DNA from: Ignavibacteriota bacterium
GTDB taxonomy: Bacteria; Bacteroidota; Ignavibacteria; UBA10030; UBA6906
NCBI GenBank assembly: GCA_963801355.1
Contig: CAWDEM010000004.1
Span: forward strand, 96,001-160,000
Direction of reading: 5' to 3'
DNA length: 64,000 bases
How positions within the stretch are numbered: position 1 is the first letter of the stretch; the number at the start of each line of letters is the position of its first letter. The position numbers were made by a program, and so were the translations under genes. Below the pieces are notes generated by a model. It did not search any database. It had not been told where the DNA came from and saw only the letters and a list, made by a program, of their open reading frames with translations. Of this stretch, positions 1 through 64,000 are shown piece by piece.

Positions 1-281
1 ATGCCCTCATGGGCCTGGGAGAAGCACGGGCCACGTTCAACCTCGGCATCGTCATGATTGTTGTCGGATTCGTCGCGTATGCGATCCTGATTCCATTGTT
101 CGGCGAGCAGGGCGCGGCCCTTGCGTATGCACTGGTGACCGCAATGATCGCCGCACTCTCCATGGCCATACTGCTCCGCTACGTACCCATTACCGCTTCC
201 GGTATCGCACGACGATGGCGTGATGTGCGGACATTCCTCATCACGCGACTGCGTGGATCTCGAAATACTTCTTCAACGTGA
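1..281 (+). CDS. C-terminal fragment of a polysaccharide flippase / MATE-like membrane protein (5' truncated)
   Basis: Open frame from window edge; hydrophobic helices with LIPLFGEQGAALA, typical of Wzx/Polysacc_synt_C; followed by a glycosyltransferase. Confidence 0.65.
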   Translation, partial: ALMGLGEARATFNLGIVMIVVGFVAYAILIPLFGEQGAALAYALVTAMIAALSMAILLRYVPITASGIARRWRDVRTFLITRLRGSRNTSST

Positions 282-297
282 GAACTCGACGGACATC

Positions 298-1437
298 ATG
301 ACAGTCGCCATCTACAACGCCAGCTGGGAGACAATGGGCGGCGGAGAAAAGTATCTCTGCACACTCGCTGATGTCCTCTCGCGTGATCCCGCCTTATCCG
401 TGACGCTCTTGATTGACCGTCCGGAAGTGACGGGTGACAGGCTGCGGCAATTCTTTGATCTTGCGCTCGAGCGGGTGACGCTGACACAGGTGAACCGGAG
501 TACCCGCAACGCCTTGCTCTCGTCTGCGGATCTCGCCATCATCCAGACGAACTGGAAACCGATCCGAAGCCGGGCAGCCAGGACCGTGTATATTCTCCAT
601 GTTCCGTATGGTCCGCTCGGCCCCGGCGCGTTTGCGGAACGGATGGTACACGGCCAGTTCAAAGAAGCACTCAAAGATATTATCCGCGGACGCCTCCTTC
701 ACGAAGCCCGCAACGCCTCGGCGGCAATCGTCAATTCCCTGTTTGCCCGGGATGCGCTGCAACGCCATCACGGCATCCAGGCGACCTGCATTCAGCCTGC
801 CATTGACGACTTCCAGCGCCCCGGCGAGAAAGAGAAGATCATTTTGAGTGCCGGCCGCTTCTTCCGCGGACTCTACAATGACAAGCGGTACGATGTCATG
901 ATCGATGCCTTCAGGGATCTTTGCACACAGCATCCCGGACACGGCTGGCAGTACCGGCTCGCCGGCAGCTGCGGAAACGACGCACCCTCTCAAAACCACC
1001 TCACACGCTTGCGACGCGCGGCCGAAGGGCTTCCGGTGTCATTTCATGTGAACCCTTCGTACGCGTTTCTGACCGAGTGCTACAACCGCGCCACGATCTT
1101 CTGGCACGCGGCGGGCTTCGGCGTTGACGAGAACCGCCATCCGGAACGGATGGAACATTTCGGCATGACCACGGTTGAAGCAATGGCCGCCCGCTGTGTG
1201 CCGGTGGTCTATGAAGGCGGTGGGCAGCGTGAGATTGTCACCGCGGGGGCATCAGGATTTTTCTGGACAACACCGGAGCAACTCATCCGGAGTACACTCG
1301 CGTTGATGGATGATGCCGCACTGGTATCCCGCATCGCGGATGGCGCCCGCGCACGTGCCGCGGGATTTTCCCATGCACGCTTTGCACAACGTGTCTTCAC
1401 ATTCTTCCACGACCTTCTGGCGGATCACCATGGCTAA
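298..1437 (+). CDS. Glycosyltransferase family 4 (GT-B)
   Basis: N-terminal GGGEKY; EHFGMTTVEAMA (EX7E) motif; ATG 298 avoids overlap with upstream gene. Confidence 0.88.
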   Translation: MTVAIYNASWETMGGGEKYLCTLADVLSRDPALSVTLLIDRPEVTGDRLRQFFDLALERVTLTQVNRSTRNALLSSADLAIIQTNWKPIRSRAARTVYILHVPYGPLGPGAFAERMVHGQFKEALKDIIRGRLLHEARNASAAIVNSLFARDALQRHHGIQATCIQPAIDDFQRPGEKEKIILSAGRFFRGLYNDKRYDVMIDAFRDLCTQHPGHGWQYRLAGSCGNDAPSQNHLTRLRRAAEGLPVSFHVNPSYAFLTECYNRATIFWHAAGFGVDENRHPERMEHFGMTTVEAMAARCVPVVYEGGGQREIVTAGASGFFWTTPEQLIRSTLALMDDAALVSRIADGARARAAGFSHARFAQRVFTFFHDLLADHHG

Positions 1438-3916
1438 AGAACGGAAAAACGTCACCCCACAGGATCGGCTCGCCGTGTTCCTGAATGCCCAACCCTCGCT
1501 CCGGCTCGACCTTGTCTGTGTCCTCCTGCTCTACGTGCTGACACTCGCACTCTTCCGCGGCATAGTGTTTGACAACGCGGCGTTTTCCACCGAGACTGAC
1601 ACCGTAGCCGCGCTGAGTTATGCACACGCCGGCCAGCGTATCGCCGAGACGGAGCATGTGGATGTGCTCTGGATGCCTTACTTCTTCAGTGGAATGCCGA
1701 CATTCGGCAACGTGGCCTATATTCCCCGCGATGTCAGCTATGTGCAGACCGCTGTCGTCAATGTGATCAACCTGCTCTATCTGCACGGACGGTGGACCTG
1801 GATGGTGGTATTCTACTTCCTTGCAGCGACGTTCATGTTTGTGCTCATGCGCTCACTGAAGTTTTCCCGCGCCGCAGCACTCCTCGGGGCAATCCTCTTC
1901 ATGCTTGCACCCTATAACATCGGCCTGGCCGGCGAAGGTCACGGGTCGAAGCTGATGGCCCTCAGCTATGTGCCTCTTGTCTTCCTGCTGACGCATCAAT
2001 TGTTCGAGCGCCGCACGATGCTCATGTTCGGTCTGCTGGCTGCGGCACTGGGCACACTCATGCTGACCAATCACCTGCAGATCGTCTACTACGGCCTCGT
2101 GATCATCGGCCTGTACCTGCTCTATCACCTCATTATGGATGTCCGCTCCACCCTGAAACTCGCCCTGACGAAGACGCTACTGCTGGCAGGGGCATTGCTC
2201 CTCGGGTTCTGTGTCTCTGCGTACATCTATCTCTCGGTGTACGAATACTCATTCTTCTCCATCCGTGGCGGCGGCAGTGCCGGAGCAAGCGGCGGACTGT
2301 CGTGGGACTATGCCACCAACTGGTCATGGCATCCCCAGGAGATTCTCACGCTCTTTATCCCATCGTTCTTCGGCTTTCAGTCGCCATACTACTGGGGAAC
2401 CATGCCCTGGACCAACTCCACGGTCTACATCGGCCTTATGCCGATTCTCCTTTCCATTATTGCCATCACGTACCGCCGTACGCGGCTTTCTATTTTCTTT
2501 CTCGTGCTCGGCATCCTGTTGTTCCTCGCATCGTTCGGGAAACACTTCCCGCTGTTGTATCAGCTGCTGTTCGACTATCTCCCCTTCTTCAACAAATTCC
2601 GCGTTCCGTCGATGGTCCTGCATCTGCTCCCCTTCGTTGTCGCTTTTCTCGCAGGAACCGGGCTGGAGTATTTGCTGGAACGCGACAAGATCCCGACTGC
2701 GGATCGGCTGAGCCGCGTTCTGTTTATCACTGCGGGTGTACTGGTGGGCGTGCTCCTGCTCCTGACCGTCACCAAGACCACACTGTTCCAGACCCTTTCC
2801 GGATCCATGCTGGAAAAGGAGGGGGAACTCGCACTCTACCGGCAGCAATACGGTGCCCAGGCACCGCAAATCATGGAACAACTCAAACAGGGCCGCTTTG
2901 ATATGCTCTGGAAGGATCTGGTGAAGTTCGTCGTCATTGCGGGCATCGGACTCGGATTCGTCGGTTTCTATCTGAAGAAGAAAATCACGGTCACGCTCTT
3001 CGCCCTGGGTGTTCTTGCGCTCACCACCATCGATCTGATCATCGTCATCCAGAAGGGGAACTTCATCTCACCCAAACCCCAGACAGCACTGGAACAGAAA
3101 TTTGTACCGGACGCAACCACCAAGTTCCTGCAGGCTCAGCCGGGGCTCTTCCGCGTGCTGCCGCTGGGCGAGCTCTTCATGGACAATAGCTACGCCTACC
3201 ACGGCCTCCAGTCAGTGGGAGGATACAGTCCTGCGAAGCTCAAGATCTACCAAACACTGCTTGATTCCTGTCTGTACCGTGGACCCGATCCAGGGTTTCC
3301 ACTCAACATGAATATGGTCAACATGCTGAACACCGGCTTCATTATGGCGCAGGGCCGATTGCCGGAGGACCGGTTCACTCTCGTGAACACGGAGGACGCG
3401 AAGCAGACTCTTACCTATAAGAACCCCCGCGCTCTCCCCCGCGCGTTTTTTGTCAAAGAGGTCAAACTCGCCGGGAACCAGACGGAGGTGTTTGAGACCA
3501 TCAACTCGGCATCCTTTGATCCCGGCCGGACGGCGATACTGGAGGGGGTGGCCGGCATCCAGGTGAGCGCTCCTGACAGCGCGTCCGTGGAAATCACGGA
3601 ATACACATCGCGGCACATTACCATGAAGACCTATACGACGGTGCCGGCGCTGATGGTGCTCAGCGAAGTGTATTACCCCGCAGGCTGGAAGGCATTCGTT
3701 GACGGTTCCGGGACGGAAATCTACAAAACCAACTCGATTTTGAGGTCGGTTGTTGTGCCCGCCGGCGTCCACGAAGTGGTGTTCAGCTTCGACCCGCCCA
3801 TGTACACGGCCGGCTACCTGATCACCAGCATCGCCTGGGTAATTACGCTGCTCTGTATTGCCTGGGGTATGTGGCGGACGCCGGAGATCCGCAGCCGGCT
3901 GCAGAAACGCAAGTAA
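1430..3916 (+). CDS. YfhO family polytopic membrane glycosyltransferase (GT-C fold)
   Basis: LWMPYFFSGMP, many TM helices, FNKFRVPS, GGYSPAKL, LSEVYYPAGWKAFVDG, VPAGVHEVVFSF. Confidence 0.85.
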   Translation: MAKERKNVTPQDRLAVFLNAQPSLRLDLVCVLLLYVLTLALFRGIVFDNAAFSTETDTVAALSYAHAGQRIAETEHVDVLWMPYFFSGMPTFGNVAYIPRDVSYVQTAVVNVINLLYLHGRWTWMVVFYFLAATFMFVLMRSLKFSRAAALLGAILFMLAPYNIGLAGEGHGSKLMALSYVPLVFLLTHQLFERRTMLMFGLLAAALGTLMLTNHLQIVYYGLVIIGLYLLYHLIMDVRSTLKLALTKTLLLAGALLLGFCVSAYIYLSVYEYSFFSIRGGGSAGASGGLSWDYATNWSWHPQEILTLFIPSFFGFQSPYYWGTMPWTNSTVYIGLMPILLSIIAITYRRTRLSIFFLVLGILLFLASFGKHFPLLYQLLFDYLPFFNKFRVPSMVLHLLPFVVAFLAGTGLEYLLERDKIPTADRLSRVLFITAGVLVGVLLLLTVTKTTLFQTLSGSMLEKEGELALYRQQYGAQAPQIMEQLKQGRFDMLWKDLVKFVVIAGIGLGFVGFYLKKKITVTLFALGVLALTTIDLIIVIQKGNFISPKPQTALEQKFVPDATTKFLQAQPGLFRVLPLGELFMDNSYAYHGLQSVGGYSPAKLKIYQTLLDSCLYRGPDPGFPLNMNMVNMLNTGFIMAQGRLPEDRFTLVNTEDAKQTLTYKNPRALPRAFFVKEVKLAGNQTEVFETINSASFDPGRTAILEGVAGIQVSAPDSASVEITEYTSRHITMKTYTTVPALMVLSEVYYPAGWKAFVDGSGTEIYKTNSILRSVVVPAGVHEVVFSFDPPMYTAGYLITSIAWVITLLCIAWGMWRTPEIRSRLQKRK

Positions 3917-3947
3917 GTCGCAAACGCAAGTACGTCGTTGTTCCGCA

Positions 3948-3976
3948 TTGCTTATCAGCAATGGCTTGTCTATATT
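3948..3976 (+). promoter_or_regulatory. Sigma70-type promoter for BMC operon
   Basis: TTGCTT(3948-3953)-N17-TATATT(3971-3976); AGGAG upstream of ATG 4031. Confidence 0.55.
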
Positions 3977-4030
3977 TCTACGTTATCTGGACGGGACCAT
4001 AGGGCACTTTTTCCAAGGAGAGCTTGACTC

Positions 4031-4324
4031 ATGGCAGACATGTCGATGGATGCACTCGGGATGGTGGAGACCAAGGGGCTGGTTGGATCCATAGAAGCGG
4101 CTGACGCAATGGTGAAAGCCGCTCGCGTAACACTGATCGGCAAGGAGACCATCGGCGGCGGGTATGTGACCGTCATGGTGCGCGGTGATGTCGGTGCGGT
4201 GAAGGCGGCAACGGATGCCGGCGCAGCAGCGGCACAACGGGTGGGCGAGCTTGTCTCGGTGCACATTATCCCGCGCCCGCATGTTGATGTGGAATTGATA
4301 CTTCCGAAGCGGCCGGCGAAATAG
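4031..4324 (+). CDS. Bacterial microcompartment hexamer shell protein (EutM/PduA-like BMC-H)
   Basis: [24 protein letters not shown]...[13 protein letters not shown]...HIIPRPH. Confidence 0.95.
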
Positions 4325-4343
4325 CAGTAAATCTCCTCTCATC

Positions 4344-4898
4344 ATGCTCGAATACGCGCTTGGATTGATAGAAACCCGCGGTCTTGTCGGCTCCATTGAG
4401 GCAGCCGACGTGATGGTCAAAACCGCCAACGTCAAACTCATCGGCAAAGAAATTGTCCGCGATGGGCTTGTGACCGTCATGGTCACCGGTGAAGTTGCAG
4501 CCGTCAAAGCTGCTGTGGATGCCGGCGCCGCTGCTGCCGCACGTGTCGGCAACCTCGTTTCACAACATGTCATTCCGCGCCCGATAGATGAAATTGAAGA
4601 TCTCCTCCCCGGCACACCATCCCGGGAGGAGAAGGAAGAAGAGAAGGACAAAGAGATAGAGTCCGTAAAACCATCACGGGCAAGGCCTCCGGAGGTATCA
4701 ACGGCAGAGCCAGCCAAGGCCACTCCCGCCCCTTCAACTCCCGGGCAGAGCGGTGATCTGTCCGCACTTGACGGCATGACGGTCCGTGCACTCCGTACCC
4801 TCGCCCGGCAGACCGGAGGACTCAGCATTCAGGGAAGGGAAATATCCCGGGCGAACAAGGATGAGCTGATACGAGCGCTGTTGGGCAGAAAAGTATGA
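4344..4898 (+). CDS. BMC-H shell protein with low-complexity linker and C-terminal Rho_N/HeH-like helical domain
   Basis: BMC domain ALGLIETRGL...HVIPRP; acidic/Pro linker; LDGMTVRALRTLARQ...ANKDELIRALL. Confidence 0.88.
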   Translation: MLEYALGLIETRGLVGSIEAADVMVKTANVKLIGKEIVRDGLVTVMVTGEVAAVKAAVDAGAAAAARVGNLVSQHVIPRPIDEIEDLLPGTPSREEKEEEKDKEIESVKPSRARPPEVSTAEPAKATPAPSTPGQSGDLSALDGMTVRALRTLARQTGGLSIQGREISRANKDELIRALLGRKV

Positions 4899-4900
4899 GA

Positions 4901-4985
4901 AGGTTCAGGGCCTTGGGGATGGGGTCCCGACGTTAGATGCTGAGCCTGCCGCCCGAACTCCCTGACCCCGAACCCCGCGACCCCG
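4901..4985. repeat. Degenerate 7-8 bp tandem repeats (CCGAACC/CCTGACC) with a G-rich complementary arm
   Basis: ccgaact c cctgacc ccgaacc ccgcgacc at 4953-4982; aggttcaggg/ggggatggggtc at 4901-4926. Confidence 0.45.
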
Positions 4986-4992
4986 CTGCTCT

Positions 4993-5916
4993 ATGAAACC
5001 CCGCCGCTTCCATATTGTGATCACCACCGCGGTTATCGGTACGTTCCTCTGGCTGGCCGTCAATCTTCGCGAGCAGTATCAGGTCACCATTGAGGCCCCC
5101 CTCACGATTGATGACATTCCTGAGGGGATGGCGATCAGCACGCCGGTTCCGGAGTTTCTTCAGCTGCGTTTTCGCGGCGACGGCTGGCGTCTGGCCGCAC
5201 TGCTCATCGGATCAACGCCGCATCTGCACATCCCGTTGGGTGCGCTCTCGCCGGAGAATCCGACGATTTCCATCAATGACGTTCCTGACCGCATTCCTCT
5301 CGCCAGCGGCATCCAGCTCATTGACATGAAACCCGATACGGTGTCAATCGTTCTCGATCGCAAAGGCGGGAAGAGAGTGCTGGTGACTCCCGACGTCACG
5401 TTATCATTTCGCGACGGCTATGGACAGGTGGGGCCGCTGATTGTTTCTCCGGAAAGTGTCACCGTCTACGGTGCCGTGGCAGTTCTCGAGAAAACCACGG
5501 CATGGCGAACCGCTGAAGTGCATTGGGATGATCTCAGGAATCCGCTCGAGCAGGATGTGAGCCTGGCAGGCAGCGCGGACTACCCGCTTGAGTTTTCTCC
5601 GGCTTCCGTCAGGATTCGGCTGAATGTTCAACCGTTTGCGGAAAAAGTGTTCGGCAGGTTGCGTGTGGATATTCACGCGCTTCCTCCAAACAGCGACGTG
5701 ATCTTTATCCCTCCGAAGGTGGAGATTGTCGCCCGCGGCGGCATCCGCCAGCTGGCAAATATCTCGCCGGATGATTTTCAGGTATCAGTGGACTATACCC
5801 AGATTCTCGAAGATACTACGGGATACATTGCTCCATCGGTTGTTTCGCCTTCGGGCGTACAGGTTGTGGCCAGGCGACCCGAGAAACTTCAGTACATTGT
5901 GAGAAAGCGGCTGTAG
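4993..5916 (+). CDS. YbbR/CdaR-like domain membrane-anchored protein
   Basis: N-terminal TM (FLWLAVNL); repeated beta domains with P..V.V.G motifs (VSPESVTVYG, FIPPKVEIVARG). Confidence 0.75.
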   Translation: MKPRRFHIVITTAVIGTFLWLAVNLREQYQVTIEAPLTIDDIPEGMAISTPVPEFLQLRFRGDGWRLAALLIGSTPHLHIPLGALSPENPTISINDVPDRIPLASGIQLIDMKPDTVSIVLDRKGGKRVLVTPDVTLSFRDGYGQVGPLIVSPESVTVYGAVAVLEKTTAWRTAEVHWDDLRNPLEQDVSLAGSADYPLEFSPASVRIRLNVQPFAEKVFGRLRVDIHALPPNSDVIFIPPKVEIVARGGIRQLANISPDDFQVSVDYTQILEDTTGYIAPSVVSPSGVQVVARRPEKLQYIVRKRL

Positions 5917-5943
5917 GCGTTCAGGATCGGGAAGGACAATCCC

Positions 5944-6657
5944 ATGAGGCTTTGCATCAACATCGATCACATTGCCACGCTGCGTGAAGCGCGCGGCGGC
6001 GTCGAACCGGATCCTGTGACCGCGGCCCAGATCTGTGAGCTCGCCGGTGCAGAAGGTATTGTGTGCCATTTGCGCGAAGACCGCCGCCATATCAACGATC
6101 GCGATCTCCGGTTACTGCGTGAAACAGTCAAGACGAAGCTTGATCTGGAAATGGCGGCGACCGATGAGATCGTGAAGATTGCGATCGAAACACTGCCCGA
6201 GCTCGTGACATTTGTTCCCGAGCGCCGCCAGGAATTGACCACCGAAGGCGGCCTCGACGTCCGCGGGCACAAGCACCATCTCAGGGATGTCATCGGTGAA
6301 ATGCACCGACACGATATCGAGGTCAGCCTCTTTATCGATCCTGTCGTTGAGCAGGTGGAGGCGGCACGGGAAGTGGAGGCGGACAAGATCGAAATCCATA
6401 CGGGTGAATTTTCCGGTGCGCGGACAGAGCGGGAACAGCGGAATCTGCTCGAGGTTGTGCGGGCATCAGCCATCCTTGCCCGCGAACTGGGTATGGGCGT
6501 CAATGCAGGACACGGGCTGAACTATCTGAATGTGCAGCTGATGTGCGGGATCACCGAGATTGAGGAGATGAGCATCGGTCATGCGGTCATCTCGCGGGCG
6601 GTCTTCGTGGGTCTCGACCGCGCGGTGCGCGAAATGCTCGCTTTGGTGCACGGCTAA
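5944..6657 (+). CDS. pdxJ: Pyridoxine 5'-phosphate synthase
   Basis: NIDHIATLREAR, HLREDRRHI, TTEGGLD, NAGHGLN, IGHAVISRA. Confidence 0.97.
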   Translation: MRLCINIDHIATLREARGGVEPDPVTAAQICELAGAEGIVCHLREDRRHINDRDLRLLRETVKTKLDLEMAATDEIVKIAIETLPELVTFVPERRQELTTEGGLDVRGHKHHLRDVIGEMHRHDIEVSLFIDPVVEQVEAAREVEADKIEIHTGEFSGARTEREQRNLLEVVRASAILARELGMGVNAGHGLNYLNVQLMCGITEIEEMSIGHAVISRAVFVGLDRAVREMLALVHG

Positions 6658-7805
6658 GAGGGTTTTCTTCCCGCCTGGAACACGGCGAGAGCTGAACACA
6701 CCAGAAGAATACCCACGCCGACAAAGAACCAGCTGAAATCCTTTCCGGCATCGTACCAGAGTCCGGCCAGTACGGGCGCCGGTGCTGCAACGATATTCGC
6801 TGAAAACAGCAGCCCGTACACCTGGCCGACCCGTTCCGCTCCCCACACGCGGGTGACAGTTGCTGCGTACAGCACCAGGACCCCTCCGTAGTTCAATCCC
6901 GCGGCAACGGCCAGCAAAAGAAAACCCGCCCTCGACTGCAACAGCAGGGGTGACGCAAAGAGCACAATCGCCTGGGCGAGCAGATTTGCCCTGACGGCGG
7001 CGGCGGAAGAAGTACGATCGAAGAGCGCACCCCACGCCATCCGTCCGGCGGCGTTGGCAACCGCAAACAACGAGACACCAAGAACGCCGGTCGCGAGCCC
7101 TCCAGCGGGAAACAGCTCCTTCAGATTCGCGTTCACGGAGAAACCCGCGGCGAGGGCTACGATCATGACGCCATAGAGGAGACGGAATTCCTTCTGGCGC
7201 AAGATATCTCTGTACGGAAGCAGCCCGGGCATCCGGGCAGTGCCTTCCCCGGGAAATTTCATGGAGAGCCCGGCTGTTGTCGCAATCAGGATGAACGCGA
7301 AGCCGAACATGCCGAACACTGCATAGGGAGTACATCCCTCTGCGGAAATCAATCTTCCGGCAATCTGGCTGATCAGTGCGGCTCCTCCGCCGAACCCCGC
7401 CACCGCTACACCGGTGACCAGACCCTTCTGATTGGGAAACCATTGCACAAGGACTGCCAGAGGAACGACGTAGGCCAGTCCGACACCGGCACCGGCCAGC
7501 AGGCCGACGCCAAGTACGGTCAGGACAAAATGCTGGGAACCCAGTGATGCCAGCAGCCAGCCGGCGCCGAAAAGAAATCCGCCGGCTGCGGCACTGCGAC
7601 CGGGTCCGAGCCGCGTCAATACAAAACCCGAAAAGATCACTGTCACAGGAAATGCAAAGTAGAACACCGTAAAAGGCAACTGCACCGCCGCCTGCGACAG
7701 CCCCGTGAGATCACGCAGGGGTCTGACAAACACCGGCCACGAATACATCGCACCCAGGCACAGCTGCATTGCAACGGCACCGAGAAGGATGACGTACCGT
7801 CTCAT
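6654..7805 (-). CDS. MFS transporter, OFA (oxalate/formate antiporter) family
   Basis: About 12 TM; QLCLGAMYSWPVF, WFPNQKGLVTG, GRMAWGALFDR, YGGVLVLY. Confidence 0.85.
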   Translation of the reverse strand: MRRYVILLGAVAMQLCLGAMYSWPVFVRPLRDLTGLSQAAVQLPFTVFYFAFPVTVIFSGFVLTRLGPGRSAAAGGFLFGAGWLLASLGSQHFVLTVLGVGLLAGAGVGLAYVVPLAVLVQWFPNQKGLVTGVAVAGFGGGAALISQIAGRLISAEGCTPYAVFGMFGFAFILIATTAGLSMKFPGEGTARMPGLLPYRDILRQKEFRLLYGVMIVALAAGFSVNANLKELFPAGGLATGVLGVSLFAVANAAGRMAWGALFDRTSSAAAVRANLLAQAIVLFASPLLLQSRAGFLLLAVAAGLNYGGVLVLYAATVTRVWGAERVGQVYGLLFSANIVAAPAPVLAGLWYDAGKDFSWFFVGVGILLVCSALAVFQAGRKPS

Positions 7806-8581
7806 CGGACTTTCTCGCACACCCAGGCGGCCATCGTCTTCACCCACGCCCCCACGTGTAGTGCGACAATGCCCGTTACGTTCCAGACTTCCCATGCCCA
7901 CTCCCCGACGCCGTTCAACCCTTTGATCATCAGTGCGATGAGTGCGCCATGAAGGGCGATTGAAAACGTCGCAATAAAGACGGCGGAGTAGACATATCCC
8001 CGCTTCGCAATATCGGTCTGGGTGACCTCACCGGTCCCCGCGGAGACAAAGGACCGCTTTGTCCAGGACTCCCGGATTTCTTCGATGGTGCTCCAGACGT
8101 GATAGCCGAATGTCACACCGATCCAGCCGTCGAACCATGGAAACCAGGCGGACGGGACGAGCGGCCGTGCAACCACCGAAACCGTCGTGAACAGGGGAAG
8201 GATGTATGGTGCGAGCCCGATGCAGTCCGTGCCGAATTTGCCTCCGAAGCCCCCCTGATGTGACACGGTGCCGCCGTTCCGCCTGACCACGAAGCCGGTC
8301 ACACGGCGGAAGAACATCAACGCGACTATGGCATGAGTGAACTCGTGTTCGAACGTCTCAGCGAGGGGTATCCGCCGGAGTACAACATGGTCCAGCAGTA
8401 TGCCCAGGAATGTGCCGATGCCAAGGGGGAGGAGAATAGAAGGAATATGGATCAGGGAGACGACGTTCAGCGCAAACGCAGCGACGGCACCGGGCAGAAG
8501 AAGGAGCAGAATGGTGCCAATGAAAAACCTCACGGGTCTAGAAGAGCGTCTTGTCAATATCTCTGCCGAGAAACGGGCCAT
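7802..8581 (-). CDS. M50B-like membrane zinc metallopeptidase
   Basis: HEFTH zinc motif flanked by TM segments; GLAPY motif; start uncertain (8581 or 8629). Confidence 0.7.
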   Translation of the reverse strand: MARFSAEILTRRSSRPVRFFIGTILLLLLPGAVAAFALNVVSLIHIPSILLPLGIGTFLGILLDHVVLRRIPLAETFEHEFTHAIVALMFFRRVTGFVVRRNGGTVSHQGGFGGKFGTDCIGLAPYILPLFTTVSVVARPLVPSAWFPWFDGWIGVTFGYHVWSTIEEIRESWTKRSFVSAGTGEVTQTDIAKRGYVYSAVFIATFSIALHGALIALMIKGLNGVGEWAWEVWNVTGIVALHVGAWVKTMAAWVCEKVR

Positions 8582-9017
8582 TCTTGATCTCCAGGATTCT
8601 GGTGTCATCCTCGAGAATCGTGTAGTCATGCCCGCCGTTCATCACTATGAGAAGTTCTCCTTCACACACCGTGATGGTCTCCACCAGTGTCAGTTCCTCA
8701 TCGAAGATGCGGGCCGCCATCGAGCCCTTTATGACGATCACCACTTCGTGTGTCCGGTTGATTTCTCTCGGTACTCTGTTATGCACATGAGCCCGGAGCT
8801 GCTGGCCTTTGTCGTAGTGCCAGGTACCCACCTGCAGGAATTCTTCGTTCCCGGAGTAGAATGCCAGCCCCTTCTTGAAACCTCCGGGCCGGATGTGGCG
8901 GGCAAGCACGAGCCCGTCTTTTGCAATCTCCCTGACATCGTCGTGCTGGCCGTTGCCGCCGGCCGGTTGCGTATTCACCGGTGTCTGAAGGGGATAGTGA
9001 AGTGCTCGTTCCTGCAT
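8538..9017 (-). CDS. WbuC-like cupin-fold metalloprotein
   Basis: AHVH...THEV...GGH...ILEIKNGPF cupin metal motifs. Confidence 0.7.
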   Translation of the reverse strand: MQERALHYPLQTPVNTQPAGGNGQHDDVREIAKDGLVLARHIRPGGFKKGLAFYSGNEEFLQVGTWHYDKGQQLRAHVHNRVPREINRTHEVVIVIKGSMAARIFDEELTLVETITVCEGELLIVMNGGHDYTILEDDTRILEIKNGPFLGRDIDKTLF

Positions 9018-9044
9018 TGTGGACCTCGGTGTCTGTCTCTGTAA

Positions 9045-10205
9045 TCATCCCATCGCGCTGTGATACGCGACAACCTGGGCGGCAATCCGCTCACGGTCGG
9101 CGTCGGTAACCCACCAGCCGCTGGGAATAAACACCGCCTGCTCCGAGACTGTGTCCATCCCCGGGAGCCTTTTGCCGGCACTTTCCCGGAAGCATGTATA
9201 TGTGTCGTTCCGGCGCCAGAGCCTGCTTGTCTGGATGCCCTCGGCGGCAAGTGCGCTCATCAGGCCTTCAGCATGTTCGGTGCGGAAGCCATAAATCCAC
9301 CAGGCCGGTTCGCAGCCTTCCGGGACCGTGATCCGTGTGAGTCCCTTAACGCCGGCAAATGCCTGCTGATAATATCCCGCATTGTCGCGGGAGCGACGGA
9401 CGGCATGCAATGCCTTGTCGATGCACGAGAGTCCGACCGCCGCTGCAAGATCGTTCATGTGGCACTTATAGCCGGACTCTTCGATGTCGGACTTCATCTG
9501 GTGCTCGAGGCGGGTCATGCCCGGAGGAATATTCCGGCTTATGCCGAACCATTTCATTCTCTCTGCGCGAATGTGGTTCCGCTCGACATTTGTGGCGGCA
9601 GGATACCAGGATGGATCGGCCCCGATGAAGCGCTGCGAGTTCACCGCCAGCGCACCTCCGTCACCTGTGGTGAGATGCTTAATGGATTGGAACGAGAAGC
9701 ACGCATAGTCCCCCCAGTGACTGATATGCCGGTTCTGATACATCGTCATGAAACTGTGCGCGGCATCGAGGACCAAACCCGGGGCATCTTCCGGATACGC
9801 GGACAGACCGTCGGGCGTCACGCCTCCGACACAGGTCAGGACAACGGCTCGGGTTGCGGGGGTGATGCTGTCATAGACGCTCTTCATGTCGGCGCAAAAC
9901 GTGACGGGGTCGACGTCGCACCAGACGATGCGTGCACCGAGCGAGGCAATCGCGGCATTTGTCGCCACCATGGTGAACGGCGCGCTGACCACCTCATCCC
10001 CGGGGCCGACGCCGAGGAGCCTCAATGCCATCGTGAGACCGTTTGTGCAGCTGTTCAGCGGGACGATGCGCTGATGCTCGAAGAGCCGCTGCAGCTCGCC
10101 CCGGAACCGGTCGACCATTGCGCGCTCACTGAGGACACCCGAGGTGAGCACCTGTGCCACAAGGGGAAAATCTTCAAACGCATGCGCATTGAATACAGGG
10201 ATCAT
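9045..10205 (-). CDS. DegT/DnrJ/EryC1/StrS PLP-dependent sugar aminotransferase
   Basis: NSCTNGL, GPGDEV, DAAHS, FSFQSIKHLTTGDGG. Confidence 0.92.
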   Translation of the reverse strand: MIPVFNAHAFEDFPLVAQVLTSGVLSERAMVDRFRGELQRLFEHQRIVPLNSCTNGLTMALRLLGVGPGDEVVSAPFTMVATNAAIASLGARIVWCDVDPVTFCADMKSVYDSITPATRAVVLTCVGGVTPDGLSAYPEDAPGLVLDAAHSFMTMYQNRHISHWGDYACFSFQSIKHLTTGDGGALAVNSQRFIGADPSWYPAATNVERNHIRAERMKWFGISRNIPPGMTRLEHQMKSDIEESGYKCHMNDLAAAVGLSCIDKALHAVRRSRDNAGYYQQAFAGVKGLTRITVPEGCEPAWWIYGFRTEHAEGLMSALAAEGIQTSRLWRRNDTYTCFRESAGKRLPGMDTVSEQAVFIPSGWWVTDADRERIAAQVVAYHSAMG

Positions 10206-10401
10206 TGCATTCTATCAAAGAGAACGTTGTTGGCTATATAGAAAGAAGCTGTGCATGTCCTTCGGGTGATGGAGATTAAACCTGTGCGTACGGTCAGTTG
10301 TCTAATAAAGATGTGCATGCAGGGGGAAGGGAACAACTCTACACGAATATAGATGAAAATGTGGTCATTCACAAGGCGGGCAAAAACAAGGAAAATAAGG
10401 G

Positions 10402-11004
10402 CTAATCGCTGATTTCCAGCCGTCTGATCTCATCCCGCAGCCCTGCCGCCTTTTCGTAGTCTTCCTTCTCTATGGCCAGTTTCAGCTGCTGGTGCAGATC
10501 CTCAAGGCGGGTGACTTTAATTGTTTCGGGGGGTGTTTTCGGCTGCTTCGGAGTTGCTGCGGCCTGCTTCCCTTTCCCTTCTTCCTTCTTCTCGTCGTCA
10601 TCTTCTTCTTCCGGCACGAAGGCGGCTTCATCCATGACATTCGAAGAAACAAAGATTTGCGCGCCGTAGCGGACTGCAAGGGCGATTGCGTCGCTCGGAC
10701 GTGAATCGATCGCCTGATTATCGATGTTCAGCTTTGCGTAGAACGTACCGTCGCGCAAATCGTCAATCACCACGTCCGTCAGCTCCGCGCCGAACGAGCC
10801 GATAATGTTCTTCATCAGATCGTGTGTAAGCGGACGGGGCGGCTTGATGCCTTCCATCTCCAGCGCAATGGACTGTGCCTCCGCCTGGCCGATGATGATC
10901 GGGAGGCGGCGGTTCCCTTCCACTTCCCGGAGAATCAGTGCATACGCACCGCCGGTCGCGGGGTTCGTCGAAAGTCCAAGTATGTCAACCAGCACTCGCT
11001 CCAC
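10402..11004 (-). CDS. Bifunctional nuclease (DUF151) with C-terminal UVR domain
   Basis: LPIIIGQAEAQSIA, RPLTHDL, DSRPSDAIALA; EDYEKAAGLRDEI; GTG start after AGGAG. Confidence 0.92.
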   Translation of the reverse strand: MERVLVDILGLSTNPATGGAYALILREVEGNRRLPIIIGQAEAQSIALEMEGIKPPRPLTHDLMKNIIGSFGAELTDVVIDDLRDGTFYAKLNIDNQAIDSRPSDAIALAVRYGAQIFVSSNVMDEAAFVPEEEDDDEKKEEGKGKQAAATPKQPKTPPETIKVTRLEDLHQQLKLAIEKEDYEKAAGLRDEIRRLEISD

Positions 11005-11030
11005 GTCGCGCTCCTTGAATCGCCAAACGC

Positions 11031-11059
11031 ATTGTACTCTAAAACACCCTCAGAGTCAA
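11031..11059 (-). promoter_or_regulatory. Sigma70-type promoter for DUF151 gene
   Basis: Minus strand TTGACT-N17-TACAAT. Confidence 0.65.
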
Positions 11060-11079
11060 TATCACTTTCCAACACAACG

Positions 11080-12051
11080 TCACTTTCCGACTACCAGTTT
11101 CAACTGTGCGGTAAGCTCCGGCAGAATCTCGAACACGTCACCGACAATGCCGTAATCCGCCATCTGGAGGATCGGAGCATTCTTGTCTTTGTTGATAGCC
11201 ACGATGCACTTTGACGACGACATCCCGGCCAGGTGCTGTATGGCTCCTGAAATGCCGCAGGCAATATAGAGCGAGGGTGAGACGGTCTTGCCGGTCTGGC
11301 CGACCTGCTCGTCATGCGGACGCCAGCCGGCATCCACCACCGCGCGTGACGCACCCACAGCCGCACCGAGCACTTCCGCCAGCGATTCGATCAGCACAAA
11401 ATGCTCCGGTGCCTTCATGCCGCGTCCACCGGAGACGACAATGTCCGCTTCAGTGACATCGGGCCGTCCGACCGCAACATCGACGCGTGTCACCACCGCG
11501 CCGAAGTCTTCCGGATCAAACGTGATCTTCGCTTTCTGCACCGGCGCATCTTCCCCGTCGGCCGTCGCAGAAAAAACGTTGGGGCGGAGCGTAAAGATTT
11601 TCACCGCGCTGGTGATCCGCACATCCAGCAATACCTTCCCGCCGTATGCCGGACGTGTTGCGACGATGTCGCTATTCTCGACCCGGATTGCGATGCAATC
11701 TGACGCGAGTCCTGCTTTCAGTTTGGCCGCAACACGGGGTGCGAGATCCTTGCCCAGCTGGCTTGCAGGAAGGAACAGCACTTCAGCGCCTTCTGAGGCG
11801 GCGACCGATGCAATGGCTTTCGCATACGCGGTACTGGAATGGGCGGCAAGCGAAGGGTCATCGACAACGATCACACGGGAAGCACCGTAGCGGCCCAGCG
11901 TTCCGGCAATGCCTTCGACGCCGCTCCCGGCAAGAACCGCAATGCACTCCGCACCCAGTGCATCGGCAGCGTTGCGCGCGGCACGCACGGTCTCATAGGA
12001 TGACTTCTTGATGACGTTGTCGCGTTGTTCGGCAAAGACGAGGAGGTTCAT
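11080..12051 (-). CDS. etfA: Electron transfer flavoprotein alpha subunit
   Basis: [34 protein letters not shown]. Confidence 0.96.
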
Positions 12052-12052
12052 G

Positions 12053-12129
12053 AGGCAATAGGCGTTAGGCAATGGGTGTTAGGCAATGGGTGTTAGGCAA
12101 TGGGCACTAGGCAATGGGCGTCAGGGTCT
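12053..12129. repeat. Heptamer tandem array (AGGCAAT alternating with GGGYRYT), 10-11 units
   Basis: aggcaat aggcgtt aggcaat gggtgtt aggcaat gggtgtt aggcaat gggcact aggcaat gggcgtc fills the etfB-etfA spacer. Confidence 0.92.
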
Positions 12130-12133
12130 CTCT

Positions 12134-12880
12134 CTAGATGACTCGAGCTTCTACACGCAGCAGACGGATGAGTTCGGGAACAGCGGTTTTGTCGGTCCCG
12201 ACAATTCTGCCGGCGGCTTTGGCCGGCGGCTTGTGCATTGCAAGAATTTCCACCACACGCTCCGCAGGCGCCGCGGTGTGTTCCTCAATCGGCTTATTCT
12301 TTGCCGCCATGATGCCCTTCAGCGACGGGTAGCGCGGCTCATTCAGACCCTTCTGAGCCAGGAAGACTGACGGAAGTCTGGTTTCCACTGTCTCATGTCC
12401 ACCTTCAATCTCCCGCACGCACACCGCCTTGCCATCCTGCACGTCGATCTTCGTGACGACACCGACAGAAGGCAAGCCAAGCATTTCCGCAACAAGAATC
12501 CCTACCTGGGCATCATCATAGTCAATCGATTGTTTACCGAACAGGATGACGTCGAGCGCGAGGGGTTTCAGGGCGGCGGCCAGCCCGACAGCAACACCAT
12601 AGGAATCCCGCTCCATGTCATCCTTCAGCAAGAGCGCTTTGTCTACCCCCATCGCAAGCGCTTTCCGCAGGGTTTCCTTGTGTTTGTCGCTGCCGAGGGA
12701 AAGCACTGTCACCTCTCCCTTGAACTTTTCGCGCATCCGGAGGGCTTCCTCCACAGCAACTTCGTCGTAGGGGGACATCATGTAATTGATGCCTGTCCGG
12801 TCAATGGACAGCCCTCCGGCATCGATCTTAACCCTGGTTTCGGAATCCGGAACATGGTTGACACACACGGCAATCTTCAT
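12134..12880 (-). CDS. etfB: Electron transfer flavoprotein beta subunit
   Basis: MKIAVCVNHVPD, PYDEVAVEEA, GKQSIDYD, NEPRYPSLKGIM. Confidence 0.96.
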   Translation of the reverse strand: MKIAVCVNHVPDSETRVKIDAGGLSIDRTGINYMMSPYDEVAVEEALRMREKFKGEVTVLSLGSDKHKETLRKALAMGVDKALLLKDDMERDSYGVAVGLAAALKPLALDVILFGKQSIDYDDAQVGILVAEMLGLPSVGVVTKIDVQDGKAVCVREIEGGHETVETRLPSVFLAQKGLNEPRYPSLKGIMAAKNKPIEEHTAAPAERVVEILAMHKPPAKAAGRIVGTDKTAVPELIRLLRVEARVI

Positions 12881-12976
12881 ACAGGTTTCTCCGCTCCTGC
12901 CTGACCTGCTCTTATCAGAGCGTTGTTTCTCTAGTCCATTGCTTCTTTGGACCGTTGCTTCTTTGGAGTCACTGAA

Positions 12977-13040
12977 AATATATGTATCGCATGACCAAAA
13001 GGCAACGCGCTTTGACTTTATGCCCCTTTTTCGCTATTTT
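12977..13040. promoter_or_regulatory. Back-to-back sigma70 promoters for etfBA (-) and rpsT (+)
   Basis: Minus TTGCCT(13005-13000)-N17-TATATT(12982-12977); plus TTGACT(13012-13017)-N17-TATTTT(13035-13040). Confidence 0.65.
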
Positions 13041-13088
13041 GGAAGTTCACATTGTATCCAATAACATCGTTCTGGAGATAGAAGCCGG

Positions 13089-13343
13089 ATGGCTCAACAC
13101 GAATCAGCAGAGAAGAGAGCCCGGCAGGCGAAACGCCACGCCGCAAGCAACGTCCAGTGGAAGTCACGCATGCGCAACGCTGTCAAGCGCGTACGGTCGA
13201 TGACGGACAAAGAGAAGGCAGCCACGGAATTGAAGAAGACGGTGAAGCTGCTGGACCAGCTGGCGGCAAAAGGGGTTATTCACCGCAACAATGCGGCCGT
13301 TCAGAAGTCACGGCTGACGAAGTTTGTCAGCGCCCTCAAGTAA
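13089..13343 (+). CDS. rpsT: 30S ribosomal protein S20
   Basis: SAEKRARQ...KSRMRNAVK...KGVIHRNNAAVQKSRL. Confidence 0.96.
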   Translation: MAQHESAEKRARQAKRHAASNVQWKSRMRNAVKRVRSMTDKEKAATELKKTVKLLDQLAAKGVIHRNNAAVQKSRLTKFVSALK

Positions 13344-13895
13344 CCGTTCCAGCTCCGCAATACGTACGGCATGACGCCCGGCTTCGTCCGGGCGTTGCTG
13401 GGTCAGTTTCCTGTACGCTTCCAGTGCTTCGCGGTACTCCCCCTGCTTCGCATAGATCTCCGCCAGCGTCACCGTTACAATCGAGCTCTCGCCGCGCGGC
13501 ATCGATATGTCAACGAGGGGAGTACGATCGCCCGGATCCGGCACCAGTGGACGTTTGGCCTCCTGCAGTCTGAGCAGTAACGCTTCGACATCCGTCGTTC
13601 CGCCGTCTCCCCCGGGGGCGAGAACGCTTTCCGCCGCACGCATCCTCTCCACCGCACTTTTCACCGAAGCAATACCCGGAAGCCGCTTCGCCACTTCTCC
13701 GTACTGCGCATCGGCCGCAGCACGGTTTCCCTGTGCTTCATAACACTTCCCGAGCACCCAGTATCCCGTCGCATACCACGGAAACCGGGCGATTCCCGCG
13801 AGGCAGGTCTCCACTGCACTCTCGAGCTTCCCCGCAGCCAGGAGCGCCGCTGCGTGCACGACGAACCGGGGAGAGATTTCTTCCCCGGGGGCCAT
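13308..13895 (-). CDS. Tetratricopeptide repeat protein
   Basis: TPR-like helices (WVLGKCYEAQG; VTVTLAEIYAKQGEYREALEAY); last gene of the lptE operon; 3' overlap with rpsT. Confidence 0.75.
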   Translation of the reverse strand: MAPGEEISPRFVVHAAALLAAGKLESAVETCLAGIARFPWYATGYWVLGKCYEAQGNRAAADAQYGEVAKRLPGIASVKSAVERMRAAESVLAPGGDGGTTDVEALLLRLQEAKRPLVPDPGDRTPLVDISMPRGESSIVTVTLAEIYAKQGEYREALEAYRKLTQQRPDEAGRHAVRIAELERLLEGADKLRQP

Positions 13896-15367
13896 TACAG
13901 TCCAGCCTTTAGATGCCTCGCCAGAAACGCGTGTTTGATCGACATCCCCGACACGACGCTGAACCCGAGGAAAAAGAGGAGCTGGAATGGTACCGCGGCA
14001 ATTTCAAGGAAATAGATCGATGACACAAGACCAAACAGACAGTAGATCGCCAGCACGATTTCCACAATAATTGTCGCACTGAGTTTCACCGGCACATAGG
14101 TCTTATCGCGCCAGGAATCCTTCTTGGATTGAATACTGTACTTGGGTGTGCGGACGAATTCACTCTTACGTTTGAAGAGTCCTTCGATCACCGCCCTGCT
14201 GTTATTGACGGCCAGGCCCATACTGCCCGCCATGAACACGGGGAAGAGGAAGATCCGCTTGCGCCAGTCCTTGTACACGTCCTTCTGTGAGAAGAGATAG
14301 AACAGGAACGAACCGATGAACGCAAATACGAATACGGACATGAATGTGAAGTAGGTATCGTGCATTCCGCCGTGTTTGATGAAGACAAGCGGGACGTTGA
14401 GGATGCCGGCCAGCACGATGAACGGGAAGACAAGGTTGTTGGTCAGATGAAATGTTGCGTGGATCTTGACCCGTATCGGCAGCGGCGACTTCCATACGAT
14501 GGGGAGCACTTTGCGAGCGGTCTCGATCGCGCCTTTGGTCCACCGGAACTGTTGCGACTTCAACGCATTGATCTCCGAAGGCAATTCCGCCGGGGAGGTG
14601 ACGTTGTTGAGATACTTGAACTTCCAACCGCGCAGCTGTGCCCGGTAACTGAGATCCAGGTCTTCTGTCAGCGTATCGGCCTGCCAGTTGCCCGCATCAA
14701 ATATGCACTCCTTGCGCCACACCCCTGCCGTGCCGTTGAAGTTGATGAAGAACCCGACCTTGTTGCGGACCGCCTGCTCGATGACAAAGTGCCCGTCAAG
14801 AGCCATTGCCTGGGTGCGTGTCAGGAGCGAGTAATCGAAGTTGAGGTGCTCCCACCGTGTCTGCACCATCCCGATCCGGGGATCGATGTTGAAATGAGGA
14901 ATCGTCTTGAGCAGAAAATCGGGCCGGGGCACAAAGTCCGCGTCAAAGATCGCCACAAATTCGCCGCGCGCGGTGGTTAGTCCCTCTTTGAGCGCACCGG
15001 CCTTATACCCCTGCCGGTTCGTGCGGCACACCTGCTTGATGTCAAACCCGAGTTTTCTGTACCGTTCCACATGTTGTGCGACCACGTCGACGGTCCCGTC
15101 GGTGGAGTCATCCAGCACCTGGATTTCCAGTTTGTCCTTCGGGTAGATCATGCTGCACGCGGCGTCGATCAAACGGCCGACAACGTAGAGTTCGTTGAAC
15201 ACCGGCAGCTGCACCGTGACAACGGGATAGGTGGTCAGGGCTTCTACGGCCTGGGGCTTCCGTGAACGGAATTTCAGGTAGTAATAAATCATAATGAAGC
15301 CATGCGATCCGAACACAGTGAGGATCGTGAGGGAAATGATGTACCCGATGAGAATGAGCTCTTCCAT
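13895..15367 (-). CDS. Processive GT2 glycosyltransferase (cellulose-synthase-like)
   Basis: QLPVFNE, DDSTD, YKAGAL, FDADF, TEDLD, QQFRW; C-terminal TMs. Confidence 0.92.
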   Translation of the reverse strand: MEELILIGYIISLTILTVFGSHGFIMIYYYLKFRSRKPQAVEALTTYPVVTVQLPVFNELYVVGRLIDAACSMIYPKDKLEIQVLDDSTDGTVDVVAQHVERYRKLGFDIKQVCRTNRQGYKAGALKEGLTTARGEFVAIFDADFVPRPDFLLKTIPHFNIDPRIGMVQTRWEHLNFDYSLLTRTQAMALDGHFVIEQAVRNKVGFFINFNGTAGVWRKECIFDAGNWQADTLTEDLDLSYRAQLRGWKFKYLNNVTSPAELPSEINALKSQQFRWTKGAIETARKVLPIVWKSPLPIRVKIHATFHLTNNLVFPFIVLAGILNVPLVFIKHGGMHDTYFTFMSVFVFAFIGSFLFYLFSQKDVYKDWRKRIFLFPVFMAGSMGLAVNNSRAVIEGLFKRKSEFVRTPKYSIQSKKDSWRDKTYVPVKLSATIIVEIVLAIYCLFGLVSSIYFLEIAAVPFQLLFFLGFSVVSGMSIKHAFLARHLKAGL

Positions 15368-15433
15368 AGCAAGTGTTTTTGTGTAGAACCTTACGTTGTG
15401 AACGTGAACTTCAGCTGTCTGTATGCTCGTGTG

Positions 15434-15940
15434 CTACCATCCCGACACTGTTTCCAGCAGGATGTCTTCCGTAATCTTCCGCATCGCCTCCTTGAGGCCG
15501 ACTTGGCGCTGTGACAATCCGCCCCCGGAATCATAATCCCCCCAGTTGGAAAAATTCTTGTCCCACACCTTCTTCCGCAGCTTCATATCCTGAAACGTGA
15601 AGTGCACGGTCATGGTGATCCTGCGCTTGCTGACCTGTTCGCCCTGCTCCACCACAGCCGGGGCGTCGCCAATCGAGACAATGGCACCCTCAAGGAGGGC
15701 ATCGGCGACACCTTTGTCGGCGACCTGCAGGCTGTTGTCGCTGGTGAACAGGTCCGTCAGCTCGCGGCTGAACGTCTCGCGCAGGCCCGGTTCGCCAAAA
15801 CCTGACTGGTCATCCACCAGGGGGATTCCCACCGTCTTCAAGTGCGACGGCACGGACGCTCCGGTAAACGAATACATGCAGCCGGAGAGCTGCAGTGCAC
15901 AGACCGTTGCCAGCGCCGTGAGGAGCGTACGTGGGAGCAT
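15434..15940 (-). CDS. lptE: LptE family lipoprotein
   Basis: Lipobox LSGC then YSFTGAS; ADALLEGAI; follows sigma54 activator as in Bacteroidota. Confidence 0.78.
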   Translation of the reverse strand: MLPRTLLTALATVCALQLSGCMYSFTGASVPSHLKTVGIPLVDDQSGFGEPGLRETFSRELTDLFTSDNSLQVADKGVADALLEGAIVSIGDAPAVVEQGEQVSKRRITMTVHFTFQDMKLRKKVWDKNFSNWGDYDSGGGLSQRQVGLKEAMRKITEDILLETVSGW

Positions 15941-15948
15941 CGTGATGA

Positions 15949-17088
15949 TCAGTCCAGTCTGTATTCTTTGATTTTTCTGTAGAGCGTCCGCTCGCTGATT
16001 TTCAACGCGCGGGCGGCCGCGCGGCGGTTGCCTTTGAATCGTCCGAGCGCCTCGGCGATCATCCGATGTTCCATATCGTCCAGTGTCACCGGATCGGCCG
16101 TGTCCGGGCGTCCCGCATCTTCCGCCGGCACCGCTGCATCCTGTGTCTGCAGATGATCCAGGAGAGCCGTGCGCAGTTCCATAAGGTTTCCCTTGATGTC
16201 GAGCAGTGCACGGAGTATCAACTCGCGTTCCGCCTGTTCTACGCTTTTTCCTAAGGGAACGGGAAGCTGCCGGTCATCGCCCGCCGCCCGGTACTCCTTC
16301 AGATATTTCCGCACGTCTTGCGGCTCCAGATACCTGCCGCTTTCGAGCACGAGCATGCTTTCAACCACATTCCGGAGCTCGCGCACGTTGCCCGGCCAGT
16401 GATAGTCCTCCAGCTCATGCATCGCGTTGTCGCTGATGCCCGCGAACTGGATCTTGTTGCGCCTTGCCACTTCGCCGGCAAAGTGCCGGAACAGCAGCGG
16501 GATATCTTCCGTTCGTTCACGCAGCGGAGGGATGACAATATTCACCGAACGCAGCCGATAGAACACGTCCGGCCGGAAGCGCTGCAGCCGCACCTCGTTC
16601 TCGAGGTCCTTGTTGGTCGCCGCGATCACCCGGACGTTGACCGTGCGGGGCTGCGACGAGCCGACGCGCAGGAACTCCCCGTTTTCCAGCACGCGGAGAA
16701 ACTTCACCTGTGCCGCGAGAGGCAACTCACCGATTTCATCCAGGAAAATCGTCCCGCCGTCCGCCAGTTCAAAGTACCCTTTGCGCTGCTCGGCGGCGCC
16801 GGTGAATGAACCGCGTTCATGACCGAACAGCTCGCTCTCGATAATTCCTTCCGGGATTGCACCGCAATTCACGGTAATCAGCGGCTTCTTGCTGCGGAGG
16901 CTTGCGGCGTGGATAGCCTTGGCGATCACCTCTTTTCCCACCCCGCTTTCGCCGGTGATGAGTACGGTGATATCCGTCGGCGCCACCTGCACAATCACTT
17001 CGGCGATCTTCTGCATCTGCACCGATTCGCCGATGATGCCGTGTTCCCGCTGAAACCGGACCGGATCTTTTGTCACTGCCCCCTGCAT
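15949..17088 (-). CDS. Sigma-54-interaction domain Fis-family regulator lacking an N-terminal sensor domain
   Basis: [38 protein letters not shown]-terminal HTH. Confidence 0.92.
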
Positions 17089-17089
17089 G

Positions 17090-17959
17090 TCACCTCGATA
17101 GGACCATTGCGTCAATTCCCATTGTCCGCTTGATTTCCTGGGCCGCGGCACGCGCTTCTTCATACGTCGAATAGCTGCCCACCCACACGAGGAACAACGC
17201 ACGTGTGTCTTTGACCTTGCTGATCATCTCAACGGGATAGCCCGCCGCTTCAAACTTTGTCTTCAGGACTTCCGCATTGCTCTGCTGGCCGAAGGCGCCG
17301 GTCTGCAGGACGAACCGCACCGGGATCCCCGTGTCGGACTGGACCGGAGTGCTCTCGGGCGACGGCTGCGTGCCGGCAGATGCGTCCGGCGGAGGGACAA
17401 CCGGCAGCTCTTTCTCCTTTGCTGGTGCCTCTGTTTTCGGTGCTTCGATTCTCGGGGTCTCTGCTTTCGGCGTTTCTGTTTTCGACGTCTCTGGCGCGGG
17501 AGGTGTTGACACGGGTGGTACCGCATCGGGTTCGTCTGTCACCACGGAAGACTGCGTCGTCTGGGTGCCGGCAGCTTTCACGTATGGCGAGTTGGGGAAC
17601 CTCTCCGCAAGCTGCTGCATTTTGATCTCGGCCGTGCGATACAGACCTAGCGCATAGTAGAACTGATACACGCGATAGAGGGCATCATCGGCCCATTCAC
17701 TCTCCGGGAAGTTGTCAACGATGCTCTGATACGTCCGGAGTGCCTCGGAGCCTTCGTGCGTCACGAGGCCTTGCACGTACAGCACTCCGGGATTGTTCGG
17801 ATACTTCGCCACAAGAGCAGGAAGTTCCTTCCGCACCTCCTCCGCATTGCCGCTGTTGACTGCCGCAACGTACTTCTTGATATCGGGTTCCGTGCTCTGC
17901 GCGACCGTGATGTCGCCCAGAGCGTAGAGGAGAGCAAGAAAAATCACGCACTGTTTCAT
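17090..17959 (-). CDS. Exported TPR/BamD-like plus SPOR domain protein
   Basis: Signal peptide; [12 protein letters not shown]; Pro/Glu/Thr linker; LQTGAF...VWVGSY SPOR. Confidence 0.8.
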
Positions 17960-17987
17960 TGGTTCGATCCGATGTGGCGGTTGTGTA

Positions 17988-19304
17988 TCAGACGCGTGCG
18001 CCGAACAGCGTCGCAGAATTGGCGCGTGTGATGGTTACGGTGATGTACTCGCCGGGTTGTTCCTGTGCATGCGGGAACACCACGGTACGATTGGTGTCGG
18101 TGCGTCCAGTGTACTCCCGGGCGGATTTCCTGCTCGGACCCTCAACCAGAATCCGCTCGGTGTTGCCGACCGAGAGTTGATTGATCTCGCGGGTGATCTT
18201 CCGTTGCCGGGCGATGATCTCGCCGATCCGGGAGGTTTTCACATCCTCGGCGACGGTATCACCCATCTCCCAGGCACGGGTCCGTTCACGCGGGGAGTAC
18301 TTGAATGTGTATGCCCCGTCGTACCGCACCGCTTGCAATAATGCCATGGTGTGTCGGTGATCTTCGTCGGTCTCCCCCGGAAAACCGGAAATAATGTCCG
18401 TGGTCAGGCTCACGCCCGGAATTGCCGCCCGGATCTTCTCCACGAGCGCTGTGTACCCGCGCACGGAGTAGGTACGATTCATCAATGCCAGAATCCGGTC
18501 GGATCCGGATTGCACGGGCAGATGAATGTACTTGCAGATATTGCCGGTCGCACTGATCGCCTCAATCAGCCGGTCGGACATATCCTGGGGATGCGAAGTC
18601 GTGAAACGGATTCTCACATCCCCGTGCACCGCTGCCACGGTACGCATCAAGTCCGAGAAGTCGTGTCCGCCGTCGACGTACGAATTCACATTCTGGCCCA
18701 GAAGGGTGATATCCCGGAAGCCGCGTGCGGCAAGTGAACGGGCTTCACGCACAATGGTGGAAAACGGTCTGCTGCGCTCGCGCCCCCGCGTGAACGGCAC
18801 CACACAAAACGTGCAGAACTTGTCACATCCGCGCATCACCGAAATCCAGGCAGAGACACCCTCCGTACGAAGGGGTTCAATGTCGTCATACGTCTCGACC
18901 CTGGAAAGGCGGACGGCTATACCCTTCTCACCGCTCACAGCGTGATCGATCAGGTTTGGCAGCTTCCTGTACTCGTCCGGGCCAACCACAATGTCCACCA
19001 GGTCTTCCTCTTCCAGGAATTTCTCCCGCAGCCGCTCGGCCATGCAGCCCAGTATCCCCACGACCAAATCCGGATTCCGCCGTTTCTGGGCATGGAACAG
19101 ACCCAGCCGCCCGTGGATTCTCGTCTCTGCATTTTCCCTGATGGCGCAAGTGTTGATCAATGCAACATCGGCTGAGGCAAGATCACTGGTGAAGACATAC
19201 CCCTCCTTCGCCAGGATGCCGCCCACAAGTTCGCTGTCTGCCACGTTCATCTGACAGCCGTAGGTCTCGACGTAAACACGCCTATTTGTCTTCTCGTTTG
19301 CCAT
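17988..19304 (-). CDS. miaB: tRNA-2-methylthio-N6-dimethylallyladenosine synthase
   Basis: [22 protein letters not shown] radical SAM motif, TRAM domain. Confidence 0.97.
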
Positions 19305-19329
19305 TTTGGAGTCATCAGGGAAGCTTTCG

Positions 19330-19358
19330 AATCTATTCTAAACACGACAAATAAGCAA
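19330..19358 (-). promoter_or_regulatory. Sigma70-type promoter for miaB operon
   Basis: Minus TTGCTT-N17-TAGATT. Confidence 0.55.
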
Positions 19359-19463
19359 TTTGGCAGGATTAGGAGTTTCTTAATTCTTTTTAATTTAGGG
19401 CGATTTTGATGGTTTTTTGTGTATGTCTGACAAATAGGCAGAGGGCGGGGTTAATGTGAAAGA

Positions 19464-19556
19464 AGGCACTAGGCAATAGGGACTGGGCACTAGTGCCTCG
19501 TGCCTCATGCCTATTGCCTCAATGCCTCAATGCTTCACGCCTACGGCCTATCGCCT
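19464..19556. repeat. Head-to-head heptamer array (4 RGGCAMT-like units then about 9 inverted units)
   Basis: aggcact aggcaat agggact gggcact | agtgcct cgtgcct catgcct attgcct...; palindromic centre GGCACTAGTGCC. Confidence 0.9.
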
Positions 19557-19628
19557 TTTATTATCCCCACGCCTTTCGTATCTTTCAATCTGCAATTCTC
19601 AACCAATCATACCCGAGCACTGACCCCC

Positions 19629-20615
19629 ATGACACCCAAAGAACTGATGGACGGCATTCATGCCAAAGCGAAATCTTTGAAAAAGACAATCGTCCTCCCC
19701 GATGCTACGGACGAACGGGCGATCCAGGCCGCGCGCATTCTCGTGGACCAGCAACTGGTGACACCTGTTCTCGTCGGGGACCGGAAGGCCATTGAAGAGG
19801 GTTTCAGGAAGACCGGGACATCACCTGCCGGTATTACTATCGTGGAGCCATCCACATCCGAGCATCATGCAGACTTTTCAAAGAAGTTCCAGGAGTTGCG
19901 CAAAGCGAAGGGACTTGAGCTTGCGGAAGCACAGAAGCTGATGAGGCAGCCGCTCTATTTTGGCGCGATGATGGTGCGCGAAAATCTCGCGCAGGGTAGT
20001 GTGGCCGGTTCTCTGTCCACAACGGGTGACGTTCTCCGGGCGGCAATCCAGGTGATCGGCCTCGCCGACAAGATCACCATCGTTTCCAGCTTCTTCCTGA
20101 TGATTTTTCCGCAGAAGGTCTATTCGTTCGCCGATTGCGCCGTCGTTCCCGATCCTACTCCGGAACAGCTGGCAGATATCGGCATCTCGACTGCGGACAA
20201 TCACAAGCGCCTGACAGGTGAGGAAGCCCGTGTTGCCATGCTCTCATTCTCGTCAAAGGGGAGTGCCAGTCATCCATTGGTGGAAAAAGTCCAGCAGGCC
20301 ACACAGATATTCCGGTCGAAGCGCCCCGACATCATCATGGACGGCGAGGTACAGCTGGATACGGCCATCGTACCGAAAGTCGCGGCATCCAAGGCACCGG
20401 GCAGTGCTCTGGCCGGACAGGCAAATGTTCTGATCTTCCCAGACTTAAACGCGGGGAACATCGGGTACAAGCTTGCACAACGTCTTGCGGGGGCGGAAGC
20501 GGTTGGTCCGGTGGTGCAGGGATTGCGCAAACCCGCATTTGATCTTTCGCGCGGATGCAGCGTCAGCGATATCGTCAACGTCGCTGCCATCAATGCGGTT
20601 GTTGGGGCGGCGTAG
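19629..20615 (+). CDS. pta: Phosphate acetyltransferase (PTA_PTB family)
   Basis: [47 protein letters not shown]. Confidence 0.93.
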
Positions 20616-20626
20616 CGTCCTCCCGT

Positions 20627-20653
20627 CCGGATGGGCCCATCGGGCCCATCCGG
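20627..20653. terminator. Perfect 12-bp inverted repeat between convergent genes
   Basis: CCGGATGGGCCC-atc-GGGCCCATCCGG; no U-tract. Confidence 0.55.
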
Positions 20654-20675
20654 CTAAATCGCCCCGGTGACATGC

Positions 20676-21506
20676 CTACCCCCGCCTCGCCACAACGCTC
20701 CATAGCCACGACACTCCCATCACCACTGACGCCACCGCAACGATTGCGGGGGATGCCGGAACATCAAACACGAACGCGAGAAACAGACCCGCGATGGGTG
20801 CCAGCGCACCGATCACCACAGACAGGACAAAGATTGCCTTCACGTTGCGCGTGAGCAGCATTGCGGTCACCGGCGGTATCACGAGGAAACCAAATACAAA
20901 GAGATCCCCCACCATGTGTGTCGCAAAGGCAATCACCACTGCCGCAATAAGGTAAAACGCCAGATTCCATCCCGCCGCATTGAACCCCTGTGTTTGCGCC
21001 GTCTCCGGATCAAAGGAGGTGTAGGTGAACTCCTTGAAGAAGATCAGATGGAGTGCCATGGCCACCACGAACGCGGCCACCATCAGCTCAAACAACCCCG
21101 GAGTCACAAACAGGATATCCCCCCGGAGCAGATTCTCGATTTCCGAGACTTCCACCCGCTGCGCCTTCTGCATGATAAGAATCCGTGCTGCAACAGAGGT
21201 AATAAACACAACACCCAGCACGCCATCGCGCGGGATCTTCTTACCCGTCAGCATCCGTGAAATGATCACCACGGTCAGCAACGTAATGCCCAGTGAACCG
21301 ATCGTGTGGGGAACGGGGAAGAAAGGGAGAAACGTAAGCGCAAGTCCCATCACCGACACCTGCGTCAGCACTGCGCCGAGAAATACCACCCTGCGGGCGA
21401 CAATGTAGACACCGAGAAATGCGCACACGATCCCCACCAGAATGCTGCCATAGAGCGCGAGGGGAAATTCCTGGACTATGGTCCGGAGGATATCAGCGGT
21501 TCCCAT
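20676..21506 (-). CDS. Zn/Mn-type metal ABC transporter permease (ABC-3)
   Basis: LGVYIVARRVVFLG, LLRGDIL, SFDPETAQTQG, IPPVTA. Confidence 0.9.
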   Translation of the reverse strand: MGTADILRTIVQEFPLALYGSILVGIVCAFLGVYIVARRVVFLGAVLTQVSVMGLALTFLPFFPVPHTIGSLGITLLTVVIISRMLTGKKIPRDGVLGVVFITSVAARILIMQKAQRVEVSEIENLLRGDILFVTPGLFELMVAAFVVAMALHLIFFKEFTYTSFDPETAQTQGFNAAGWNLAFYLIAAVVIAFATHMVGDLFVFGFLVIPPVTAMLLTRNVKAIFVLSVVIGALAPIAGLFLAFVFDVPASPAIVAVASVVMGVSWLWSVVARRG

Positions 21507-22263
21507 TTCCGCCTCCGGCAATGATGATCGTGCGTCCATGTGAGCGTTGGACTTCAACCGGCATGTCGTAGATCGCCGAGAGGTTTTCTCCTGTCAATAC
21601 TTCGTCCACGGTTCCAACCGAGAAGACCTTATATTCAACCACCGCAAGTCTTTGCACGTGATTTGCCACATCATCAAGGAGATGACTGACCAGCAGCACG
21701 GTGAGTGATCCCTGACGATGGAGCTCACGGATCAGATCGAGAATCGCAATGCGCGACGCAAGATCCATGCCGTTGGTGGGTTCGTCGAGCACAAGTACAT
21801 CGGGAGTGGAGGCCAGTGCACGAGCTATCAGCGCGCGCTGTTTCTGTCCTCCCGACAGGTCCTTGAACGGCCGGTCGGCCATCTCCTCCATGCCGACGTG
21901 ACCGAGGCTCTGTGCCACCGCTTCCCGGTCCGCTGCGCCCGGCCTCCTGAAATAGCCCAGTTGCCTGTAGCGCCCCATCATCACCACCTCACGCGCGGTA
22001 TACGGAAGAACATAATCCACCGTGTCCCGTTGAGGAACATAGCCGAATCGTATCGGCCGGCCATCCGGACGCCGAACGCTGACAGTTCCTGACTGTGGTC
22101 GAAGGGTTCCGAGAATCGCCCGCACGATTGTTGTTTTTCCTGCGCCGTTGGGACCTACGAGGCCGAAGTATTCTCCAGCCTCCACTCTAAAGGTGATGTC
22201 ACGGAGGATCACGTGGTCTCCGTATCCCAATGTGACGTTCGTAAACGCAATCAGAGGTTCCAT
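21493..22263 (-). CDS. Zn/Mn-type metal ABC transporter ATPase
   Basis: GPNGAGKT, GYVPQ, LSGGQKQR, LDEPT. Confidence 0.92.
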   Translation of the reverse strand: MEPLIAFTNVTLGYGDHVILRDITFRVEAGEYFGLVGPNGAGKTTIVRAILGTLRPQSGTVSVRRPDGRPIRFGYVPQRDTVDYVLPYTAREVVMMGRYRQLGYFRRPGAADREAVAQSLGHVGMEEMADRPFKDLSGGQKQRALIARALASTPDVLVLDEPTNGMDLASRIAILDLIRELHRQGSLTVLLVSHLLDDVANHVQRLAVVEYKVFSVGTVDEVLTGENLSAIYDMPVEVQRSHGRTIIIAGGGNGNR

Positions 22264-22282
22264 GGCCCTGGTGGAGTAGTTG

Positions 22283-23161
22283 CTATTTGAGGACTGATGC
22301 AAGTGTTGAGACATCATAGTCAATCAGACCTATATAGTCACGCACCTGTTCCACACCTCCTGACGACGTCGGCAGTACAACAACCTTCGCTCCTGTGGCC
22401 CTCGCAATCTGTTCAGGAGCCGATAGATCGTAGAATGGCTCGACGACGATCGCCTTGATGCCGGCCGAGCGAACGAGCGCAATCAACTCCGCAGAATGGC
22501 TCGGGCTCGGAGCAATGCCCGGCTTGGGTTCAACCTCGCCCACAACCTCCAACCCAAGCCACTTCGCAAAGTACGACCAGCTTTTATGGAACGTGACAAT
22601 TTTCCGTCCCGCAAACGGTTTCATCAACGCTTCCCAACTCTGGATCCGTCCTGCGAGTTTCTGCACATACGCATCGGCGTTTGCCCTGAATATTTTTCCG
22701 TCGGCCGGTGAGACTCTTATCAACGCGTTCACGATTTCATCCATAATCGCACGAACATTCCTCGGATCCAGCCAGTAGTGCGGATTGCCGTACCGGTGGA
22801 CATCGCCCTGACTTGCGTCGACGTTTGCCGGGACCTCGATTTTCGTAACTCCCCGTGAAAGATCCACCACAATGAGTGACGCGTTTCGGGAGCCGTCCAC
22901 TATTTGCGGGGCCCACATTTCGAGTTCCATCCCGATTGTCAGAAAGAGATCGGCCGACTTCAGCTTCATCATATAGCTGGGTTTTACTTCCACAAAATGT
23001 GGATTCTGATCCGCGCGCACGATGGATTCCACGCTTACTTTGTCGCCTCCCACCTGCCGCGCCAGATCGGCGAGATCGGGCAACGACGTGACGACCTTGA
23101 TTGCCGCTTCCGAAATTCCGGCCATCGCCAGTACCATCAATGCAGTGATGATCATCTTCAT
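22283..23161 (-). CDS. Cluster A-I (ZnuA/TroA-like) metal-binding protein
   Basis: Signal peptide; NPHFVE, GDVH..GNPHYWLDP, TFHKSW, EPKPGIAPSPSH. Confidence 0.92.
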   Translation of the reverse strand: MKMIITALMVLAMAGISEAAIKVVTSLPDLADLARQVGGDKVSVESIVRADQNPHFVEVKPSYMMKLKSADLFLTIGMELEMWAPQIVDGSRNASLIVVDLSRGVTKIEVPANVDASQGDVHRYGNPHYWLDPRNVRAIMDEIVNALIRVSPADGKIFRANADAYVQKLAGRIQSWEALMKPFAGRKIVTFHKSWSYFAKWLGLEVVGEVEPKPGIAPSPSHSAELIALVRSAGIKAIVVEPFYDLSAPEQIARATGAKVVVLPTSSGGVEQVRDYIGLIDYDVSTLASVLK

Positions 23162-23210
23162 GTCATGTTCTCCTTGTGTGACCTTCTATTCCGATCCTGG
23201 ATCCAGCAAC

Positions 23211-23291
23211 AGGCACCAAACATTCCTGCCTCGTGCCTTGTGCCCAGTGCCTCGGGCCTCGTGCCCACCCAGTGCCTCGTGCCCAGTGCCT
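23211..23291. repeat. Heptamer array (NGTGCCY, about 9 units) inside the metal-uptake operon
   Basis: cctgcct cgtgcct tgtgccc agtgcct cgggcct cgtgccc accc agtgcct cgtgccc agtgcct. Confidence 0.88.
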
Positions 23292-23327
23292 CCTAACTCA
23301 TTTCCCCAAAAACCCAGGCCCCCTTTG

Positions 23328-24425
23328 TTAGAACGGATGCGCCTTATGCGGTCCGAGCGAAAACAGAATCTGCAAATCAATGCTGTTCACGCTCCGGCTT
23401 GCTCCCGGCACTTCCACTGTCGTGCGCCCATACTGCAGGCGCAGGCCGAGCGTTTCTTCAACCGGATAGTATCCGGCAAAGACCGCGAAGCCGCTCGCGC
23501 GGTCATCGGTACTGTAAGGCGTCTCTGACCAATCGATCCGTGCCCCGATGCTGTAGGTCTTGAGAAATTGATAGTCAGCGTAGAGATAGTATCCGGAACT
23601 TGACAACGTCGATTCCTCCGGGAGATGGAGGGCCCGCGTATTCACGAGATACTCCCCCTGTACTACGAGCGATGTGTATGCACTAGGGCGATACTTGTAT
23701 TTGAAATCCAGGTTTCCATACCAGAAGCGGTCACGGTTGTACGGATCGTGGATGCCCGTGTAGCCGCTCAATCCAATCTCCAGATCGCTGAAGTCACTCA
23801 TTGTAAAGAAACTTGAGAGCCGCGCAGAGTTCGCGTAGTACGGTGTCCCGCCTGTGCTGTCCACCATGCCGGTTGCACCCCCGATTGCCGTTCCCCTGAG
23901 GAGGTCGACGGTCAGTTTGGTGTAGACCTCTCCGGTCGGCAACAGCACGCTCGCACTGATCCCGAGATCATTCAACGATTCACCAAGAAACCGTTCCTGC
24001 ATGAGAGGAGCTGTAATGAAGGGCCAGGCATGCGGATGGGTCATGTTGAGCTTGCCGAATTCTGCGCGGTACTTCCCGACCCGGAGGTTCATATCGAGAG
24101 GGAGGCCACGCAGCACAGTCGCGTAGACTTCTTCTATTCCCAGCTTGCTGTTCTCAAGATCGGGCCCGGGCAGGGTAAGCACGACATCGGCCTTTGAAAA
24201 TGGATTCAGGTAGGCCTGCAGGGCAAGTTCAAGTTCTTCAAACGAGAAATCGGGTCTGCTGAATTCGCGGCTTCCTCCGTCGAGTTTCTGCCCATCGTCA
24301 GAATGGACGAGGAACCGCGGAATGACGCTGATATCGGGATTGACGGTGGTTTGGGCGACGGCTGCAACCGGAACACCGATCAACAGGCCGGAAAAGATCA
24401 ACAGGAAATGCGTGGAACACGGCAT
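23328..24425 (-). CDS. Outer-membrane beta-barrel (metal-uptake-associated porin-like protein)
   Basis: Signal peptide; NPDISVI, IEEVY, FGKLNMTHPHAWPF; amphipathic beta pattern; His-containing C-terminus GPHKAHPF; SD GGAGG upstream. Confidence 0.75.
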   Translation of the reverse strand: MPCSTHFLLIFSGLLIGVPVAAVAQTTVNPDISVIPRFLVHSDDGQKLDGGSREFSRPDFSFEELELALQAYLNPFSKADVVLTLPGPDLENSKLGIEEVYATVLRGLPLDMNLRVGKYRAEFGKLNMTHPHAWPFITAPLMQERFLGESLNDLGISASVLLPTGEVYTKLTVDLLRGTAIGGATGMVDSTGGTPYYANSARLSSFFTMSDFSDLEIGLSGYTGIHDPYNRDRFWYGNLDFKYKYRPSAYTSLVVQGEYLVNTRALHLPEESTLSSSGYYLYADYQFLKTYSIGARIDWSETPYSTDDRASGFAVFAGYYPVEETLGLRLQYGRTTVEVPGASRSVNSIDLQILFSLGPHKAHPF

Positions 24426-24466
24426 AGTGCCCTCCAAAATCTTTCACACTGGATGGTTGCGATCGT

Positions 24467-24850
24467 TCAGACGACCGCAGGAGGGCCGCGCTTTTCAGGT
24501 AAGAGGTGATTGCCCGAGGATACCGGGGGAATAGTAAGAGTGCAGAATTCCGCGGAATCATCGTGGACCGCGGAAATATCAACGGATTCAACAGGCGCAC
24601 TGAATCGCTGATGCAACTGCCAGCAAAGAACGCACGGACGGATGTTATCCAGCGGAATGTGATGCTCCTGATCGCCGCATTCATGAGCTGCCAGGGCGGG
24701 GTCAGCGACGAGGCGGAGGGCAATCGCGTGTGTGTGTCCGAAGACACCAAGACCTCCGGCAAGCTGGGTGGCTAGCAAGAAGATGCCAATGCCGCGACGG
24801 AGTACGTCCGCGCCGTGCCGAGTTCCGCTATGATGGGTTCGTTTGAGCAT
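24467..24850 (-). CDS. DUF2946/CruR-like leader protein (TM, HTH tripeptide/His cluster, CxxC, C-terminal RGPP)
   Basis: GIGIFLLATQLAGGLGVF-GHTH...HEC..EHH...CVLC...EKRGPPAVV-stop, 41 nt upstream of porin ATG. Confidence 0.78.
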   Translation of the reverse strand: MLKRTHHSGTRHGADVLRRGIGIFLLATQLAGGLGVFGHTHAIALRLVADPALAAHECGDQEHHIPLDNIRPCVLCWQLHQRFSAPVESVDISAVHDDSAEFCTLTIPPVSSGNHLLPEKRGPPAVV

Positions 24851-24896
24851 TGCTCACACAAGAACAGCAAGAAGGCTCAAGAGATTCCCGGCCGAC

Positions 24897-26063
24897 TCAT
24901 TCTCCTGCCGGCCGACTGATGACTCCCAGTACCACAGGTTTTCGCGCGCCTGTTACGCGGGGAAGATTTGCGCAATTCCCGTGCACGGTCTCGTTCGCCA
25001 GAATGGCAAAGCAGATCGCTTCCTTCGCGTCACCGGACAACCCGTAGTCATCCACCGGCTTCACCACTGCGCCGGCAAACAAGCGCTGCAGTTCTTCAAG
25101 AAAAAATCTGTTCCGTGCCCCTCCGCCGCTCACGATAAGTTCATCGACCTGCGCGGAGCGGGGAATGAACCGGCGGTACGCGTCATGGACGGCAAAGGGA
25201 GTGATCGCGGAGACCGTCCGGATGATATCAGCGTGCTTTTCTCCCTTCGCGGCGTGAAGGATCCGGCTGACCATTTCTTCTCCGAATTCTTCGCGCCCGG
25301 TGGACTTCGGCGGACGGCGGCGTAAGTAGGGATGCTGCGCAAGCAGGCGGAAGAGCCCGGGGATGACCTGTCCGCGTGCAGCAACGGCTCCATCGGCGTC
25401 ATATTTCCGTCCGTAGAACCGCTGCATGAGCGCATCCACCAGCATATTGCCGGGACCGGTATCGAAGGCGATGACGTCAGCGGACGTGCATCCCCGCGGC
25501 AGGAGCGTGATGTTGCCGATGCCGCCGATATTCAGAAGAAGACGGCACTTGCTCCGCGACCGGAATATCAGCCAGTCGAAGTACGGCACCAGCGGCGCCC
25601 CCTCTCCCCCCACCGCCATGTCCGCGTTCCGGAAATTCCCCACCGTAGGAATCCCCGTCAACGTCGCTATCACCGAAGGATCACCGACCTGAAGTGTCGC
25701 CCGGACAGTTTTTCCGAACATTTTCACCGGATGCGGAAGGTGATGCAGGGTCTGGCCATGTGAGCCAATGAGGGATATCTCGCGGAGGGCAACGCGGGCT
25801 TTCTTTGCCAGAACGGCCACCGCATCAGCGTAGAATTGCCCAAACAGCACATTCAGTCTTGTTATCTCATCCACCTGGCTTGTTTCCGGAACAGAGTTCC
25901 TGAGCACAAGCTCTCGCAACCCTTTGGGAAACGGCAGTTCAACATACATCAGCTGGCGGAACTTTGTACGGAGCCCTGCCCCCTGCACCCTCAGCAGAAC
26001 TGCATCAATACCGTCCAGCGACGTACCTGACATCAGCCCGATGACCAGCCGCGATTGGGACAT
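24897..26063 (-). CDS. anmK: Anhydro-N-acetylmuramic acid kinase
   Basis: GLMSGTSLDGID, GSHGQT, GGEGAPL, NIGGIGN, FDTGPGN, PKSTGRE. Confidence 0.96.
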   Translation of the reverse strand: MSQSRLVIGLMSGTSLDGIDAVLLRVQGAGLRTKFRQLMYVELPFPKGLRELVLRNSVPETSQVDEITRLNVLFGQFYADAVAVLAKKARVALREISLIGSHGQTLHHLPHPVKMFGKTVRATLQVGDPSVIATLTGIPTVGNFRNADMAVGGEGAPLVPYFDWLIFRSRSKCRLLLNIGGIGNITLLPRGCTSADVIAFDTGPGNMLVDALMQRFYGRKYDADGAVAARGQVIPGLFRLLAQHPYLRRRPPKSTGREEFGEEMVSRILHAAKGEKHADIIRTVSAITPFAVHDAYRRFIPRSAQVDELIVSGGGARNRFFLEELQRLFAGAVVKPVDDYGLSGDAKEAICFAILANETVHGNCANLPRVTGARKPVVLGVISRPAGE

Positions 26064-26090
26064 TATTCGCACTCTTCGTATCTTGGAGAT

Positions 26091-26957
26091 ATGAGTCCGC
26101 CACTATTGCTTGGCACACATGTGTCTGTTGCCGGTGGGATGCACACCGCCTTCGACCGTGCAACGCAGATCGGCTGCACGACCATGCAGGTGTTCGTTAA
26201 GAACGCCAGTCAGTGGAAGGCTAAACCGCTGGGCAGCAGCGACATTGAAAGCTACAAAACTGCACGTGCGCGTGCAACTGTTTCCCCTGTCGTCGCACAT
26301 GCGGCATATCTCATCAATCTCTGCGCCGTGCAACCGGAAACGTTAAGACGGTCATGTGATGCTTTCGAAGATGAGCTCCGGCGTTGCGAAGCTCTGGAGA
26401 TTATGGGGCTGATCGTTCACCCCGGCGCTCACCTTGGTGCCGGAGAAGCCGCGGGTCTCCAACGCATCGCCGAATCGCTGAACGACATTCATGCCCGCAC
26501 ACCCGGTTTCCGGACCCTGACGCTGCTTGAGACTACGGCCGGTCAGGGTACATCGCTCGGATCGACATTCGCCCAACTGCGCCGGATCATCGATGGGACC
26601 GCGGATCCAGCGAGAATCGCGATCTGTATGGATACCTGCCATGTCTTTGCCGCCGGTTATGATATCCGGACGGCGCACGGATGGAAATCGCTGCTTGAGG
26701 ACTTCAACAGGGAACTCGGTCTTGACCGCCTCAAGGTTATTCATGTCAACGATTCCAAAAAGGATATGGGATCGCACGTAGACCGGCACGAGCATATCGG
26801 CCTCGGGCGCATCGGTCTGGAGGGATTCAGATTTCTCATGAATGACCCGCGCCTTGCGGGCATTCCCCTGATCCTGGAAACGGAGAAAAGCGACGATATG
26901 CATGAGGACCGTGAAAATATGGAGCGCTTGCGCTCTCTCATTGGGAAGCGAGCGTAA
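26091..26957 (+). CDS. nfo: Endonuclease IV
   Basis: HAAYLIN, HPG, ETTAGQG, DTCHVFAAGYD, HVNDSK, DRHEHIG. Confidence 0.96.
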   Translation: MSPPLLLGTHVSVAGGMHTAFDRATQIGCTTMQVFVKNASQWKAKPLGSSDIESYKTARARATVSPVVAHAAYLINLCAVQPETLRRSCDAFEDELRRCEALEIMGLIVHPGAHLGAGEAAGLQRIAESLNDIHARTPGFRTLTLLETTAGQGTSLGSTFAQLRRIIDGTADPARIAICMDTCHVFAAGYDIRTAHGWKSLLEDFNRELGLDRLKVIHVNDSKKDMGSHVDRHEHIGLGRIGLEGFRFLMNDPRLAGIPLILETEKSDDMHEDRENMERLRSLIGKRA

Positions 26958-27024
26958 ATGTCCGACCACCATCCGGCCCGTTGACCGGGGCCATCATGTT
27001 GCACATCTCGTCTGGATTCTGACT

Positions 27025-29484
27025 ATGCACCGATTCTCCTGGCTTCTGCTCGCAGGCTTCTGCGCCTCTACACTCCATGCCCAGGAACTTTTCCCCACGC
27101 ATGGCTCCGGAGAGGCGCGCAGCCGCTCATACGATGTGCTCCATTACAGGATCGAAGTCTCGTTCGACGAGTCCCGGCGTATGGTCACCGGCAAGGTGAG
27201 CACTACGCTGGTGCCGTTTCTGCCGGCGTTGCGCAATGTACAGTTTGATGCGGAGGAGATGAACGTCCGGAACGTTGCTCTGCGCAACGGGGTGACACTC
27301 GCCTACACCATGGGTGACAAGACCCTGGACATCACGCTGGACCGTGCCTATTCCTACCGCGACACCCTCACCGTTGTCACCGAGTATTCCTGCACGCCAC
27401 GCCGCGGTCTCTTCTTCGTCCAGCCGGACTCGGCATATCCCTCCACTCCCCGACAGATCTGGACGCAGGGAGAGGATATGGACAACCACTTCTGGTTTCC
27501 GTGCTATGACTTTCCCAACGACCGTGCCACCACCGAGGTCCTTGCCACCGTCCGCTCCCCGTTAACGGTTCTTTCCAACGGCAGACTCGTGAACATCACA
27601 GACAACCGGAAGGACGGAACCAGAACGTTTCACTGGAAGCTCTCGAAGCCTCACGTTTCCTATCTGGTCATGCTCGCAATCGGCGACTACGAGATTCTCA
27701 AGGATACCGCCGGAACGGTGCCCCTGCAGTACTACGTGTACCCGCACCAGGTGGAGGATGCGCGGATCTGTTTTCAATCGACTCCCGACGTGATGCGCTT
27801 TTTCAGCACAACCATCGGTTATGCGTACCCCTGGGAGAAGTATGCCCAGGTGCTCATCCGCGACTTTACCGCCGGCGGCATGGAGAATACCAGCGCGTGT
27901 AGTTTGCTCGATCACGCTACTGTCTTTGACGTGCGGCAGCGTGTGGACCATTCCCCCGTGAGCCTCATTGCGCACGAACTTGCGCATCAATGGTGGGGCG
28001 ATCTTGTGACGTGCAAGGACTGGCGGCATCTCTGGCTGAATGAGAGCTTCGCCACCTACTTCGATGCGCTGTATCAGGAATACCGTCTGGGCCGCGAAGA
28101 ATTCGACCATATCATGTACGAGGCCCAACTGGCCGGCATTAACAGCGACAAGACCTCCGGGCGCAAGCCGATCGTCAGCGCCGGCTCGTACGGCACAAAC
28201 CTGTATCCCCGAGGCGCATCGGTGCTGCACATGCTCCGGTTCGTTCTCGGCGACTCGCTCTTCTTCCGCTCTCTGACATATTACATTAAGAAGCACCAGT
28301 ACGACGTCGTCGAAACGAATGACCTGAAGGTCGCCATCGAAGAAATCACAGGCCAGAATCTCTACTGGTTTTTTGACCAATGGGTGTACAAGGCCGGGTA
28401 CCCGGTGTTCTCAGTCAGCTCCGTGTGGGATGATTCCGCACAATGCGTCCACCTCCACGTGGCGCAGGTGCAGAAGCTGGACAGTCTCACGGGGATCTTC
28501 CGCACGCCGGTGGATATCGAAATCACCGCCGGATCGCTCAGTGTCGTGCACCATCTGGAAATCACAAACGCTGATACTGTTTTCGTTCTGCCAGCCGCGG
28601 AACGACCACGCCGGGTGATTTTCGACAAGGGTAACTGGCTGCTCAAGGAGCTGCAAATCGAAAAACCGGACGAGGAATGGCAGCAGCAGGCCGGAGAGGC
28701 GGGCAATTCCATCGACAGGCTGCGTGCGGTGAAGCAGATGGGCCTGTCGCCGCGCAGTGAACGATACATCCCAGCGCTGGTTGATCGCGTCCTGCATGAT
28801 CCCTTCTGGGCTGTCCGGCGCGAGGCAGTGAACATGCTCGCCATGATCGCCGACCAGCACGATACGTCCTGGACGGCTGTGAAGGCCGCGCTGGTCACCG
28901 CGGCCCGCGATAGCAAGCCGAGTGTCCGCTCCGCGGCAATTGCGCTCCTGACCGACTCGGCGGATACGATCACCCGGGAGACTCTCGTCGCTGCGCTGCA
29001 GGATTCCAGTTATACGGTGGTTGCCCACGCACTGCGCTCACTGGCCAGGGCTGATCCGCGGGGCTGCCGGGAAATCCTTGCCACCCATCTCGCCATGCCG
29101 TCACATCAGGAAATCATTGCGACAGCGGCACTGGATGCGCTTTCGCATGCCGATTCGCTTTCGGGCATCGCCGCCGCAACAGCATGCCTCGCGTACGGTA
29201 CACCGCCGCAGTTGCGGTCTACTGCGCTCTGGATTCTCCAGCGGTTCATCAGGAGCGGGACCGTGCCCGACTCCCTGCTCTATCCTCTGACGCAGGACAG
29301 GAACACAGGTCTCCGGACAGCCGCCGTGCGCATGCTGGGGAATCTCGGCTCTGTGCGGGCGGTGCCGCTCCTGGAGGCCGTGGCGGCCGACCGGGCCAAT
29401 CCGTCCGCCGAGACAGCGGCAAAGAGTATTGAACAAATCAAAAAGCGGATGGAAACAGAGGGCACACTCTCGCACACTGACTAA
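27025..29484 (+). CDS. Exported M1 family aminopeptidase with C-terminal HEAT repeats
   Basis: Signal peptide; GGMEN, HELAHQWWG...WLNESFA, YPRGA; HEAT-like repeats. Confidence 0.92.
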   Translation: MHRFSWLLLAGFCASTLHAQELFPTHGSGEARSRSYDVLHYRIEVSFDESRRMVTGKVSTTLVPFLPALRNVQFDAEEMNVRNVALRNGVTLAYTMGDKTLDITLDRAYSYRDTLTVVTEYSCTPRRGLFFVQPDSAYPSTPRQIWTQGEDMDNHFWFPCYDFPNDRATTEVLATVRSPLTVLSNGRLVNITDNRKDGTRTFHWKLSKPHVSYLVMLAIGDYEILKDTAGTVPLQYYVYPHQVEDARICFQSTPDVMRFFSTTIGYAYPWEKYAQVLIRDFTAGGMENTSACSLLDHATVFDVRQRVDHSPVSLIAHELAHQWWGDLVTCKDWRHLWLNESFATYFDALYQEYRLGREEFDHIMYEAQLAGINSDKTSGRKPIVSAGSYGTNLYPRGASVLHMLRFVLGDSLFFRSLTYYIKKHQYDVVETNDLKVAIEEITGQNLYWFFDQWVYKAGYPVFSVSSVWDDSAQCVHLHVAQVQKLDSLTGIFRTPVDIEITAGSLSVVHHLEITNADTVFVLPAAERPRRVIFDKGNWLLKELQIEKPDEEWQQQAGEAGNSIDRLRAVKQMGLSPRSERYIPALVDRVLHDPFWAVRREAVNMLAMIADQHDTSWTAVKAALVTAARDSKPSVRSAAIALLTDSADTITRETLVAALQDSSYTVVAHALRSLARADPRGCREILATHLAMPSHQEIIATAALDALSHADSLSGIAAATACLAYGTPPQLRSTALWILQRFIRSGTVPDSLLYPLTQDRNTGLRTAAVRMLGNLGSVRAVPLLEAVAADRANPSAETAAKSIEQIKKRMETEGTLSHTD

Positions 29485-29496
29485 GGTCATGTTCAT

Positions 29497-30477
29497 ATGG
29501 CCCGGTTACGGTACATACTCGCTTCCGTTTGCATCGCACTGCTCGTCCTCTTCCTTTCATCCTGCACCAGGAAGGCCGAGGGCCCGGTCCCTTACCGCAT
29601 AGCGGGGATTGTCTTTCAGGAAGACCAATTCTTCCGTCTGGTCCTCTTCGGCATGCGCGAAGCCGCCCGACAGGAGGGCGTCGTGTTGCTCGAAGCCAAC
29701 AGTGCAGGCAGGCCCGACAAGGAGATACAACTTGTCAACACGTATATCGCACAGAGTGTCGACGCCATCGTGATTTCACCTCTGAGCGCGACAGCTTCAC
29801 TCTCCGCATTGCAGCGCGCACACGCCGGTGGCATCACTGTCGTCACATATAACACGACGGTGGATGATACGATCCCTGTCGCTTACATCGAAAGCGACCA
29901 GACCGATCTGGGAGCATCCACGGGCCGGGCCGCACGCGCCTTCATCCAGACACACTTTAACGGGAAGGCGCGCATTGCTCTTCTTGCGTTTGATTCACAG
30001 GCGCCCGAACAGAGCAAGCAGCGCATCGCCGGATTCACACAGGAAGTCACCGCCCTTCCCGGCGTGCGCATTGTCTCCCGACAGGATGCCTGGTTGGCCG
30101 AACAGGCAGTGAAAAAGGCCGGCGACATTCTGACCGCGAATCCGGACATCAATCTGATCTGGGCAGCCAACGAAGGGGGGACCGTGGGAGCGGTGATGGC
30201 TGTGAACAACGCAGGCAAAGCCGGGAAGATCGTCGTCTTTGGCACCGATACCGGCACGCAGCTGGCTGATTTCCTTCTCGACGATACTGATATCCTGCAG
30301 GCTGTCACAGGACAGCAGCCTTTTGAAATCGGCTCGCTCGCACTCCATACTGCACTCGATGCCGTCCGGGGGAAGAAAGTGGACAAACGGATTTCCCTTC
30401 CGGGAGTTCTTCTCTCCCGCGCGTCTCCTGACTCCGTGCGAGCGTTTCGCCGGCGCCTGCAGACATTGACCCAATAG
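29497..30477 (+). CDS. Sugar ABC transporter substrate-binding lipoprotein (RbsB-like)
   Basis: Lipobox LSSC; VDAIVISP, IWAANEGG, VFGTD, QQPFEIG. Confidence 0.88.
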   Translation: MARLRYILASVCIALLVLFLSSCTRKAEGPVPYRIAGIVFQEDQFFRLVLFGMREAARQEGVVLLEANSAGRPDKEIQLVNTYIAQSVDAIVISPLSATASLSALQRAHAGGITVVTYNTTVDDTIPVAYIESDQTDLGASTGRAARAFIQTHFNGKARIALLAFDSQAPEQSKQRIAGFTQEVTALPGVRIVSRQDAWLAEQAVKKAGDILTANPDINLIWAANEGGTVGAVMAVNNAGKAGKIVVFGTDTGTQLADFLLDDTDILQAVTGQQPFEIGSLALHTALDAVRGKKVDKRISLPGVLLSRASPDSVRAFRRRLQTLTQ

Positions 30478-30487
30478 GGGCACCGGC

Positions 30488-31981
30488 ATGCGCATCGCCA
30501 CTCTTGAGCTTGACGGTATCCGCAAAGTTTTTCCGGGCACAACTGCACTTGACGGCGTCACGGTACGCTGGGAAGCGGGTTACGTCCACGCATTGATCGG
30601 CCGGAACGGCGCGGGCAAGAGCACGCTCGTCAATATCATCACCGGGGCACTTGCGCAAACCAGTGGCAGTGTCCGCCTTAACGGTGCCGTGGTGAATTTC
30701 CATTCGCCCGCCGACGCACGACGTTCCGGCATTGCCGCAGTTCATCAGGAACTCAGCCTTATCCCCGAGCTTGACGTCGCGGAGAATATCCTGCTTGGCC
30801 GCCTTCCGCGAAAGCCCGGAGTTTTCCCCGGCCGCGTTGATTGGCCGAACGCGTACCGGCAGGCGGAAGAACTCCTCGCACGGCTGAATGTGCACATTGA
30901 TCCCGCTGCCAGGGTCGGCTCGCTGTCAATGGCACAACAGCAACTGGTGGAGATCGCCAAAGCCATGGCGGATGACCCGTCGATTCTGCTTCTCGATGAG
31001 CCGACATCCGCCCTGTCGCGCCAGGAAGCAGACCATGTGTTCGACCTCATCCGGAGTCTCACCAGGCGCGGAGTCCTCATTCTCTATATCACACACCGCT
31101 TGCAGGAAATCGGCCGCATTGCAGACACGGTCACTGCGCTCCGCGACGGCATTTCGACACCCACCATCCCGATTGCCCAAGCCACACCCGATGTCATTGT
31201 CACAATGATGTTCGGGCAGAACATACGTTTCTCCCGCATGGTCGGGACGCCCGCAGCATGTCCGCCGGTTATGGAAGTGCGGGCACTTTCGAGGGCCAAC
31301 GCATTCCATGACGTCAGCTTCACACTCCAGAAGGGCGAAGTTCTTGGTATCGCGGGATTGCTTGGGTCGGGCCGGACCGAACTTCTGAGGTCACTCGCAG
31401 GTGCCGACATTCCTTCGGGTGGCACTGTTCTCCTCGAAGGAGAATCTGTGTATCCACGCTCCCCCGCGCAGATGAAACGGTTGGGCGTCGTACTTATACC
31501 GGAAAACCGCAAAGACCAGGGGCTCGTGCAAATGTTGTCGGTGCGTTCCAACATCTGTCTTGCAAGCCTTGACCGCATTGCGACGCACGGCTTCACCACG
31601 CGAAGGCGCGAGATGAACGCTGTTCGCTCCACTATCGGTGATTTGGGCATCGTAGTACCAGACCCGGAATTTTCCGTCTCATCGCTCAGCGGCGGCAATC
31701 AACAGAAGGTGGTCCTGGGGAAATGGCTGAACACGCAGCCCCGCATCATGCTCTTCGATGAACCCACGCGCGGCATTGACCTTCACGCAAAGCTGCAGAT
31801 CTTCCGGCTTGTCGTCCGGCTGAGTACACAGGGAATATCCTCGCTCATTGTCTCCAGTGAGCTCGAGGAGTTGATGTATATCTGCCACCGCATTCTTATC
31901 ATGAAAGACGGTCGCATGAGCGGCGTCTGCGATCCGGCCGTAACCTCTCTTGATGAATTGTTCGGACTGTGCATGCAATGA
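30488..31981 (+). CDS. Sugar ABC transporter ATPase (RbsA-like, tandem domains)
   Basis: GRNGAGKST, LDEPTSAL, LSGGNQQKV, DEPTRGID. Confidence 0.93.
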   Translation: MRIATLELDGIRKVFPGTTALDGVTVRWEAGYVHALIGRNGAGKSTLVNIITGALAQTSGSVRLNGAVVNFHSPADARRSGIAAVHQELSLIPELDVAENILLGRLPRKPGVFPGRVDWPNAYRQAEELLARLNVHIDPAARVGSLSMAQQQLVEIAKAMADDPSILLLDEPTSALSRQEADHVFDLIRSLTRRGVLILYITHRLQEIGRIADTVTALRDGISTPTIPIAQATPDVIVTMMFGQNIRFSRMVGTPAACPPVMEVRALSRANAFHDVSFTLQKGEVLGIAGLLGSGRTELLRSLAGADIPSGGTVLLEGESVYPRSPAQMKRLGVVLIPENRKDQGLVQMLSVRSNICLASLDRIATHGFTTRRREMNAVRSTIGDLGIVVPDPEFSVSSLSGGNQQKVVLGKWLNTQPRIMLFDEPTRGIDLHAKLQIFRLVVRLSTQGISSLIVSSELEELMYICHRILIMKDGRMSGVCDPAVTSLDELFGLCMQ

Positions 31982-32955
31982 ACTGGACCAGACATCTTCG
32001 ACACTCTTTTCTCGAGCTCATTCTGCTGGCGGTGTGCGTTGTCCTCGCCATCATCGCTCCGGGATTCTTCACGACCGACAACCTTCTGAATGTCCTGCGC
32101 AATGTGTCGATGCAGGGGATTATTGCCCTCGGCATGACATCGGTCATCATCGCAGGGGAAATCGATCTGAGCGTTGGTTCTGCGGTGGCCTTTGCCGGGT
32201 GCTGGACGGCATACCTCACAGGCCGGTTGTCCGACTGGCCTCCTGCGGCAGCGATAGGCACAGCGGCCGGAATCGCCGTCTGCACAGGCTTTGCACTGGG
32301 TGCCTTTGCGGGATTCATCCGCACGCGATTCAATGTCCCTTCGTTCATCAGCACCCTTGCGCTCATGACCGGTCTTTCGGGGGCGGCGGAGTTGATTACC
32401 AATGGCTTTCCCCTGACTCCGTTCCCGGCATGGTACAACATCATTGGTGGCGGGTATGTGCTGGGCATTCCAGTGCCGGCTCTGGTGTTCCTTGCAGCAT
32501 TTCTGGCGATGCATTTCTTCATGAGCAACACGGTATTCGGCCGCGAAGTGTATGCCGTCGGCGGGAATGCGGAAGCAGCACGGTTGAGCGGCATTAACGT
32601 GGCCCGTGTCAAGATACTTGTACTCGGTCTGACCTCCACACTCGCCGCTATCGCCGGCATCATGCAATCATCGGAAATCATGTCGGGCACCGCTACAACG
32701 GCAAAAGGATGGGAACTTGACGTCATCGCCGCGGTCATCATCGGAGGGACCAGTCTGACCGGTGGTGCGGGGACCGTTCGCGGAACAATGGTCGGCATCG
32801 TATTCCTCGGCGTCATTATCAACGGCATGACGCTCATGAACGTCAGTGAGTACTGGCAGCACGTGGTGCGCGGCATCTTGATTCTCGGAGCGGTGCTGAT
32901 CAATAGAATGCAGGCGGAGAGTGCTGCTGCACAACGTGCCGGAGTAACACGATGA
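31978..32955 (+). CDS. Sugar ABC transporter permease (RbsC-like)
   Basis: GEIDLSVG, GGNAEAARLSGI, ELDVIAAVIIGGTSL; ATGA coupling. Confidence 0.93.
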   Translation: MNWTRHLRHSFLELILLAVCVVLAIIAPGFFTTDNLLNVLRNVSMQGIIALGMTSVIIAGEIDLSVGSAVAFAGCWTAYLTGRLSDWPPAAAIGTAAGIAVCTGFALGAFAGFIRTRFNVPSFISTLALMTGLSGAAELITNGFPLTPFPAWYNIIGGGYVLGIPVPALVFLAAFLAMHFFMSNTVFGREVYAVGGNAEAARLSGINVARVKILVLGLTSTLAAIAGIMQSSEIMSGTATTAKGWELDVIAAVIIGGTSLTGGAGTVRGTMVGIVFLGVIINGMTLMNVSEYWQHVVRGILILGAVLINRMQAESAAAQRAGVTR

Positions 32956-34019
32956 TCAACCTCTTGTCACTGGGGTGGAACAGCCACTTTGCGGAGCGGT
33001 TTGCCGCGCTTTCCCAGGAGGGGGTGCTGCCCGCCCGCGTTGCCATCCAGCAAAAGCACCGGTACATCCTGTATACCGCCATGGGGGAACGACCCGGCGA
33101 AATCGCCGGCCGGGTTCACTATGAAGCCCACGGTACTCAGGACTATCCGGTGGTGGGCGACTGGGTCATAGTGCGCGAGAGGCCGGGTGAGGAGATGGTG
33201 ACGATTGTGGGCATACTCCCGCGACTCACGCGCTTTGCAAGGAAGGCAATAGGTGTCCGCACGGTCGAACAGGTCATCGCCGCCAACATCGACACCGCAT
33301 TTATCGTGAACGGACTTGATGCGGGCATCAATCCGCGCCGCGTCGAGCGGTACCTCGTTCTCGCCGCCGAAAGCGGGGCCCGTGCGGTTATCGTGCTCAA
33401 CAAGGCGGATCTCGTCACGGACGCCCCCGGGGCAGCGCGTGATCTGGCTTCGATTGCGCATGGCTCCCCGGTCGTGGTCACCAGCGCCATACGCAACGAG
33501 GGCCTGGACAGCCTCCTCAAGTTCCTGCCGTCCGGTTCGACCGGCGCACTTCTTGGACCATCCGGCGTCGGGAAGTCCACCATCGCCAACCAGCTACTTG
33601 GACAGAACAGACTGGAGACGGGAGAGGTGCGCGCCGCAGACCGGAAGGGCCGTCATATCACGAGTCACCGTGAACTTGTTATCCTGCCGGGCGGCGGTTT
33701 GCTTATTGATTCGCCGGGCATGCGGGAACTGCAGCTCTGGGGTGGCGAGGAAGGGATCCAGGAAGCCTTTGAGGATATCGTCGCTCTGGCGGAAGCCTGT
33801 AAGTTCCGGGACTGCCAGCATATTGCCGAGCCGGAGTGTGCCGTCCGCGCGGCTCTTGAGGGAGGCCGCCTTGATCCCGCACGATACGCGAGTTTTCAGA
33901 AGCTTCAGAAAGAAATCGCCTACCAAGCGCGCTTGCTCGACAAGACTGCCTCCCTGAAAGAGAAGCAGCGCGCAAAGCGTCTCACCGCGCAGCACAAGAG
34001 GGGTTACCGGAAGACCTAA
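32952..34019 (+). CDS. rsgA: Ribosome small subunit-dependent GTPase A
   Basis: PVVGDWV, LNKAD, GPSGVGKST, GRHIT, DSPG, CKFRDCQH..EPEC. Confidence 0.95.
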   Translation: MINLLSLGWNSHFAERFAALSQEGVLPARVAIQQKHRYILYTAMGERPGEIAGRVHYEAHGTQDYPVVGDWVIVRERPGEEMVTIVGILPRLTRFARKAIGVRTVEQVIAANIDTAFIVNGLDAGINPRRVERYLVLAAESGARAVIVLNKADLVTDAPGAARDLASIAHGSPVVVTSAIRNEGLDSLLKFLPSGSTGALLGPSGVGKSTIANQLLGQNRLETGEVRAADRKGRHITSHRELVILPGGGLLIDSPGMRELQLWGGEEGIQEAFEDIVALAEACKFRDCQHIAEPECAVRAALEGGRLDPARYASFQKLQKEIAYQARLLDKTASLKEKQRAKRLTAQHKRGYRKT

Positions 34020-34228
34020 CGGCTGGCAGCAGCCCTCTCTTTCCCGCCGAGTACGCGTGCCGGAAGAAAGAGCAGGGTTTTCAGGAACGCAAAGAGTGCT
34101 TCAAATGTAATCCCGACAATCCGGAATGGAATGGACAGCAGCCATACGATCGGGTAGAGTACCAGCGCCAGGAGCGCCAGCGGCCAGCAGAACACCAACA
34201 GAAGCAACCAGAGCAGGAATTTTATCAC
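34016..34228 (-). CDS. Small hydrophobic membrane protein (70 aa)
   Basis: GTG start after GGAGG; FLLWLLLLVFCWPLALLALVLYP. Confidence 0.7.
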   Translation of the reverse strand: MIKFLLWLLLLVFCWPLALLALVLYPIVWLLSIPFRIVGITFEALFAFLKTLLFLPARVLGGKERAAASR

Positions 34229-34247
34229 GGTGCACCTCCAGTTGATC

Positions 34248-34273
34248 ATACGGCAGGAATGCGCCGGGGTTGC
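34248..34273 (-). promoter_or_regulatory. ECF-sigma-type promoter
   Basis: Minus strand TGCAAC-N16-CGTA upstream of the small membrane gene. Confidence 0.5.
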
Positions 34274-34361
34274 ACTTGCGCCGCGAGTTGCATTCGCCCT
34301 TTCCTTGCCGTTCTTTGGCTGAGTTCGGTACATTTCTTTTCATTCTCCGGGGTACTACGTA

Positions 34362-35609
34362 ATGAACCAGCGTCAGCTCCGCAAAACGCTTGCGGGTTTC
34401 TATTCAAAGAAGTTCGACACCGGCACAGATCTGTTGACACATGTCGTCCAGCAGATCGTGGAGCATGCAGGGATTGAGATTACGGGCGGCCGTGTATGGC
34501 GTCTGCGCACTGCCGCCTTTGCGTACGAGCTTGCCGCTCAGGTCGGTTCCGTACACAAAATACGGGAGCGCTACCGGATCCGTGCCGACCGCTATGCGAT
34601 GTTCAAGCGGCTGCCGAAACAACGCACGGTGGTCCTGCGCGAAACCGACCGGTATCTCCGGCGCAGGGGGATCTTGCGTTATTCCGCCACCGGTGTGGGC
34701 GACATCGTGAAGGTCCACAACATCCCCTTCTACCAGTATATCCTCTCCTTCAACACAACGCTCAACGAAGATCAGATTGCTCCGACGCTCGACATCATCG
34801 GCATCGTTGTATCGAACATGTTGACGAGCCTGCGCAGTGAGCGGCAGGGCACCCAATACAAGAAGGCCCTCGACCAGGCCCGCGAGATCCAGCAGAGCAT
34901 CCTTCCCGACGGCGCGCTGCGGTTTCATCATTACGAGATCTACGGTCTTTCCGTTCCCGATAAGATCGTGGGCGGCGACTTCTTCGACTACATCATCAGC
35001 GACGATAAAGATCGGCTTTCGATCGCCATCGGCGATGCCGCAAGCAAGGGAATGGTCTCGGCCGTGCAGGCGTTTTATATATCGGGCGCCATCCGTATGG
35101 GCATCGGCTTTCAGACCAAGCTGATCTCACTTATTCACCGGATCAACTTGTTGACGCACAGGATGTTCCCGTCCGAGCGGTTCTTCACACTCGTGATCGC
35201 CGAGTTCACCAATGACGCGAAGGGAATTTGTCTCTACGTCAACGCGGGTCATCCGCGGCCGATCCTTTTTCACGCCGACACACGCGACACAGAAGTGCTG
35301 GAATCAACGGGCACGATTATCGGACCCTTTCCGGAACAATTGTTTCGCCGGGAGAGCGCCGTTCTCGGCAAGGGCGATCTCCTGCTGCTCTATACGGACG
35401 GCGTGATGGAAGCAATGGACGCTGAAGGCAATCAGTATTCAGAAAAGCGGCTGGCTGAGGATCTTGTGGCCTTGCACAGCCGCAGCGCCGAGGAGATTGC
35501 ACACGCAATTTTGGAGAGGGTGCAGCGGTATGGTGTGCGTGGTAAAAATCAGGATGACAAGACCATTGTGGTGGTGAAGAGGCTCCCCCCGATAGGCAAT
35601 AGGCACTAG
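34362..35609 (+). CDS. PP2C/SpoIIE (RsbU-like) phosphatase with N-terminal GAF-like region
   Basis: AREIQQSILP, VGGDFFD, IGDAASKG, NAGH, LYTDGVME, DDKT. Confidence 0.9.
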   Translation: MNQRQLRKTLAGFYSKKFDTGTDLLTHVVQQIVEHAGIEITGGRVWRLRTAAFAYELAAQVGSVHKIRERYRIRADRYAMFKRLPKQRTVVLRETDRYLRRRGILRYSATGVGDIVKVHNIPFYQYILSFNTTLNEDQIAPTLDIIGIVVSNMLTSLRSERQGTQYKKALDQAREIQQSILPDGALRFHHYEIYGLSVPDKIVGGDFFDYIISDDKDRLSIAIGDAASKGMVSAVQAFYISGAIRMGIGFQTKLISLIHRINLLTHRMFPSERFFTLVIAEFTNDAKGICLYVNAGHPRPILFHADTRDTEVLESTGTIIGPFPEQLFRRESAVLGKGDLLLLYTDGVMEAMDAEGNQYSEKRLAEDLVALHSRSAEEIAHAILERVQRYGVRGKNQDDKTIVVVKRLPPIGNRH

Positions 35610-35650
35610 GCAATGGGCAATAGGTGTCAGGTGCCTCGTGCCCAGTGCCT
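35594..35650. repeat. Head-to-head heptamer array between convergent genes
   Basis: aggcaat aggcact aggcaat gggcaat aggtgtc a ggtgcct cgtgccc agtgcct; overlaps both stop codons. Confidence 0.88.
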
Positions 35651-37835
35651 AAAAATAGTACAAGTACTTCACCTTCAGCACACCCGCCCGCTCCGTTGTG
35701 CGCATCCTCGCGGGCAGCAGTTCACCGCCTGGAGAGTACTCATCTTTTCGCTCCCGTACCTCATTCAACGCGAGATAAATCCAGCTCTTTGGCAGGAAGT
35801 TGTAGGAAAAGAGGAACCCCACGATCACCCGGTCAAGACGATCTGTGGATTTCACGAACACGTTGTCGACGTAGATGCGGAGGTTCAGATTGTTGACAGG
35901 TGTGACGGAGACATACGGACGGGCATTGTATGTGATATCTTCCACTTTGCCCCGGGGGTTTCCTTCAACATATGCATTGAACGACGTCCCGAGCTCGATG
36001 GCGTTTGACGTCTTCCATTCCACATTGCTGTACAGCCAGACGTAGGACGCAACATACTCACGATCAAAGTTGTACCCGTGAAAGAATCCACCGCCGAAAT
36101 TGCCTTCCCAGCGCGGTGAGGTATGGAACCATGTGCTCACGTCGACTTCCCACATATTGAATTCCTCACCTTCATCCCTGGTCGGTCCCCCGATGACCGT
36201 GACTTCGTAGCCCCACCCTTCCCTGAATTGCATGTTCAACCCGACTGCAGCCAGGCGGTCCCAGCAGAGATCCGTTTCCTCATATCTGAAACCGAGACCG
36301 CCGTAGAGAAAAATCTGGCTGAGTGCACCGGTGTCGAAAAACCAGCGGGGTCCGGTGATGGCATCAAGGAGCGCAGTCCCCTGCCAGGGAACAAACCCCA
36401 CATTGTCAACGTCGAAGGAGCTGCCAATGGCGCGTCCACGGATGAGCACCGCCCACGATTTGCCGAACTGGACAAAACCGGCGGAACCACCGAAATCCCC
36501 ATCCCCGTCTTTAATCGAACGTGCGATCTGATACGCCAGCTGCCAATCAGAACCTCGAAAGGCGCCGTCAATGTCCACAACTCCCTCAAGGTGACCAGGT
36601 GTGTGTTTTCCAACGAAGAGAAGGCCGACTGCCGAGTTTTCCAGAATGCGTTTCTTCACGCGGGCCGAGCTGAAGATCGCCGCCGGCTCCGTCTGCCGGA
36701 CGTCGTCATCGTCCGTGTACTCCACGCTGCCTGTCCGGGCAACGAACGTGCCGTATTCCCAGGACTCCAGGCGGCCGTGCGCCTTTGCGCCGATCTGCAG
36801 AGGAACAAGTGTGCCGTCATCAAGCACTTTGCCGATCCTGCGTGAATAGAAAAGCTCGAGGGGCGTGTAGAAACCCGTGTTGTTGTCCCGTCCGGCAGCC
36901 ATGAACACTTCCGTGCCGGTGGTAAAGAAGGGCCGCCGCTCGTTGAAGTAGCTTTCGTAGCGTGAGATGTTGAACTGGAAGGGATCTGCTTCGATCTGGG
37001 CGAAGTCGGGGTTGCCTGTGAGTTGAAGTGTTAGTTGCTCGGATGGATTATAGAAGAGATCGATCCCCGCATCGGGCTTGATGCTGTATTTTCCGCTTTC
37101 GGTGTATGTCGCCCGGGTAAGGACAACGGGATATACTTCCAGGTTAAGACCCTCTACTGTGGGCTGTGCGCTATTCAACCGGAGCGTACCGAATCTGGAG
37201 ATCCGCTGCCCTTCGTTCTGTTGATAAGTGCACCAGTAGACGTCTTCGTTCTTTGAGGATATCCATCGATCGAAATCCAACCCCCACTCGACGAGGCCCC
37301 GATTGTACCGGAGCGACTTGAACGGGATTTCCATCTCGATAACAAATCCCCATGCGTAGACACCGCTCCGGGCGAACCAGACGCCGTCCCAGCTGTAATC
37401 GCGGTTCCGCGCGTCGTCCAGCATGCGCGCATCTCCCTGTACCCCGGCTGCACTGACGGCGAATTTGTAGGCCGTCTGTTTGTCCCCAAACGTATCCAGC
37501 ATGAGTGATACTACATCGCCACTGGTCTCATCGTGCACAGAACTGATGTCCATGATCTCCGCATTTTCTTGCCTGCAGACTATCAGACAATAGAGCGCTT
37601 CGTCCGTTGCGAGGAGTTTTGCCACTGTGGCTTCGGAGGACGGTTTGCCGTAGTACGGCTGTAATTGCGTGTACCCATCTGTGGAATCAGCCTGATTCCA
37701 GAGTTCATCAACGACACCGTCAACGACCGGGGGAAACCGGACAGATTGCAGGGTCAGGACCTTTTCCCCGGAGAAAGCCACTCCATAAGCGAGGAGAAGG
37801 CCCACCACAATGCCCGTGTTTGATCGAAAACGCAA
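35649..37835 (-). CDS. CBM9-like plus DUF5916 outer-membrane protein
   Basis: PVVDGVVDE.W, LDTFGD, EMEIPFKSLRY, NPDFAQIEAD, ERRPFF, FYSRRIG; ends KVKYLYYF; start uncertain. Confidence 0.82.
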   Translation of the reverse strand: MRFRSNTGIVVGLLLAYGVAFSGEKVLTLQSVRFPPVVDGVVDELWNQADSTDGYTQLQPYYGKPSSEATVAKLLATDEALYCLIVCRQENAEIMDISSVHDETSGDVVSLMLDTFGDKQTAYKFAVSAAGVQGDARMLDDARNRDYSWDGVWFARSGVYAWGFVIEMEIPFKSLRYNRGLVEWGLDFDRWISSKNEDVYWCTYQQNEGQRISRFGTLRLNSAQPTVEGLNLEVYPVVLTRATYTESGKYSIKPDAGIDLFYNPSEQLTLQLTGNPDFAQIEADPFQFNISRYESYFNERRPFFTTGTEVFMAAGRDNNTGFYTPLELFYSRRIGKVLDDGTLVPLQIGAKAHGRLESWEYGTFVARTGSVEYTDDDDVRQTEPAAIFSSARVKKRILENSAVGLLFVGKHTPGHLEGVVDIDGAFRGSDWQLAYQIARSIKDGDGDFGGSAGFVQFGKSWAVLIRGRAIGSSFDVDNVGFVPWQGTALLDAITGPRWFFDTGALSQIFLYGGLGFRYEETDLCWDRLAAVGLNMQFREGWGYEVTVIGGPTRDEGEEFNMWEVDVSTWFHTSPRWEGNFGGGFFHGYNFDREYVASYVWLYSNVEWKTSNAIELGTSFNAYVEGNPRGKVEDITYNARPYVSVTPVNNLNLRIYVDNVFVKSTDRLDRVIVGFLFSYNFLPKSWIYLALNEVRERKDEYSPGGELLPARMRTTERAGVLKVKYLYYF

Positions 37836-37992
37836 GAGTCAGTGAACCGTGTGAAATGAACGGAATGGTGCGCACTCCCCTCCGTTGTATTGGACGCAGA
37901 AACGACGGAAATTGTTGCGTCTCTTGGCCAAACTGCCTATTTTCGAGGAACAGGAATTCCTTCACCCGCACCTCGACCCGGATCCAAATTCT

Positions 37993-39346
37993 ATGCCTGC
38001 ACTCGAACAGTTTCTGCAAAGCATCAGCGATCTCATCTGGGGCTACCCATTGCTGGTGCTGCTCTTCGGGACACACCTTTTTCTGACATTCCGCCTCCGT
38101 TTCATACAGCGATATATCGGGACCGCCATAAAAATATCCCTGAAACGTTCCAGTGAAGGGACCGGCGATGTCAGCCAGTTCGGGGCCCTGACGACGGCGC
38201 TGGCTGCGACAATCGGCACGGGAAACATTGTTGGTGTTGCCACCGCTGTGGCGGCAGGGGGACCCGGCGCCGTGCTCTGGATGTGGCTCACCGGAGTCTT
38301 CGGCATTGCGACAAAATACAGCGAGGCCCTTCTCGCGGTCAAGTACCGGATCAAAACTGCATCGGGTGCCATGGCGGGCGGACCGATGTATGTACTGGAA
38401 CGCGGCATGAAAGCGAAATGGCTGGGCGTGGTGTTCGCTTTCCTCACCGCCTTTGCAGCCTTCGGCATAGGAAACATGGTACAGGCCAACTCCATCTCGA
38501 CAATGGTGGCTGAGAACTTCAAGATCTCCCCCTGGATCACCGGTGTTCTCATGACTGTGTTGACGGCCGTCGTCATCATCGGCGGCATTAAGTCCATAGC
38601 CCGGGTCTGTGAGGCGCTGGTGCCATTCATGGCCATATTTTACGTACTGGGATGCCTCATTCTTCTCATCATGAACTACAGCACGTTGCCTGACACGGTC
38701 TCTTTGATATTCAACTCCGCATTTACCGGCCAGGCGGCCATCGGGGGGTTTCTCGGTGCGGGCATGAAAGAGGCGATCCGCTATGGAATGGCCCGCGGGC
38801 TGTTTTCCAACGAATCCGGACTCGGGAGCGCCCCTATCGTTGCGGCGGCTGCACAAACAAAGAACCCGGTGCGCCAGGCGCTGGTCTCTTCCACCGGCAC
38901 GTTCTGGGATACCGTCGTGGTCTGCGCCATGACCGGCCTCGTGCTGGTAAATTCGGGAGAGTGGATATATGGGTTGAAAGGTGCCGCACTTACGAGTGCG
39001 GCGTTTGCGGATTTTCCCGTCATCGGACCAATTGTACTTACCGTAGGACTTCTGACATTTGTCTTTTCGACCATTCTCGGGATGGTCTTACTACGGCGAG
39101 AAGGCCGCGGAGTATCTGCTTGGGTCTCGCGTGATCAAGCCGTACCGCTGGCTCTGGGTTGCCGCAGTGATGGCCGGATCGGTACTATCGTTGCCGCTCG
39201 TCTGGACGTTTGCCGACATCGCCAACGGCTTGATGGCAATCCCCAACCTGATCTCGCTTCTTGTATTAAGCGGCGTGCTGATTGCAGAGACAAAGCACTT
39301 TCTCTGGAACAAGAATCTCGATGACAATGCAGAAGGTGGTCTATGA
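37993..39346 (+). pseudogene. Alanine/glycine:cation symporter (AGCS) interrupted by a +1 frameshift
   Basis: ATIGTGNIVGVA, GGPGA, RGLFSNESGLGS; ...FSTILG continues as WSYYGE...NGLMAIPNL in another frame, extra G at 39079-39081; could be a sequencing error. Confidence 0.8.
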
Positions 39347-40095
39347 AGAGAAGAGTAGTGCTTGTCACAGGCGCCTCCCGAGGTATCGGTAAGGCAATTG
39401 CCACCCTGTTTGCAGAAAACGGCGACCGTATTGCCGTGCACTACCATGTGGATGCCGTCAGTGCCGAGCAAACGCTCGCCGCACTTGCCGGAAGCGGGCA
39501 CAAGACGTTCCAGGCGGATATTGCCCGTCCGGAGGAGGCCCGACGGTTGGTCAGTGACGTACTCAGCGCAATGGATCGCATTGATGTGCTTGTAAATAAC
39601 GCCGGAATATTCGAGCTGCATGCGATTGCCGACGTGGGATTTGATCGCTGGGTCCAGGCATGGGAACGAATACTGGACACCAATCTTCTCGGTGCGGCAC
39701 ACGTGGCATACGGTGCCGCTCAGGCGATGATACGGCGGGGAGGCGGAAAGATTATCAACATTTCTTCCCGTGGAGCTTTCCGCGGAGAACCGGACGCGCC
39801 GGCGTACGGGGCCAGCAAAGCCGGGATGAATGCCATGAGCCAATCCCTGGCTAAAGCACTTGCGCCCCACAAGATCATGGTCTACGCAATTGCACCCGGC
39901 TGGGTGGCAACCGATATGGCTGCAGATGTTCTGGCCGGAGAGGAGGGAGATGAAATCCGCAATCAGAGTCCGCTGGCGCGCGTCGCCGAGCCGGATGAAA
40001 TCGCACGCACGGCGCTTTTCCTTGCTTCAGAAGGCACTGATTTTCTCACCGGATGTATCATCGATGTCAACGGAGCTTCATACTTGAGAACGTGA
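39343..40095 (+). CDS. SDR family oxidoreductase
   Basis: TGASRGIG, NNAG, YGASK, PGWVAT. Confidence 0.93.
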   Translation: MKRRVVLVTGASRGIGKAIATLFAENGDRIAVHYHVDAVSAEQTLAALAGSGHKTFQADIARPEEARRLVSDVLSAMDRIDVLVNNAGIFELHAIADVGFDRWVQAWERILDTNLLGAAHVAYGAAQAMIRRGGGKIINISSRGAFRGEPDAPAYGASKAGMNAMSQSLAKALAPHKIMVYAIAPGWVATDMAADVLAGEEGDEIRNQSPLARVAEPDEIARTALFLASEGTDFLTGCIIDVNGASYLRT

Positions 40096-40110
40096 GAGGA
40101 GCACCGCACC

Positions 40111-41169
40111 TTGGCCTCGACACCGACATTACGGGACTCCCTGCACCAGCTTACACGTCCCGGCGAGCTTTGTGTAAAGGCTGAGGACGGGACCGTCCAT
40201 TGCTATGCGTGCGGTCATCGCTGCAAGATTCTCCCCGGGCGGGAAGGTATCTGCAAGGTACGCTTCAACGACGGCGGTGTTCTCATGGTCCCCCATGGAT
40301 ATGTGAGCGGGCTCGCAGTCGATCCTATCGAGAAGAAACCGTTCTTCCACGTCCTTCCCGGTGCTGCAGCCCTCAGCTTCGGCATGCTCGGTTGCGACTA
40401 TCATTGCGCCTATTGCCAGAACTGGTACTCATCCCAGAGCCTCCGCGACCCGATGGCCGCCGCAGAACCTCGGCGGATCACCGCCGAACAGATTGTCGGC
40501 CTCGCCCTTGAGGAGCACATTCCCGTTATCACCAGCACATACAATGAGCCGCTCATCACCACCGAATGGGCGGTGGAGATCTTCAAGCTCGCGAAGTCCT
40601 ATGGCATACGCTGTGCATACGTTTCCAACGGGAATGCCACGCCCGAAGTGCTCGACTACCTGCGACCATGGATTGACTGCTACAAGGTCGACCTCAAGAG
40701 CTTCCGGCAGAAGAGTTACCAGCAGCTCGGAGGCAGGCTGGAGAATGTTCTGGACTCCATTAAGCAGTTGAAACAGATGGGGATCTGGGTGGAAGTAGTC
40801 ACGCTGGTCGTCCCGGGGTTCAATGATGAGCCTGAAGAGCTTGCAGACATCGCCGGATTTCTGGCTTCGGTCTCCGCCGACATCCCGTGGCATGTCACCG
40901 CATTCCACGAAGATTACAAAATGACCGATCCACCCCGCACGTCTCCTGCACTGCTCCGCCGTGCAGCGGAAATCGGCAGCGAGAAGGGTTTGCACTTCGT
41001 CTATGCCGGCAATCTCCCGGGACAAACCGGACGGCTTGAAGACACACGCTGCCCGGAATGTGGAACAACAGTTATTGAGCGGTCGGGATTCAGCGTGAAG
41101 TCAAACAAACTGATGGAGGGACACTGTCCACGGTGCGCTGTGACCATTCCCGGCCTGTGGGAGAAATAA
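40111..41169 (+). CDS. amrS: AmmeMemoRadiSam system radical SAM enzyme
   Basis: CYACGHRC, DPIEKKP, GCDYHCAYCQN, YNEP, TRCPECG. Confidence 0.9.
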   Translation: MASTPTLRDSLHQLTRPGELCVKAEDGTVHCYACGHRCKILPGREGICKVRFNDGGVLMVPHGYVSGLAVDPIEKKPFFHVLPGAAALSFGMLGCDYHCAYCQNWYSSQSLRDPMAAAEPRRITAEQIVGLALEEHIPVITSTYNEPLITTEWAVEIFKLAKSYGIRCAYVSNGNATPEVLDYLRPWIDCYKVDLKSFRQKSYQQLGGRLENVLDSIKQLKQMGIWVEVVTLVVPGFNDEPEELADIAGFLASVSADIPWHVTAFHEDYKMTDPPRTSPALLRRAAEIGSEKGLHFVYAGNLPGQTGRLEDTRCPECGTTVIERSGFSVKSNKLMEGHCPRCAVTIPGLWEK

Positions 41170-41172
41170 AAC

Positions 41173-41201
41173 GGGCTGTCTCATAAGTCATGAGGCAGCC
41201 C
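41173..41201. terminator. Hairpin between convergent amrS and LysM genes
   Basis: GGGCTGTCTCA...TGAGGCAGCCC preceded by an A run (U-tract on minus strand). Confidence 0.65.
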
Positions 41202-41237
41202 CTTGTGAGACCGGGTGAAACACAGAGGAAGAAGATC

Positions 41238-41612
41238 CTACTTCGGGGGAAGTTGCAGCTTCTGCCCCACTTTGATCAGATCGGGATCCTTCAGGATGCC
41301 CTTGTTGAGATTGAAAATCTCCATGTAGCGCTTCGCATTACCGAGGTGGGCCTTCGCCAGCTTTGACAGTGTGTCTCCGGCCTTCACGGTGTAGTAGCCA
41401 TACACGTCTGTTTTCTGCACCCCGATATTCGCTTCAACCTCAGTCTGCCACGTGGGAACCGTTTTGAGTTCGTCCCAGAACAGGTCCTTGTCGAGTGCAT
41501 ACGGAGCGGAACCCTTGATCCGCAGTTTACCCGCCTCTTCCTTCACATCGAGGCCTGCAAATCCGAGGTTGCGTGCAAGATCCAGCGCTGTTTTATATTT
41601 GTCCTGTAACAT
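41238..41612 (-). CDS. LysM domain protein (BON-LysM/Kbp-like)
   Basis: YTVKAGDTLSKLAK...IFNLN...PDLIKVGQKL; no signal peptide. Confidence 0.85.
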   Translation of the reverse strand: MLQDKYKTALDLARNLGFAGLDVKEEAGKLRIKGSAPYALDKDLFWDELKTVPTWQTEVEANIGVQKTDVYGYYTVKAGDTLSKLAKAHLGNAKRYMEIFNLNKGILKDPDLIKVGQKLQLPPK

Positions 41613-41641
41613 TATGTCCCTCCGTTTTTGTTAATTGTGAA

Positions 41642-41995
41642 CTACTTGACGCTTTTCTTCATGAAGCCGGCGAAGAGACCCCAAGCACCGATGGCCAGAT
41701 TCACGATAATACCGATGGTGCTCTCGTTCAGTGCTATGCCGGCAATATTGTTCACTCCCAGTGCCCCGAGAACGCCCACCAGCGCATTGAGACCACCGAG
41801 ACCCAATGCACCGACACGCTGCTGTGTTTCGGGACCCTTGAAGCCGAGATAACTCAGAATGACTCCGGAAACAAGATTGAATATGCTGCCACCCTGACTG
41901 CTCCCGATAGCTGGAATCGCGCTTGGTGCAGCCGTGCCAATAAGGCCCAGCACCGTCTGGATAATACCAGCGTACTTCGAGAATGCTTGTAGCAT
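41642..41995 (-). CDS. Small multi-TM membrane protein (DUF4383-like)
   Basis: Gly-rich hydrophobic helices; GGAGG before ATG 41995. Confidence 0.65.
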   Translation of the reverse strand: MLQAFSKYAGIIQTVLGLIGTAAPSAIPAIGSSQGGSIFNLVSGVILSYLGFKGPETQQRVGALGLGGLNALVGVLGALGVNNIAGIALNESTIGIIVNLAIGAWGLFAGFMKKSVK

Positions 41996-42079
41996 AATAA
42001 CCTCCGTCATTGAGGAACTGCAGTGCGGAACACCGGAGACTGAACGAGATGAAGCGTCATACTTCATCTCGATGGACCT

Positions 42080-42108
42080 AATCTATAGAACACTCGCGTA
42101 AGTGTCAA
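42080..42108 (-). promoter_or_regulatory. Sigma70 promoter for membrane protein-LysM operon
   Basis: Minus TTGACA-N17-TAGATT. Confidence 0.68.
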
Positions 42109-42182
42109 CCCCAAAAATGGGTGTTGTTTTCTTCCAATACGCCTGTATTTCACGGCTTTTTCGTATCTTTCAGCATCAACCT

Positions 42183-43025
42183 ATGCCCCATATGCAACCT
42201 CTGGTCTCCCTGATCATAGCCGTCTACAACAAGCCCGCAGTCCTGCGCCTTGTCCTTGCCGCGTGCTCACGGCAGAGGTTTCGTGACTTCGAAATTGTTG
42301 TGGCCGATGACGGCTCGGGAGTTGAAGTGAAACAGGTGATAGATAAGGCCCGGCAGCGATTGTCGCTCCCCATCACCCACCTCTGGCATGAAGATCACGG
42401 CTGGCGGAAAAATGCGATGTTGAACAACGCCATCCGGGCATCGGGGAGTGGCTACCTGGTTTTCATTGACGGCGACTGTATTCCAGGCCGTGATTTTCTC
42501 CTGGACCACTGGCAGCAACGCGAGAACCGCAAGGTGCTTCTGGGCAGACGCGTTGAAACCAGCAAGCGCTGGTCGGAAGCCCTGACAGAAGAGCACATCA
42601 CCAGCGGACGGTTCGAACACTACGGATGGAAGGAATGGATGGACGGAATCCGGGGAGACGCGCTGAGGATTGAAGATGGCATCAGAATTCCGCCGGCATG
42701 GCTCCGCGGTCTCCTCATGCGCAATGTCCGGGGAATGCTCGGGAGTAACTTCTCCGTTGCAAAAAACTGTCTCGAAGCCATTAACGGCTTCGATGAACTC
42801 TACACCGGCCCGGGATGCGGCGAAGATTCCGATATCCAGTACCGCCTCTCTCTCACCGGAATCACGGGAAAATCACTCAGGAATCTTGCGGTCCAGTATC
42901 ACGTCTGGCACCCGTTGACAACGGTCTCCGACGCTAGCTGGGAAAGGTTTGAAATGGTGAAGCGCACCACGGAACCGCGGTGCCGGAAGGGGTTGGACAC
43001 GCTGGACATACCCGGCACGGTATGA
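42183..43025 (+). CDS. Glycosyltransferase family 2
   Basis: SLIIAVYN, ADDGS, FIDGDC, GSNFS, INGFDE, GEDSD; start 42183 or 42192. Confidence 0.9.
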   Translation: MPHMQPLVSLIIAVYNKPAVLRLVLAACSRQRFRDFEIVVADDGSGVEVKQVIDKARQRLSLPITHLWHEDHGWRKNAMLNNAIRASGSGYLVFIDGDCIPGRDFLLDHWQQRENRKVLLGRRVETSKRWSEALTEEHITSGRFEHYGWKEWMDGIRGDALRIEDGIRIPPAWLRGLLMRNVRGMLGSNFSVAKNCLEAINGFDELYTGPGCGEDSDIQYRLSLTGITGKSLRNLAVQYHVWHPLTTVSDASWERFEMVKRTTEPRCRKGLDTLDIPGTV

Positions 43026-43028
43026 CCA

Positions 43029-43062
43029 CACCCTCTCTCCCGCAGATCCGGGAGAGAGGGTG
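43029..43062. terminator. 14-bp inverted repeat between convergent genes
   Basis: CACCCTCTCTCCCG...CGGGAGAGAGGGTG. Confidence 0.65.
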
Positions 43063-43075
43063 GAACAGTGGACAG

Positions 43076-43843
43076 TTACTTCCCCATATCCTTCAAGCCT
43101 TTGTTCTCCACTTTCGTATATCCTGCCGGTACTTCGAACTCCGAAGCAGCTACTGACTTCATCTCGATCTTCGTGACTGTGCTTTTCATCATTGTGCCCA
43201 TCTCAGTCACGATTGGAAACCCGTCGATCTTCATCATCGCTTCGCTGAGTCCCTTGAGACCACTCGGGGTCATCGACGCCATGCGCTTTGTCTGCTCCAA
43301 CATGTCCTGCCTCATGGCAGAAAAACCCCTCACGTCCTGTGTCACCCAGAGGGAGACTTCTTCCTTCCCTTCGCGTTTGACACTGTAGCGGGTGCAGGCA
43401 AATCCGCTGATCGATTTCTTTTCGCCGGTCTTTACAACGTCGATTTTGGACTCCTTCTGTGATCCGGCCATCTTCCCGCCGAGCATCTTTTCCATCATTT
43501 TCCGCTGCTCCGCGGGCATATTCTTCATCTGTTCCTGCATTTGATCCATCTGGGCATTCATCTTCTTGCCCATCTCTTCGAGTTCGGCAAATGTGCTCAC
43601 GCTGTACGTCTTGTCTTTGACGTTGACGGTGTAGATCTTCTCCTGGTCAATTCTGATGACGGTGAAATCGCCGTCAGCAGCATTCATTGTCTTGAGTTTC
43701 TTCGGCACATAGTATGTCTGCGTCAGTATTTCCTGGCCGTTGGTGACGATTTTGGTCTCCCAGACCATGCTCTGACCGAATGCCGTTGCAGCCAGGAGCA
43801 CCATAACGATCCCCGCCACTAGTACCCGCGCGCCACGCTTCAT
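43076..43843 (-). CDS. DUF4412-like exported protein
   Basis: Signal peptide; KTGEKKSISGFAC, LWVT, EFEVPAGY; Met/Gln-rich helical insert. Confidence 0.75.
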   Translation of the reverse strand: MKRGARVLVAGIVMVLLAATAFGQSMVWETKIVTNGQEILTQTYYVPKKLKTMNAADGDFTVIRIDQEKIYTVNVKDKTYSVSTFAELEEMGKKMNAQMDQMQEQMKNMPAEQRKMMEKMLGGKMAGSQKESKIDVVKTGEKKSISGFACTRYSVKREGKEEVSLWVTQDVRGFSAMRQDMLEQTKRMASMTPSGLKGLSEAMMKIDGFPIVTEMGTMMKSTVTKIEMKSVAASEFEVPAGYTKVENKGLKDMGK

Positions 43844-43872
43844 AGGAACCTCCATTGTAGTAGAAATGCGAG

Positions 43873-44766
43873 TTACCCCTCGACCGCCAGAGGGCGTGCA
43901 ACAACAATGCCGGTCACGGACTTGCTGCGGCCTACGTATTCCGCAAGCGAGCCTTCGGAAATCGTCACTGCGCCGCCCGAGAGCGGCGCATGAAGGAACT
44001 TCGCCGTCTTATCTTTCCGTATCACCATTCCCGTGTGCGCAATATCCATTCCTTCCTGGGAGGTGACGGTGCCGACGATATCGCCGTCGTGCAACAACCC
44101 GGAAATCGAAGCGATGTGTTTCCGCGGCACGCGGTGCAATGCGGCTCCGGAAAGGTTTGCTTCCGCGACTTTCACCCGGGCCAGGGCCGTATCATCAGCG
44201 AGTTGTGCGTAGCTTGCGCGATGGGCCGACATGAAATTGATCGTCTTGCGGTATGCTTCTCCGTGAAGAGTCATCGTAGAATCCTTGACGATCCCCTTGC
44301 GCTCGTTGTCAGCCATCCAATCGGTGAAGTAATGCAGCCGGCTCGCGTACCCGTCGATGGCGCCGCCGGCATACCGGATGCGCTGCAACTGCGCGGAGAA
44401 ATCCTCAAACGATGTCTTCCCGGAGGAAAGGCAACGGGACATCGCGAGGCAGTTCTCCACGAGGGTGAGACAGTCAAAACCCCGCAGATTGATGACCAGG
44501 TGTTCTTCGCCCGGCTCTTCCAGTGAGTGGGCGACATACGGCGTCCCGATGAAATGGGTTCCGAGTGCCACCATGTTCTTGCCCACCTGCCCATGCAACA
44601 GTCCGGCACCAACTCCCCACCGCATCGTGCGTTCAAGAATTTCCCGGTCGCTTTCGCTACGCCCGTACATACCGGATGGCACACCCGCAATCACCGCAGC
44701 GCCCATTGCGCCCAGCTGTATCAGAAAGTCGCGGCGTCCAACGGAACTCAATGGATTATTGGCCAT
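43873..44766 (-). CDS. DUF1460 (AmiA-like NlpC/P60) N-acetylmuramoyl-L-alanine amidase, Tat-exported
   Basis: GRRDFL twin-arginine signal; GTPY, FDCLTLVE, RLHYFTDW, AHTG, HAP. Confidence 0.85.
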   Translation of the reverse strand: MANNPLSSVGRRDFLIQLGAMGAAVIAGVPSGMYGRSESDREILERTMRWGVGAGLLHGQVGKNMVALGTHFIGTPYVAHSLEEPGEEHLVINLRGFDCLTLVENCLAMSRCLSSGKTSFEDFSAQLQRIRYAGGAIDGYASRLHYFTDWMADNERKGIVKDSTMTLHGEAYRKTINFMSAHRASYAQLADDTALARVKVAEANLSGAALHRVPRKHIASISGLLHDGDIVGTVTSQEGMDIAHTGMVIRKDKTAKFLHAPLSGGAVTISEGSLAEYVGRSKSVTGIVVARPLAVEG

Positions 44767-44806
44767 GACACACCTCCTCGCGCATTCCTCTTCACAGGGC
44801 CGGGGT

Positions 44807-46246
44807 TCAGAACGGCGGTTCTTCCAGCGCTCCCGCCGGCACAGGCTCAAGGCCGGGGAATGCTGGATTTTCAAATCGTGCGTAGCGGTTGACAAACGTG
44901 AGCTTCACATCGTCGATCGGACCGTTGCGCTGTTTGCCGACGATGATTTCTGCCGTTCCCTGAACCTCCGCCCCGTGTTCGGATTTCGGATCCGTGTACA
45001 TCCCGGGACGGTGGACGAACATAACGACGTCGGCATCCTGCTCGATGGCCCCCGATTCGCGAAGATCTGAAAGAATCGGCCGTTTATCGGTGCGGCCTTC
45101 AACCGCCCGGCTCAGCTGTGACAACGCAATGATGGGGATACTCAGTTCCTTGGCCAGAGCCTTGAGTGATCTGGATATCGCGGATATTTCCTTCTCCCGG
45201 TTCTCAGCCGACCTGGGCCCCTGCATGAGCTGCAGGTAATCTACGATAATCAATCCGGCATTATGCTCGGCTTTCAGGCGGCGTGCTTTGGCCCGGAGTT
45301 CCAGGATACCGAGACTTGCGCTGTCATCAATGAATATCTGCGCTTTCGCCAGCCGGCCGGCAGCGAGGCTCAGGCGGGTCCATTTCTCATCCGGCAACTG
45401 TCCGGTACGCACCGCGTGCGCATCAACGCGCGCCTCGGCACAAAGCAGTCGCATGATCAGCTGCCGCGTTGACATTTCCAGCGAGAAGATACCGACCGGG
45501 GTCGGCCTCCCTTTGTGCTGTGAAGCGTTGGCGGCAAGCGACAGCGCAAATGCCGTTTTCCCAGAGCTTGGCCGCCCGGCTACAATGATCAAATCGGAAT
45601 TTTGCCATCCACCGGTGAGTGCATCGAGATCGCGGAAGCCGCTCGGGACGCCGGTCACTCCTTCATGCTTGCCGTGGATGCTTTCCAGCATTTCCAGTGT
45701 GGTATGGAGTTCGCGCTCCATGGAGATGAAGCTCTTCTTGAGGCGCCATTCGGATATCTTGAAAATCGCCTGTTCGGCTTCATCGAGGAGATCGAAGGCA
45801 TCTTCGGTGGGACTGAAGGCGCGCGCGGCGACGCGGGAACTTTCGCCGATGAGTCGCCGGAGGATGGCTTTTTCAAGCACAATGCGCGCATGGTACTCCA
45901 CGTTCGCCGATGACGTGACCTTGAGCGTGAGCTCGACAATATATGACTGTCCCCCGGCGGCATCCAGGTGTCCACGGCGACGAAGTTCCTCTGCAACGGT
46001 GATGCTGTCAGCCGGCTCCCCCCGTTCAAAGAGGCCGCAGATCGCCTGAAAGATTTTTCTGTTCCGCTCGGCGTAGAATGCCTCGTCATCCAGCACTTCG
46101 AGAGCTTTGGAAATCGCTTCCTTCTCCAGAAGCATGGCGCCGATAATCTGCTCCTCGATGTCCACCGCCTGCGGTGGAACGCGCCCTTCCTGGATCTGAC
46201 GCTCGGTCGCGAGGTCAATATTGCCGCGATGCGGTACTTCCGGCAT
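44807..46246 (-). CDS. dnaB: Replicative DNA helicase
   Basis: PPQAVDIEE, GRPSSGKT, FSLEM, DYLQLM, LSQLSR, DLRESGAIEQDAD, KQRNGP. Confidence 0.97.
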   Translation of the reverse strand: MPEVPHRGNIDLATERQIQEGRVPPQAVDIEEQIIGAMLLEKEAISKALEVLDDEAFYAERNRKIFQAICGLFERGEPADSITVAEELRRRGHLDAAGGQSYIVELTLKVTSSANVEYHARIVLEKAILRRLIGESSRVAARAFSPTEDAFDLLDEAEQAIFKISEWRLKKSFISMERELHTTLEMLESIHGKHEGVTGVPSGFRDLDALTGGWQNSDLIIVAGRPSSGKTAFALSLAANASQHKGRPTPVGIFSLEMSTRQLIMRLLCAEARVDAHAVRTGQLPDEKWTRLSLAAGRLAKAQIFIDDSASLGILELRAKARRLKAEHNAGLIIVDYLQLMQGPRSAENREKEISAISRSLKALAKELSIPIIALSQLSRAVEGRTDKRPILSDLRESGAIEQDADVVMFVHRPGMYTDPKSEHGAEVQGTAEIIVGKQRNGPIDDVKLTFVNRYARFENPAFPGLEPVPAGALEEPPF

Positions 46247-46263
46247 GGCCGCACATCCTTCCG

Positions 46264-47076
46264 TTATCGTGCAAGCAGTTCGGCGTGCAGTTTCTGAATC
46301 GCCTGGAAATCCTCCCAGGTCGGCGTCTTCCAGTTGGGGTTCCGCAGCAGTGCCGCAGGATGATAGGTGACCCGCAACGGGATCCCTTCAAACAGCAACG
46401 TCCGGCCGCGCAACCTCGTCAGACTGTCATTGATGTGCAGGAGATTTTGCGCAGCCGTCAATCCAAGACAGACAATGAGCTTCGGCTTGATCAGGGCGAT
46501 CTGTTTTTTCAGATACGGGATGCACGACTCCACTTCTTCGGGCAACGGCGTTCTGTTGTTCGGCGGCCGGCATTTCAGAATGTTACAGATATACACATCC
46601 TCACGCTTCATGGCGATAGCAGCGAGTATCTTGTTCAGGAGCTGCCCGGCACGCCCGACAAACGGTTCTCCCTGTGCATCTTCATCCGCTCCCGGGGCTT
46701 CACCTACAAACATGAGTGTGGCATGGGGATTCCCCACGCCGAATACGAAGCGTGTGCGGGTGTGTCCGAGTGCACACTTGAGGCACCCGGAAATTTGTTC
46801 GTTCAGGCGCGCGAGGTCTTCCGTCGGCATCCACTCCTCGTGGACCGGCGCCGGTTGCGGTACCGGCGGGAGCTCGAAGAGCATCATGTCGCCGGGGTCG
46901 TCAGGCTGCGTCCTTGTTCGGGCGTTTGATGATCCTGAGGTTGTGCGTGGTGTCGGCATGGCGGTGTGTGTGGTATTCTGCGGTGATGGGGATGTGCCGT
47001 CAAGCAGCAGAGAATCCCCGAACACTTCACGATCCGATTCCAGAAAGTGCCGCAGGGATGTCCAGAAGTCATTCAT
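46264..47076 (-). CDS. Uracil-DNA glycosylase family 4
   Basis: CLKCAL, GEAPGADED, PFVGRAG, KCRPPNNR, YHPAALLR. Confidence 0.92.
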   Translation of the reverse strand: MNDFWTSLRHFLESDREVFGDSLLLDGTSPSPQNTTHTAMPTPRTTSGSSNARTRTQPDDPGDMMLFELPPVPQPAPVHEEWMPTEDLARLNEQISGCLKCALGHTRTRFVFGVGNPHATLMFVGEAPGADEDAQGEPFVGRAGQLLNKILAAIAMKREDVYICNILKCRPPNNRTPLPEEVESCIPYLKKQIALIKPKLIVCLGLTAAQNLLHINDSLTRLRGRTLLFEGIPLRVTYHPAALLRNPNWKTPTWEDFQAIQKLHAELLAR

Positions 47077-47077
47077 A

Positions 47078-47132
47078 TGCTTGGCATGTGCTCGGCATGT
47101 GCGCGGCATCTGCATGGCATCCGCCTGGCTGC
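47078..47132. repeat. 11-bp tandem repeat (TGCNNGGCATS) x4 plus one degenerate copy
   Basis: tgcttggcatg tgctcggcatg tgcgcggcatc tgcatggcatc cgcctggctgc. Confidence 0.8.
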
Positions 47133-47153
47133 AGAACCAGCCGGCGGCACGCA

Positions 47154-48377
47154 TCACCCGGCACCGGCAACGAGACGTGCGATACGGTCAAGGATGTCGT
47201 CCGCAACGTCGGTTTTCGGCTTGCGGGGAAGCTGTTCGGCTGTTCCATCGGGTGCAATGATCGTCACGACATTGGTGTCCGCACCGAAACCCGCACCGTC
47301 GACGGTCGGATTGTTCATGACCACGAGGTCCAGCCCCTTGCGGGTGAGCTTCTCCCGGGCATTCGCCAGCTCATCCTCGGTTTCGAGTGCAAACCCGACC
47401 AGAATCTGCCGCGTCTTCCGTTCGCCCACAGCGCGCAGTATATCGGGGTTCTTCACGCAGGCAATGGTCCAGCTGTCACCCGCAACTTTTTCACGTTTAA
47501 TCTTCGCCGGCGAGGGTGTTGCGGGGGTAAAATCCGCAACCGCGGCGGCCATGATCAGTACATCCGTGCCGTCAAATTCTTTCATAACGGCTTCGTGCAT
47601 TTCGCGTGCGGTCATCACATCGATCCGATGAACACCCGCCGGTGTGGGAAGATGCACGGGGCCTGACACGAGCGTGACCACCGCGCCACGGCGGGCCGCC
47701 GCCGCCGCGAGTGCAAATCCCATCTTGCCCGATGATCGGTTCCCCAGAAAGCGGACCGGATCGATCGGTTCATAGGTCGGCCCCGCCGTCACAAGGATGC
47801 GCCGGCCGGGGAGATCCTTCCGGGTTCCTGCAAGCACGCGCGACACACTTTCCGCGATCACCGACGGATCCGGGAGCCGGCCCGGACCGACGAGTCCGCT
47901 GGCAAGCTCTCCGCTCTCGGGTTCAATGATGCCGACGCCCCGCTCCCGCAAGCGTGCAATGTTCTGCTGTGTCACCGGGTTGGCGTACATATCCCCATCC
48001 ATCGATGGGGCCACAAGAAGCGGACAACGAAGAGCAAGCACAAGCGATGTGAGAAAATTGTCCGCCATGCCGCACACGATCTTGGCAATGGTGTTGGCCG
48101 TTGCCGGCGCAATCACCATCAGATCGCCCCATACCGCCAGCTCGATGTGTCTCGTCCATTGCTCGGCGGGCTGTTCGGCGGACGGGAACATGTCGAGGAT
48201 TACTTCCCGGCGCGAAAGAGTCGCCAGCGTCAACGGCGTCACAAAATGCGTTGCTGCTGGCGTCATGACCACCTGCACGGTGGCCCCTGCCCGCACCAAC
48301 TCACGCACAAGCAGAGGGCTCTTGTAAGCAGCAATGCCCCCGGTAACCCCCACGATGATATGTTTGCCTTCGAGCAT
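47154..48377 (-). CDS. coaBC: Phosphopantothenoylcysteine decarboxylase/ligase
   Basis: GVTGGIAAYK, APATAN, TAGPTYEPIDPVRF, SSGKMG, AAVADF, GFALET; note ELASG where the catalytic Cys (LACG) is usual. Confidence 0.95.
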   Translation of the reverse strand: MLEGKHIIVGVTGGIAAYKSPLLVRELVRAGATVQVVMTPAATHFVTPLTLATLSRREVILDMFPSAEQPAEQWTRHIELAVWGDLMVIAPATANTIAKIVCGMADNFLTSLVLALRCPLLVAPSMDGDMYANPVTQQNIARLRERGVGIIEPESGELASGLVGPGRLPDPSVIAESVSRVLAGTRKDLPGRRILVTAGPTYEPIDPVRFLGNRSSGKMGFALAAAAARRGAVVTLVSGPVHLPTPAGVHRIDVMTAREMHEAVMKEFDGTDVLIMAAAVADFTPATPSPAKIKREKVAGDSWTIACVKNPDILRAVGERKTRQILVGFALETEDELANAREKLTRKGLDLVVMNNPTVDGAGFGADTNVVTIIAPDGTAEQLPRKPKTDVADDILDRIARLVAGAG

Positions 48378-48390
48378 CGGCCAGCCCGAA

Positions 48391-48741
48391 TCAGGCCTCC
48401 TCGGTCTCTTCCGCCGCCGGCTCTTCATCCACGAGCTTCGGCAATTCCTCTTTTTCACGGTACCGCCAGCTCAGCTTGTCGGTGATGAGCTCTTCCAGCG
48501 CACTGTCGGTGGGTTTCGTGCGCTTCTCAAACTCAAGGCTGATCTTCAATTGATCGGGGTTGATATCGTTCTCCTCCCCTTCACCTTCAGTTTTCACCGT
48601 GATCATTTCCACCCGCTGGTTGAATTCGATCTTCAGCTCTTCGTTGATCTGGCGGGCACGGCGTGAAGCGGCCACGATACATTCGTGGACATTCTTGTCG
48701 GGCCTGTTGAAGAACTCGAGATCAATTGGTTTGAGAGGCAT
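48391..48741 (-). CDS. rpoZ: RNA polymerase omega subunit (Bacteroidota type)
   Basis: NVHECIVAASRRARQIN...QLKISLEFE..KPT; lies between gmk and coaBC. Confidence 0.82.
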   Translation of the reverse strand: MPLKPIDLEFFNRPDKNVHECIVAASRRARQINEELKIEFNQRVEMITVKTEGEGEENDINPDQLKISLEFEKRTKPTDSALEELITDKLSWRYREKEELPKLVDEEPAAEETEEA

Positions 48742-49348
48742 GGTTGTCGCTCCGTGATGACTGCTGTAAATGATGTTCCACAATTTCCTGGACTTCGGCA
48801 GTGGCCCGTTCCAATGTGTCGTTGACCACCACCCAATCAAAATGCTGCGCCTGGGCCAGTTCCATCGGCACGCGTTCCAGCCGGCGTGCCAGCGTTTTCG
48901 CATCCTCCGTCAGCCGTGCGCGCAACCGCTCTTCGAGCACTGCCTGCGACGGCGGGTTGATGAAGATCAACAACGCCACGGGGTACTTGCGCTTAATCGA
49001 CAGCGCCCCCTTGACGTCGACATCAAACAGGAGGTGCTTTCCCTGCTTCATCGCCGCATCCACCTCACATTGCAGCGTGCCATAATAGTTACCGTAGATC
49101 TCTTCCCACTCGACAAACTCCCCTGCCGCCACACGCGCGCGGAACTGGTCCGGAGTGAGAAAGAAATAGTCTCTTCCGTCACGTTCGCCGGTCCGCATCG
49201 GCCGGGTCGTGGCCGAGACGGAAAACCGCAGAACCGGACACCGGCGCAATATCTCCCGGGCAATCGATGTCTTCCCTGCACCACTCGGTGCGGAGATCAC
49301 CACGATTTTCCCGGCGCCTGACACGCCGCCTGTTGCACAGGGCGGCAT
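48722..49348 (-). CDS. gmk: Guanylate kinase
   Basis: SAPSGAGKT, SATTR, DGRDYFF, YYGT. Confidence 0.96.
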   Translation of the reverse strand: MPPCATGGVSGAGKIVVISAPSGAGKTSIAREILRRCPVLRFSVSATTRPMRTGERDGRDYFFLTPDQFRARVAAGEFVEWEEIYGNYYGTLQCEVDAAMKQGKHLLFDVDVKGALSIKRKYPVALLIFINPPSQAVLEERLRARLTEDAKTLARRLERVPMELAQAQHFDWVVVNDTLERATAEVQEIVEHHLQQSSRSDNHASQTN

Positions 49349-49351
49349 ATG

Positions 49352-50230
49352 TCACTCGACATTCTGCAGTTGCTCGCGGATCTTCTCCAGCTCTTCCTTC
49401 ATGCCCACGACGATGTGGGAGATTTCCTGGCCGCTGGATTTTGACCCGATGGTGTTGACCTCACGGTTCATTTCCTGCACGAGGAAATTCAGGCGGCGCC
49501 CGGCCGCTTCTTTTCCCCCCAACGCCTCGAGAAAGAACTTATTGTGACTCCGGAACCGTACGCACTCCTCGGTGACATCCAACCGATCCGCCAGCAGCGC
49601 AATTTCCAGCTCAAGCCTGTTTTCGTCGATCCGCTCCACTTCAATAAGCTGTTTGATCCGTTCGCGTAGCCTTTCCCGCTCCAGCGGAACCTGTCCGCGA
49701 GAGAGTGCTTCGACTTCATCCAGGCGCCGGGAGAGCACACCGATGCGCGAACGGAAATCAACCTCCAGCTCGCCGCCTTCCTGGGTTCGCATCTGCTGGA
49801 ATCCCAGCAGGGCCGACTCCAGTGCACGCCGGGTGACTTCCCACTCGGCCTCGTCCGCCGATGCACCGACCTCCTGCTCCAGGATATCTGAAAACTGAAG
49901 CAGGTGCTCCAGCTTGATCGTTTCACGCAACCGGAGCGCCTTCTTTAAATCCGACAGCAAGCGGTAATACGTGCGTGCCGTTGACGGATTGATCCGTAGT
50001 GCAGTAGATTCACCGTTGTTCCGCTCGATCGACACCACAATGCTGATTTTGCCGCGCACGACATGCCGGCGGATAATCTCCTTAATCTCCCCTTCGCGGA
50101 GATTCAGTGTGCGGGGCAGCCGCGAAGATACCTCAAGAAACCGGCTGTTGACTCCTCTGACTTCGACGGTCGCGGTGAGGCCATCCGTGGTTACCTCGCC
50201 CCGGCCGAACCCGGTCATACTTGTTACCAT
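49352..50230 (-). CDS. yicC: YicC/YloC family endoribonuclease
   Basis: SMTGFG, VNSRFLE, DVTEECVR, GRRLNFLVQEMNREVNTIGSK, EQLQNVE. Confidence 0.94.
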   Translation of the reverse strand: MVTSMTGFGRGEVTTDGLTATVEVRGVNSRFLEVSSRLPRTLNLREGEIKEIIRRHVVRGKISIVVSIERNNGESTALRINPSTARTYYRLLSDLKKALRLRETIKLEHLLQFSDILEQEVGASADEAEWEVTRRALESALLGFQQMRTQEGGELEVDFRSRIGVLSRRLDEVEALSRGQVPLERERLRERIKQLIEVERIDENRLELEIALLADRLDVTEECVRFRSHNKFFLEALGGKEAAGRRLNFLVQEMNREVNTIGSKSSGQEISHIVVGMKEELEKIREQLQNVE

Positions 50231-50246
50231 CGGTGCAACCGCAATT

Positions 50247-50393
50247 TGTGCATAAGGAATTAAATTTACATAAAATCGCCGGCAGCTGCAACCTCTAATT
50301 CTGCACCAAAAAGTCTATGATTATCCACACTATATCCACAAGAAACTGCGAAAACATTGGGAAAATGCCCCTAATTCGCTATATTGTGGATAA
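50247..50393. promoter_or_regulatory. Cluster of four DnaA boxes with two divergent sigma70 promoters
   Basis: TGTGCATAA 50247-55, TTATCCACA 50321-29, ATATCCACA 50332-40, TGTGGATAA 50385-93; minus TTGCAG-N17-TAAATT; plus TTGGGA-N17-TATATT. Confidence 0.72.
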
Positions 50394-50396
50394 CAT

Positions 50397-52058
50397 ATGC
50401 ACTCGGCCTACCATACGCTCCGGGCCGTGGCCCTAGATCTCTCCAAACGCCTCCCCGGACAGAGCATTAAACAGATCTATTCTCAGGATAGGGATGAGGT
50501 AATATTCGGATTCGGGGGCCTTGCGGGGCATCTCGTGGTCTCGTGCCGCCCGGATCTGCCCTGTTGTTACCTCCACAGCGCTGTCCAGCGCGCGAAGAAG
50601 AATTCCGCGGATGTGCTTGCGCTTGCCGCCGGTCACACGATTCACAACGTCACCATCCATCCTTCCGACCGCGTGCTGACGTTCCATCTGTCCGCAGGAT
50701 TTGCCCTCACCATTCAGCTCTTCGGCGCGCGATCCAATGTCATGCTGACCTCCCCGGATGCCAGGATTGCCGACGCCTTCAAGCGCTCCAGGGAACTCAC
50801 CGGCCACACGCCGGCGCTTTCTGCGCCCGGCGTTATGCTTTCGCCTGAAGGGCTGGTGGCCGCCGTGCGGAGCCTTACGCAGAGTACGCTGGGTGCTGCG
50901 GTCAAGAAGTTCGCTCCCCAATTTCCGGTCATTGTCATCCTGGAACTTCTTCACCGTGCGGGGCTGGCATCTGAAATGCCGGTTGCGCTGATGCCGGTCG
51001 ATTCCCTCCCGGCACTGACGAGGGCAATCTCCTCGGTCAATGCCGAGCTGGCAGCCCCCCGGCCCCGTATCTATTCACGGGACGATGGAACTCCATCCCA
51101 CTTCTCGATCATTCCTCTTACCGCACTTGCCGGGCAACGGGAAGAATGCTTTGAAGATATCCACAAGGCGCTCCAGTCATTCATCGCATGGAAGAAATCG
51201 GCGGACAATGTCGCCTTGGAGCGACGCGCTCTCGAACTCCGCATACGCGCCACACATGACCGTGCACGGCGGATCGTCCAGGCAATTGATGCTGATCTTG
51301 CCGCCGGTGACCGCGCGGAACAATACCAGCGGTACGGTTCGTTGATACTGCAGCATCTGCCGGACATTGCACGGGGCTCGGACCATGCCGAGCTTGCAGG
51401 GCCCGACGGAGAGGTCCGTGTTCCCCTTGTGCCGACCGCAACGCCGTCGGAGAATGCACAACGCTACTTTGAGAAAGCAAAGACGAGCAAGCGCGCGCGT
51501 CAGCTTGCCGGCCGCCGCCGCTCCATCTACAGCACCCGCATGGAGCGCAGCGCAACATTGCTTGGCGAACTCGAGCATGTTTCCACACGACAGGACTTGA
51601 AAGCCTATATGGAACGCCACCACGACGATCTGCACGATCCCCGGGAACAGAGCCCCGCCGACGATCAGGATCGGCCGCTCTTCAGAGTGTTTGTTGTCGA
51701 AGGAGGATTCGAAGTATGGGCGGGGAGGAGCAGCGCCAACAACGATCTGCTGACCCTCCGGCATGCAAAGCCGCAAGACTATTGGTTTCACGCACGCGGT
51801 GCATCCGGTTCCCATGTGATACTCCGCGTGGCTTCCGGCCGCGGTGAACCCGGCAAACGGGCCATTTGCCAGGCGGCATCCATCGCCGCGTACTATAGCA
51901 AAATGCGCACCGCAGCGATGGTCCCGGTGGCGGTGACGCGACGCAAGTATGTCCATAAGCCGAAAGGAGCAGCGGCAGGAAGTGTCGTGCTCCAGCGCGA
52001 AGATGTACTGATGGTTGAACCCCACTTGCCGTACCCCAGTGAGGATGCCGATGAGTAA
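50397..52058 (+). CDS. NFACT/RqcH (Rqc2/FbpA) ribosome quality control protein
   Basis: HPSDRVL (DR motif), ENAQRYFEKAK, GRSSANNDLLT, WFHARGASGSHV, AAYYSK. Confidence 0.88.
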   Translation: MHSAYHTLRAVALDLSKRLPGQSIKQIYSQDRDEVIFGFGGLAGHLVVSCRPDLPCCYLHSAVQRAKKNSADVLALAAGHTIHNVTIHPSDRVLTFHLSAGFALTIQLFGARSNVMLTSPDARIADAFKRSRELTGHTPALSAPGVMLSPEGLVAAVRSLTQSTLGAAVKKFAPQFPVIVILELLHRAGLASEMPVALMPVDSLPALTRAISSVNAELAAPRPRIYSRDDGTPSHFSIIPLTALAGQREECFEDIHKALQSFIAWKKSADNVALERRALELRIRATHDRARRIVQAIDADLAAGDRAEQYQRYGSLILQHLPDIARGSDHAELAGPDGEVRVPLVPTATPSENAQRYFEKAKTSKRARQLAGRRRSIYSTRMERSATLLGELEHVSTRQDLKAYMERHHDDLHDPREQSPADDQDRPLFRVFVVEGGFEVWAGRSSANNDLLTLRHAKPQDYWFHARGASGSHVILRVASGRGEPGKRAICQAASIAAYYSKMRTAAMVPVAVTRRKYVHKPKGAAAGSVVLQREDVLMVEPHLPYPSEDADE

Positions 52059-53304
52059 ACGATCCGCTGTAAGGAATCTCGACCCGCGAAGGAGTCTTGA
52101 CCCGCGATTGATGTCCGTCGCAACACGTGCTATCCATGGTAATCAGCTGTTCCCGCACCGGGCGCCCGTCGCTCCCCCGATTGTGCAAACCTCAACATAC
52201 CGGTTCGACAGTTCCGGAGATGCGCTGCGGTATGCCCGGGGCGATCCCGATGTGTATGTCTACACACGCTATCACAACCCGACGGTGCGTGCCGCGGAAG
52301 AACGGCTCGCGCTGATCATGGAATCGGAAAAGACTCTGATGGTTGCCTCAGGAATGGCGGCAATCAGCTCCGCGATTCTTGCGGCCGCCCGGGAGGGGAA
52401 TTCAATTGTCAGTACCCCCGCACTGTATGGCGGCACCTACCGTTTCTTCCGCGACATCCTCCCCCGCCACGGTATTACCGTCCGCTACGTCCATCCGGAC
52501 CGCCTCGACCGGATGGATGCACTGATCGATGCGACCACGCGGGTGGTCTACTTCGAAACCCCCACGAACCCGACACTCGGCATTGTGGACATCGAAGCCC
52601 TGGTCACCGCGGTCCGCAAGGCAGAGCGGCGCGTGCGCAGGAAGATACTGATCATGATCGACAACACCTTCGCGACAAGCCTCAACCAGCACCCCTTCCG
52701 CTTCGGTGTGGACGTTGTCGTTGAGAGCGCCACAAAATATCTGGGAGGGCATTCTGACATCATCGCCGGCGTTGTCGCAGGATCAGAGGAATTCATTACA
52801 CAGGCTCATGCGCAGATGAAGTACTACGGGGGATGCGCAGATCCCTTTGCGGCCTTCCTTCTCCTGCGCAGCTTGAAAACGTTTGCATTGCGGGTGGCCC
52901 GCCAGAACGAAAACGCCCTCACGCTTGCACGCTCGCTGGAACTCCATCCCGGCGTGCTGCGCGTTCTCTACCCCGGACTGTCCTCGCATCCCCATCATCA
53001 GATCGCCCGGAAGCAGATGGTGGATGCGGGAGGCGAAGGATTCGGCGGTATGGTCACCATCGAGGTAAAAGGAGGGCTCCGCGGTGCGGTCCGGGTCACC
53101 GACGCGCTCCGCGTGGGAGTCAACGCCATGTCCCTCGGCGGAACCGAAACGCTGGTCAGCATTCCCGTCTACTCGTCTCACGTGCAAATGACTCCCCGGG
53201 AATTGCACCGTCACGGCGTCACACCCGGCATGATCCGGATTTCGGTCGGTCTCGAAGGTATCCTGGATATTGTACGGGATTTTGAGGCATCTCTGGATTC
53301 TTGA
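52051..53304 (+). CDS. Cys/Met metabolism PLP enzyme (cystathionine gamma-synthase / methionine gamma-lyase family)
   Basis: YTRYHNPT, SGMAAI, ETPTNP, DNTFA, SATKYLGGHSD, SLGGTETL. Confidence 0.92.
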   Translation: MSKRSAVRNLDPRRSLDPRLMSVATRAIHGNQLFPHRAPVAPPIVQTSTYRFDSSGDALRYARGDPDVYVYTRYHNPTVRAAEERLALIMESEKTLMVASGMAAISSAILAAAREGNSIVSTPALYGGTYRFFRDILPRHGITVRYVHPDRLDRMDALIDATTRVVYFETPTNPTLGIVDIEALVTAVRKAERRVRRKILIMIDNTFATSLNQHPFRFGVDVVVESATKYLGGHSDIIAGVVAGSEEFITQAHAQMKYYGGCADPFAAFLLLRSLKTFALRVARQNENALTLARSLELHPGVLRVLYPGLSSHPHHQIARKQMVDAGGEGFGGMVTIEVKGGLRGAVRVTDALRVGVNAMSLGGTETLVSIPVYSSHVQMTPRELHRHGVTPGMIRISVGLEGILDIVRDFEASLDS

Positions 53305-53376
53305 ATGTTTCAGTGATTTTCCGTAACTATAAGTTCTCCAACTTGTATCACGGCGTCCACCAAAGGGAGCACAATC

Positions 53377-55743
53377 GTGAAGCACAGCATTTTCTTCCGT
53401 AGCATCATTTTCTTCAGTCTTTGCATCGTTGCGGCTGCATTTCTCGCGGGCATCAATGGATGCGCTCCAAAACAGCAGGAATCCATAGTCGCGACAATCG
53501 GCACGAACGCCATAACGCTCGCGGACTTCGAGAACATGTATACCCGCAGCAACGGGGATGCCAGCATTGATACTACCGTCAGCCAGGAGGAGCGGGAGCG
53601 GTTCCTTGATCTCATGGTCAAATACCGCCTGAAGCTTACGGACGCCTACCGCCAGGGATTGGACAAACGCCCCGAAGTACAGGGCGAAATCAATCAGTAC
53701 CGGGGAAGTCTTGCCGCGTCCTATCTCACCGACCGCGAGCTTGTCGTCCCCAGCGTACGGAGGATGTACGACCGCAGCCTCGAAGAGATACGTGCAAGCC
53801 ACATCCTGCTGACGTTCCGTCAGGATGCCAAGGCGGAAGACTCCGCAGCGGTGTACAAGCAGGCTCAGGAAATCATCACGGAAATTAAAGCCGGCAAAGA
53901 TATCGGTGAGCTCGCACTCCAATTCTCGCAGGATCCCAGCGCGAAGCAGAACAAGGGCGACCTGTACTATTTCTCCGTCGGACGCATGGTACCGGAATTT
54001 GAAGATGCGGCCTTTGCGCTGAAGACCGGCGAAGTTACTTCAACACCCATCAAGACCCGTTTCGGGCTGCACATCATCAAGGTAACGGACCGGAAACCCT
54101 CGCGGGGCGAGCTCCAGGCAAGCCACATCATGATCCGGTTTGCCGACCAGAACCCGTCGCCGGAGGATACGGCAAAGGCGTATGCAAAGATACTGGCGAT
54201 CCAGGACAGCATAGCGAAGGGCATTCCCTTTGAAGAGCTGGCAGCGCGGAATTCCGAAGATGGTGGATCCAGCGGCCGCGGAGGTGATCTCGGTTGGTTT
54301 TCGCGCGGACGGTGGCCGCAACCGTTCGATGAAGCAGCATTCCGGCTGACACCCGGCAAGACATCCCCCGTTGTCCGTACCTTATACGGTTATCACATCA
54401 TCTACTGTACCAATGCCCGGCCCCCGAAATCCTTCGAGGAAGCCAAACAGGATTTCCAGAACCTTTATCAACAGCAACGCTTCCAGTCGGACTACGCGGC
54501 ATTCACGGCAAAGATCAAGAAGGAAACCCAATTTGTCCGGAAGGATTCCGTGATCGCCCTTTTCGTCTCCGGGTTCGACTCCACAAAAGCCGTCCGCGAC
54601 AGTGCCTGGGGTTCGACCCTGCCCGGCGATTTTGGCAGGGCAACAATGTTCACGGTGCTCGGACGCCCGATCATCGTGGATACGGTGATCGCCATGATCA
54701 AGAGCCACGTTGAATGGTCGACCACCTCCCTTCACCGTGTGTCTCTCGCACCGATCGTCGACAAGCTGGCCGACCAGGTGCTCTTTGAAGGAAAGTCGGA
54801 GCTGCTCGAGAAGCAGGATCCAAAATTCGCCGCGTTGCTGCGCGAGTACCGGGAAGGAATCCTTCTCTATCAGATCGAGCAGGATCAGGTGTGGAACAAG
54901 GTCACGACATCCGACTCGCTGCTGCGCCTCTATTTCGCAGACCACCGGGACAAGTTTGTTTTCCCGGACCGCGTACTCTTCACCGATATTCGTGCCGTTT
55001 CCAATGCCAATGCGGAGATCATCCGACAGAAGCTGCTGGCCGGAATGACCATGGAACAGGTTGCACGTGAAGATTCCATTCGCATGGCCGCAAAGGTGGC
55101 CTTCCAGCTCCGTTTTGGTGCGGGGAAAACAACGCTGCCGGCGGCACAGACGGGAACGGTGGCCTCCGTCGGATCATTCCTGACGAAGGAGAAGTCAACG
55201 CGTGTCATGATTGCAGCGTATGCAGACACGAGCACGCGCAAGTCCAAAAACGAAGCCCTCGCAAAGCAGCGTCTGGAGCTTGTGAAGGGGTTGCTGATGA
55301 AGACGCACGGCATTGCATCCGACCGCATCATCACGGAGATCCGGCCGCGTAATTTTGCAGCCGCGAAGCAGCGGGATACCGCCGGGGTCCTGCAGCTTCT
55401 GGATGTGCAGATACTCGGTCTGCAGCCGCTGGTGATAGGCCCGTTGGAAACCTTACTGGCTGCTCCCGCTGCGGACGACCGCGCGAAGCAGGCGGATTCT
55501 CTCGCCGTGGGCGGCTATTCGGCGCCGTTCTTCCACAAAGCGGGGTTTGTCGTTGTCCGTAAAGACGGGGTTGATCCGGCCCGGCAGAAGACCTTCGAAG
55601 AAGCGGGCGCCGAAGTCTCAAGTGCATTCCAGGAGTATGAATCAAAGCGCCTTGAAGCCGAATGGCTCAACCGCGTAAAGCAGTACGCACCGGTGATCGA
55701 ACACAAGGAATTGTTGAAGAACGCCTTTGCAAAGACTCCGTGA
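53377..55743 (+). CDS. Multi-parvulin peptidylprolyl isomerase lipoprotein with inserted OmpA-like domain
   Basis: Lipobox-like INGC; ASHIL...FSQDP...GDL...FGLHIIK; ASHIM...SED...GGDLGWF...YGYHII; third degenerate parvulin split by an insert. Confidence 0.85.
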   Translation: MKHSIFFRSIIFFSLCIVAAAFLAGINGCAPKQQESIVATIGTNAITLADFENMYTRSNGDASIDTTVSQEERERFLDLMVKYRLKLTDAYRQGLDKRPEVQGEINQYRGSLAASYLTDRELVVPSVRRMYDRSLEEIRASHILLTFRQDAKAEDSAAVYKQAQEIITEIKAGKDIGELALQFSQDPSAKQNKGDLYYFSVGRMVPEFEDAAFALKTGEVTSTPIKTRFGLHIIKVTDRKPSRGELQASHIMIRFADQNPSPEDTAKAYAKILAIQDSIAKGIPFEELAARNSEDGGSSGRGGDLGWFSRGRWPQPFDEAAFRLTPGKTSPVVRTLYGYHIIYCTNARPPKSFEEAKQDFQNLYQQQRFQSDYAAFTAKIKKETQFVRKDSVIALFVSGFDSTKAVRDSAWGSTLPGDFGRATMFTVLGRPIIVDTVIAMIKSHVEWSTTSLHRVSLAPIVDKLADQVLFEGKSELLEKQDPKFAALLREYREGILLYQIEQDQVWNKVTTSDSLLRLYFADHRDKFVFPDRVLFTDIRAVSNANAEIIRQKLLAGMTMEQVAREDSIRMAAKVAFQLRFGAGKTTLPAAQTGTVASVGSFLTKEKSTRVMIAAYADTSTRKSKNEALAKQRLELVKGLLMKTHGIASDRIITEIRPRNFAAAKQRDTAGVLQLLDVQILGLQPLVIGPLETLLAAPAADDRAKQADSLAVGGYSAPFFHKAGFVVVRKDGVDPARQKTFEEAGAEVSSAFQEYESKRLEAEWLNRVKQYAPVIEHKELLKNAFAKTP

Positions 55744-56602
55744 CGGGTGGTGGCGAGGACTGGCGGCGGCACTCGCGCTGACGCTGGCCGCATGCGGCCG
55801 GGAGGGCGAACGCAGCGGATATGTTGCCCGCGTCAACAGCGTAGTGTTGACCGACGCTGATATTGCGCATCAGCGCGACTCTGTGGGCGAAGCGGGTGCC
55901 GCATCTAAAGAATACATCAACGACTGGGTCGTCAACGAGCTGTTGTACCAGGAGGCCGAACGGCGCGGCGTGACCGACGATCCATCGTTCCGCGACCAGC
56001 TCGAGGCCATGCGCAAACGGCTTGCCGTCGCCGCTCTCCTTCAGGAAGCGGTGTATGCGAAAGTTGACAGCACCGAGCTCCCGGAAGACTCCGTCACCCA
56101 GGCCTACACGCGCTCGGGCCAGGCATTCCTGTTGCGCGAAGATATCACGCTTGCGAGTTATGTCCTCTTCCGCACCCGGGAAGCCGCCAACGCATTCCGC
56201 GCCACCCTCATGCGCGGCACCCCATGGCAGACCTCGCTGACCGAACTCCAGGCAAAACCTTCAAAGGAACCTCCCGTCATCCAGTCGGCGGACCATCAGT
56301 ACTTCTCCAGTGCAACGCTGTACCCCGAGGAGCTCTGGAAACTGGCCCGCTCTCTCGCCCGTGAAGAGGTCTCCCCTCTACTTCGTACCAATGAGGGGTA
56401 CGTTGTCCTTCGCACACACCAGAATTTCCGTCAGGGGGAACTTCCGCCGTTCGCGTACGCACGTGCCGAGGTGCGGGAACGTCTCCTGATGGACCTCCGT
56501 CGCGCCCGCTACGAGGAGTTCCTCGGTGTGGTCCGCAAACGGCATACCATCGACATTCGTGAACCACAGGCTGGACCTGATCCGTCCGCCTCACAGGAGT
56601 AA
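55727..56602 (+). CDS. Peptidylprolyl isomerase-like (PrsA/SurA-type) lipoprotein
   Basis: Lipobox LAAC; VARVN, YINDWV.NELLYQEA, EVSPLL; start approximate. Confidence 0.75.
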   Translation: MQRLRDGWWRGLAAALALTLAACGREGERSGYVARVNSVVLTDADIAHQRDSVGEAGAASKEYINDWVVNELLYQEAERRGVTDDPSFRDQLEAMRKRLAVAALLQEAVYAKVDSTELPEDSVTQAYTRSGQAFLLREDITLASYVLFRTREAANAFRATLMRGTPWQTSLTELQAKPSKEPPVIQSADHQYFSSATLYPEELWKLARSLAREEVSPLLRTNEGYVVLRTHQNFRQGELPPFAYARAEVRERLLMDLRRARYEEFLGVVRKRHTIDIREPQAGPDPSASQE

Positions 56603-56605
56603 TGC

Positions 56606-57886
56606 ATGTTCCGTTCCGTCATCCCGCGCGCCCTTGTCCTTTCTCTGGCAGTGTGCGGCGTGTCTCCCGCACCGGCACAGGTGCTCGACCGCGTTATCGC
56701 CGTCGTGGAAAACGATCCCATTCTTGAATCGGAGTTGAACGCCCAGATCCAGTTCTTTGCTCTGTCCAACCGCATGGATCCAAAAGCTCCGGGTGTACAC
56801 GATCAGGTACTGCAGGCGATGGTCAACGAGAAACTGATTGTGGCCAAGGCAATCCAGGACAGCGTGACCGTCACCGATGAAGAAGTCCAGCAGCAGCTTG
56901 AAGCGGCAATTCAGCAACGTGTGCAGCAAGTCGGCTCCGAGGCGCGGTTGGAAGAGATGTACGGTATGCCCTTGAGCAGAATCAAGCGGGAATACCGGGA
57001 CGAAATGCGGAAGAACCTCCTTGCACAGAAATTGCAGCAACAACGCTTCGGTGCGACGCAGATCGGCCGCTATGAGGTGGAGGAATTCTTCCGGACCTAT
57101 CGCGACAGTCTCCCCCGCGTCCCTGAAGAAGTGGAACTCTCCCATATCTTCATCAAACCCCGGTTCGGCGCCGCCGAACGCACCGCCGCATACAAGCGCA
57201 TGCAGGCATTGCTCGACAGCATCAATGCCGGTGTCGACTTCGCGGAGCTGGCCAAGCGTCATTCGGAAGACCCTGGCTCGGGACCGCAAGGCGGCAATCT
57301 CGGCCTCGTCCGGCGTGGACAGTTTGTCAAAGACTTTGAAAGCGCCGTCTTCGGCTTGGGCGAGGGACAGGTCTCCGGCATTGTGGAGACCGAGCTCGGG
57401 CTGCATATCATCCAGCTGCTGGAACGCCGTGGCGATGCCGTGCGTGCACGCCATATTCTGTTGCGCATTCAACGCACGGACTCCGGGGACAGCAGCACCG
57501 TCGCTCTCCTGGATTCTCTACGCAGTGCCGCTCTCGCGGGCAGCGACTTCGGCGTACTGGCAAAGAAATTCTCTGAAGACAAGGAGACAAACCTGATCGG
57601 GGGCATGCTGGGCGCACTTGATCTGGAGCAGCTTGATAAGAGCTGGTTCACCGCCGTGGCACCGCTCTCACCGGGCGAGATCAGCAAGCCCGAAAAACTC
57701 CCGGTGGGCAGCTCGTACGGCTATCATATCGTGCTTCTGCGCAAACGCACACCGGCTCATGAAATGACCCTCGAGCAGGATTACCACAAAATCGAGGCAC
57801 TTGCGCTGAACTATAAGAGATCAAAGGACTACCAGAGCTGGCTTGATGATATCCGGAAGAGTATCTACTGGAAGATCTATCCCTAA
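56606..57886 (+). CDS. surA: SurA-like chaperone/PPIase
   Basis: LDRVIAVV...ILESE SurA-N; two parvulin domains (SHIF...SEDPGS...GLHIIQ; RHIL...YGYHIV). Confidence 0.82.
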   Translation: MFRSVIPRALVLSLAVCGVSPAPAQVLDRVIAVVENDPILESELNAQIQFFALSNRMDPKAPGVHDQVLQAMVNEKLIVAKAIQDSVTVTDEEVQQQLEAAIQQRVQQVGSEARLEEMYGMPLSRIKREYRDEMRKNLLAQKLQQQRFGATQIGRYEVEEFFRTYRDSLPRVPEEVELSHIFIKPRFGAAERTAAYKRMQALLDSINAGVDFAELAKRHSEDPGSGPQGGNLGLVRRGQFVKDFESAVFGLGEGQVSGIVETELGLHIIQLLERRGDAVRARHILLRIQRTDSGDSSTVALLDSLRSAALAGSDFGVLAKKFSEDKETNLIGGMLGALDLEQLDKSWFTAVAPLSPGEISKPEKLPVGSSYGYHIVLLRKRTPAHEMTLEQDYHKIEALALNYKRSKDYQSWLDDIRKSIYWKIYP

Positions 57887-57904
57887 CGGCAGAGGACACA
57901 GTTC

Positions 57905-58915
57905 GTGAGCACCGCTCCCGCCTCATCTACAGCCACGGGTGATGTCGCAGACGCGCGCCGGCTGAACGATGCGTATGATAAGCTGCGGAATGAGATCGCC
58001 AAGGTCATTGTCGGCCAGGAAACCATTGTCGAACACATGCTGATTGCCCTCCTGGCCCGCGGCCACTGCCTGCTGGTCGGTGTGCCGGGTCTCGCCAAAA
58101 CACTCCTCATACGCACGCTGGCGCAAGTCCTCGATCTGAAATTCAACCGGATTCAGTTCACACCTGACTTGATGCCCAGCGACATCACCGGAACGGAGAT
58201 TATCGAAGCACATCCGGGATCCGGCGCGAAGGAATTCCGGTTCATTCGCGGCCCTCTGTTCGCAAACATCGTGCTGGCCGACGAAATCAACCGTACCCCG
58301 CCCAAGACACAGGCGGCTCTCCTGGAAGCAATGCAGGAACACCGCATCACCGCGGCGGGAACCACATACACCCTTGATGAGCCGTTCTTCGTCCTGGCAA
58401 CGCAAAACCCGATCGAGCAGGAAGGCACCTATCCCCTGCCCGAAGCCCAACTCGATCGCTTCATGTTCAACCTCTGGCTCGAGTATCCCTCCCCCGCAGA
58501 GGAAGTCCAGATCGTCAAGTCCACAACCGGACTCCACGACCCCGCACCCGGCCATATCCTGACGGGACAGCAAATTACCCGGTTTCAGGACCTGGTCCGG
58601 CGGGTACCTGTCGCAGATAATGTTCTGGAGTACGCGGTCAAACTCGTAGGAACCACACGCCCGGGGGCAGCCCAGTCACCGCAGTTTGTCAAGGATTGGA
58701 TCCGCTGGGGTGCCGGACCACGGGCTTCCCAGTACCTGATTCTCGGCGCAAAAACCCGTGCACTCCTGACCGGGCGCCATACCCCCGATATCGATGACGT
58801 GCGCTTCATGGCCGGCCCCACACTCCGCCATCGTCTCGTCACGAATTTCAACGCCGAAGCAGACGGCGTCACCGCTATTGAGATCGTGGACCGGCTCGTT
58901 CGCGAGCTGCCCTGA
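57905..58915 (+). CDS. MoxR family AAA+ ATPase
   Basis: GVPGLAKT, RIQFTPDLMPSD, DEINR, ATQNPIEQEGTYPLPEAQLDRF. Confidence 0.95.
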   Translation: MSTAPASSTATGDVADARRLNDAYDKLRNEIAKVIVGQETIVEHMLIALLARGHCLLVGVPGLAKTLLIRTLAQVLDLKFNRIQFTPDLMPSDITGTEIIEAHPGSGAKEFRFIRGPLFANIVLADEINRTPPKTQAALLEAMQEHRITAAGTTYTLDEPFFVLATQNPIEQEGTYPLPEAQLDRFMFNLWLEYPSPAEEVQIVKSTTGLHDPAPGHILTGQQITRFQDLVRRVPVADNVLEYAVKLVGTTRPGAAQSPQFVKDWIRWGAGPRASQYLILGAKTRALLTGRHTPDIDDVRFMAGPTLRHRLVTNFNAEADGVTAIEIVDRLVRELP

Positions 58916-58920
58916 GCACC

Positions 58921-61089
58921 ATGCCGCAGATCGATCTCCGCCTGGGCATACCACCCGCTCTGGCACTCATTGCTGTCATCGCTGCGGTGGCCCTCGCAGT
59001 GCTCTTTTACCGCACGACCATACCCCCTGCACCACGCCCGAAGCGTCTCCTGCTGGCAACTCTTCGCGGCCTCGCCCTGGCACTCCTCGCTTTTCTTCTC
59101 TTTGATCCGCAACTGCGCCTCACCCTGACGAGAACCGCGGCGCCCGGATTGACGGTACTCGTCGATAACAGCAGGAGCATGTCTATTACCGACCGTGACG
59201 GCACCAGGAGCGACATTGTGCGCACGATCCTCCGATCATCCGTGCTCGAAGCGTTGCATCAGCGCGCACTGGTCACCATCGTTCCATTCGGGGCACGAGT
59301 GCGTACAGGCGAAGGTCTGACGGCGGATTCACTTTCGTTTACGGAAGACGGCACGGATATCGCCGGTGCACTTTCTGCAGTCCAGCAGAACGACCGCGCA
59401 CTGCACAGCAACGCCGTGCTCCTGCTCACTGACGGTATTGTCACGCTGGGACAAAATCCCGTGGGCCCCGCCTCCGCATTCCCTGTCCCCATCACCACGG
59501 TCGGTATCGGCGACAGCAGCGAACAACGCGACGTCGCGGTGCAACGCATCGGCGCAAACGCAGTGGTCTACACCGGCGTACCGACGCCGGTCCAGGTGAT
59601 GGTCCATGCAAGCGGCTATCAGAATGAACGCATCGAGGTCTCTCTCACTGACGGGACAACCTCTGCCGGGCGGACCACGCTGACACTCGAACCGGGGTCG
59701 CACGATTATGCGGTGCCGCTTACCTGGACGCCCGCCGTCGAGGGAACACACTCGCTGACAGCCACGGTGAGCAGTCTTCCCGGCGAAGTCACGACGCGGA
59801 ACAATCGCCGAACCATAGCGGTACGGGTCCGCAAAAGCAAGCTGCGTCTCCTCATTATTGCCGGCGGGCCGTCATACGATCTTGCATTCTTCCGTACCAC
59901 TGCACAGGAAGACCCTGCCGTCGCCGTTTCCGCCTTCACACAAACACCCGCGGGTACCTTCTATGAGGGACTCCTGACACAGGCGGCGCTGGACTCGGCG
60001 GATTGCCTGGTCCTGATCGGCATGCCCACCACGTTCACACATCCCTCAACGATTGATGCCGTGGCCGGCGCGATCAACCGACGGCATCTTCCGTTTCTCT
60101 GGATCGGGTCGCGCACGGTGGATGTGACGCGCAGCGGCGCACTCGCTGCATTGCTGCCATTCACCGCCACCGGTGCTTCCACTGTGGAACAGGAGATCAG
60201 CATCCAACCCGTCCCGGCGGAACAGGCATCTCCGCTGCTGGCTCCCATCCAACCGGGGGATCCGTCTCCGTGGCAGCAGCTGCCGCCTATTTTCGCCACA
60301 CGCACACAATTCGCTGCAAAAGCCGGCGCAATGGTTCTGGCTACAGCACGAATCCAGAGCGTGATCACTCCATCGCCGGTGCTTATCGTCAGGAGCCAGG
60401 GCGGGCAGCGGTCTATCGCACTTCCGGGGTATGGCATATGGCGCTGGCGGCTCCTGGCACAGAGGTCGCCGGCCGTAGCAGGCTTTTTTCCAAAATTCGT
60501 CACCAACGTGATCCGGTGGCTCACGGCTCCGGACGACACCGCTCCACTTGTCGTCAAGCCGCTTGCCACGGTGTATGGCCAGGGGGAACCACTTGGATTC
60601 GAAGCGCAGGTGTACGACGTTCAGCAGCGACCCGTGGACGATGCCGAAGTGCGCGTTGTCGTGCAACAACGGAACCAGGCAATCGAAGGCACGCTTGCTT
60701 CTGTGGGGAACGGACGGTATGAGGGAACGCTGCCGGGTCTGGGTGAGGAGGGTGTCTACCGGTATCGTGCCGGCGCGGGAAAAGGAGGGGCTGTACTCGG
60801 TGCGGACAGTGGTGCCGTGCGCGTTGGTGGCACACATGTGGAATTTCGCACAACCCGAACCGAGACTGCTTTGTTGCGCGCCATCGCCGCCCGCTCCGGT
60901 GGTGCGTACCTGAGTCCGGGGGATCTTTCACGATTGCCCGACGAGCTCTCGCGTCAGGGATTTTTCACACCCCGCATTACCACCGAGGAATCGGACCACC
61001 AGATGCGCTCCTGGCCGTATATTGCTGGAGCAATCGTCCTGCTCCTCGCGCTCGAATGGCTTATCCGGAAGCGGAGCGGCATGCTCTAA
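58921..61089 (+). CDS. Membrane-anchored vWA domain protein with Ig-like and glutamine-amidotransferase-like domains
   Basis: N-terminal TMs; MIDAS DNSRS...TD...LLTDG; WRWR; C-terminal TM LEWLIRKR. Confidence 0.82.
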   Translation: MPQIDLRLGIPPALALIAVIAAVALAVLFYRTTIPPAPRPKRLLLATLRGLALALLAFLLFDPQLRLTLTRTAAPGLTVLVDNSRSMSITDRDGTRSDIVRTILRSSVLEALHQRALVTIVPFGARVRTGEGLTADSLSFTEDGTDIAGALSAVQQNDRALHSNAVLLLTDGIVTLGQNPVGPASAFPVPITTVGIGDSSEQRDVAVQRIGANAVVYTGVPTPVQVMVHASGYQNERIEVSLTDGTTSAGRTTLTLEPGSHDYAVPLTWTPAVEGTHSLTATVSSLPGEVTTRNNRRTIAVRVRKSKLRLLIIAGGPSYDLAFFRTTAQEDPAVAVSAFTQTPAGTFYEGLLTQAALDSADCLVLIGMPTTFTHPSTIDAVAGAINRRHLPFLWIGSRTVDVTRSGALAALLPFTATGASTVEQEISIQPVPAEQASPLLAPIQPGDPSPWQQLPPIFATRTQFAAKAGAMVLATARIQSVITPSPVLIVRSQGGQRSIALPGYGIWRWRLLAQRSPAVAGFFPKFVTNVIRWLTAPDDTAPLVVKPLATVYGQGEPLGFEAQVYDVQQRPVDDAEVRVVVQQRNQAIEGTLASVGNGRYEGTLPGLGEEGVYRYRAGAGKGGAVLGADSGAVRVGGTHVEFRTTRTETALLRAIAARSGGAYLSPGDLSRLPDELSRQGFFTPRITTEESDHQMRSWPYIAGAIVLLLALEWLIRKRSGML

Positions 61090-61092
61090 GCG

Positions 61093-61127
61093 GATCTACC
61101 GCTTCTTCGCAGATCTACCGCTTCTTC
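61093..61127. repeat. 16-bp direct duplication spanning the gyrA stop codon
   Basis: GATCTACCGCTTCTTC at 61093-61108 and 61112-61127. Confidence 0.85.
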
Positions 61128-63721
61128 CCTTTTCCTTTTGCAGCTGCTTTCTTCTGTCCCTTCGGCCGGGCTGCTTTCCCCTTTTGCTCTTTGAAGAGAT
61201 TGATCTGATCCGCATTCTGCGGGGGAGCCGGTCCAGCCTCCTTCGCCGTACCGTTCTCCTGTGCCTTCTGCCCGTTCCCGTTTGCCGGTTCATCTTCATC
61301 ACGCGGAACGGCGGCCACATCGGCCACCTGATCACCCTGGTCGAGCCGGATCAACCGTACACCCTGGGTGTTCCGCCCGGCAATACGGATTGCGGATACG
61401 TGCTGCCGGATGATGACGCCATGCGTGGTCACAATCACCACGTCGTCTTTCTCCGTCACTTCTTTGATGGCGATCATGCGGCCGGTCTTGTCTGTTGTTT
61501 TGACCGTAATGATGCCCTTCCCGCCCCGGTGGCTGATTCTGTAGTCCCCGGTATTGCTCCGCTTCCCGAACCCAAGCTCGGTGGCGATGAGGATGGTCGC
61601 ATCGCTGCCGCGCAGCACCACCCCACCCACAACACGATCACCCTTGTTCAGCCTGATGGCATGCACGCCGGATGCGGCGCGACCCATGGTCCGCACTTCC
61701 TGTTCCGCGAAACGGATCGCCATGCCCTCCGAGGTGCCGATGACAATGTCCCGTTTTGCATCGGTCAGATGGACATCAATCAACGAGTCTCCCTTCGACA
61801 ACCCGATGGCACCGATGCCGGTCTTCCGAGGGTTGCTGAACTCGCTCAGCGCGGTTTTCTTGATGTTCCCCTGTTCGGTCACCATCAGCACATTCAATGG
61901 TGCATCAAAGCTCTTGACCGTGACATATGCCATGATGGTTTCACCCGGTTCCTTCGACACCAGCGTGCCGATGGATTTGCCGCGCGCAGTTCGCCCGCCT
62001 TCCGGGATCTCAAACACCTTGAGCCAGTAGCAACGCCCCCGGTCGGTAAAGAGCAGGATATACTCGTGGGTCGACGCCACGAACATGGCTTCGATGAAAT
62101 CATCTTCGCGTGTCGTCGCACCCGTGCTTCCCCGTCCCCCGCGGGATTGCCGGCGGTAGCCGCTGACCGGGAAACGCTTTACGGAGCCGTTATGGCTGAT
62201 CGTGATGACCACCTGCTCTTCGGCTATCATGTCTTCAATGCTGAATTCTTCAGCTTTGTAGACGATTTCCGTCCGCCGTTCGTCGCCGTACAGCTCTTTG
62301 ATTCTTTCCAGCTCCTCGCGGATGATCTGCAGCTGCAGCGGCTTGCTTTTGAGGATGGCTTTCAGACGTTCGATCAGTTTGATGGTCTCGCGATACTCAT
62401 CTTCGATTTTCTTCCGTTCCAGACCGGTGAGCCGCTGCAGCCGCATATCCAGGATAGCCTTTGCCTGGATTTCCGACAGCTTGAATTTCTTCATCAGCCC
62501 TGTTCTGGCTGTATCCACATCCTTCGACGCCTTGATGAGTTTGATGATTGCGTCGATATTGTCCAGGGCAATGATGTACCCTTCCAGGAGGTGGGCGCGC
62601 TTTTCGGCTTCTTCAAGCTCATATTTGGACCGCCGGACGACAACTTCGTTCCGGTGCTGGATGAACAGACGTATAATCTCGCGCAGCGTGAGGACCTTCG
62701 GCCGTCCCTCCACAAGCGCCAGCATGATCACGCCGAACGTGGTCTGCATCTGCGTGTGCTTGAAGAGGTTATTGAGAATGACTTCCGCATTCGCATCACG
62801 GCGCAGGTCGATCACGATCCTCAGACCGTCACGGTCGGATTCATCGCGGATGTCCGCGATATCCTCGAGTTTCTTATCGTTCACCATATCGGCGATCTTC
62901 TCGATCAGGTTGGCCTTGTTCACCTGATACGGAATCTCCGTGACCACGATGCTTTGCCGATCGTTTTTGCCCGTCTCAATGCTCGCGCGCGCACGCACGA
63001 CAATCCTGCCGCGGCCCGTCGTGTACGCCTCCCGCACACCTTCGTACCCGTAGATAATCCCGCCGGTCGGGAAGTCCGGTGCCTTCACGATCCGCATCAA
63101 CTTCTCGTTGTCCAGGTTCTCATCCTTGATCAGCGCGATGCAGCCGTCCACCACCTCGGTAAGATTGTGCGGCGGAATATTCGTGGCCATGCCCACCGCA
63201 ATCCCGCTTGTGCCGTTCACGAGAAGATTGGGGACCATCGCGGGAAGAACGGAAGGCTCTTTCAGTGTATCGTCAAAGTTCGGCGTAAAATCGACTGTAT
63301 TCTTGTCGAGATCCTTCAACATCTCTTCAGCGATGCGGGCCAGGCGTGCTTCCGTGTATCGCATCGCCGCCGCCGAATCGCCGTCGATCGAACCGAAGTT
63401 CCCCTGGCCGTCCACCAACGGGTAGCGCATCGAGAAATCCTGCGCCATGCGGACCATGGTGTCGTACACCGCGGAATCGCCGTGGGGATGGTACTTGCCA
63501 AGGACTTCACCGACGATGCGCGCCGACTTCTTGTACGCCCGGTTGGCGGCGAGCCCCAGGTCCTGCATCCCGAACAGCACGCGCCGGTGCACGGGCTTGA
63601 GCCCGTCACGGACGTCCGGGAGTGCACGCGCGACGATGACGGACATCGAGTAGTCGATGTACGACCCACGCATTTCATCTTCGATATCAACGGGAATGAC
63701 TTTTTCGGTCAGTGTTGCCAT
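61115..63721 (-). CDS. gyrA: DNA gyrase subunit A
   Basis: [26 protein letters not shown], GyrA box QSRGGRG, CTD pinwheel repeats. Confidence 0.97.
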
Positions 63722-63741
63722 GCGTTTTTTCTCGCGCCGAT

Positions 63742-64000
63742 TTACACGTCCAGGTTGCGCACGTACTTTGCGTTCTTCTCGATGAACTCCCGGCGGGGTT
63801 CCACATCATCACCCATCAGGATGGAGAAGGTCCGGTCCGCATCCGCGGCATTTTCGATGGACACCTGCAAAATTGTGCGGGTATCCGGGTTCATAGTGGT
63901 TAACCACAGCTGTTCGGGATTCATTTCCCCAAGACCTTTAAACCGGGAGATGGCGATGCCGTTGCCAATGACGAGTGCGCCTTCTTCATGAGGCTCTCCA
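63742..64000 (-). CDS. gyrB: DNA gyrase subunit B, C-terminal fragment (5' truncated)
   Basis: [16 protein letters not shown]...[14 protein letters not shown]...LDV. Confidence 0.95.

What the first reader, a model, noticed from the sequence alone, without database searches (positions are those of the whole stretch)
24423..24490. RGPP codons are themselves the anti-Shine-Dalgarno of the downstream porin gene
Seen on the minus-strand mRNA: cgcg-GCCCUCC-ugcggucgu-cuga-acgaucgca-N22-GGAGGGC-acu-AUG. GCCCUCC (24486-24480, within the Gly-Pro-Pro codons) is the exact complement of GGAGGGC (24435-24429, the porin SD). It is contiguous with a 9-bp hairpin (one G-U pair) whose loop holds the leader stop codon. 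Inference: a ribosome stalled on RGPP covers the anti-SD and frees the RBS, giving stall-ON/release-OFF logic as in secM-secA and mifM-yidC2. This supports the arrest-peptide model independently of the protein motif.
Basis: partly seen in the sequence, partly recalled or inferred. Interest (0 to 1): 0.8.

Follow-up and report, generated by a model that had tools for sequence, protein, structure and literature searches.

The report
Arrest-peptide codons mask downstream ribosome site
The last codons of a small, probably metal-sensing leader gene that ends in the ribosome-stalling motif RGPP base-pair with the ribosome-binding site of the next gene, the first of a porin and zinc-type importer operon, so a stalled ribosome would switch that operon on; this kind of switch is already known for copper.

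Summary
GCCCUCC (24486-24480, Gly-Pro-Pro codons) is the exact complement of GGAGGGC (24435-24429, Shine-Dalgarno (SD) site of the outer-membrane barrel gene). It abuts a 9-bp hairpin whose loop holds the leader's stop codon.

The helix is the dominant predicted partner of the SD: P 0.77, 0.77, 0.52 and 0.98 in four contexts.

The leader (24467-24850, minus strand, 127 aa) has a transmembrane (TM) segment, an invariant His, an invariant CxxC, a 44-residue spacer, RGPP, three residues and a stop. This is the layout of the copper-sensing leaders CruR and CutF (DUF2946).

Across 47 related loci, the leader's end is the best complement to the downstream start region in 20 (binomial 1.6e-7). Cognate pairs beat non-cognate pairs (0 of 20,000 permutations). 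The first Pro codon is CCU in 28 of 47, against 6.2 expected. Where the Pro codons do not fit the SD, the codons after them often do.

The 7-bp match and the hairpin are specific to this genome or genus. Rho-dependent control, as in CruR, may coexist.

It is a new variant of a known kind. This scan has noted the same class in other genomes.

The parts
24467..24850 (-). Leader (upstream regulatory ORF). 127 aa if it starts at ATG 24850. It ends ...LLPEKRGPPAVV, with stop TGA at 24469-24467.
   Evidence: ORF list. A conserved frame is present in 26 of 30 loci examined. Alignment A1 has invariant H39, C73, C76, R121, P123 and P124.
24737..24793 (-). Hydrophobic segment, residues 20-38 (GIGIFLLATQLAGGLGVFG). 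It is preceded by Arg/Lys-rich residues and is a putative N-in signal anchor. The invariant His39 follows at 24734-24736.
   Evidence: Simple hydrophobicity scan and alignment. No topology predictor was run.
24659..24685 (-). HECGDQEHH, the HxCGxxExH motif (residues 56-64). It is a candidate metal ligand cluster.
   Evidence: The motif was found in 21 of 26 leaders.
24623..24634 (-). CxxC motif (C73-V-L-C76).
   Evidence: Both Cys are invariant in 26 of 26 leaders.
24491..24622 (-). 44-codon spacer between CxxC and RGPP. Its length is conserved, its sequence is not, and it is pyrimidine-rich with C>G.
   Evidence: The spacing is 44 residues in 23 of 26 leaders and 45 in 3 of 26. The C-G skew is positive in 47 of 47 loci.
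24479..24490 (-). RGPP arrest motif codons: CGC GGC CCT CCT.
   Evidence: R, P and P are invariant. RGPP gave the strongest arrest among the tested core motifs (PMC12992588, section read).
24480..24486 (-). Anti-SD GCCCUCC.
24458..24479 (-). 9-bp hairpin whose loop CUGA holds the leader's stop codon.
   Evidence: It is conserved in the genus, with one G-C to A-U double change in L002. It is not general: only 9 of 47 loci have z < -1.64.
24451..24456 (-). CCAUCC, an alternative local partner of the SD in the MFE structure.
   Evidence: Its probability is 0.17, 0.16, 0.08 and 0.01 in the four contexts.
24429..24435 (-). Shine-Dalgarno GGAGGGC of the outer-membrane barrel gene.
   Evidence: A GGAGG-type SD is conserved in most orthologues.
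23328..24425 (-). Outer-membrane beta-barrel (porin-like) gene of 365 aa, starting at ATG 24425-24423.
   Evidence: ORF. Weak, sub-threshold Pfam BBP2 hit (E 1.9e-4, 21.2 bits against a cut-off of 26.2). No NCBIfam family. A match at E <= 0.001 was found in 51 of 61 related genomes.
22283..23161 (-). ZnuA-family periplasmic metal-binding protein.
   Evidence: Pfam ZnuA, E 1.5e-63. The nearest NCBIfam models are AztC (zinc) and MntC, both below cut-off. It has His where MntC has the Glu ligand.
20676..22323 (-). ABC ATPase (21493-22323) and ABC-3 permease (20676-21557) of the importer.

Best explanation
The 68-nt stretch joins the end of a CruR/CutF-like regulatory leader gene to the translation start region of the next gene.

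The leader encodes a membrane-anchored peptide with His/Cys metal ligands (H39, HxCGxxExH, CxxC). These lie exactly 44 residues before a C-terminal RGPP arrest motif.

When no ribosome occupies the leader's end, the Gly-Pro-Pro codons (GCCCUCC) pair with the SD (GGAGGGC) of the outer-membrane barrel gene. This helix stacks on a 9-bp hairpin, and translation of the porin and Zn-type ABC importer operon is held low.

[quoted passage not shown] The ribosome then sits on the anti-SD and also unwinds the 5' arm of the hairpin. The SD is freed and the operon is translated.

Metal binding by the nascent chain is inferred to shorten the arrest. That would be CruR polarity, which fits an uptake operon: metal present, release, OFF.

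Shown here: the complementarity, its predicted dominance, the conserved peptide layout, the codon bias, and the co-variation of leader end and start region across relatives.

Inferred: that arrest happens, that a metal modulates it, which metal, and in which direction.
For: 1. Sequence and fold.
- The complement is exact.
- The helix probability is 0.77, 0.77, 0.52 and 0.98 in four contexts.
- The SD's P(unpaired) is 0.023, against a median of 0.21 in 150 control genes of the same genome that carry a GGAGG SD. 11% of those controls are at or below 0.02.

2. Peptide layout.
- The frame ending R[GA]PP plus 2-6 residues is present in 26 of 30 loci examined.
- H39, C73, C76, R121, P123 and P124 are invariant.
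- The CxxC-to-R spacing is 44 residues in 23 of 26 leaders and 45 in 3 of 26. [quoted passage not shown]
- Third codon positions vary, so the constraint acts on the peptide.

3. Comparative RNA evidence in 47 loci.
- The zone from the R codon to stop+15 makes up 12% of positions. It holds the best complement to the start region in 20 of 47 loci (binomial 1.6e-7). In 23 of 47, no outside window is as good.
- Cognate duplexes average -13.9 kcal/mol and non-cognate ones -11.7. None of 20,000 permutations reached the cognate mean. After removing row and column effects, 38 of 47 cognate cells lie below expectation.
- With the RGPP codons excluded, the post-PP zone (6.9% of positions) is still the best in 11 of 47 loci (p 2.8e-4).
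- The pairing sequences differ between lineages. Examples are CUCUCCUGA/UCAGGAGAG in L008, AGAUAUUUUCA/UGAAAAUAUCU in L048 (which has no SD), and AUCUCCUU/AAGGAGAU in L051.

4. Codon bias. The first Pro codon is CCU in 28 of 47 loci. The same loci's downstream genes predict 6.2 (0 of 200,000 simulations reach 28). Genome-wide, Pro-Pro dipeptides start with CCU 23% of the time.

5. Footprint model. Masking -12..+15 around the first Pro codon lowers the start region's opening energy from a mean of 12.1 to 9.7 kcal/mol. The drop is at least 3 kcal/mol in 18 of 47 loci. A mock ribosome placed 45 nt upstream gives a mean of 11.6 kcal/mol, with a drop of at least 3 kcal/mol in 5 of 47.

6. Precedent.
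- RGPP supports the most robust arrest of the tested core motifs (PMC12992588).
Against: - No experiment bears on this locus.
- The loci are related, so the binomial and permutation figures overstate independence.
- The overall folding energy is not unusual (z = -0.90). The MFE of the 121- and 186-nt contexts uses another register.
- In the model, the SD of this window stays mostly paired even with the ribosome footprint masked (P unpaired 0.13; opening energy still 9.6 kcal/mol).
- The 7-bp match is not conserved in the two congeners, which keep only CCUCC/GGAGG. L002 has a better complement 45-53 nt upstream.
- In 24 of 47 loci some other upstream window pairs at least as well. In 11 of 23 close orthologues P(SD pairs leader end) is at most 0.5.
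- Flank co-variation in the strict CCUCC:GGAGG register is weak: outer side p 0.016, inner side p 0.32, n = 17.
- CCU, CGC (42 of 47) and GGU (27 of 47) are all preferred. Some other constraint on these codons, for example on decoding, cannot be excluded.
Confidence: 0.62

Rival explanations
1. The main output is Rho-dependent transcription termination, as shown for CruR. A ribosome stalled on RGPP shields a C-rich Rho loading site in the leader's 3' half. Once it is released, Rho terminates before the porin gene. On this view the SD pairing is secondary or merely additive.
For: - The 44-codon spacer has C>G skew in 47 of 47 loci (mean 0.24, against 0.02 in the downstream gene) and is 60% pyrimidine.
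- CruR has the same peptide layout and works through Rho, with a C/T-rich unstructured stretch in the gene's second half (PMC9426467).
- No intrinsic terminator was found in 24300-25200.
Against: - Only 41 nt separate the leader's stop from the porin start here. The range in the 47 loci is 40-151 nt. In Bordetella pertussis the distance is 162 nt.
- Rho control does not explain why the leader's end co-varies with the start region.
- The skew in this window is modest (0.15) and similar to that of the leader's N-terminal part (0.13).
- The skew could be a by-product of Pro/Ser/Leu/Thr-rich composition.
Confidence: 0.2
2. The complementarity has no function. Pro-Pro codons (CCN CCN) resemble the anti-SD CCUCC and any strong SD is GGAGG, so an RGPP leader next to a strong SD will look paired.
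For: - The conserved core is only 5 bp in the two congeners.
- The fold's z-score is unremarkable.
- 19% of control GGAGG genes also have P(unpaired) below 0.05.
- Many pyrimidine-rich windows in the leader pair nearly as well in some loci.
Against: - CCU at the first Pro is enriched about 4.5-fold over expectation (28 observed, 6.2 expected).
- Complementarity persists when the RGPP codons are excluded (11 of 47; p 2.8e-4).
- It persists in a locus with no SD at all (L048).
- Cognate pairs beat non-cognate pairs after composition is removed.
Confidence: 0.12
3. This is plain translational coupling. Any ribosome that finishes the leader unwinds the structure and lets a ribosome start on the porin gene. 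Expression of the operon then simply tracks translation of the leader, with no regulated, metal-dependent arrest.
For: - The stop codon lies 12 nt after the anti-SD and inside the adjacent hairpin. A terminating ribosome therefore also covers the anti-SD.
- The distance from stop to start is short.
Against: Coupling needs none of the features that are in fact conserved: the invariant RGPP, the CxxC, and the fixed 44-residue spacing. All of these have demonstrated roles in CruR.
Confidence: 0.1

Closest known systems
CutF-cutO of Rhodobacter capsulatus (DUF2946; PMC9973294 and bioRxiv 10.1101/2025.02.05.636593; abstracts and sections 6, 10-12 read)
   Same: - A small exported leader with a Cys metal motif and a Pro-rich C-terminal stalling motif.
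- Stalling melts an mRNA structure that shields the SD of the next gene.
- It is the first gene of a metal-homeostasis operon.
- The authors catalogued 5,334 CutF-like proteins, many of them in Bacteroidota.
   Different: - CutF has CxxxC, and copper prolongs the stall to switch ON a detoxifying oxidase.
- Its anti-SD lies in an intergenic stem-loop.
- Here the motif is CxxC plus RGPP, the anti-SD is the arrest codons themselves, and the cargo is an uptake system, so the opposite metal polarity is expected.
- I could not see that paper's supplementary lists, so this clade may already be in them.
CruR (Bp2923) of Bordetella pertussis, prototype of DUF2946/PF11162 (PMC9426467; sections 9-11 read)
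   Same: [quoted passage not shown]
- It heads a metal-uptake operon that begins with an outer-membrane protein.
- The logic is stall = ON.
   Different: - CruR has RAPP, senses copper, and acts through Rho-dependent termination across a 162-nt intergenic region. No SD pairing is described (0 occurrences of 'Shine', 'RBS' or 'hairpin').
- Here the motif is RGPP, the gap is 41 nt, the SD is masked, and the importer is a ZnuA-type ABC system.
- The Pfam model does not detect the window's protein.
SecM-secA (and MifM-yidC2, VemP-secDF2) monitoring substrates
   Same: An arrest near the leader's C-terminus disrupts a structure that hides the downstream SD (the description of SecM in PMC7897499 was read).
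   Different: Those leaders sense protein export and control sec or yidC genes. The downstream genes here are a porin-like barrel and a metal importer, and the leader carries metal ligands.
ApdA/ApdP/ApcA RAPP-type arrest peptides and the RGPP/RAPP small ORFs surveyed in PMC12992588
   Same: - The same class of arrest core. RGPP was shown to arrest robustly and to resist EF-P.
- Such ORFs are enriched upstream of metal-related genes.
   Different: - For ApcA, ApdA and ApdP, structure prediction found no SD-sequestering hairpin (PMC7897499, discussion passage).
- That survey reported Cu-related uORFs as missing from Bacteroidota.

Membership tests
CruR/CutF-like leaders (Pfam DUF2946, PF11162) | Match to the PF11162 model at its gathering score. 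| tested here: not met
   - The window's protein has no Pfam hit, even at E <= 10.
- A six-frame search of its own genome with PF11162 does not hit the leader.
- 4 of 26 relatives give weak hits; the best E-value is 0.0042.
CruR/CutF-like leaders (Pfam DUF2946, PF11162) | Remote homology to proteins that the family model recognises. | tested here: inconclusive
   - hhalign of A1 (26 leaders) against A2 gave probability 91.5% and E 8.6e-7 over 103 columns. TM segment, His, CxxC and RxPP align in register.
- A2 holds 6 Bacteroidota proteins taken from the eight PF11162 matches, which lie near that model's cut-off.
- A2 is small, comes from the same phylum, and is dominated by short motifs.
CruR/CutF-like leaders (Pfam DUF2946, PF11162) | N-terminal export signal or an N-in TM segment. 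| tested here: met
   A basic N-terminus is followed by a 19-residue hydrophobic segment. This rests on composition only; no dedicated predictor was run.
CruR/CutF-like leaders (Pfam DUF2946, PF11162) | Invariant CXXC (CxxxC in CutF). | tested here: met
   C73 and C76 are invariant in 26 of 26 leaders.
CruR/CutF-like leaders (Pfam DUF2946, PF11162) | Fixed spacing of about 45 residues between CXXC and the R-x-P-P motif. | tested here: met
   The spacing is 44 residues in 23 of 26 leaders and 45 in 3 of 26. More distant members were picked by requiring 43-46, so they do not test this feature.
CruR/CutF-like leaders (Pfam DUF2946, PF11162) | RAPP-like motif a few residues before the C-terminus. 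| tested here: met
   RGPP plus 3 residues here. Relatives have R[GA]PP plus 2-6 residues.
CruR/CutF-like leaders (Pfam DUF2946, PF11162) | First gene of a metal-homeostasis operon. | tested here: met
   It is followed on the same strand by a porin-like barrel, a ZnuA-family binding protein, an ABC ATPase and an ABC-3 permease.
CruR/CutF-like leaders (Pfam DUF2946, PF11162) | Metal-dependent ribosome arrest that controls the downstream genes. | not testable with these tools
   This needs toeprinting and reporter assays.
Sec/YidC monitoring substrates (SecM, MifM, VemP) | The downstream gene encodes a component of the protein-export or insertion machinery. | tested here: not met
   The downstream genes are an outer-membrane barrel and a metal ABC importer.
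Sec/YidC monitoring substrates (SecM, MifM, VemP) | An mRNA structure hides the downstream SD and is disrupted by the stalled ribosome. | tested here: met
   This is met in silico only.

The most novel reading that the evidence does not exclude
This is a zinc-sensing nascent-chain switch. The His/Cys site (H39, HxC, CxxC) of the growing leader peptide binds Zn(II) just as RGPP reaches the peptidyl-transferase centre, 44 residues later. Binding releases the arrest, the arrest codons re-pair with the SD, and the Zn importer operon is shut off. That would extend CruR/CutF-type sensing from copper to zinc. It would also give a protein-based post-transcriptional zinc sensor, in a setting where no zinc riboswitch is known (a remark in the discussion of PMC9426467). 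The arrest motif's own codons would double as the RNA switch.
Probability: 0.35. Interest if true: 0.75.

Novelty: new variant of a known kind. Interest (0 to 1): 0.5.

Why it matters
Arrest peptides that sense a metal while they are being made are a recent discovery: CruR in 2022 and CutF in 2023, both for copper.

This locus shows the same peptide layout in uncultured Bacteroidota/Ignavibacteriota-type bacteria (record titles). Here it sits in front of a porin and a zinc-type ABC importer. The Pfam family model does not detect the protein, and public records call its relatives hypothetical (15 of 15 hits carry no Pfam domain).

It combines CruR's fixed CxxC-to-arrest spacing with CutF's masking of the SD. 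It also places the anti-SD inside the codons held by the stalled ribosome.

That gives a compact, testable design rule. It also gives a set of natural compensatory variants, in which different lineages mask the start site with different codons.

My searches found no paper describing RAPP/RGPP leaders before ZnuA-type importers.

Tried and rejected
- **Known RNA families.** An Rfam scan of 23300-26200 at E <= 10 gave only one chance-level hit, inside anmK. The stretch is not a known riboswitch or leader RNA.
- **Intrinsic terminator or sigma-70 promoter.** None was found in 24300-25200. The hairpin has no U-tract, so it is not an attenuator of that kind.
- **The stop-codon hairpin as a family feature.** Rejected. 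Only 9 of 47 loci have a local fold with z < -1.64, and the mean z is -0.43. The hairpin is specific to the genus.
- **Other copies in the same genome.** A scan for CxxC, 38-50 residues, then R[AG]PP near a stop found only this leader among 44 small R[AG]PP-ending frames.
- **Wide search with the leader alignment.** The search for related loci with alignment A1 failed because no stretch was conserved enough. I used the porin protein instead.
- **Thermodynamic release.** With the upstream leader left free to pair, the model predicts that the SD finds other pyrimidine-rich partners. P(unpaired) is therefore a poor read-out, and I used opening energies instead.
- **Not attempted.** Expression data, structure prediction of the leader or the barrel, and complex prediction were not tried.
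Full report
**1. What is in the sequence.**

On the minus strand the order is as follows:
- anmK (24897-26072);
- a 127-codon frame (24850-24467) ending ...LLPEKRGPPAVV-stop;
- 41 nt of spacer;
- a 365-codon outer-membrane barrel gene (ATG 24425), with a weak, sub-threshold BBP2 hit;
- a ZnuA-family binding protein, an ABC ATPase and an ABC-3 permease.

Every element of the finding is at the stated coordinates.
- GCCCUCC lies at 24486-24480, inside GGC-CCU-CC.
- A 9-bp hairpin (24479-24471 with 24466-24458, one G-U pair) has the loop CUGA, which holds the stop codon.
- 22 nt follow, then GGAGGGC (24435-24429), then ACU, then AUG.

**2. Folding of the window.**
- The 121-nt segment folds no better than shuffles (z = -0.90).
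- Its MFE pairs the SD with a local CCAUCC, and pairs the K-R-G codons with the first codons of the barrel gene.
Its mean pair probability is 0.77, 0.77, 0.52 and 0.98 in contexts of 121, 186, 306 and 466 nt.
- A structure containing the helix lies within 1 kcal/mol of the MFE in all four contexts.
- The SD is predicted unpaired with probability 0.023. In 150 control genes of the same genome that carry GGAGG, the median is 0.21, and 11% are at or below 0.02.
- In both registers it is the arrest-site codons that pair with the start region.

**3. The leader is a conserved gene.**
- The barrel gene has matches at E <= 0.001 in 51 of 61 related genomes.
- In 26 of the 30 loci fetched, a frame upstream ends in R[GA]PP plus 2-6 residues. 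In two of the other four loci the contig ends too early.
- The aligned proteins (A1) share a basic N-terminus, one hydrophobic segment, an invariant His just after it, usually HxCGxxExH, an invariant CxxC, and the invariant R, P, P.
- The spacing from CxxC to R is 44 residues in 23 of 26 leaders and 45 in 3 of 26.
- Third codon positions of the motif vary, so the peptide itself is under constraint.
- A profile of A1 found the family in 38 of 401 sampled genomes of the phylum, mostly within the same order.
- In the large protein collection it found 15 proteins. All are unnamed or called hypothetical, and none carries a Pfam domain.
- Record titles of close relatives name uncultured Bacteroidota, Ignavibacteriota and Chlorobi-type MAGs.

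**4. What it resembles.**
- *CruR.* The layout matches CruR of Bordetella pertussis (PMC9426467). [quoted passage not shown] It heads an uptake operon. Copper relieves the arrest, and Rho then terminates transcription.
- *CutF.* CutF of Rhodobacter capsulatus is also DUF2946. [quoted passage not shown]
- *RGPP.* RGPP gave the most robust arrest among the tested core motifs (PMC12992588).
- *Family membership.* Pfam's DUF2946 model does not detect the window's protein. It touches 4 of 26 relatives weakly. A profile-profile comparison with six Bacteroidota proteins that the model does recognise near its cut-off gives 91.5% probability, with all motifs in register.
- I therefore say that it works like CruR/CutF and is probably a distant relative. 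Strict family membership is not shown.

**5. Is the anti-SD more than a by-product of Pro-Pro codons?**

I assembled 47 loci: 25 from the first search, including L028 and L030, and 22 more distant ones from the profile search. Four duplicates of earlier loci, L029 (the same locus as L040) and four loci without a recognisable frame were dropped.

The tests gave these results.
- (a) *Position of the best complement.* Twenty-nucleotide windows were slid over the 380 nt upstream. The zone from the R codon to stop+15 makes up 12% of positions. It holds the best complement to the start region (-20..+3) in 20 of 47 loci (binomial 1.6e-7). In 23 of 47, no outside window is as good.
- (b) *Cognate against non-cognate.* Cognate pairs of leader end and start region average -13.9 kcal/mol, non-cognate pairs -11.7. 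None of 20,000 permutations reached the cognate mean. After double centring, 38 of 47 cognate cells lie below expectation.
- (c) *RGPP codons excluded.* The short zone just after them (6.9% of positions) is still the best in 11 of 47 loci (p 2.8e-4). This includes 5 of the 19 loci whose first Pro codon is not CCU.
- (d) *Different solutions in different lineages.* Some use the PP codons, as here. Others use the following codons (L008, L010, L037, L040, L041, L043, L046-L048, L051), the preceding codons (L038, L050), or bases just past the stop (L034, L049). In L048 the partner is an AU-rich start region with no SD.
- (e) *Codon bias.* The first Pro codon is CCU in 28 of 47 loci, against 6.2 expected from the same loci's downstream genes.
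- (f) *Footprint model.* Masking a 28-nt footprint centred on the first Pro codon lowers the start region's opening energy by a mean of 2.4 kcal/mol. The drop is at least 3 kcal/mol in 18 of 47 loci. A mock footprint 45 nt upstream lowers it by 0.45, with a drop of at least 3 in 5 of 47.

**6. Results against the reading.**
- The loci are relatives, so all the p-values are too small.
- In 24 of 47 loci another window pairs at least as well.
- P(SD pairs leader end) exceeds 0.5 in only 12 of 23 close orthologues.
- The two congeners keep only the 5-bp core. L002 has a better complement at a second Pro-Pro site, 45-53 nt upstream.
- Flank co-variation in the strict register is weak: p 0.016 on the outer side, 0.32 on the inner side, n = 17.
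- For this window the modelled release is partial, from 13.0 to 9.6 kcal/mol.
- The stop-codon hairpin is a feature of the genus, not of the family.
- CGC and GGU are also preferred. An unknown constraint on decoding could therefore contribute to the codon bias.

**7. Mechanism and rivals.**

The best reading is a translational switch. The leader's last codons mask the start region, and a ribosome arrested on RGPP unmasks it. The arrest is tuned by metal binding to the nascent His/Cys site, 44 residues back.

For an uptake operon, CruR polarity is expected: metal releases the arrest and the operon goes OFF.

The metal is probably zinc.
- The transporter's nearest models are AztABC (zinc), although below their cut-offs.
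- The binding protein has His at the position where Synechocystis MntC has Glu (alignment). That this position tells Zn-binding from Mn-binding proteins is my recollection, not a tool result.

Rho-dependent termination remains a live companion mechanism, because the spacer is C>G in 47 of 47 loci. Plain coupling and pure coincidence are less likely, for the reasons given under the rival explanations.

**8. Novelty.**

The kind is known. The new elements are:
- the clade, which the family model does not detect;
- the RGPP core combined with CruR spacing and CutF-type SD masking;
- the anti-SD placed inside the arrest codons;
- the zinc-type cargo.

My literature searches found no description of such leaders before ZnuA-type importers.

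This scan's own earlier notes describe the same class in other genomes, three of them with the same pairing of last codons to the ribosome-binding site. I reached my reading before seeing those notes, and I treat them as agreement, not as evidence.

Noticed in passing
G000 contig C4 near 1473146 (+) and contig C8 near 1261904 (-), both outside the window: Two paralogous small frames have a signal-peptide-like N-terminus and end in DRAPP plus two residues. Each is followed about 130-150 nt later by an ATG preceded by a GAGGAG-type SD. They may be a second family of RAPP leaders in this genome.
   Followed up: partly
window 24491-24622 (-), and the same spacer in 47 loci: The 44-codon spacer between CxxC and RGPP is conserved in length but not in sequence. 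It has C>G skew in 47 of 47 loci (mean 0.24, against 0.02 in the downstream gene). That is the composition expected of a Rho loading site.
   Followed up: partly
L002 and L020, 45-70 nt upstream of their R codon; window 24513-24521 (-): A second Pro-Pro site (IPP) lies in the leader. In the two congeners its codons read UUCCUCC or UUCUCCGG and are a better or equal complement to their SD than the RGPP codons are. In the window the same site reads CCCCC and does not pair.
   Followed up: partly
window 22283-23161 (-): The ZnuA-family binding protein has His (VTFHKSW) at the position where the Mn-binding MntC of Synechocystis (1xvl) has Glu. This suggests a His-rich, zinc-type site. It has no long His-rich loop. 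The ligand assignment is from recollection.
   Followed up: partly
L028, between the leader's stop and the barrel gene's start: A 9-codon ORF (MHCPVYHIV) with a strong GAAGGAG SD lies between the leader and the barrel gene in this more distant relative.
   Followed up: no
L057 and L058: In two distant members the gene after the RGPP leader is a small lipoprotein-like ORF (151-164 aa) rather than the barrel gene.
   Followed up: no

Follow-up and report, generated by a model that had tools for sequence, protein, structure and literature searches.

A candidate metal-sensing ribosome-arrest leader at the head of a porin and ZnuABC-type uptake operon in Ignavibacteria

Introduction

Ribosome arrest that an exported nascent peptide brings about under ligand control has, to our knowledge, been shown experimentally for copper only, in the CruR and CutF systems, and zinc uptake is usually thought of as transcription controlled by Zur. 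The prototype of the DUF2946 family (PF11162) is CruR (Bp2923) of Bordetella pertussis (Roy et al. 2022, PMC9426467). According to that account, the distance from C93 to R139 in CruR is 46 and the spacing matters experimentally; its authors argued for cytoplasmic sensing. Arrest of CruR and its toeprint are presented by Fujiwara et al. (2025, PMC12992588), where RGPP and RAPP are described as causing robust, EF-P-refractory arrest and as being depleted from proteomes.

CutF of Rhodobacter capsulatus and a wider set of 'CutF-like' proteins were described by Ozturk et al. (2023, PMC9973294; see also bioRxiv 10.1101/2025.02.05.636593). The filters given in PMC9973294 for this set are a length below 150 aa, PP among the final 15 residues, an export signal at the N-terminus, and a gene downstream that shares the strand and lies within 1000 nt.

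ApdA, ApdP, ApcA and SecM (RAGP) form a further point of comparison. Each of these is a small secretory or membrane protein whose gene lies upstream of the one that is regulated; their C-terminal R-(A/G)-P-P core short-circuits peptidyl transfer, and arrest opens the downstream ribosome-binding site (PMC12992588; see also PMC10951233 and PMC10987492). They monitor Sec/YidC activity and are released by translocation force. The leader analyzed here has the same type of C-terminal core, but it carries a cluster of putative metal ligands and precedes metal-uptake genes.

Layout of the leader and its operon

We analyzed a 64,000-nt stretch of DNA from an Ignavibacteriota bacterium, referred to below as the window. 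The elements listed in the original prediction for its leader ORF, namely a hydrophobic N-terminus, GHTH, HEC..EHH, CVLC, a spacer of about 45 residues, and RGPP, are all present on the minus strand, and the placement of this ORF 41 nt ahead of genes for a porin, a binding protein, an ATPase, and a permease on the same strand was borne out. The features are as follows.

24467..24850, minus strand: leader ORF, 127 codons plus TGA (from the sequence)
24737..24802, minus strand: N-terminal hydrophobic stretch following basic residues, roughly residues 17-38 (sequence and AlphaFold2)
24623..24736, minus strand: putative metal-sensing segment, residues 39-76, with H39, H56-x-C58-G59-x-x-E62-x-H64-I-P66, and C73-x-x-C76
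24491..24622, minus strand: linker ('ruler'), residues 77-120, fixed in length and poorly conserved in sequence
24479..24490, minus strand: RGPP arrest-type motif, residues 121-124, codons CGC GGC CCT CCT (from conservation; stall position by analogy with CruR)
23328..24425, minus strand: porin-like outer-membrane beta-barrel, 365 aa, with signal peptide (AlphaFold2, Foldseek, and a weak Pfam match)
22283..23161, minus strand: ZnuA-family (cluster A-I) metal-binding protein, 292 aa (PF01297, E 1.5e-63)
21493..22323, minus strand: ABC transporter ATPase (ABC_tran, 1e-29; best names AztA (zinc), then MntA)
20676..21557, minus strand: ABC-3 type permease (best name AztB, 1.8e-35, then ZnuB)

The only plausible start of the leader is ATG 24850, which lies two codons past an in-frame stop. 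GHTH occupies residues 38-41, HEC residues 56-58 (within HECGDQEHH), EHH residues 62-64, and CVLC residues 73-76. Between CVLC and RGPP there are 44 intervening residues, which places R121 45 residues after C76, and the protein ends in KRGPPAVV, so that AVV and then TGA follow RGPP. The distance from the leader stop to the porin ATG at 24425 is 41 nt, with GGAGG at 24435-24431. This ATG was taken as the porin start instead of the alternative TTG at 24437 because the Shine-Dalgarno (SD) sequence fits the ATG.

The AlphaFold2 model of the leader, built from a 59-sequence alignment, contains a helix at residues 11-37 (pLDDT 85-91 in that block) and is coil apart from this transmembrane (TM) helix and one short helix. 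Judged from the model, the N-terminal segment is probably a signal-anchor or signal peptide with an N-in/C-out orientation. For the porin (model pLDDT 75, pTM 0.73), the top Foldseek matches were VhChiP, OprP, OmpU, and PorB (E about 1e-10, TM 0.5-0.6), and a weak match to Pfam BBP2 was obtained (E 1.9e-4); its HPHAW and C-terminal HKAHPF motifs are invariant. The ZnuA-fold binding protein, the ABC-3 permease, and the ATPase stand together in one operon, and orthologous permeases in relatives match PF00950.

We also searched for other control elements. The region 23200-25200 contained 0 promoter-like and 0 terminator-like sites in a promoter and terminator scan. Rfam gave no match at E<=1 for 23200-25300, and therefore no known riboswitch or leader RNA is present in that region. 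Inspection by eye of the sequence upstream of the leader agreed with the original prediction that no Zur/Fur-like palindrome is seen there.

The leader resembles CruR as a small, putatively exported first gene of a metal-uptake operon, whose product carries a CxxC sensor and ends in R-(A/G)-P-P plus three further residues; the step from CxxC to the Arg measures 46 residues in CruR and 45 in the leader. Like CruR, it heads a gene for an outer-membrane uptake protein, and in distant members of its family, as in CruR, a TonB-dependent receptor follows. The polarity would also be shared: metal is expected to relieve the arrest and turn import off. The two differ in lineage (Ignavibacteria for the leader, Proteobacteria for CruR), in detection by the PF11162 HMM, which misses the leader, and in the motif, which is RGPP and not RAPP. 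Moreover, the leader has an additional conserved block, H-x-C-G-x-x-E-x-H-(I/V)-P, 17 residues before CxxC. It falls within every CutF-like filter, being 127 aa long with PP at 123-124, having a hydrophobic start, and lying 41 nt from the next gene. In CutF, a stem-loop shielding the downstream ribosome-binding site is melted by the stalled ribosome, and a similar geometry is predicted here. However, CutF induces a detoxifying oxidase and copper enhances its stalling, a polarity opposite to what an importer needs.

Conservation of the leader family

Homologues of the leader were found in 21 of 41 related genomes, and 58 cluster representatives among 1.84 billion proteins matched it at E<=1e-3. 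A search with a 7-sequence leader alignment returned 1 genome locus and 5 metagenome loci. A second match to the leader profile in the organism's own genome (C8) was rejected as a shadow ORF over a response-regulator gene.

The original prediction had set conservation of RGPP and CxxC beforehand as its refutation test, and both proved invariant or nearly so in the 59 sequences of the family. C73, C76, R121, P123, and P124 are invariant, while H39, H56, C58, G59, E62, H64, and P66, together with the G of RGPP, are at least 90% conserved. The arrest-type motif reads RGPP in 56 of the 59 sequences, RAPP in 2, and RSPP in 1, and the tail after PP comprises 2-4 residues in 57. Spacing is equally regular. 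The distance from H56 to C73 is 17 in 56 of 59 sequences, and that from C76 to R121 is 45 residues in 49 and 43-46 in 58. Counted by locus, the latter is 45 in 17 of 19, and in a wider order-level set the CxxC-to-Arg spacing is 43-46 in 29 of 30 loci.

Differences among 7 genus-level sequences were distributed over the three codon positions as 439/310/721, with the third position dominant, and the Gly and Pro codons of RGPP differ synonymously between loci. Synonymous and nonsynonymous codon differences between genus-level sequences numbered 197:104 in the sensor segment versus 109:239 in the linker. By these codon comparisons, the leader is a real coding gene, in which purifying selection acts more strongly on the sensor region than on the linker; as far as the searches extend, the family is largely confined to one order (Ignavibacteria-type). 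RGPP occurs within the last 12 residues in 2 of 24,603 ORFs of the organism's own genome. The features of the leader are far beyond chance.

The synteny check suggested in the original prediction bore out the arrangement: the leader keeps its place at the head of the porin-ZnuABC-type operon. In 18 of 20 loci of relatives, the gene directly downstream is a porin homologue, and ZnuA comes next in 17 of 20. In distant members of the order, the leader heads a TonB-dependent receptor in 14 of the 18 loci that have no porin, and also in genome G036.

Relation to DUF2946

The HMM search against DUF2946 that the original prediction called for was negative for the ORF of the window. PF11162 (gathering score 23.7 bits) did not match it at E<=1, either by hmmscan or in a six-frame search of its own genome, in which only two sub-threshold chance matches appeared, both elsewhere. 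Pfam and NCBIfam assigned no family to the leader ORF. Within the leader family, PF11162 matches 5 of the 59 members at E<=1 (best 0.0047) and is the only Pfam family matched by more than one member.

We then compared profiles. In hhalign, the leader family aligned with five DUF2946-hit leaders, all from the same phylum and with two above and three below the Pfam cut-off, at 90.5% probability (E 1.4e-6) over 98 colinear columns, and the alignment was colinear across the TM segment, the His residues, CxxC, and R(G/A)PP. Since PF11162 misses the ORF of the window, its membership in DUF2946 rests on this five-sequence profile comparison. The DUF2946 traits found in the leader are CxxC (C73-V-L-C76), a C-terminal RAPP-type motif, and a conserved CxxC-to-Arg spacing. 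The CruR/CutF (DUF2946-like) architecture claimed for the leader holds at the level of layout, with a probable export helix, CxxC plus His ligands, a ruler of about 45 residues, and R(G/A)PP 2-4 residues from the stop. The Pfam DUF2946 model thus appears to miss a sub-family, and leader censuses based on that model would therefore undercount.

Predicted RNA pairing at the porin start

RNAalifold analysis of 8 genus-level sequences predicted three nested helices that sequester the SD sequence and AUG of the porin against the KRGPP codons.

24459..24478, minus strand: helix H1, a hairpin of the last three leader codons, the stop, and the first 8 nt of the spacer, in which 24471-24478 pairs with 24459-24466 (RNAalifold)
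24431..24484, minus strand: helix H2 (predicted), joining the porin Shine-Dalgarno GGAGG (24431-24435) to CCUCC (24480-24484) of the Pro-Pro codons
24416..24492, minus strand: helix H3 (predicted), in which the Lys-Arg-Gly codons AGCGCGGC (24485-24492) pair with GCCGUGUU (24416-24423), the G of the porin AUG plus codons 2-3

In the three helices, 97.6% of cells are paired, versus 30-56% when the partners are slid, in 8 sequences that are close relatives and from which the structure was itself derived. The H1 pair 33-48 is GC in 4 sequences, AU in 3, and GU in 1, and the pair 30-51 in an extension of H1 is UA in 6, UG in 1, and AU in 1. H3 comprises 8 pairs, with 98.4% of cells paired across the 8 sequences and no compensatory change. 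When the helices were tested by shuffling, 31 of 500 shuffles reached the observed score, with compensatory change at only 1-2 pairs, so that their statistical support is weak.

In a duplex test, the 21-nt segment starting from the Arg codon paired with the SD at -16.3 kcal/mol in the window. Among upstream SD partners, the RGPP segment came within the best-ranking 5% at 12 of 18 loci, being the best of all in 7, and fell outside it in 6. Any stretch that codes for Gly-Pro-Pro is by its nature complementary to GGAGG. The first Pro codon of RGPP is CCU in 13 of 19 loci versus 11% of Pro codons in the long ORFs of the window; binomial values for this excess overstate its significance, since the codon background was taken from this one genome and the loci share ancestry. 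Single-locus MFE folds paired the SD in every locus, with z-scores from -2.9 to +1.6. Since these z-scores are unremarkable, we relied on the partner ranking and the genus-level alignment. The KRGPP codons are predicted to pair with the SD and start of the porin, so a ribosome arrested at RGPP would expose this site.

The leader could instead act mainly on transcription. A stalled ribosome would then block Rho; once it was released, Rho-dependent termination or polarity would set in, either within the porin gene or ahead of it, an effect that is compatible with SD unmasking. CruR, which is the closest of the studied relatives and shares the ruler and the uptake logic, acts through Rho as described in PMC9426467, the spacers between leader and porin in other genera are 46-95 nt and often carry hairpins of their own, and porin mRNA, if untranslated, would be naked and open to Rho. 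However, CruR combines Rho-dependent termination with a 162-nt spacer in B. pertussis, whereas the spacer in the window is only 41 nt, is largely paired in the predicted fold, and suggests sequestration of the ribosome-binding site. Neither did the scan of 23200-25200 reveal a terminator-like site, and the sequestering geometry matches the CutF-cutO and SecM-secA type as presented in PMC9973294. We consider a mainly transcriptional role unlikely.

Under translational control by arrest, which we favor, the ribosome would, as the CruR toeprint suggests by analogy, stall when Pro123 occupies the P site and Pro124 the A site. It would cover the anti-SD strand (24469-24499), so that the porin ribosome-binding site would be free and the operon translated. 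The nascent sensor segment would bind metal, most likely Zn(II), and folding or pulling would end the arrest. After release, the ribosome would terminate, the three helices would re-form, and the uptake operon would be off. This polarity, in which metal releases the arrest as in CruR, would suit an import system. At the predicted arrest, only about 47 residues separate C76 from the peptidyl-transferase center, and C76 may therefore still sit at the tunnel exit or translocon. Sensing of the metal may take place in the periplasm or where the chain leaves the ribosome/translocon.

The putatively sensed metal

The transporter proteins missed all NCBIfam equivalog cut-offs, and their best names were AztC, AztA, and AztB. 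For the binding protein, the scores of 143 bits (AztC, cut-off 350) and 72 (ZnuA, cut-off 268) both fell short. Its closest solved relatives by sequence are the Mn-binding MntC and YfeA. In an alignment to MntC, the binding protein has NPH and NPHYW, FHKSW opposite CEGAF of MntC, and Ser opposite the MntC Asp. We take the aligned positions to be the metal ligands; with His at the third and no Asp at the fourth, they would presumably form a Zn-type set. A His-rich loop was found neither in the binding protein of the window nor in those of two relatives with a split ZnuA match. Only one FUR-family gene was found in the genome. As a separate observation on the leader, a Cys-rich sensor would suit Cu(I) too.

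Zinc is favored as the sensed metal because the binding protein has a three-His ligand set, and the metal of the leader is most likely Zn(II) as far as sequence can indicate. The signal for an arrest leader could alternatively be a different metal (Mn, Fe, Cu, Ni/Co), the Cys pair's redox state (Dsb system), or the capacity for export through Sec/YidC. The nearness of the binding protein to MntC and YfeA fits such a signal, as does CxxC, which is a classic Cu(I) motif and the copper sensor of CruR and CutF; RAPP/RGPP leaders also stand ahead of thioredoxin/DsbA and sec genes in the material of PMC12992588. Several points argue against this. His in place of Glu at the third ligand position and the lack of Asp would make a Zn-type set, and AztABC is the top name for all three parts of the transporter. 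The operon contains no copper, sec, or dsb gene, and the added H-x-C-G-x-x-E-x-H block supplies a mixed His/Cys/Glu set of a kind that we regard as typical of zinc sites. A non-zinc signal seems improbable to us. The porin and ZnuABC/AztABC-type importer downstream of the leader, unlike the genes downstream of CruR, point to a metal that is probably zinc and not copper.

Discussion

We consider it reasonably likely, on the conservation and layout described above, that the leader is a translated, membrane-targeted, metal-sensing ribosome-arrest switch for the porin-ZnuABC-type uptake operon; we infer its arrest, its metal binding, and the identity of its metal. That it is a stable membrane-anchored or periplasmic metal-binding accessory protein (a chaperone or scavenger), with RGPP structural or incidental, is very unlikely: the conserved His/Cys ligands and probable export helix would suit a small metallochaperone too, the leader is co-oriented with the transporter, and zinc ABC systems have accessory proteins, but the model is largely coil, a fold would not account for a 44-residue linker that keeps its length and not its sequence, the invariant R, P, and P stand 2-4 residues from the stop in nearly all members in a motif that is otherwise avoided in this genome and in the proteomes considered in PMC12992588, and genes for unrelated outer-membrane uptake proteins, porin or TonB receptors, follow one and the same type of leader.

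The mechanism class is already published for copper. By analogy, CruR/CutF-like leader control probably also governs zinc uptake. The original prediction held that this locus would extend the mechanism beyond the case of copper and TonB receptors, and the claim stands in part. In the literature searched, which included part of the PMC12992588 source data and, for PMC9973294, the main text and three supplementary files, no published link between arrest leaders and zinc or ZnuABC-type importers was found. The words 'zinc', 'ZnuA', 'ABC', 'porin', and 'RGPP' are absent from the main text of PMC9973294, and PF01297, ZnuA, PF00950, PF07642, Ignavibacteri, and Zinc are absent from three of its supplementary files. 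However, apparent non-copper cases are already listed: among the 5,334 CutF-like proteins of Ozturk et al. (2023), some lie beside Ni/Co genes and some clusters are described as probably not copper-specific (PMC9973294), and the source data of Fujiwara et al. (2025) include RAPP uORFs before 'zinc-regulated TonB-dependent' receptors (PMC12992588).

The leader would offer a compact system (127 codons, a 41-nt spacer, and a simple ribosome-binding-site switch) for asking how metal binding outside the tunnel releases arrest at the peptidyl-transferase center, and its conserved 45-residue spacing gives a quantitative handle on that question. If the switch operates as proposed, the sensing principle would be extended to a second metal and to ABC importers.

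We propose more tentatively, as a possibility somewhat short of probable, that zinc import in this Ignavibacteria-type order may be mainly under a nascent-chain sensor and not a Zur repressor. In this proposal, a His3/Cys3/Glu cluster would bind Zn(II) co-translationally 45 residues behind RGPP, binding would free the ribosome and allow the porin ribosome-binding site to be re-sequestered, and the sensor module would have moved between porin-ZnuABC operons and TonB-dependent receptors. If this is true, the leader would be the first non-copper ligand-released arrest peptide, and the order would possess a translational zinc switch acting on outer- and inner-membrane uptake alike.

The leader ORF heads a porin and ABC importer operon

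The 127-codon ORF at 24467..24850 had been predicted to encode a metal-sensing arrest peptide, and every motif and the gene layout named in the original prediction are present there, on the minus strand:

24467..24850, minus strand: leader ORF, 127 codons, TGA stop
Leader residues 38-41: GHTH
Leader residues 56-64: HECGDQEHH
Leader residues 73-76: CVLC
Between CVLC and KRGPP: linker of 44 residues
Leader C-terminus: KRGPPAVV, then TGA
24435-24431, minus strand: strong porin Shine-Dalgarno GGAGG, seven bases 5' of ATG 24425
First gene 3' of the leader, same strand: outer-membrane protein, 365 aa
Second gene, same strand: ZnuA-family binding protein (PF01297, E 1.5e-63)
Third gene, same strand: ABC ATPase
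Fourth gene, same strand: AztB/ZnuB-like permease

The leader product begins with MLKRTHHSGTRHGADVLRRG, followed by a hydrophobic stretch, and the porin ATG at 24425 is 41 nt beyond the leader stop. Upstream, the co-oriented anmK gene is separated from the leader by only 46 nt. The stretch separating the anmK stop from the leader ATG (24851-24900, minus strand; also loci L078-L082 and L025) contains two boxes that are invariant at the genus level, GGGAATCTCT and, approximately 11 nt further on, GCTGTTCT. A simple scan of this interval found no sigma-70-like promoter; the boxes may serve as promoter or operator. In most other genera (loci L028-L035, L009, and L014), a promoter-like pair, TTGnnT-N17-TATATT, ends only 7-9 nt 5' of the leader ATG, and no Shine-Dalgarno sequence is visible. 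These features, judged by eye, suggest that the leader of those genera is translated from a leaderless mRNA. Within the operon, the porin stop and the znuA-like start lie 166 nt apart, and a large part of this interval (23227-23292) consists of a 7-nt unit, GGCACGA/GGCACTG on the mRNA strand, repeated imperfectly in tandem some 5-9 times.

Conservation of the leader and its 45-residue spacing

A word-indexed search yielded six close homologues, and an exhaustive phmmer search of 1.84 billion protein representatives yielded 58 at E<=1e-3, mostly of 112-130 aa. One match, P0041, was rejected as a repeat artefact. It was left out of the leader alignment, as were the fragments P0017 and P0063 and the N-terminally short close homologues P0003 and P0005. 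Conservation of RGPP and CxxC, on which the original prediction hinged, was borne out in the 59-sequence alignment: C73, C76, R121, P123, and P124 are invariant, and conservation reaches at least 90% at H39, H56, C58, G59, E62, H64, P66, and G122. At the C-terminus, 56 sequences carry RGPP, two RAPP, and one RSPP, and a tail of 2-4 residues follows the motif in 57 of the 59.

Differences among seven genus-level sequences numbered 439, 310, and 721 in codon positions 1, 2, and 3, respectively, and synonymous to nonsynonymous codon differences were 197:104 in the sensor region versus 109:239 in the linker. From genus to genus, the RGPP Gly and Pro codons show synonymous changes, indicating that the peptide itself is under selection. 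The homologues and these substitution patterns mark the leader as a genuine protein-coding gene that has been conserved.

Counted from the second CxxC cysteine, the RGPP arginine lies 45 residues further on in 17 of 19 loci and 43-46 in 29 of 30 loci in a wider sample of the order. Across the family the distance was 45 in 49 of 59 sequences, 44 in five, 46 in three, and 43 in one, with one outlier, and the linker sequence is poorly conserved. In CruR, a published copper-sensing arrest leader, the accessible text gives a distance of 46 (CXXC 90-93, RAPP 139-142), and a five-residue change of this spacing impaired regulation (PMC9426467). This constraint on length only, common to both, is the strongest single argument that the leader may work in a like manner.

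Relationship with DUF2946

The leader had been likened to DUF2946 (PF11162), the Pfam family of CruR; however, PF11162 gave no match to the window leader at E<=1. It matched five of the 59 family members weakly (best E 0.0047), and was the only Pfam family with more than one matching member. Among 201 genomes of the phylum, PF11162 picked up five further small ORFs, of which two exceed its cut-off; each combines a TM segment with His-rich or CxxC motifs and has an R(A/G)PP tail. The leader alignment matched the alignment of these five ORFs by hhalign with 90.5% probability (E 1.4e-6), colinearly from the TM segment to R(G/A)PP. We read the leader family, at the level of sequence, as a divergent sub-family of the DUF2946 superfamily, outside Pfam membership.

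A predicted RNA switch at the porin ribosome-binding site

RNAalifold predicted three nested helices in a genus-level alignment of eight sequences (one from the window, two from genomes, and five from metagenome contigs):

Helix H3: 5' strand AGCGCGGC, Lys-Arg-Gly codons, 24485-24492; 3' strand GCCGUGUU, last base of the porin AUG and codons 2-3, 24416-24423
Helix H2: 5' strand CCUCC, Pro-Pro codons, 24480-24484; 3' strand GGAGG, porin Shine-Dalgarno, 24431-24435
Helix H1: 5' strand in the last three codons, 24471-24478; 3' strand in the first 8 nt of the spacer, 24459-24466; stop codon in the loop

In a hand-drawn version of the structure, 97.6% of cells pair, versus 30-56% with the partners slid. 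Only a few compensatory changes occur (GC, AU, or GU at pair 33-48; UA or AU at pair 30-51), and 31 of 500 shuffles reached the observed score; thus, the support amounts to consistency, not proof. The 21 nt from the Arg codon ranked in the top 5% of Shine-Dalgarno partners among all upstream 21-mers in 12 of 18 loci, and were the single best partner in seven. CCU encodes the first Pro in 13 of 19 loci, whereas it makes up 11% of the Pro codons of 39 long window ORFs, and CGC encodes the RGPP Arg (24488-24490) in 18 of 19, versus 35% across the Arg codons of those ORFs; the contrasts serve only as indications, as the background is one genome and the loci are related. Predicted helix H3 accounts for the CGC codon in the window's genus only.

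With the P/A-site assignment taken from the CruR toeprint in the accessible text of PMC12992588, a ribosome that stalls while Pro123 occupies the P site would shield approximately 24469-24499. This region includes the 5' strands of H1, H2, and H3, so arrest would free the porin ribosome-binding site.

The transported metal and the porin-like protein

The best NCBIfam names for the transporter were AztC, AztA, and AztB (zinc), followed by Deinococcus MntC/MntA, all below equivalog cut-offs. By sequence, the nearest solved structures to the binding protein were Synechocystis MntC, then ZnuA and YfeA. In the alignment with MntC, two His ligands are kept, the MntC Glu is replaced by His (FHKSW), and the MntC Asp by Ser. 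We take these positions to be the metal ligands and the three-His site to be a zinc-type set; the same H/H/H pattern occurs in two distant orthologues. The genome's one FUR-family gene lies far from the window. On balance, we favor zinc as the metal.

The outer-membrane protein was modeled as a beta-barrel (pLDDT 75) that matches 16-strand porins such as VhChiP, OprP, OmpU, and PorB (E ~1e-10, TM 0.5-0.6). Its HPHAW (residues ~130-134) and C-terminal HKAHPF are invariant in 14 orthologues. Given the similarity of HPHxW to the binding protein's NPHxW ligand motif, HPHAW may form a metal site within or close to the channel.

Distribution and gene order in relatives

The window's leader sequence alone had matches in 21 of 41 related genomes, including 18 of the 24 from its own family. 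A phylum-wide sample of 401 genomes contained 30 with a match to the leader family profile, 27 in the window's order and three outside.

Genes following the leader in 20 loci of relatives
Porin homologue, ZnuA, ATPase, permease: 12
Porin, ZnuA, permease: 3
Contig end after porin or ZnuA: 3
Contig end at once: 1
No porin homologue, TonB-dependent receptor and RRPP motif instead: 1

In the wider sample of the order, a porin homologue follows 12 of 30 leaders, and 14 of the other 18 precede CarboxypepD_reg and/or Plug proteins, that is, TonB-dependent receptors. The leader is thus a module heading outer-membrane uptake genes, as is CruR. In two distant relatives (L032 4585-6123 and L038 3930-5783), the ABC-3 permease carries HEAT repeats fused at its C-terminus, and the operon has no ATPase gene after it.

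Outside the window, the same genome carries two paralogous small ORFs (contig C4, 1472825-1473166, plus strand; contig C8, 1261884-1262258, minus strand; 44% identity, E 6e-27), with a hydrophobic N-terminus, a DRAPPxx end, and no Pfam match. Approximately 450 nt downstream of one are genes for an NhaA Na+/H+ antiporter and then a thioredoxin-like protein. These ORFs may be a second arrest-leader family.

Comparison with published arrest leaders

According to the accessible texts, copper sensed via CxxC relieves RAPP arrest in CruR, and Rho terminates before the TonB receptor gene (Roy et al. 2022, PMC9426467), whereas in CutF copper slows export and causes a stall, and the stalled ribosome opens a stem-loop over the cutO ribosome-binding site (Ozturk et al. 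2023, PMC9973294). The latter source lists 5,334 'CutF-like' proteins, 40% (normalised) from Bacteroidota, with His-only clusters adjoining Ni/Co genes. A third study reports RGPP and RAPP as the most robust arrest cores and gives a census of RGPP/RAPP uORFs covering 52,895 genomes (Fujiwara et al. 2025, PMC12992588); zinc does not occur in the accessible main text of that study. A literature search for an arrest leader linked to ZnuABC-type importers found no paper.

The leader model has a TM helix (11-37), a short helix (74-84) starting at CxxC, and coil elsewhere; CruR is likewise reported to be poorly structured. The original prediction is supported as to kind: the leader is probably a CruR/CutF-like leader with a putative ribosome stall and putative metal sensing, for which the periplasm is one candidate compartment. 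Four features set it apart within this leader class: it belongs to a sub-family missed by Pfam, has its own extra ligand block, heads a porin and zinc-type ABC importer, and has a compact predicted switch sequestering the ribosome-binding site.
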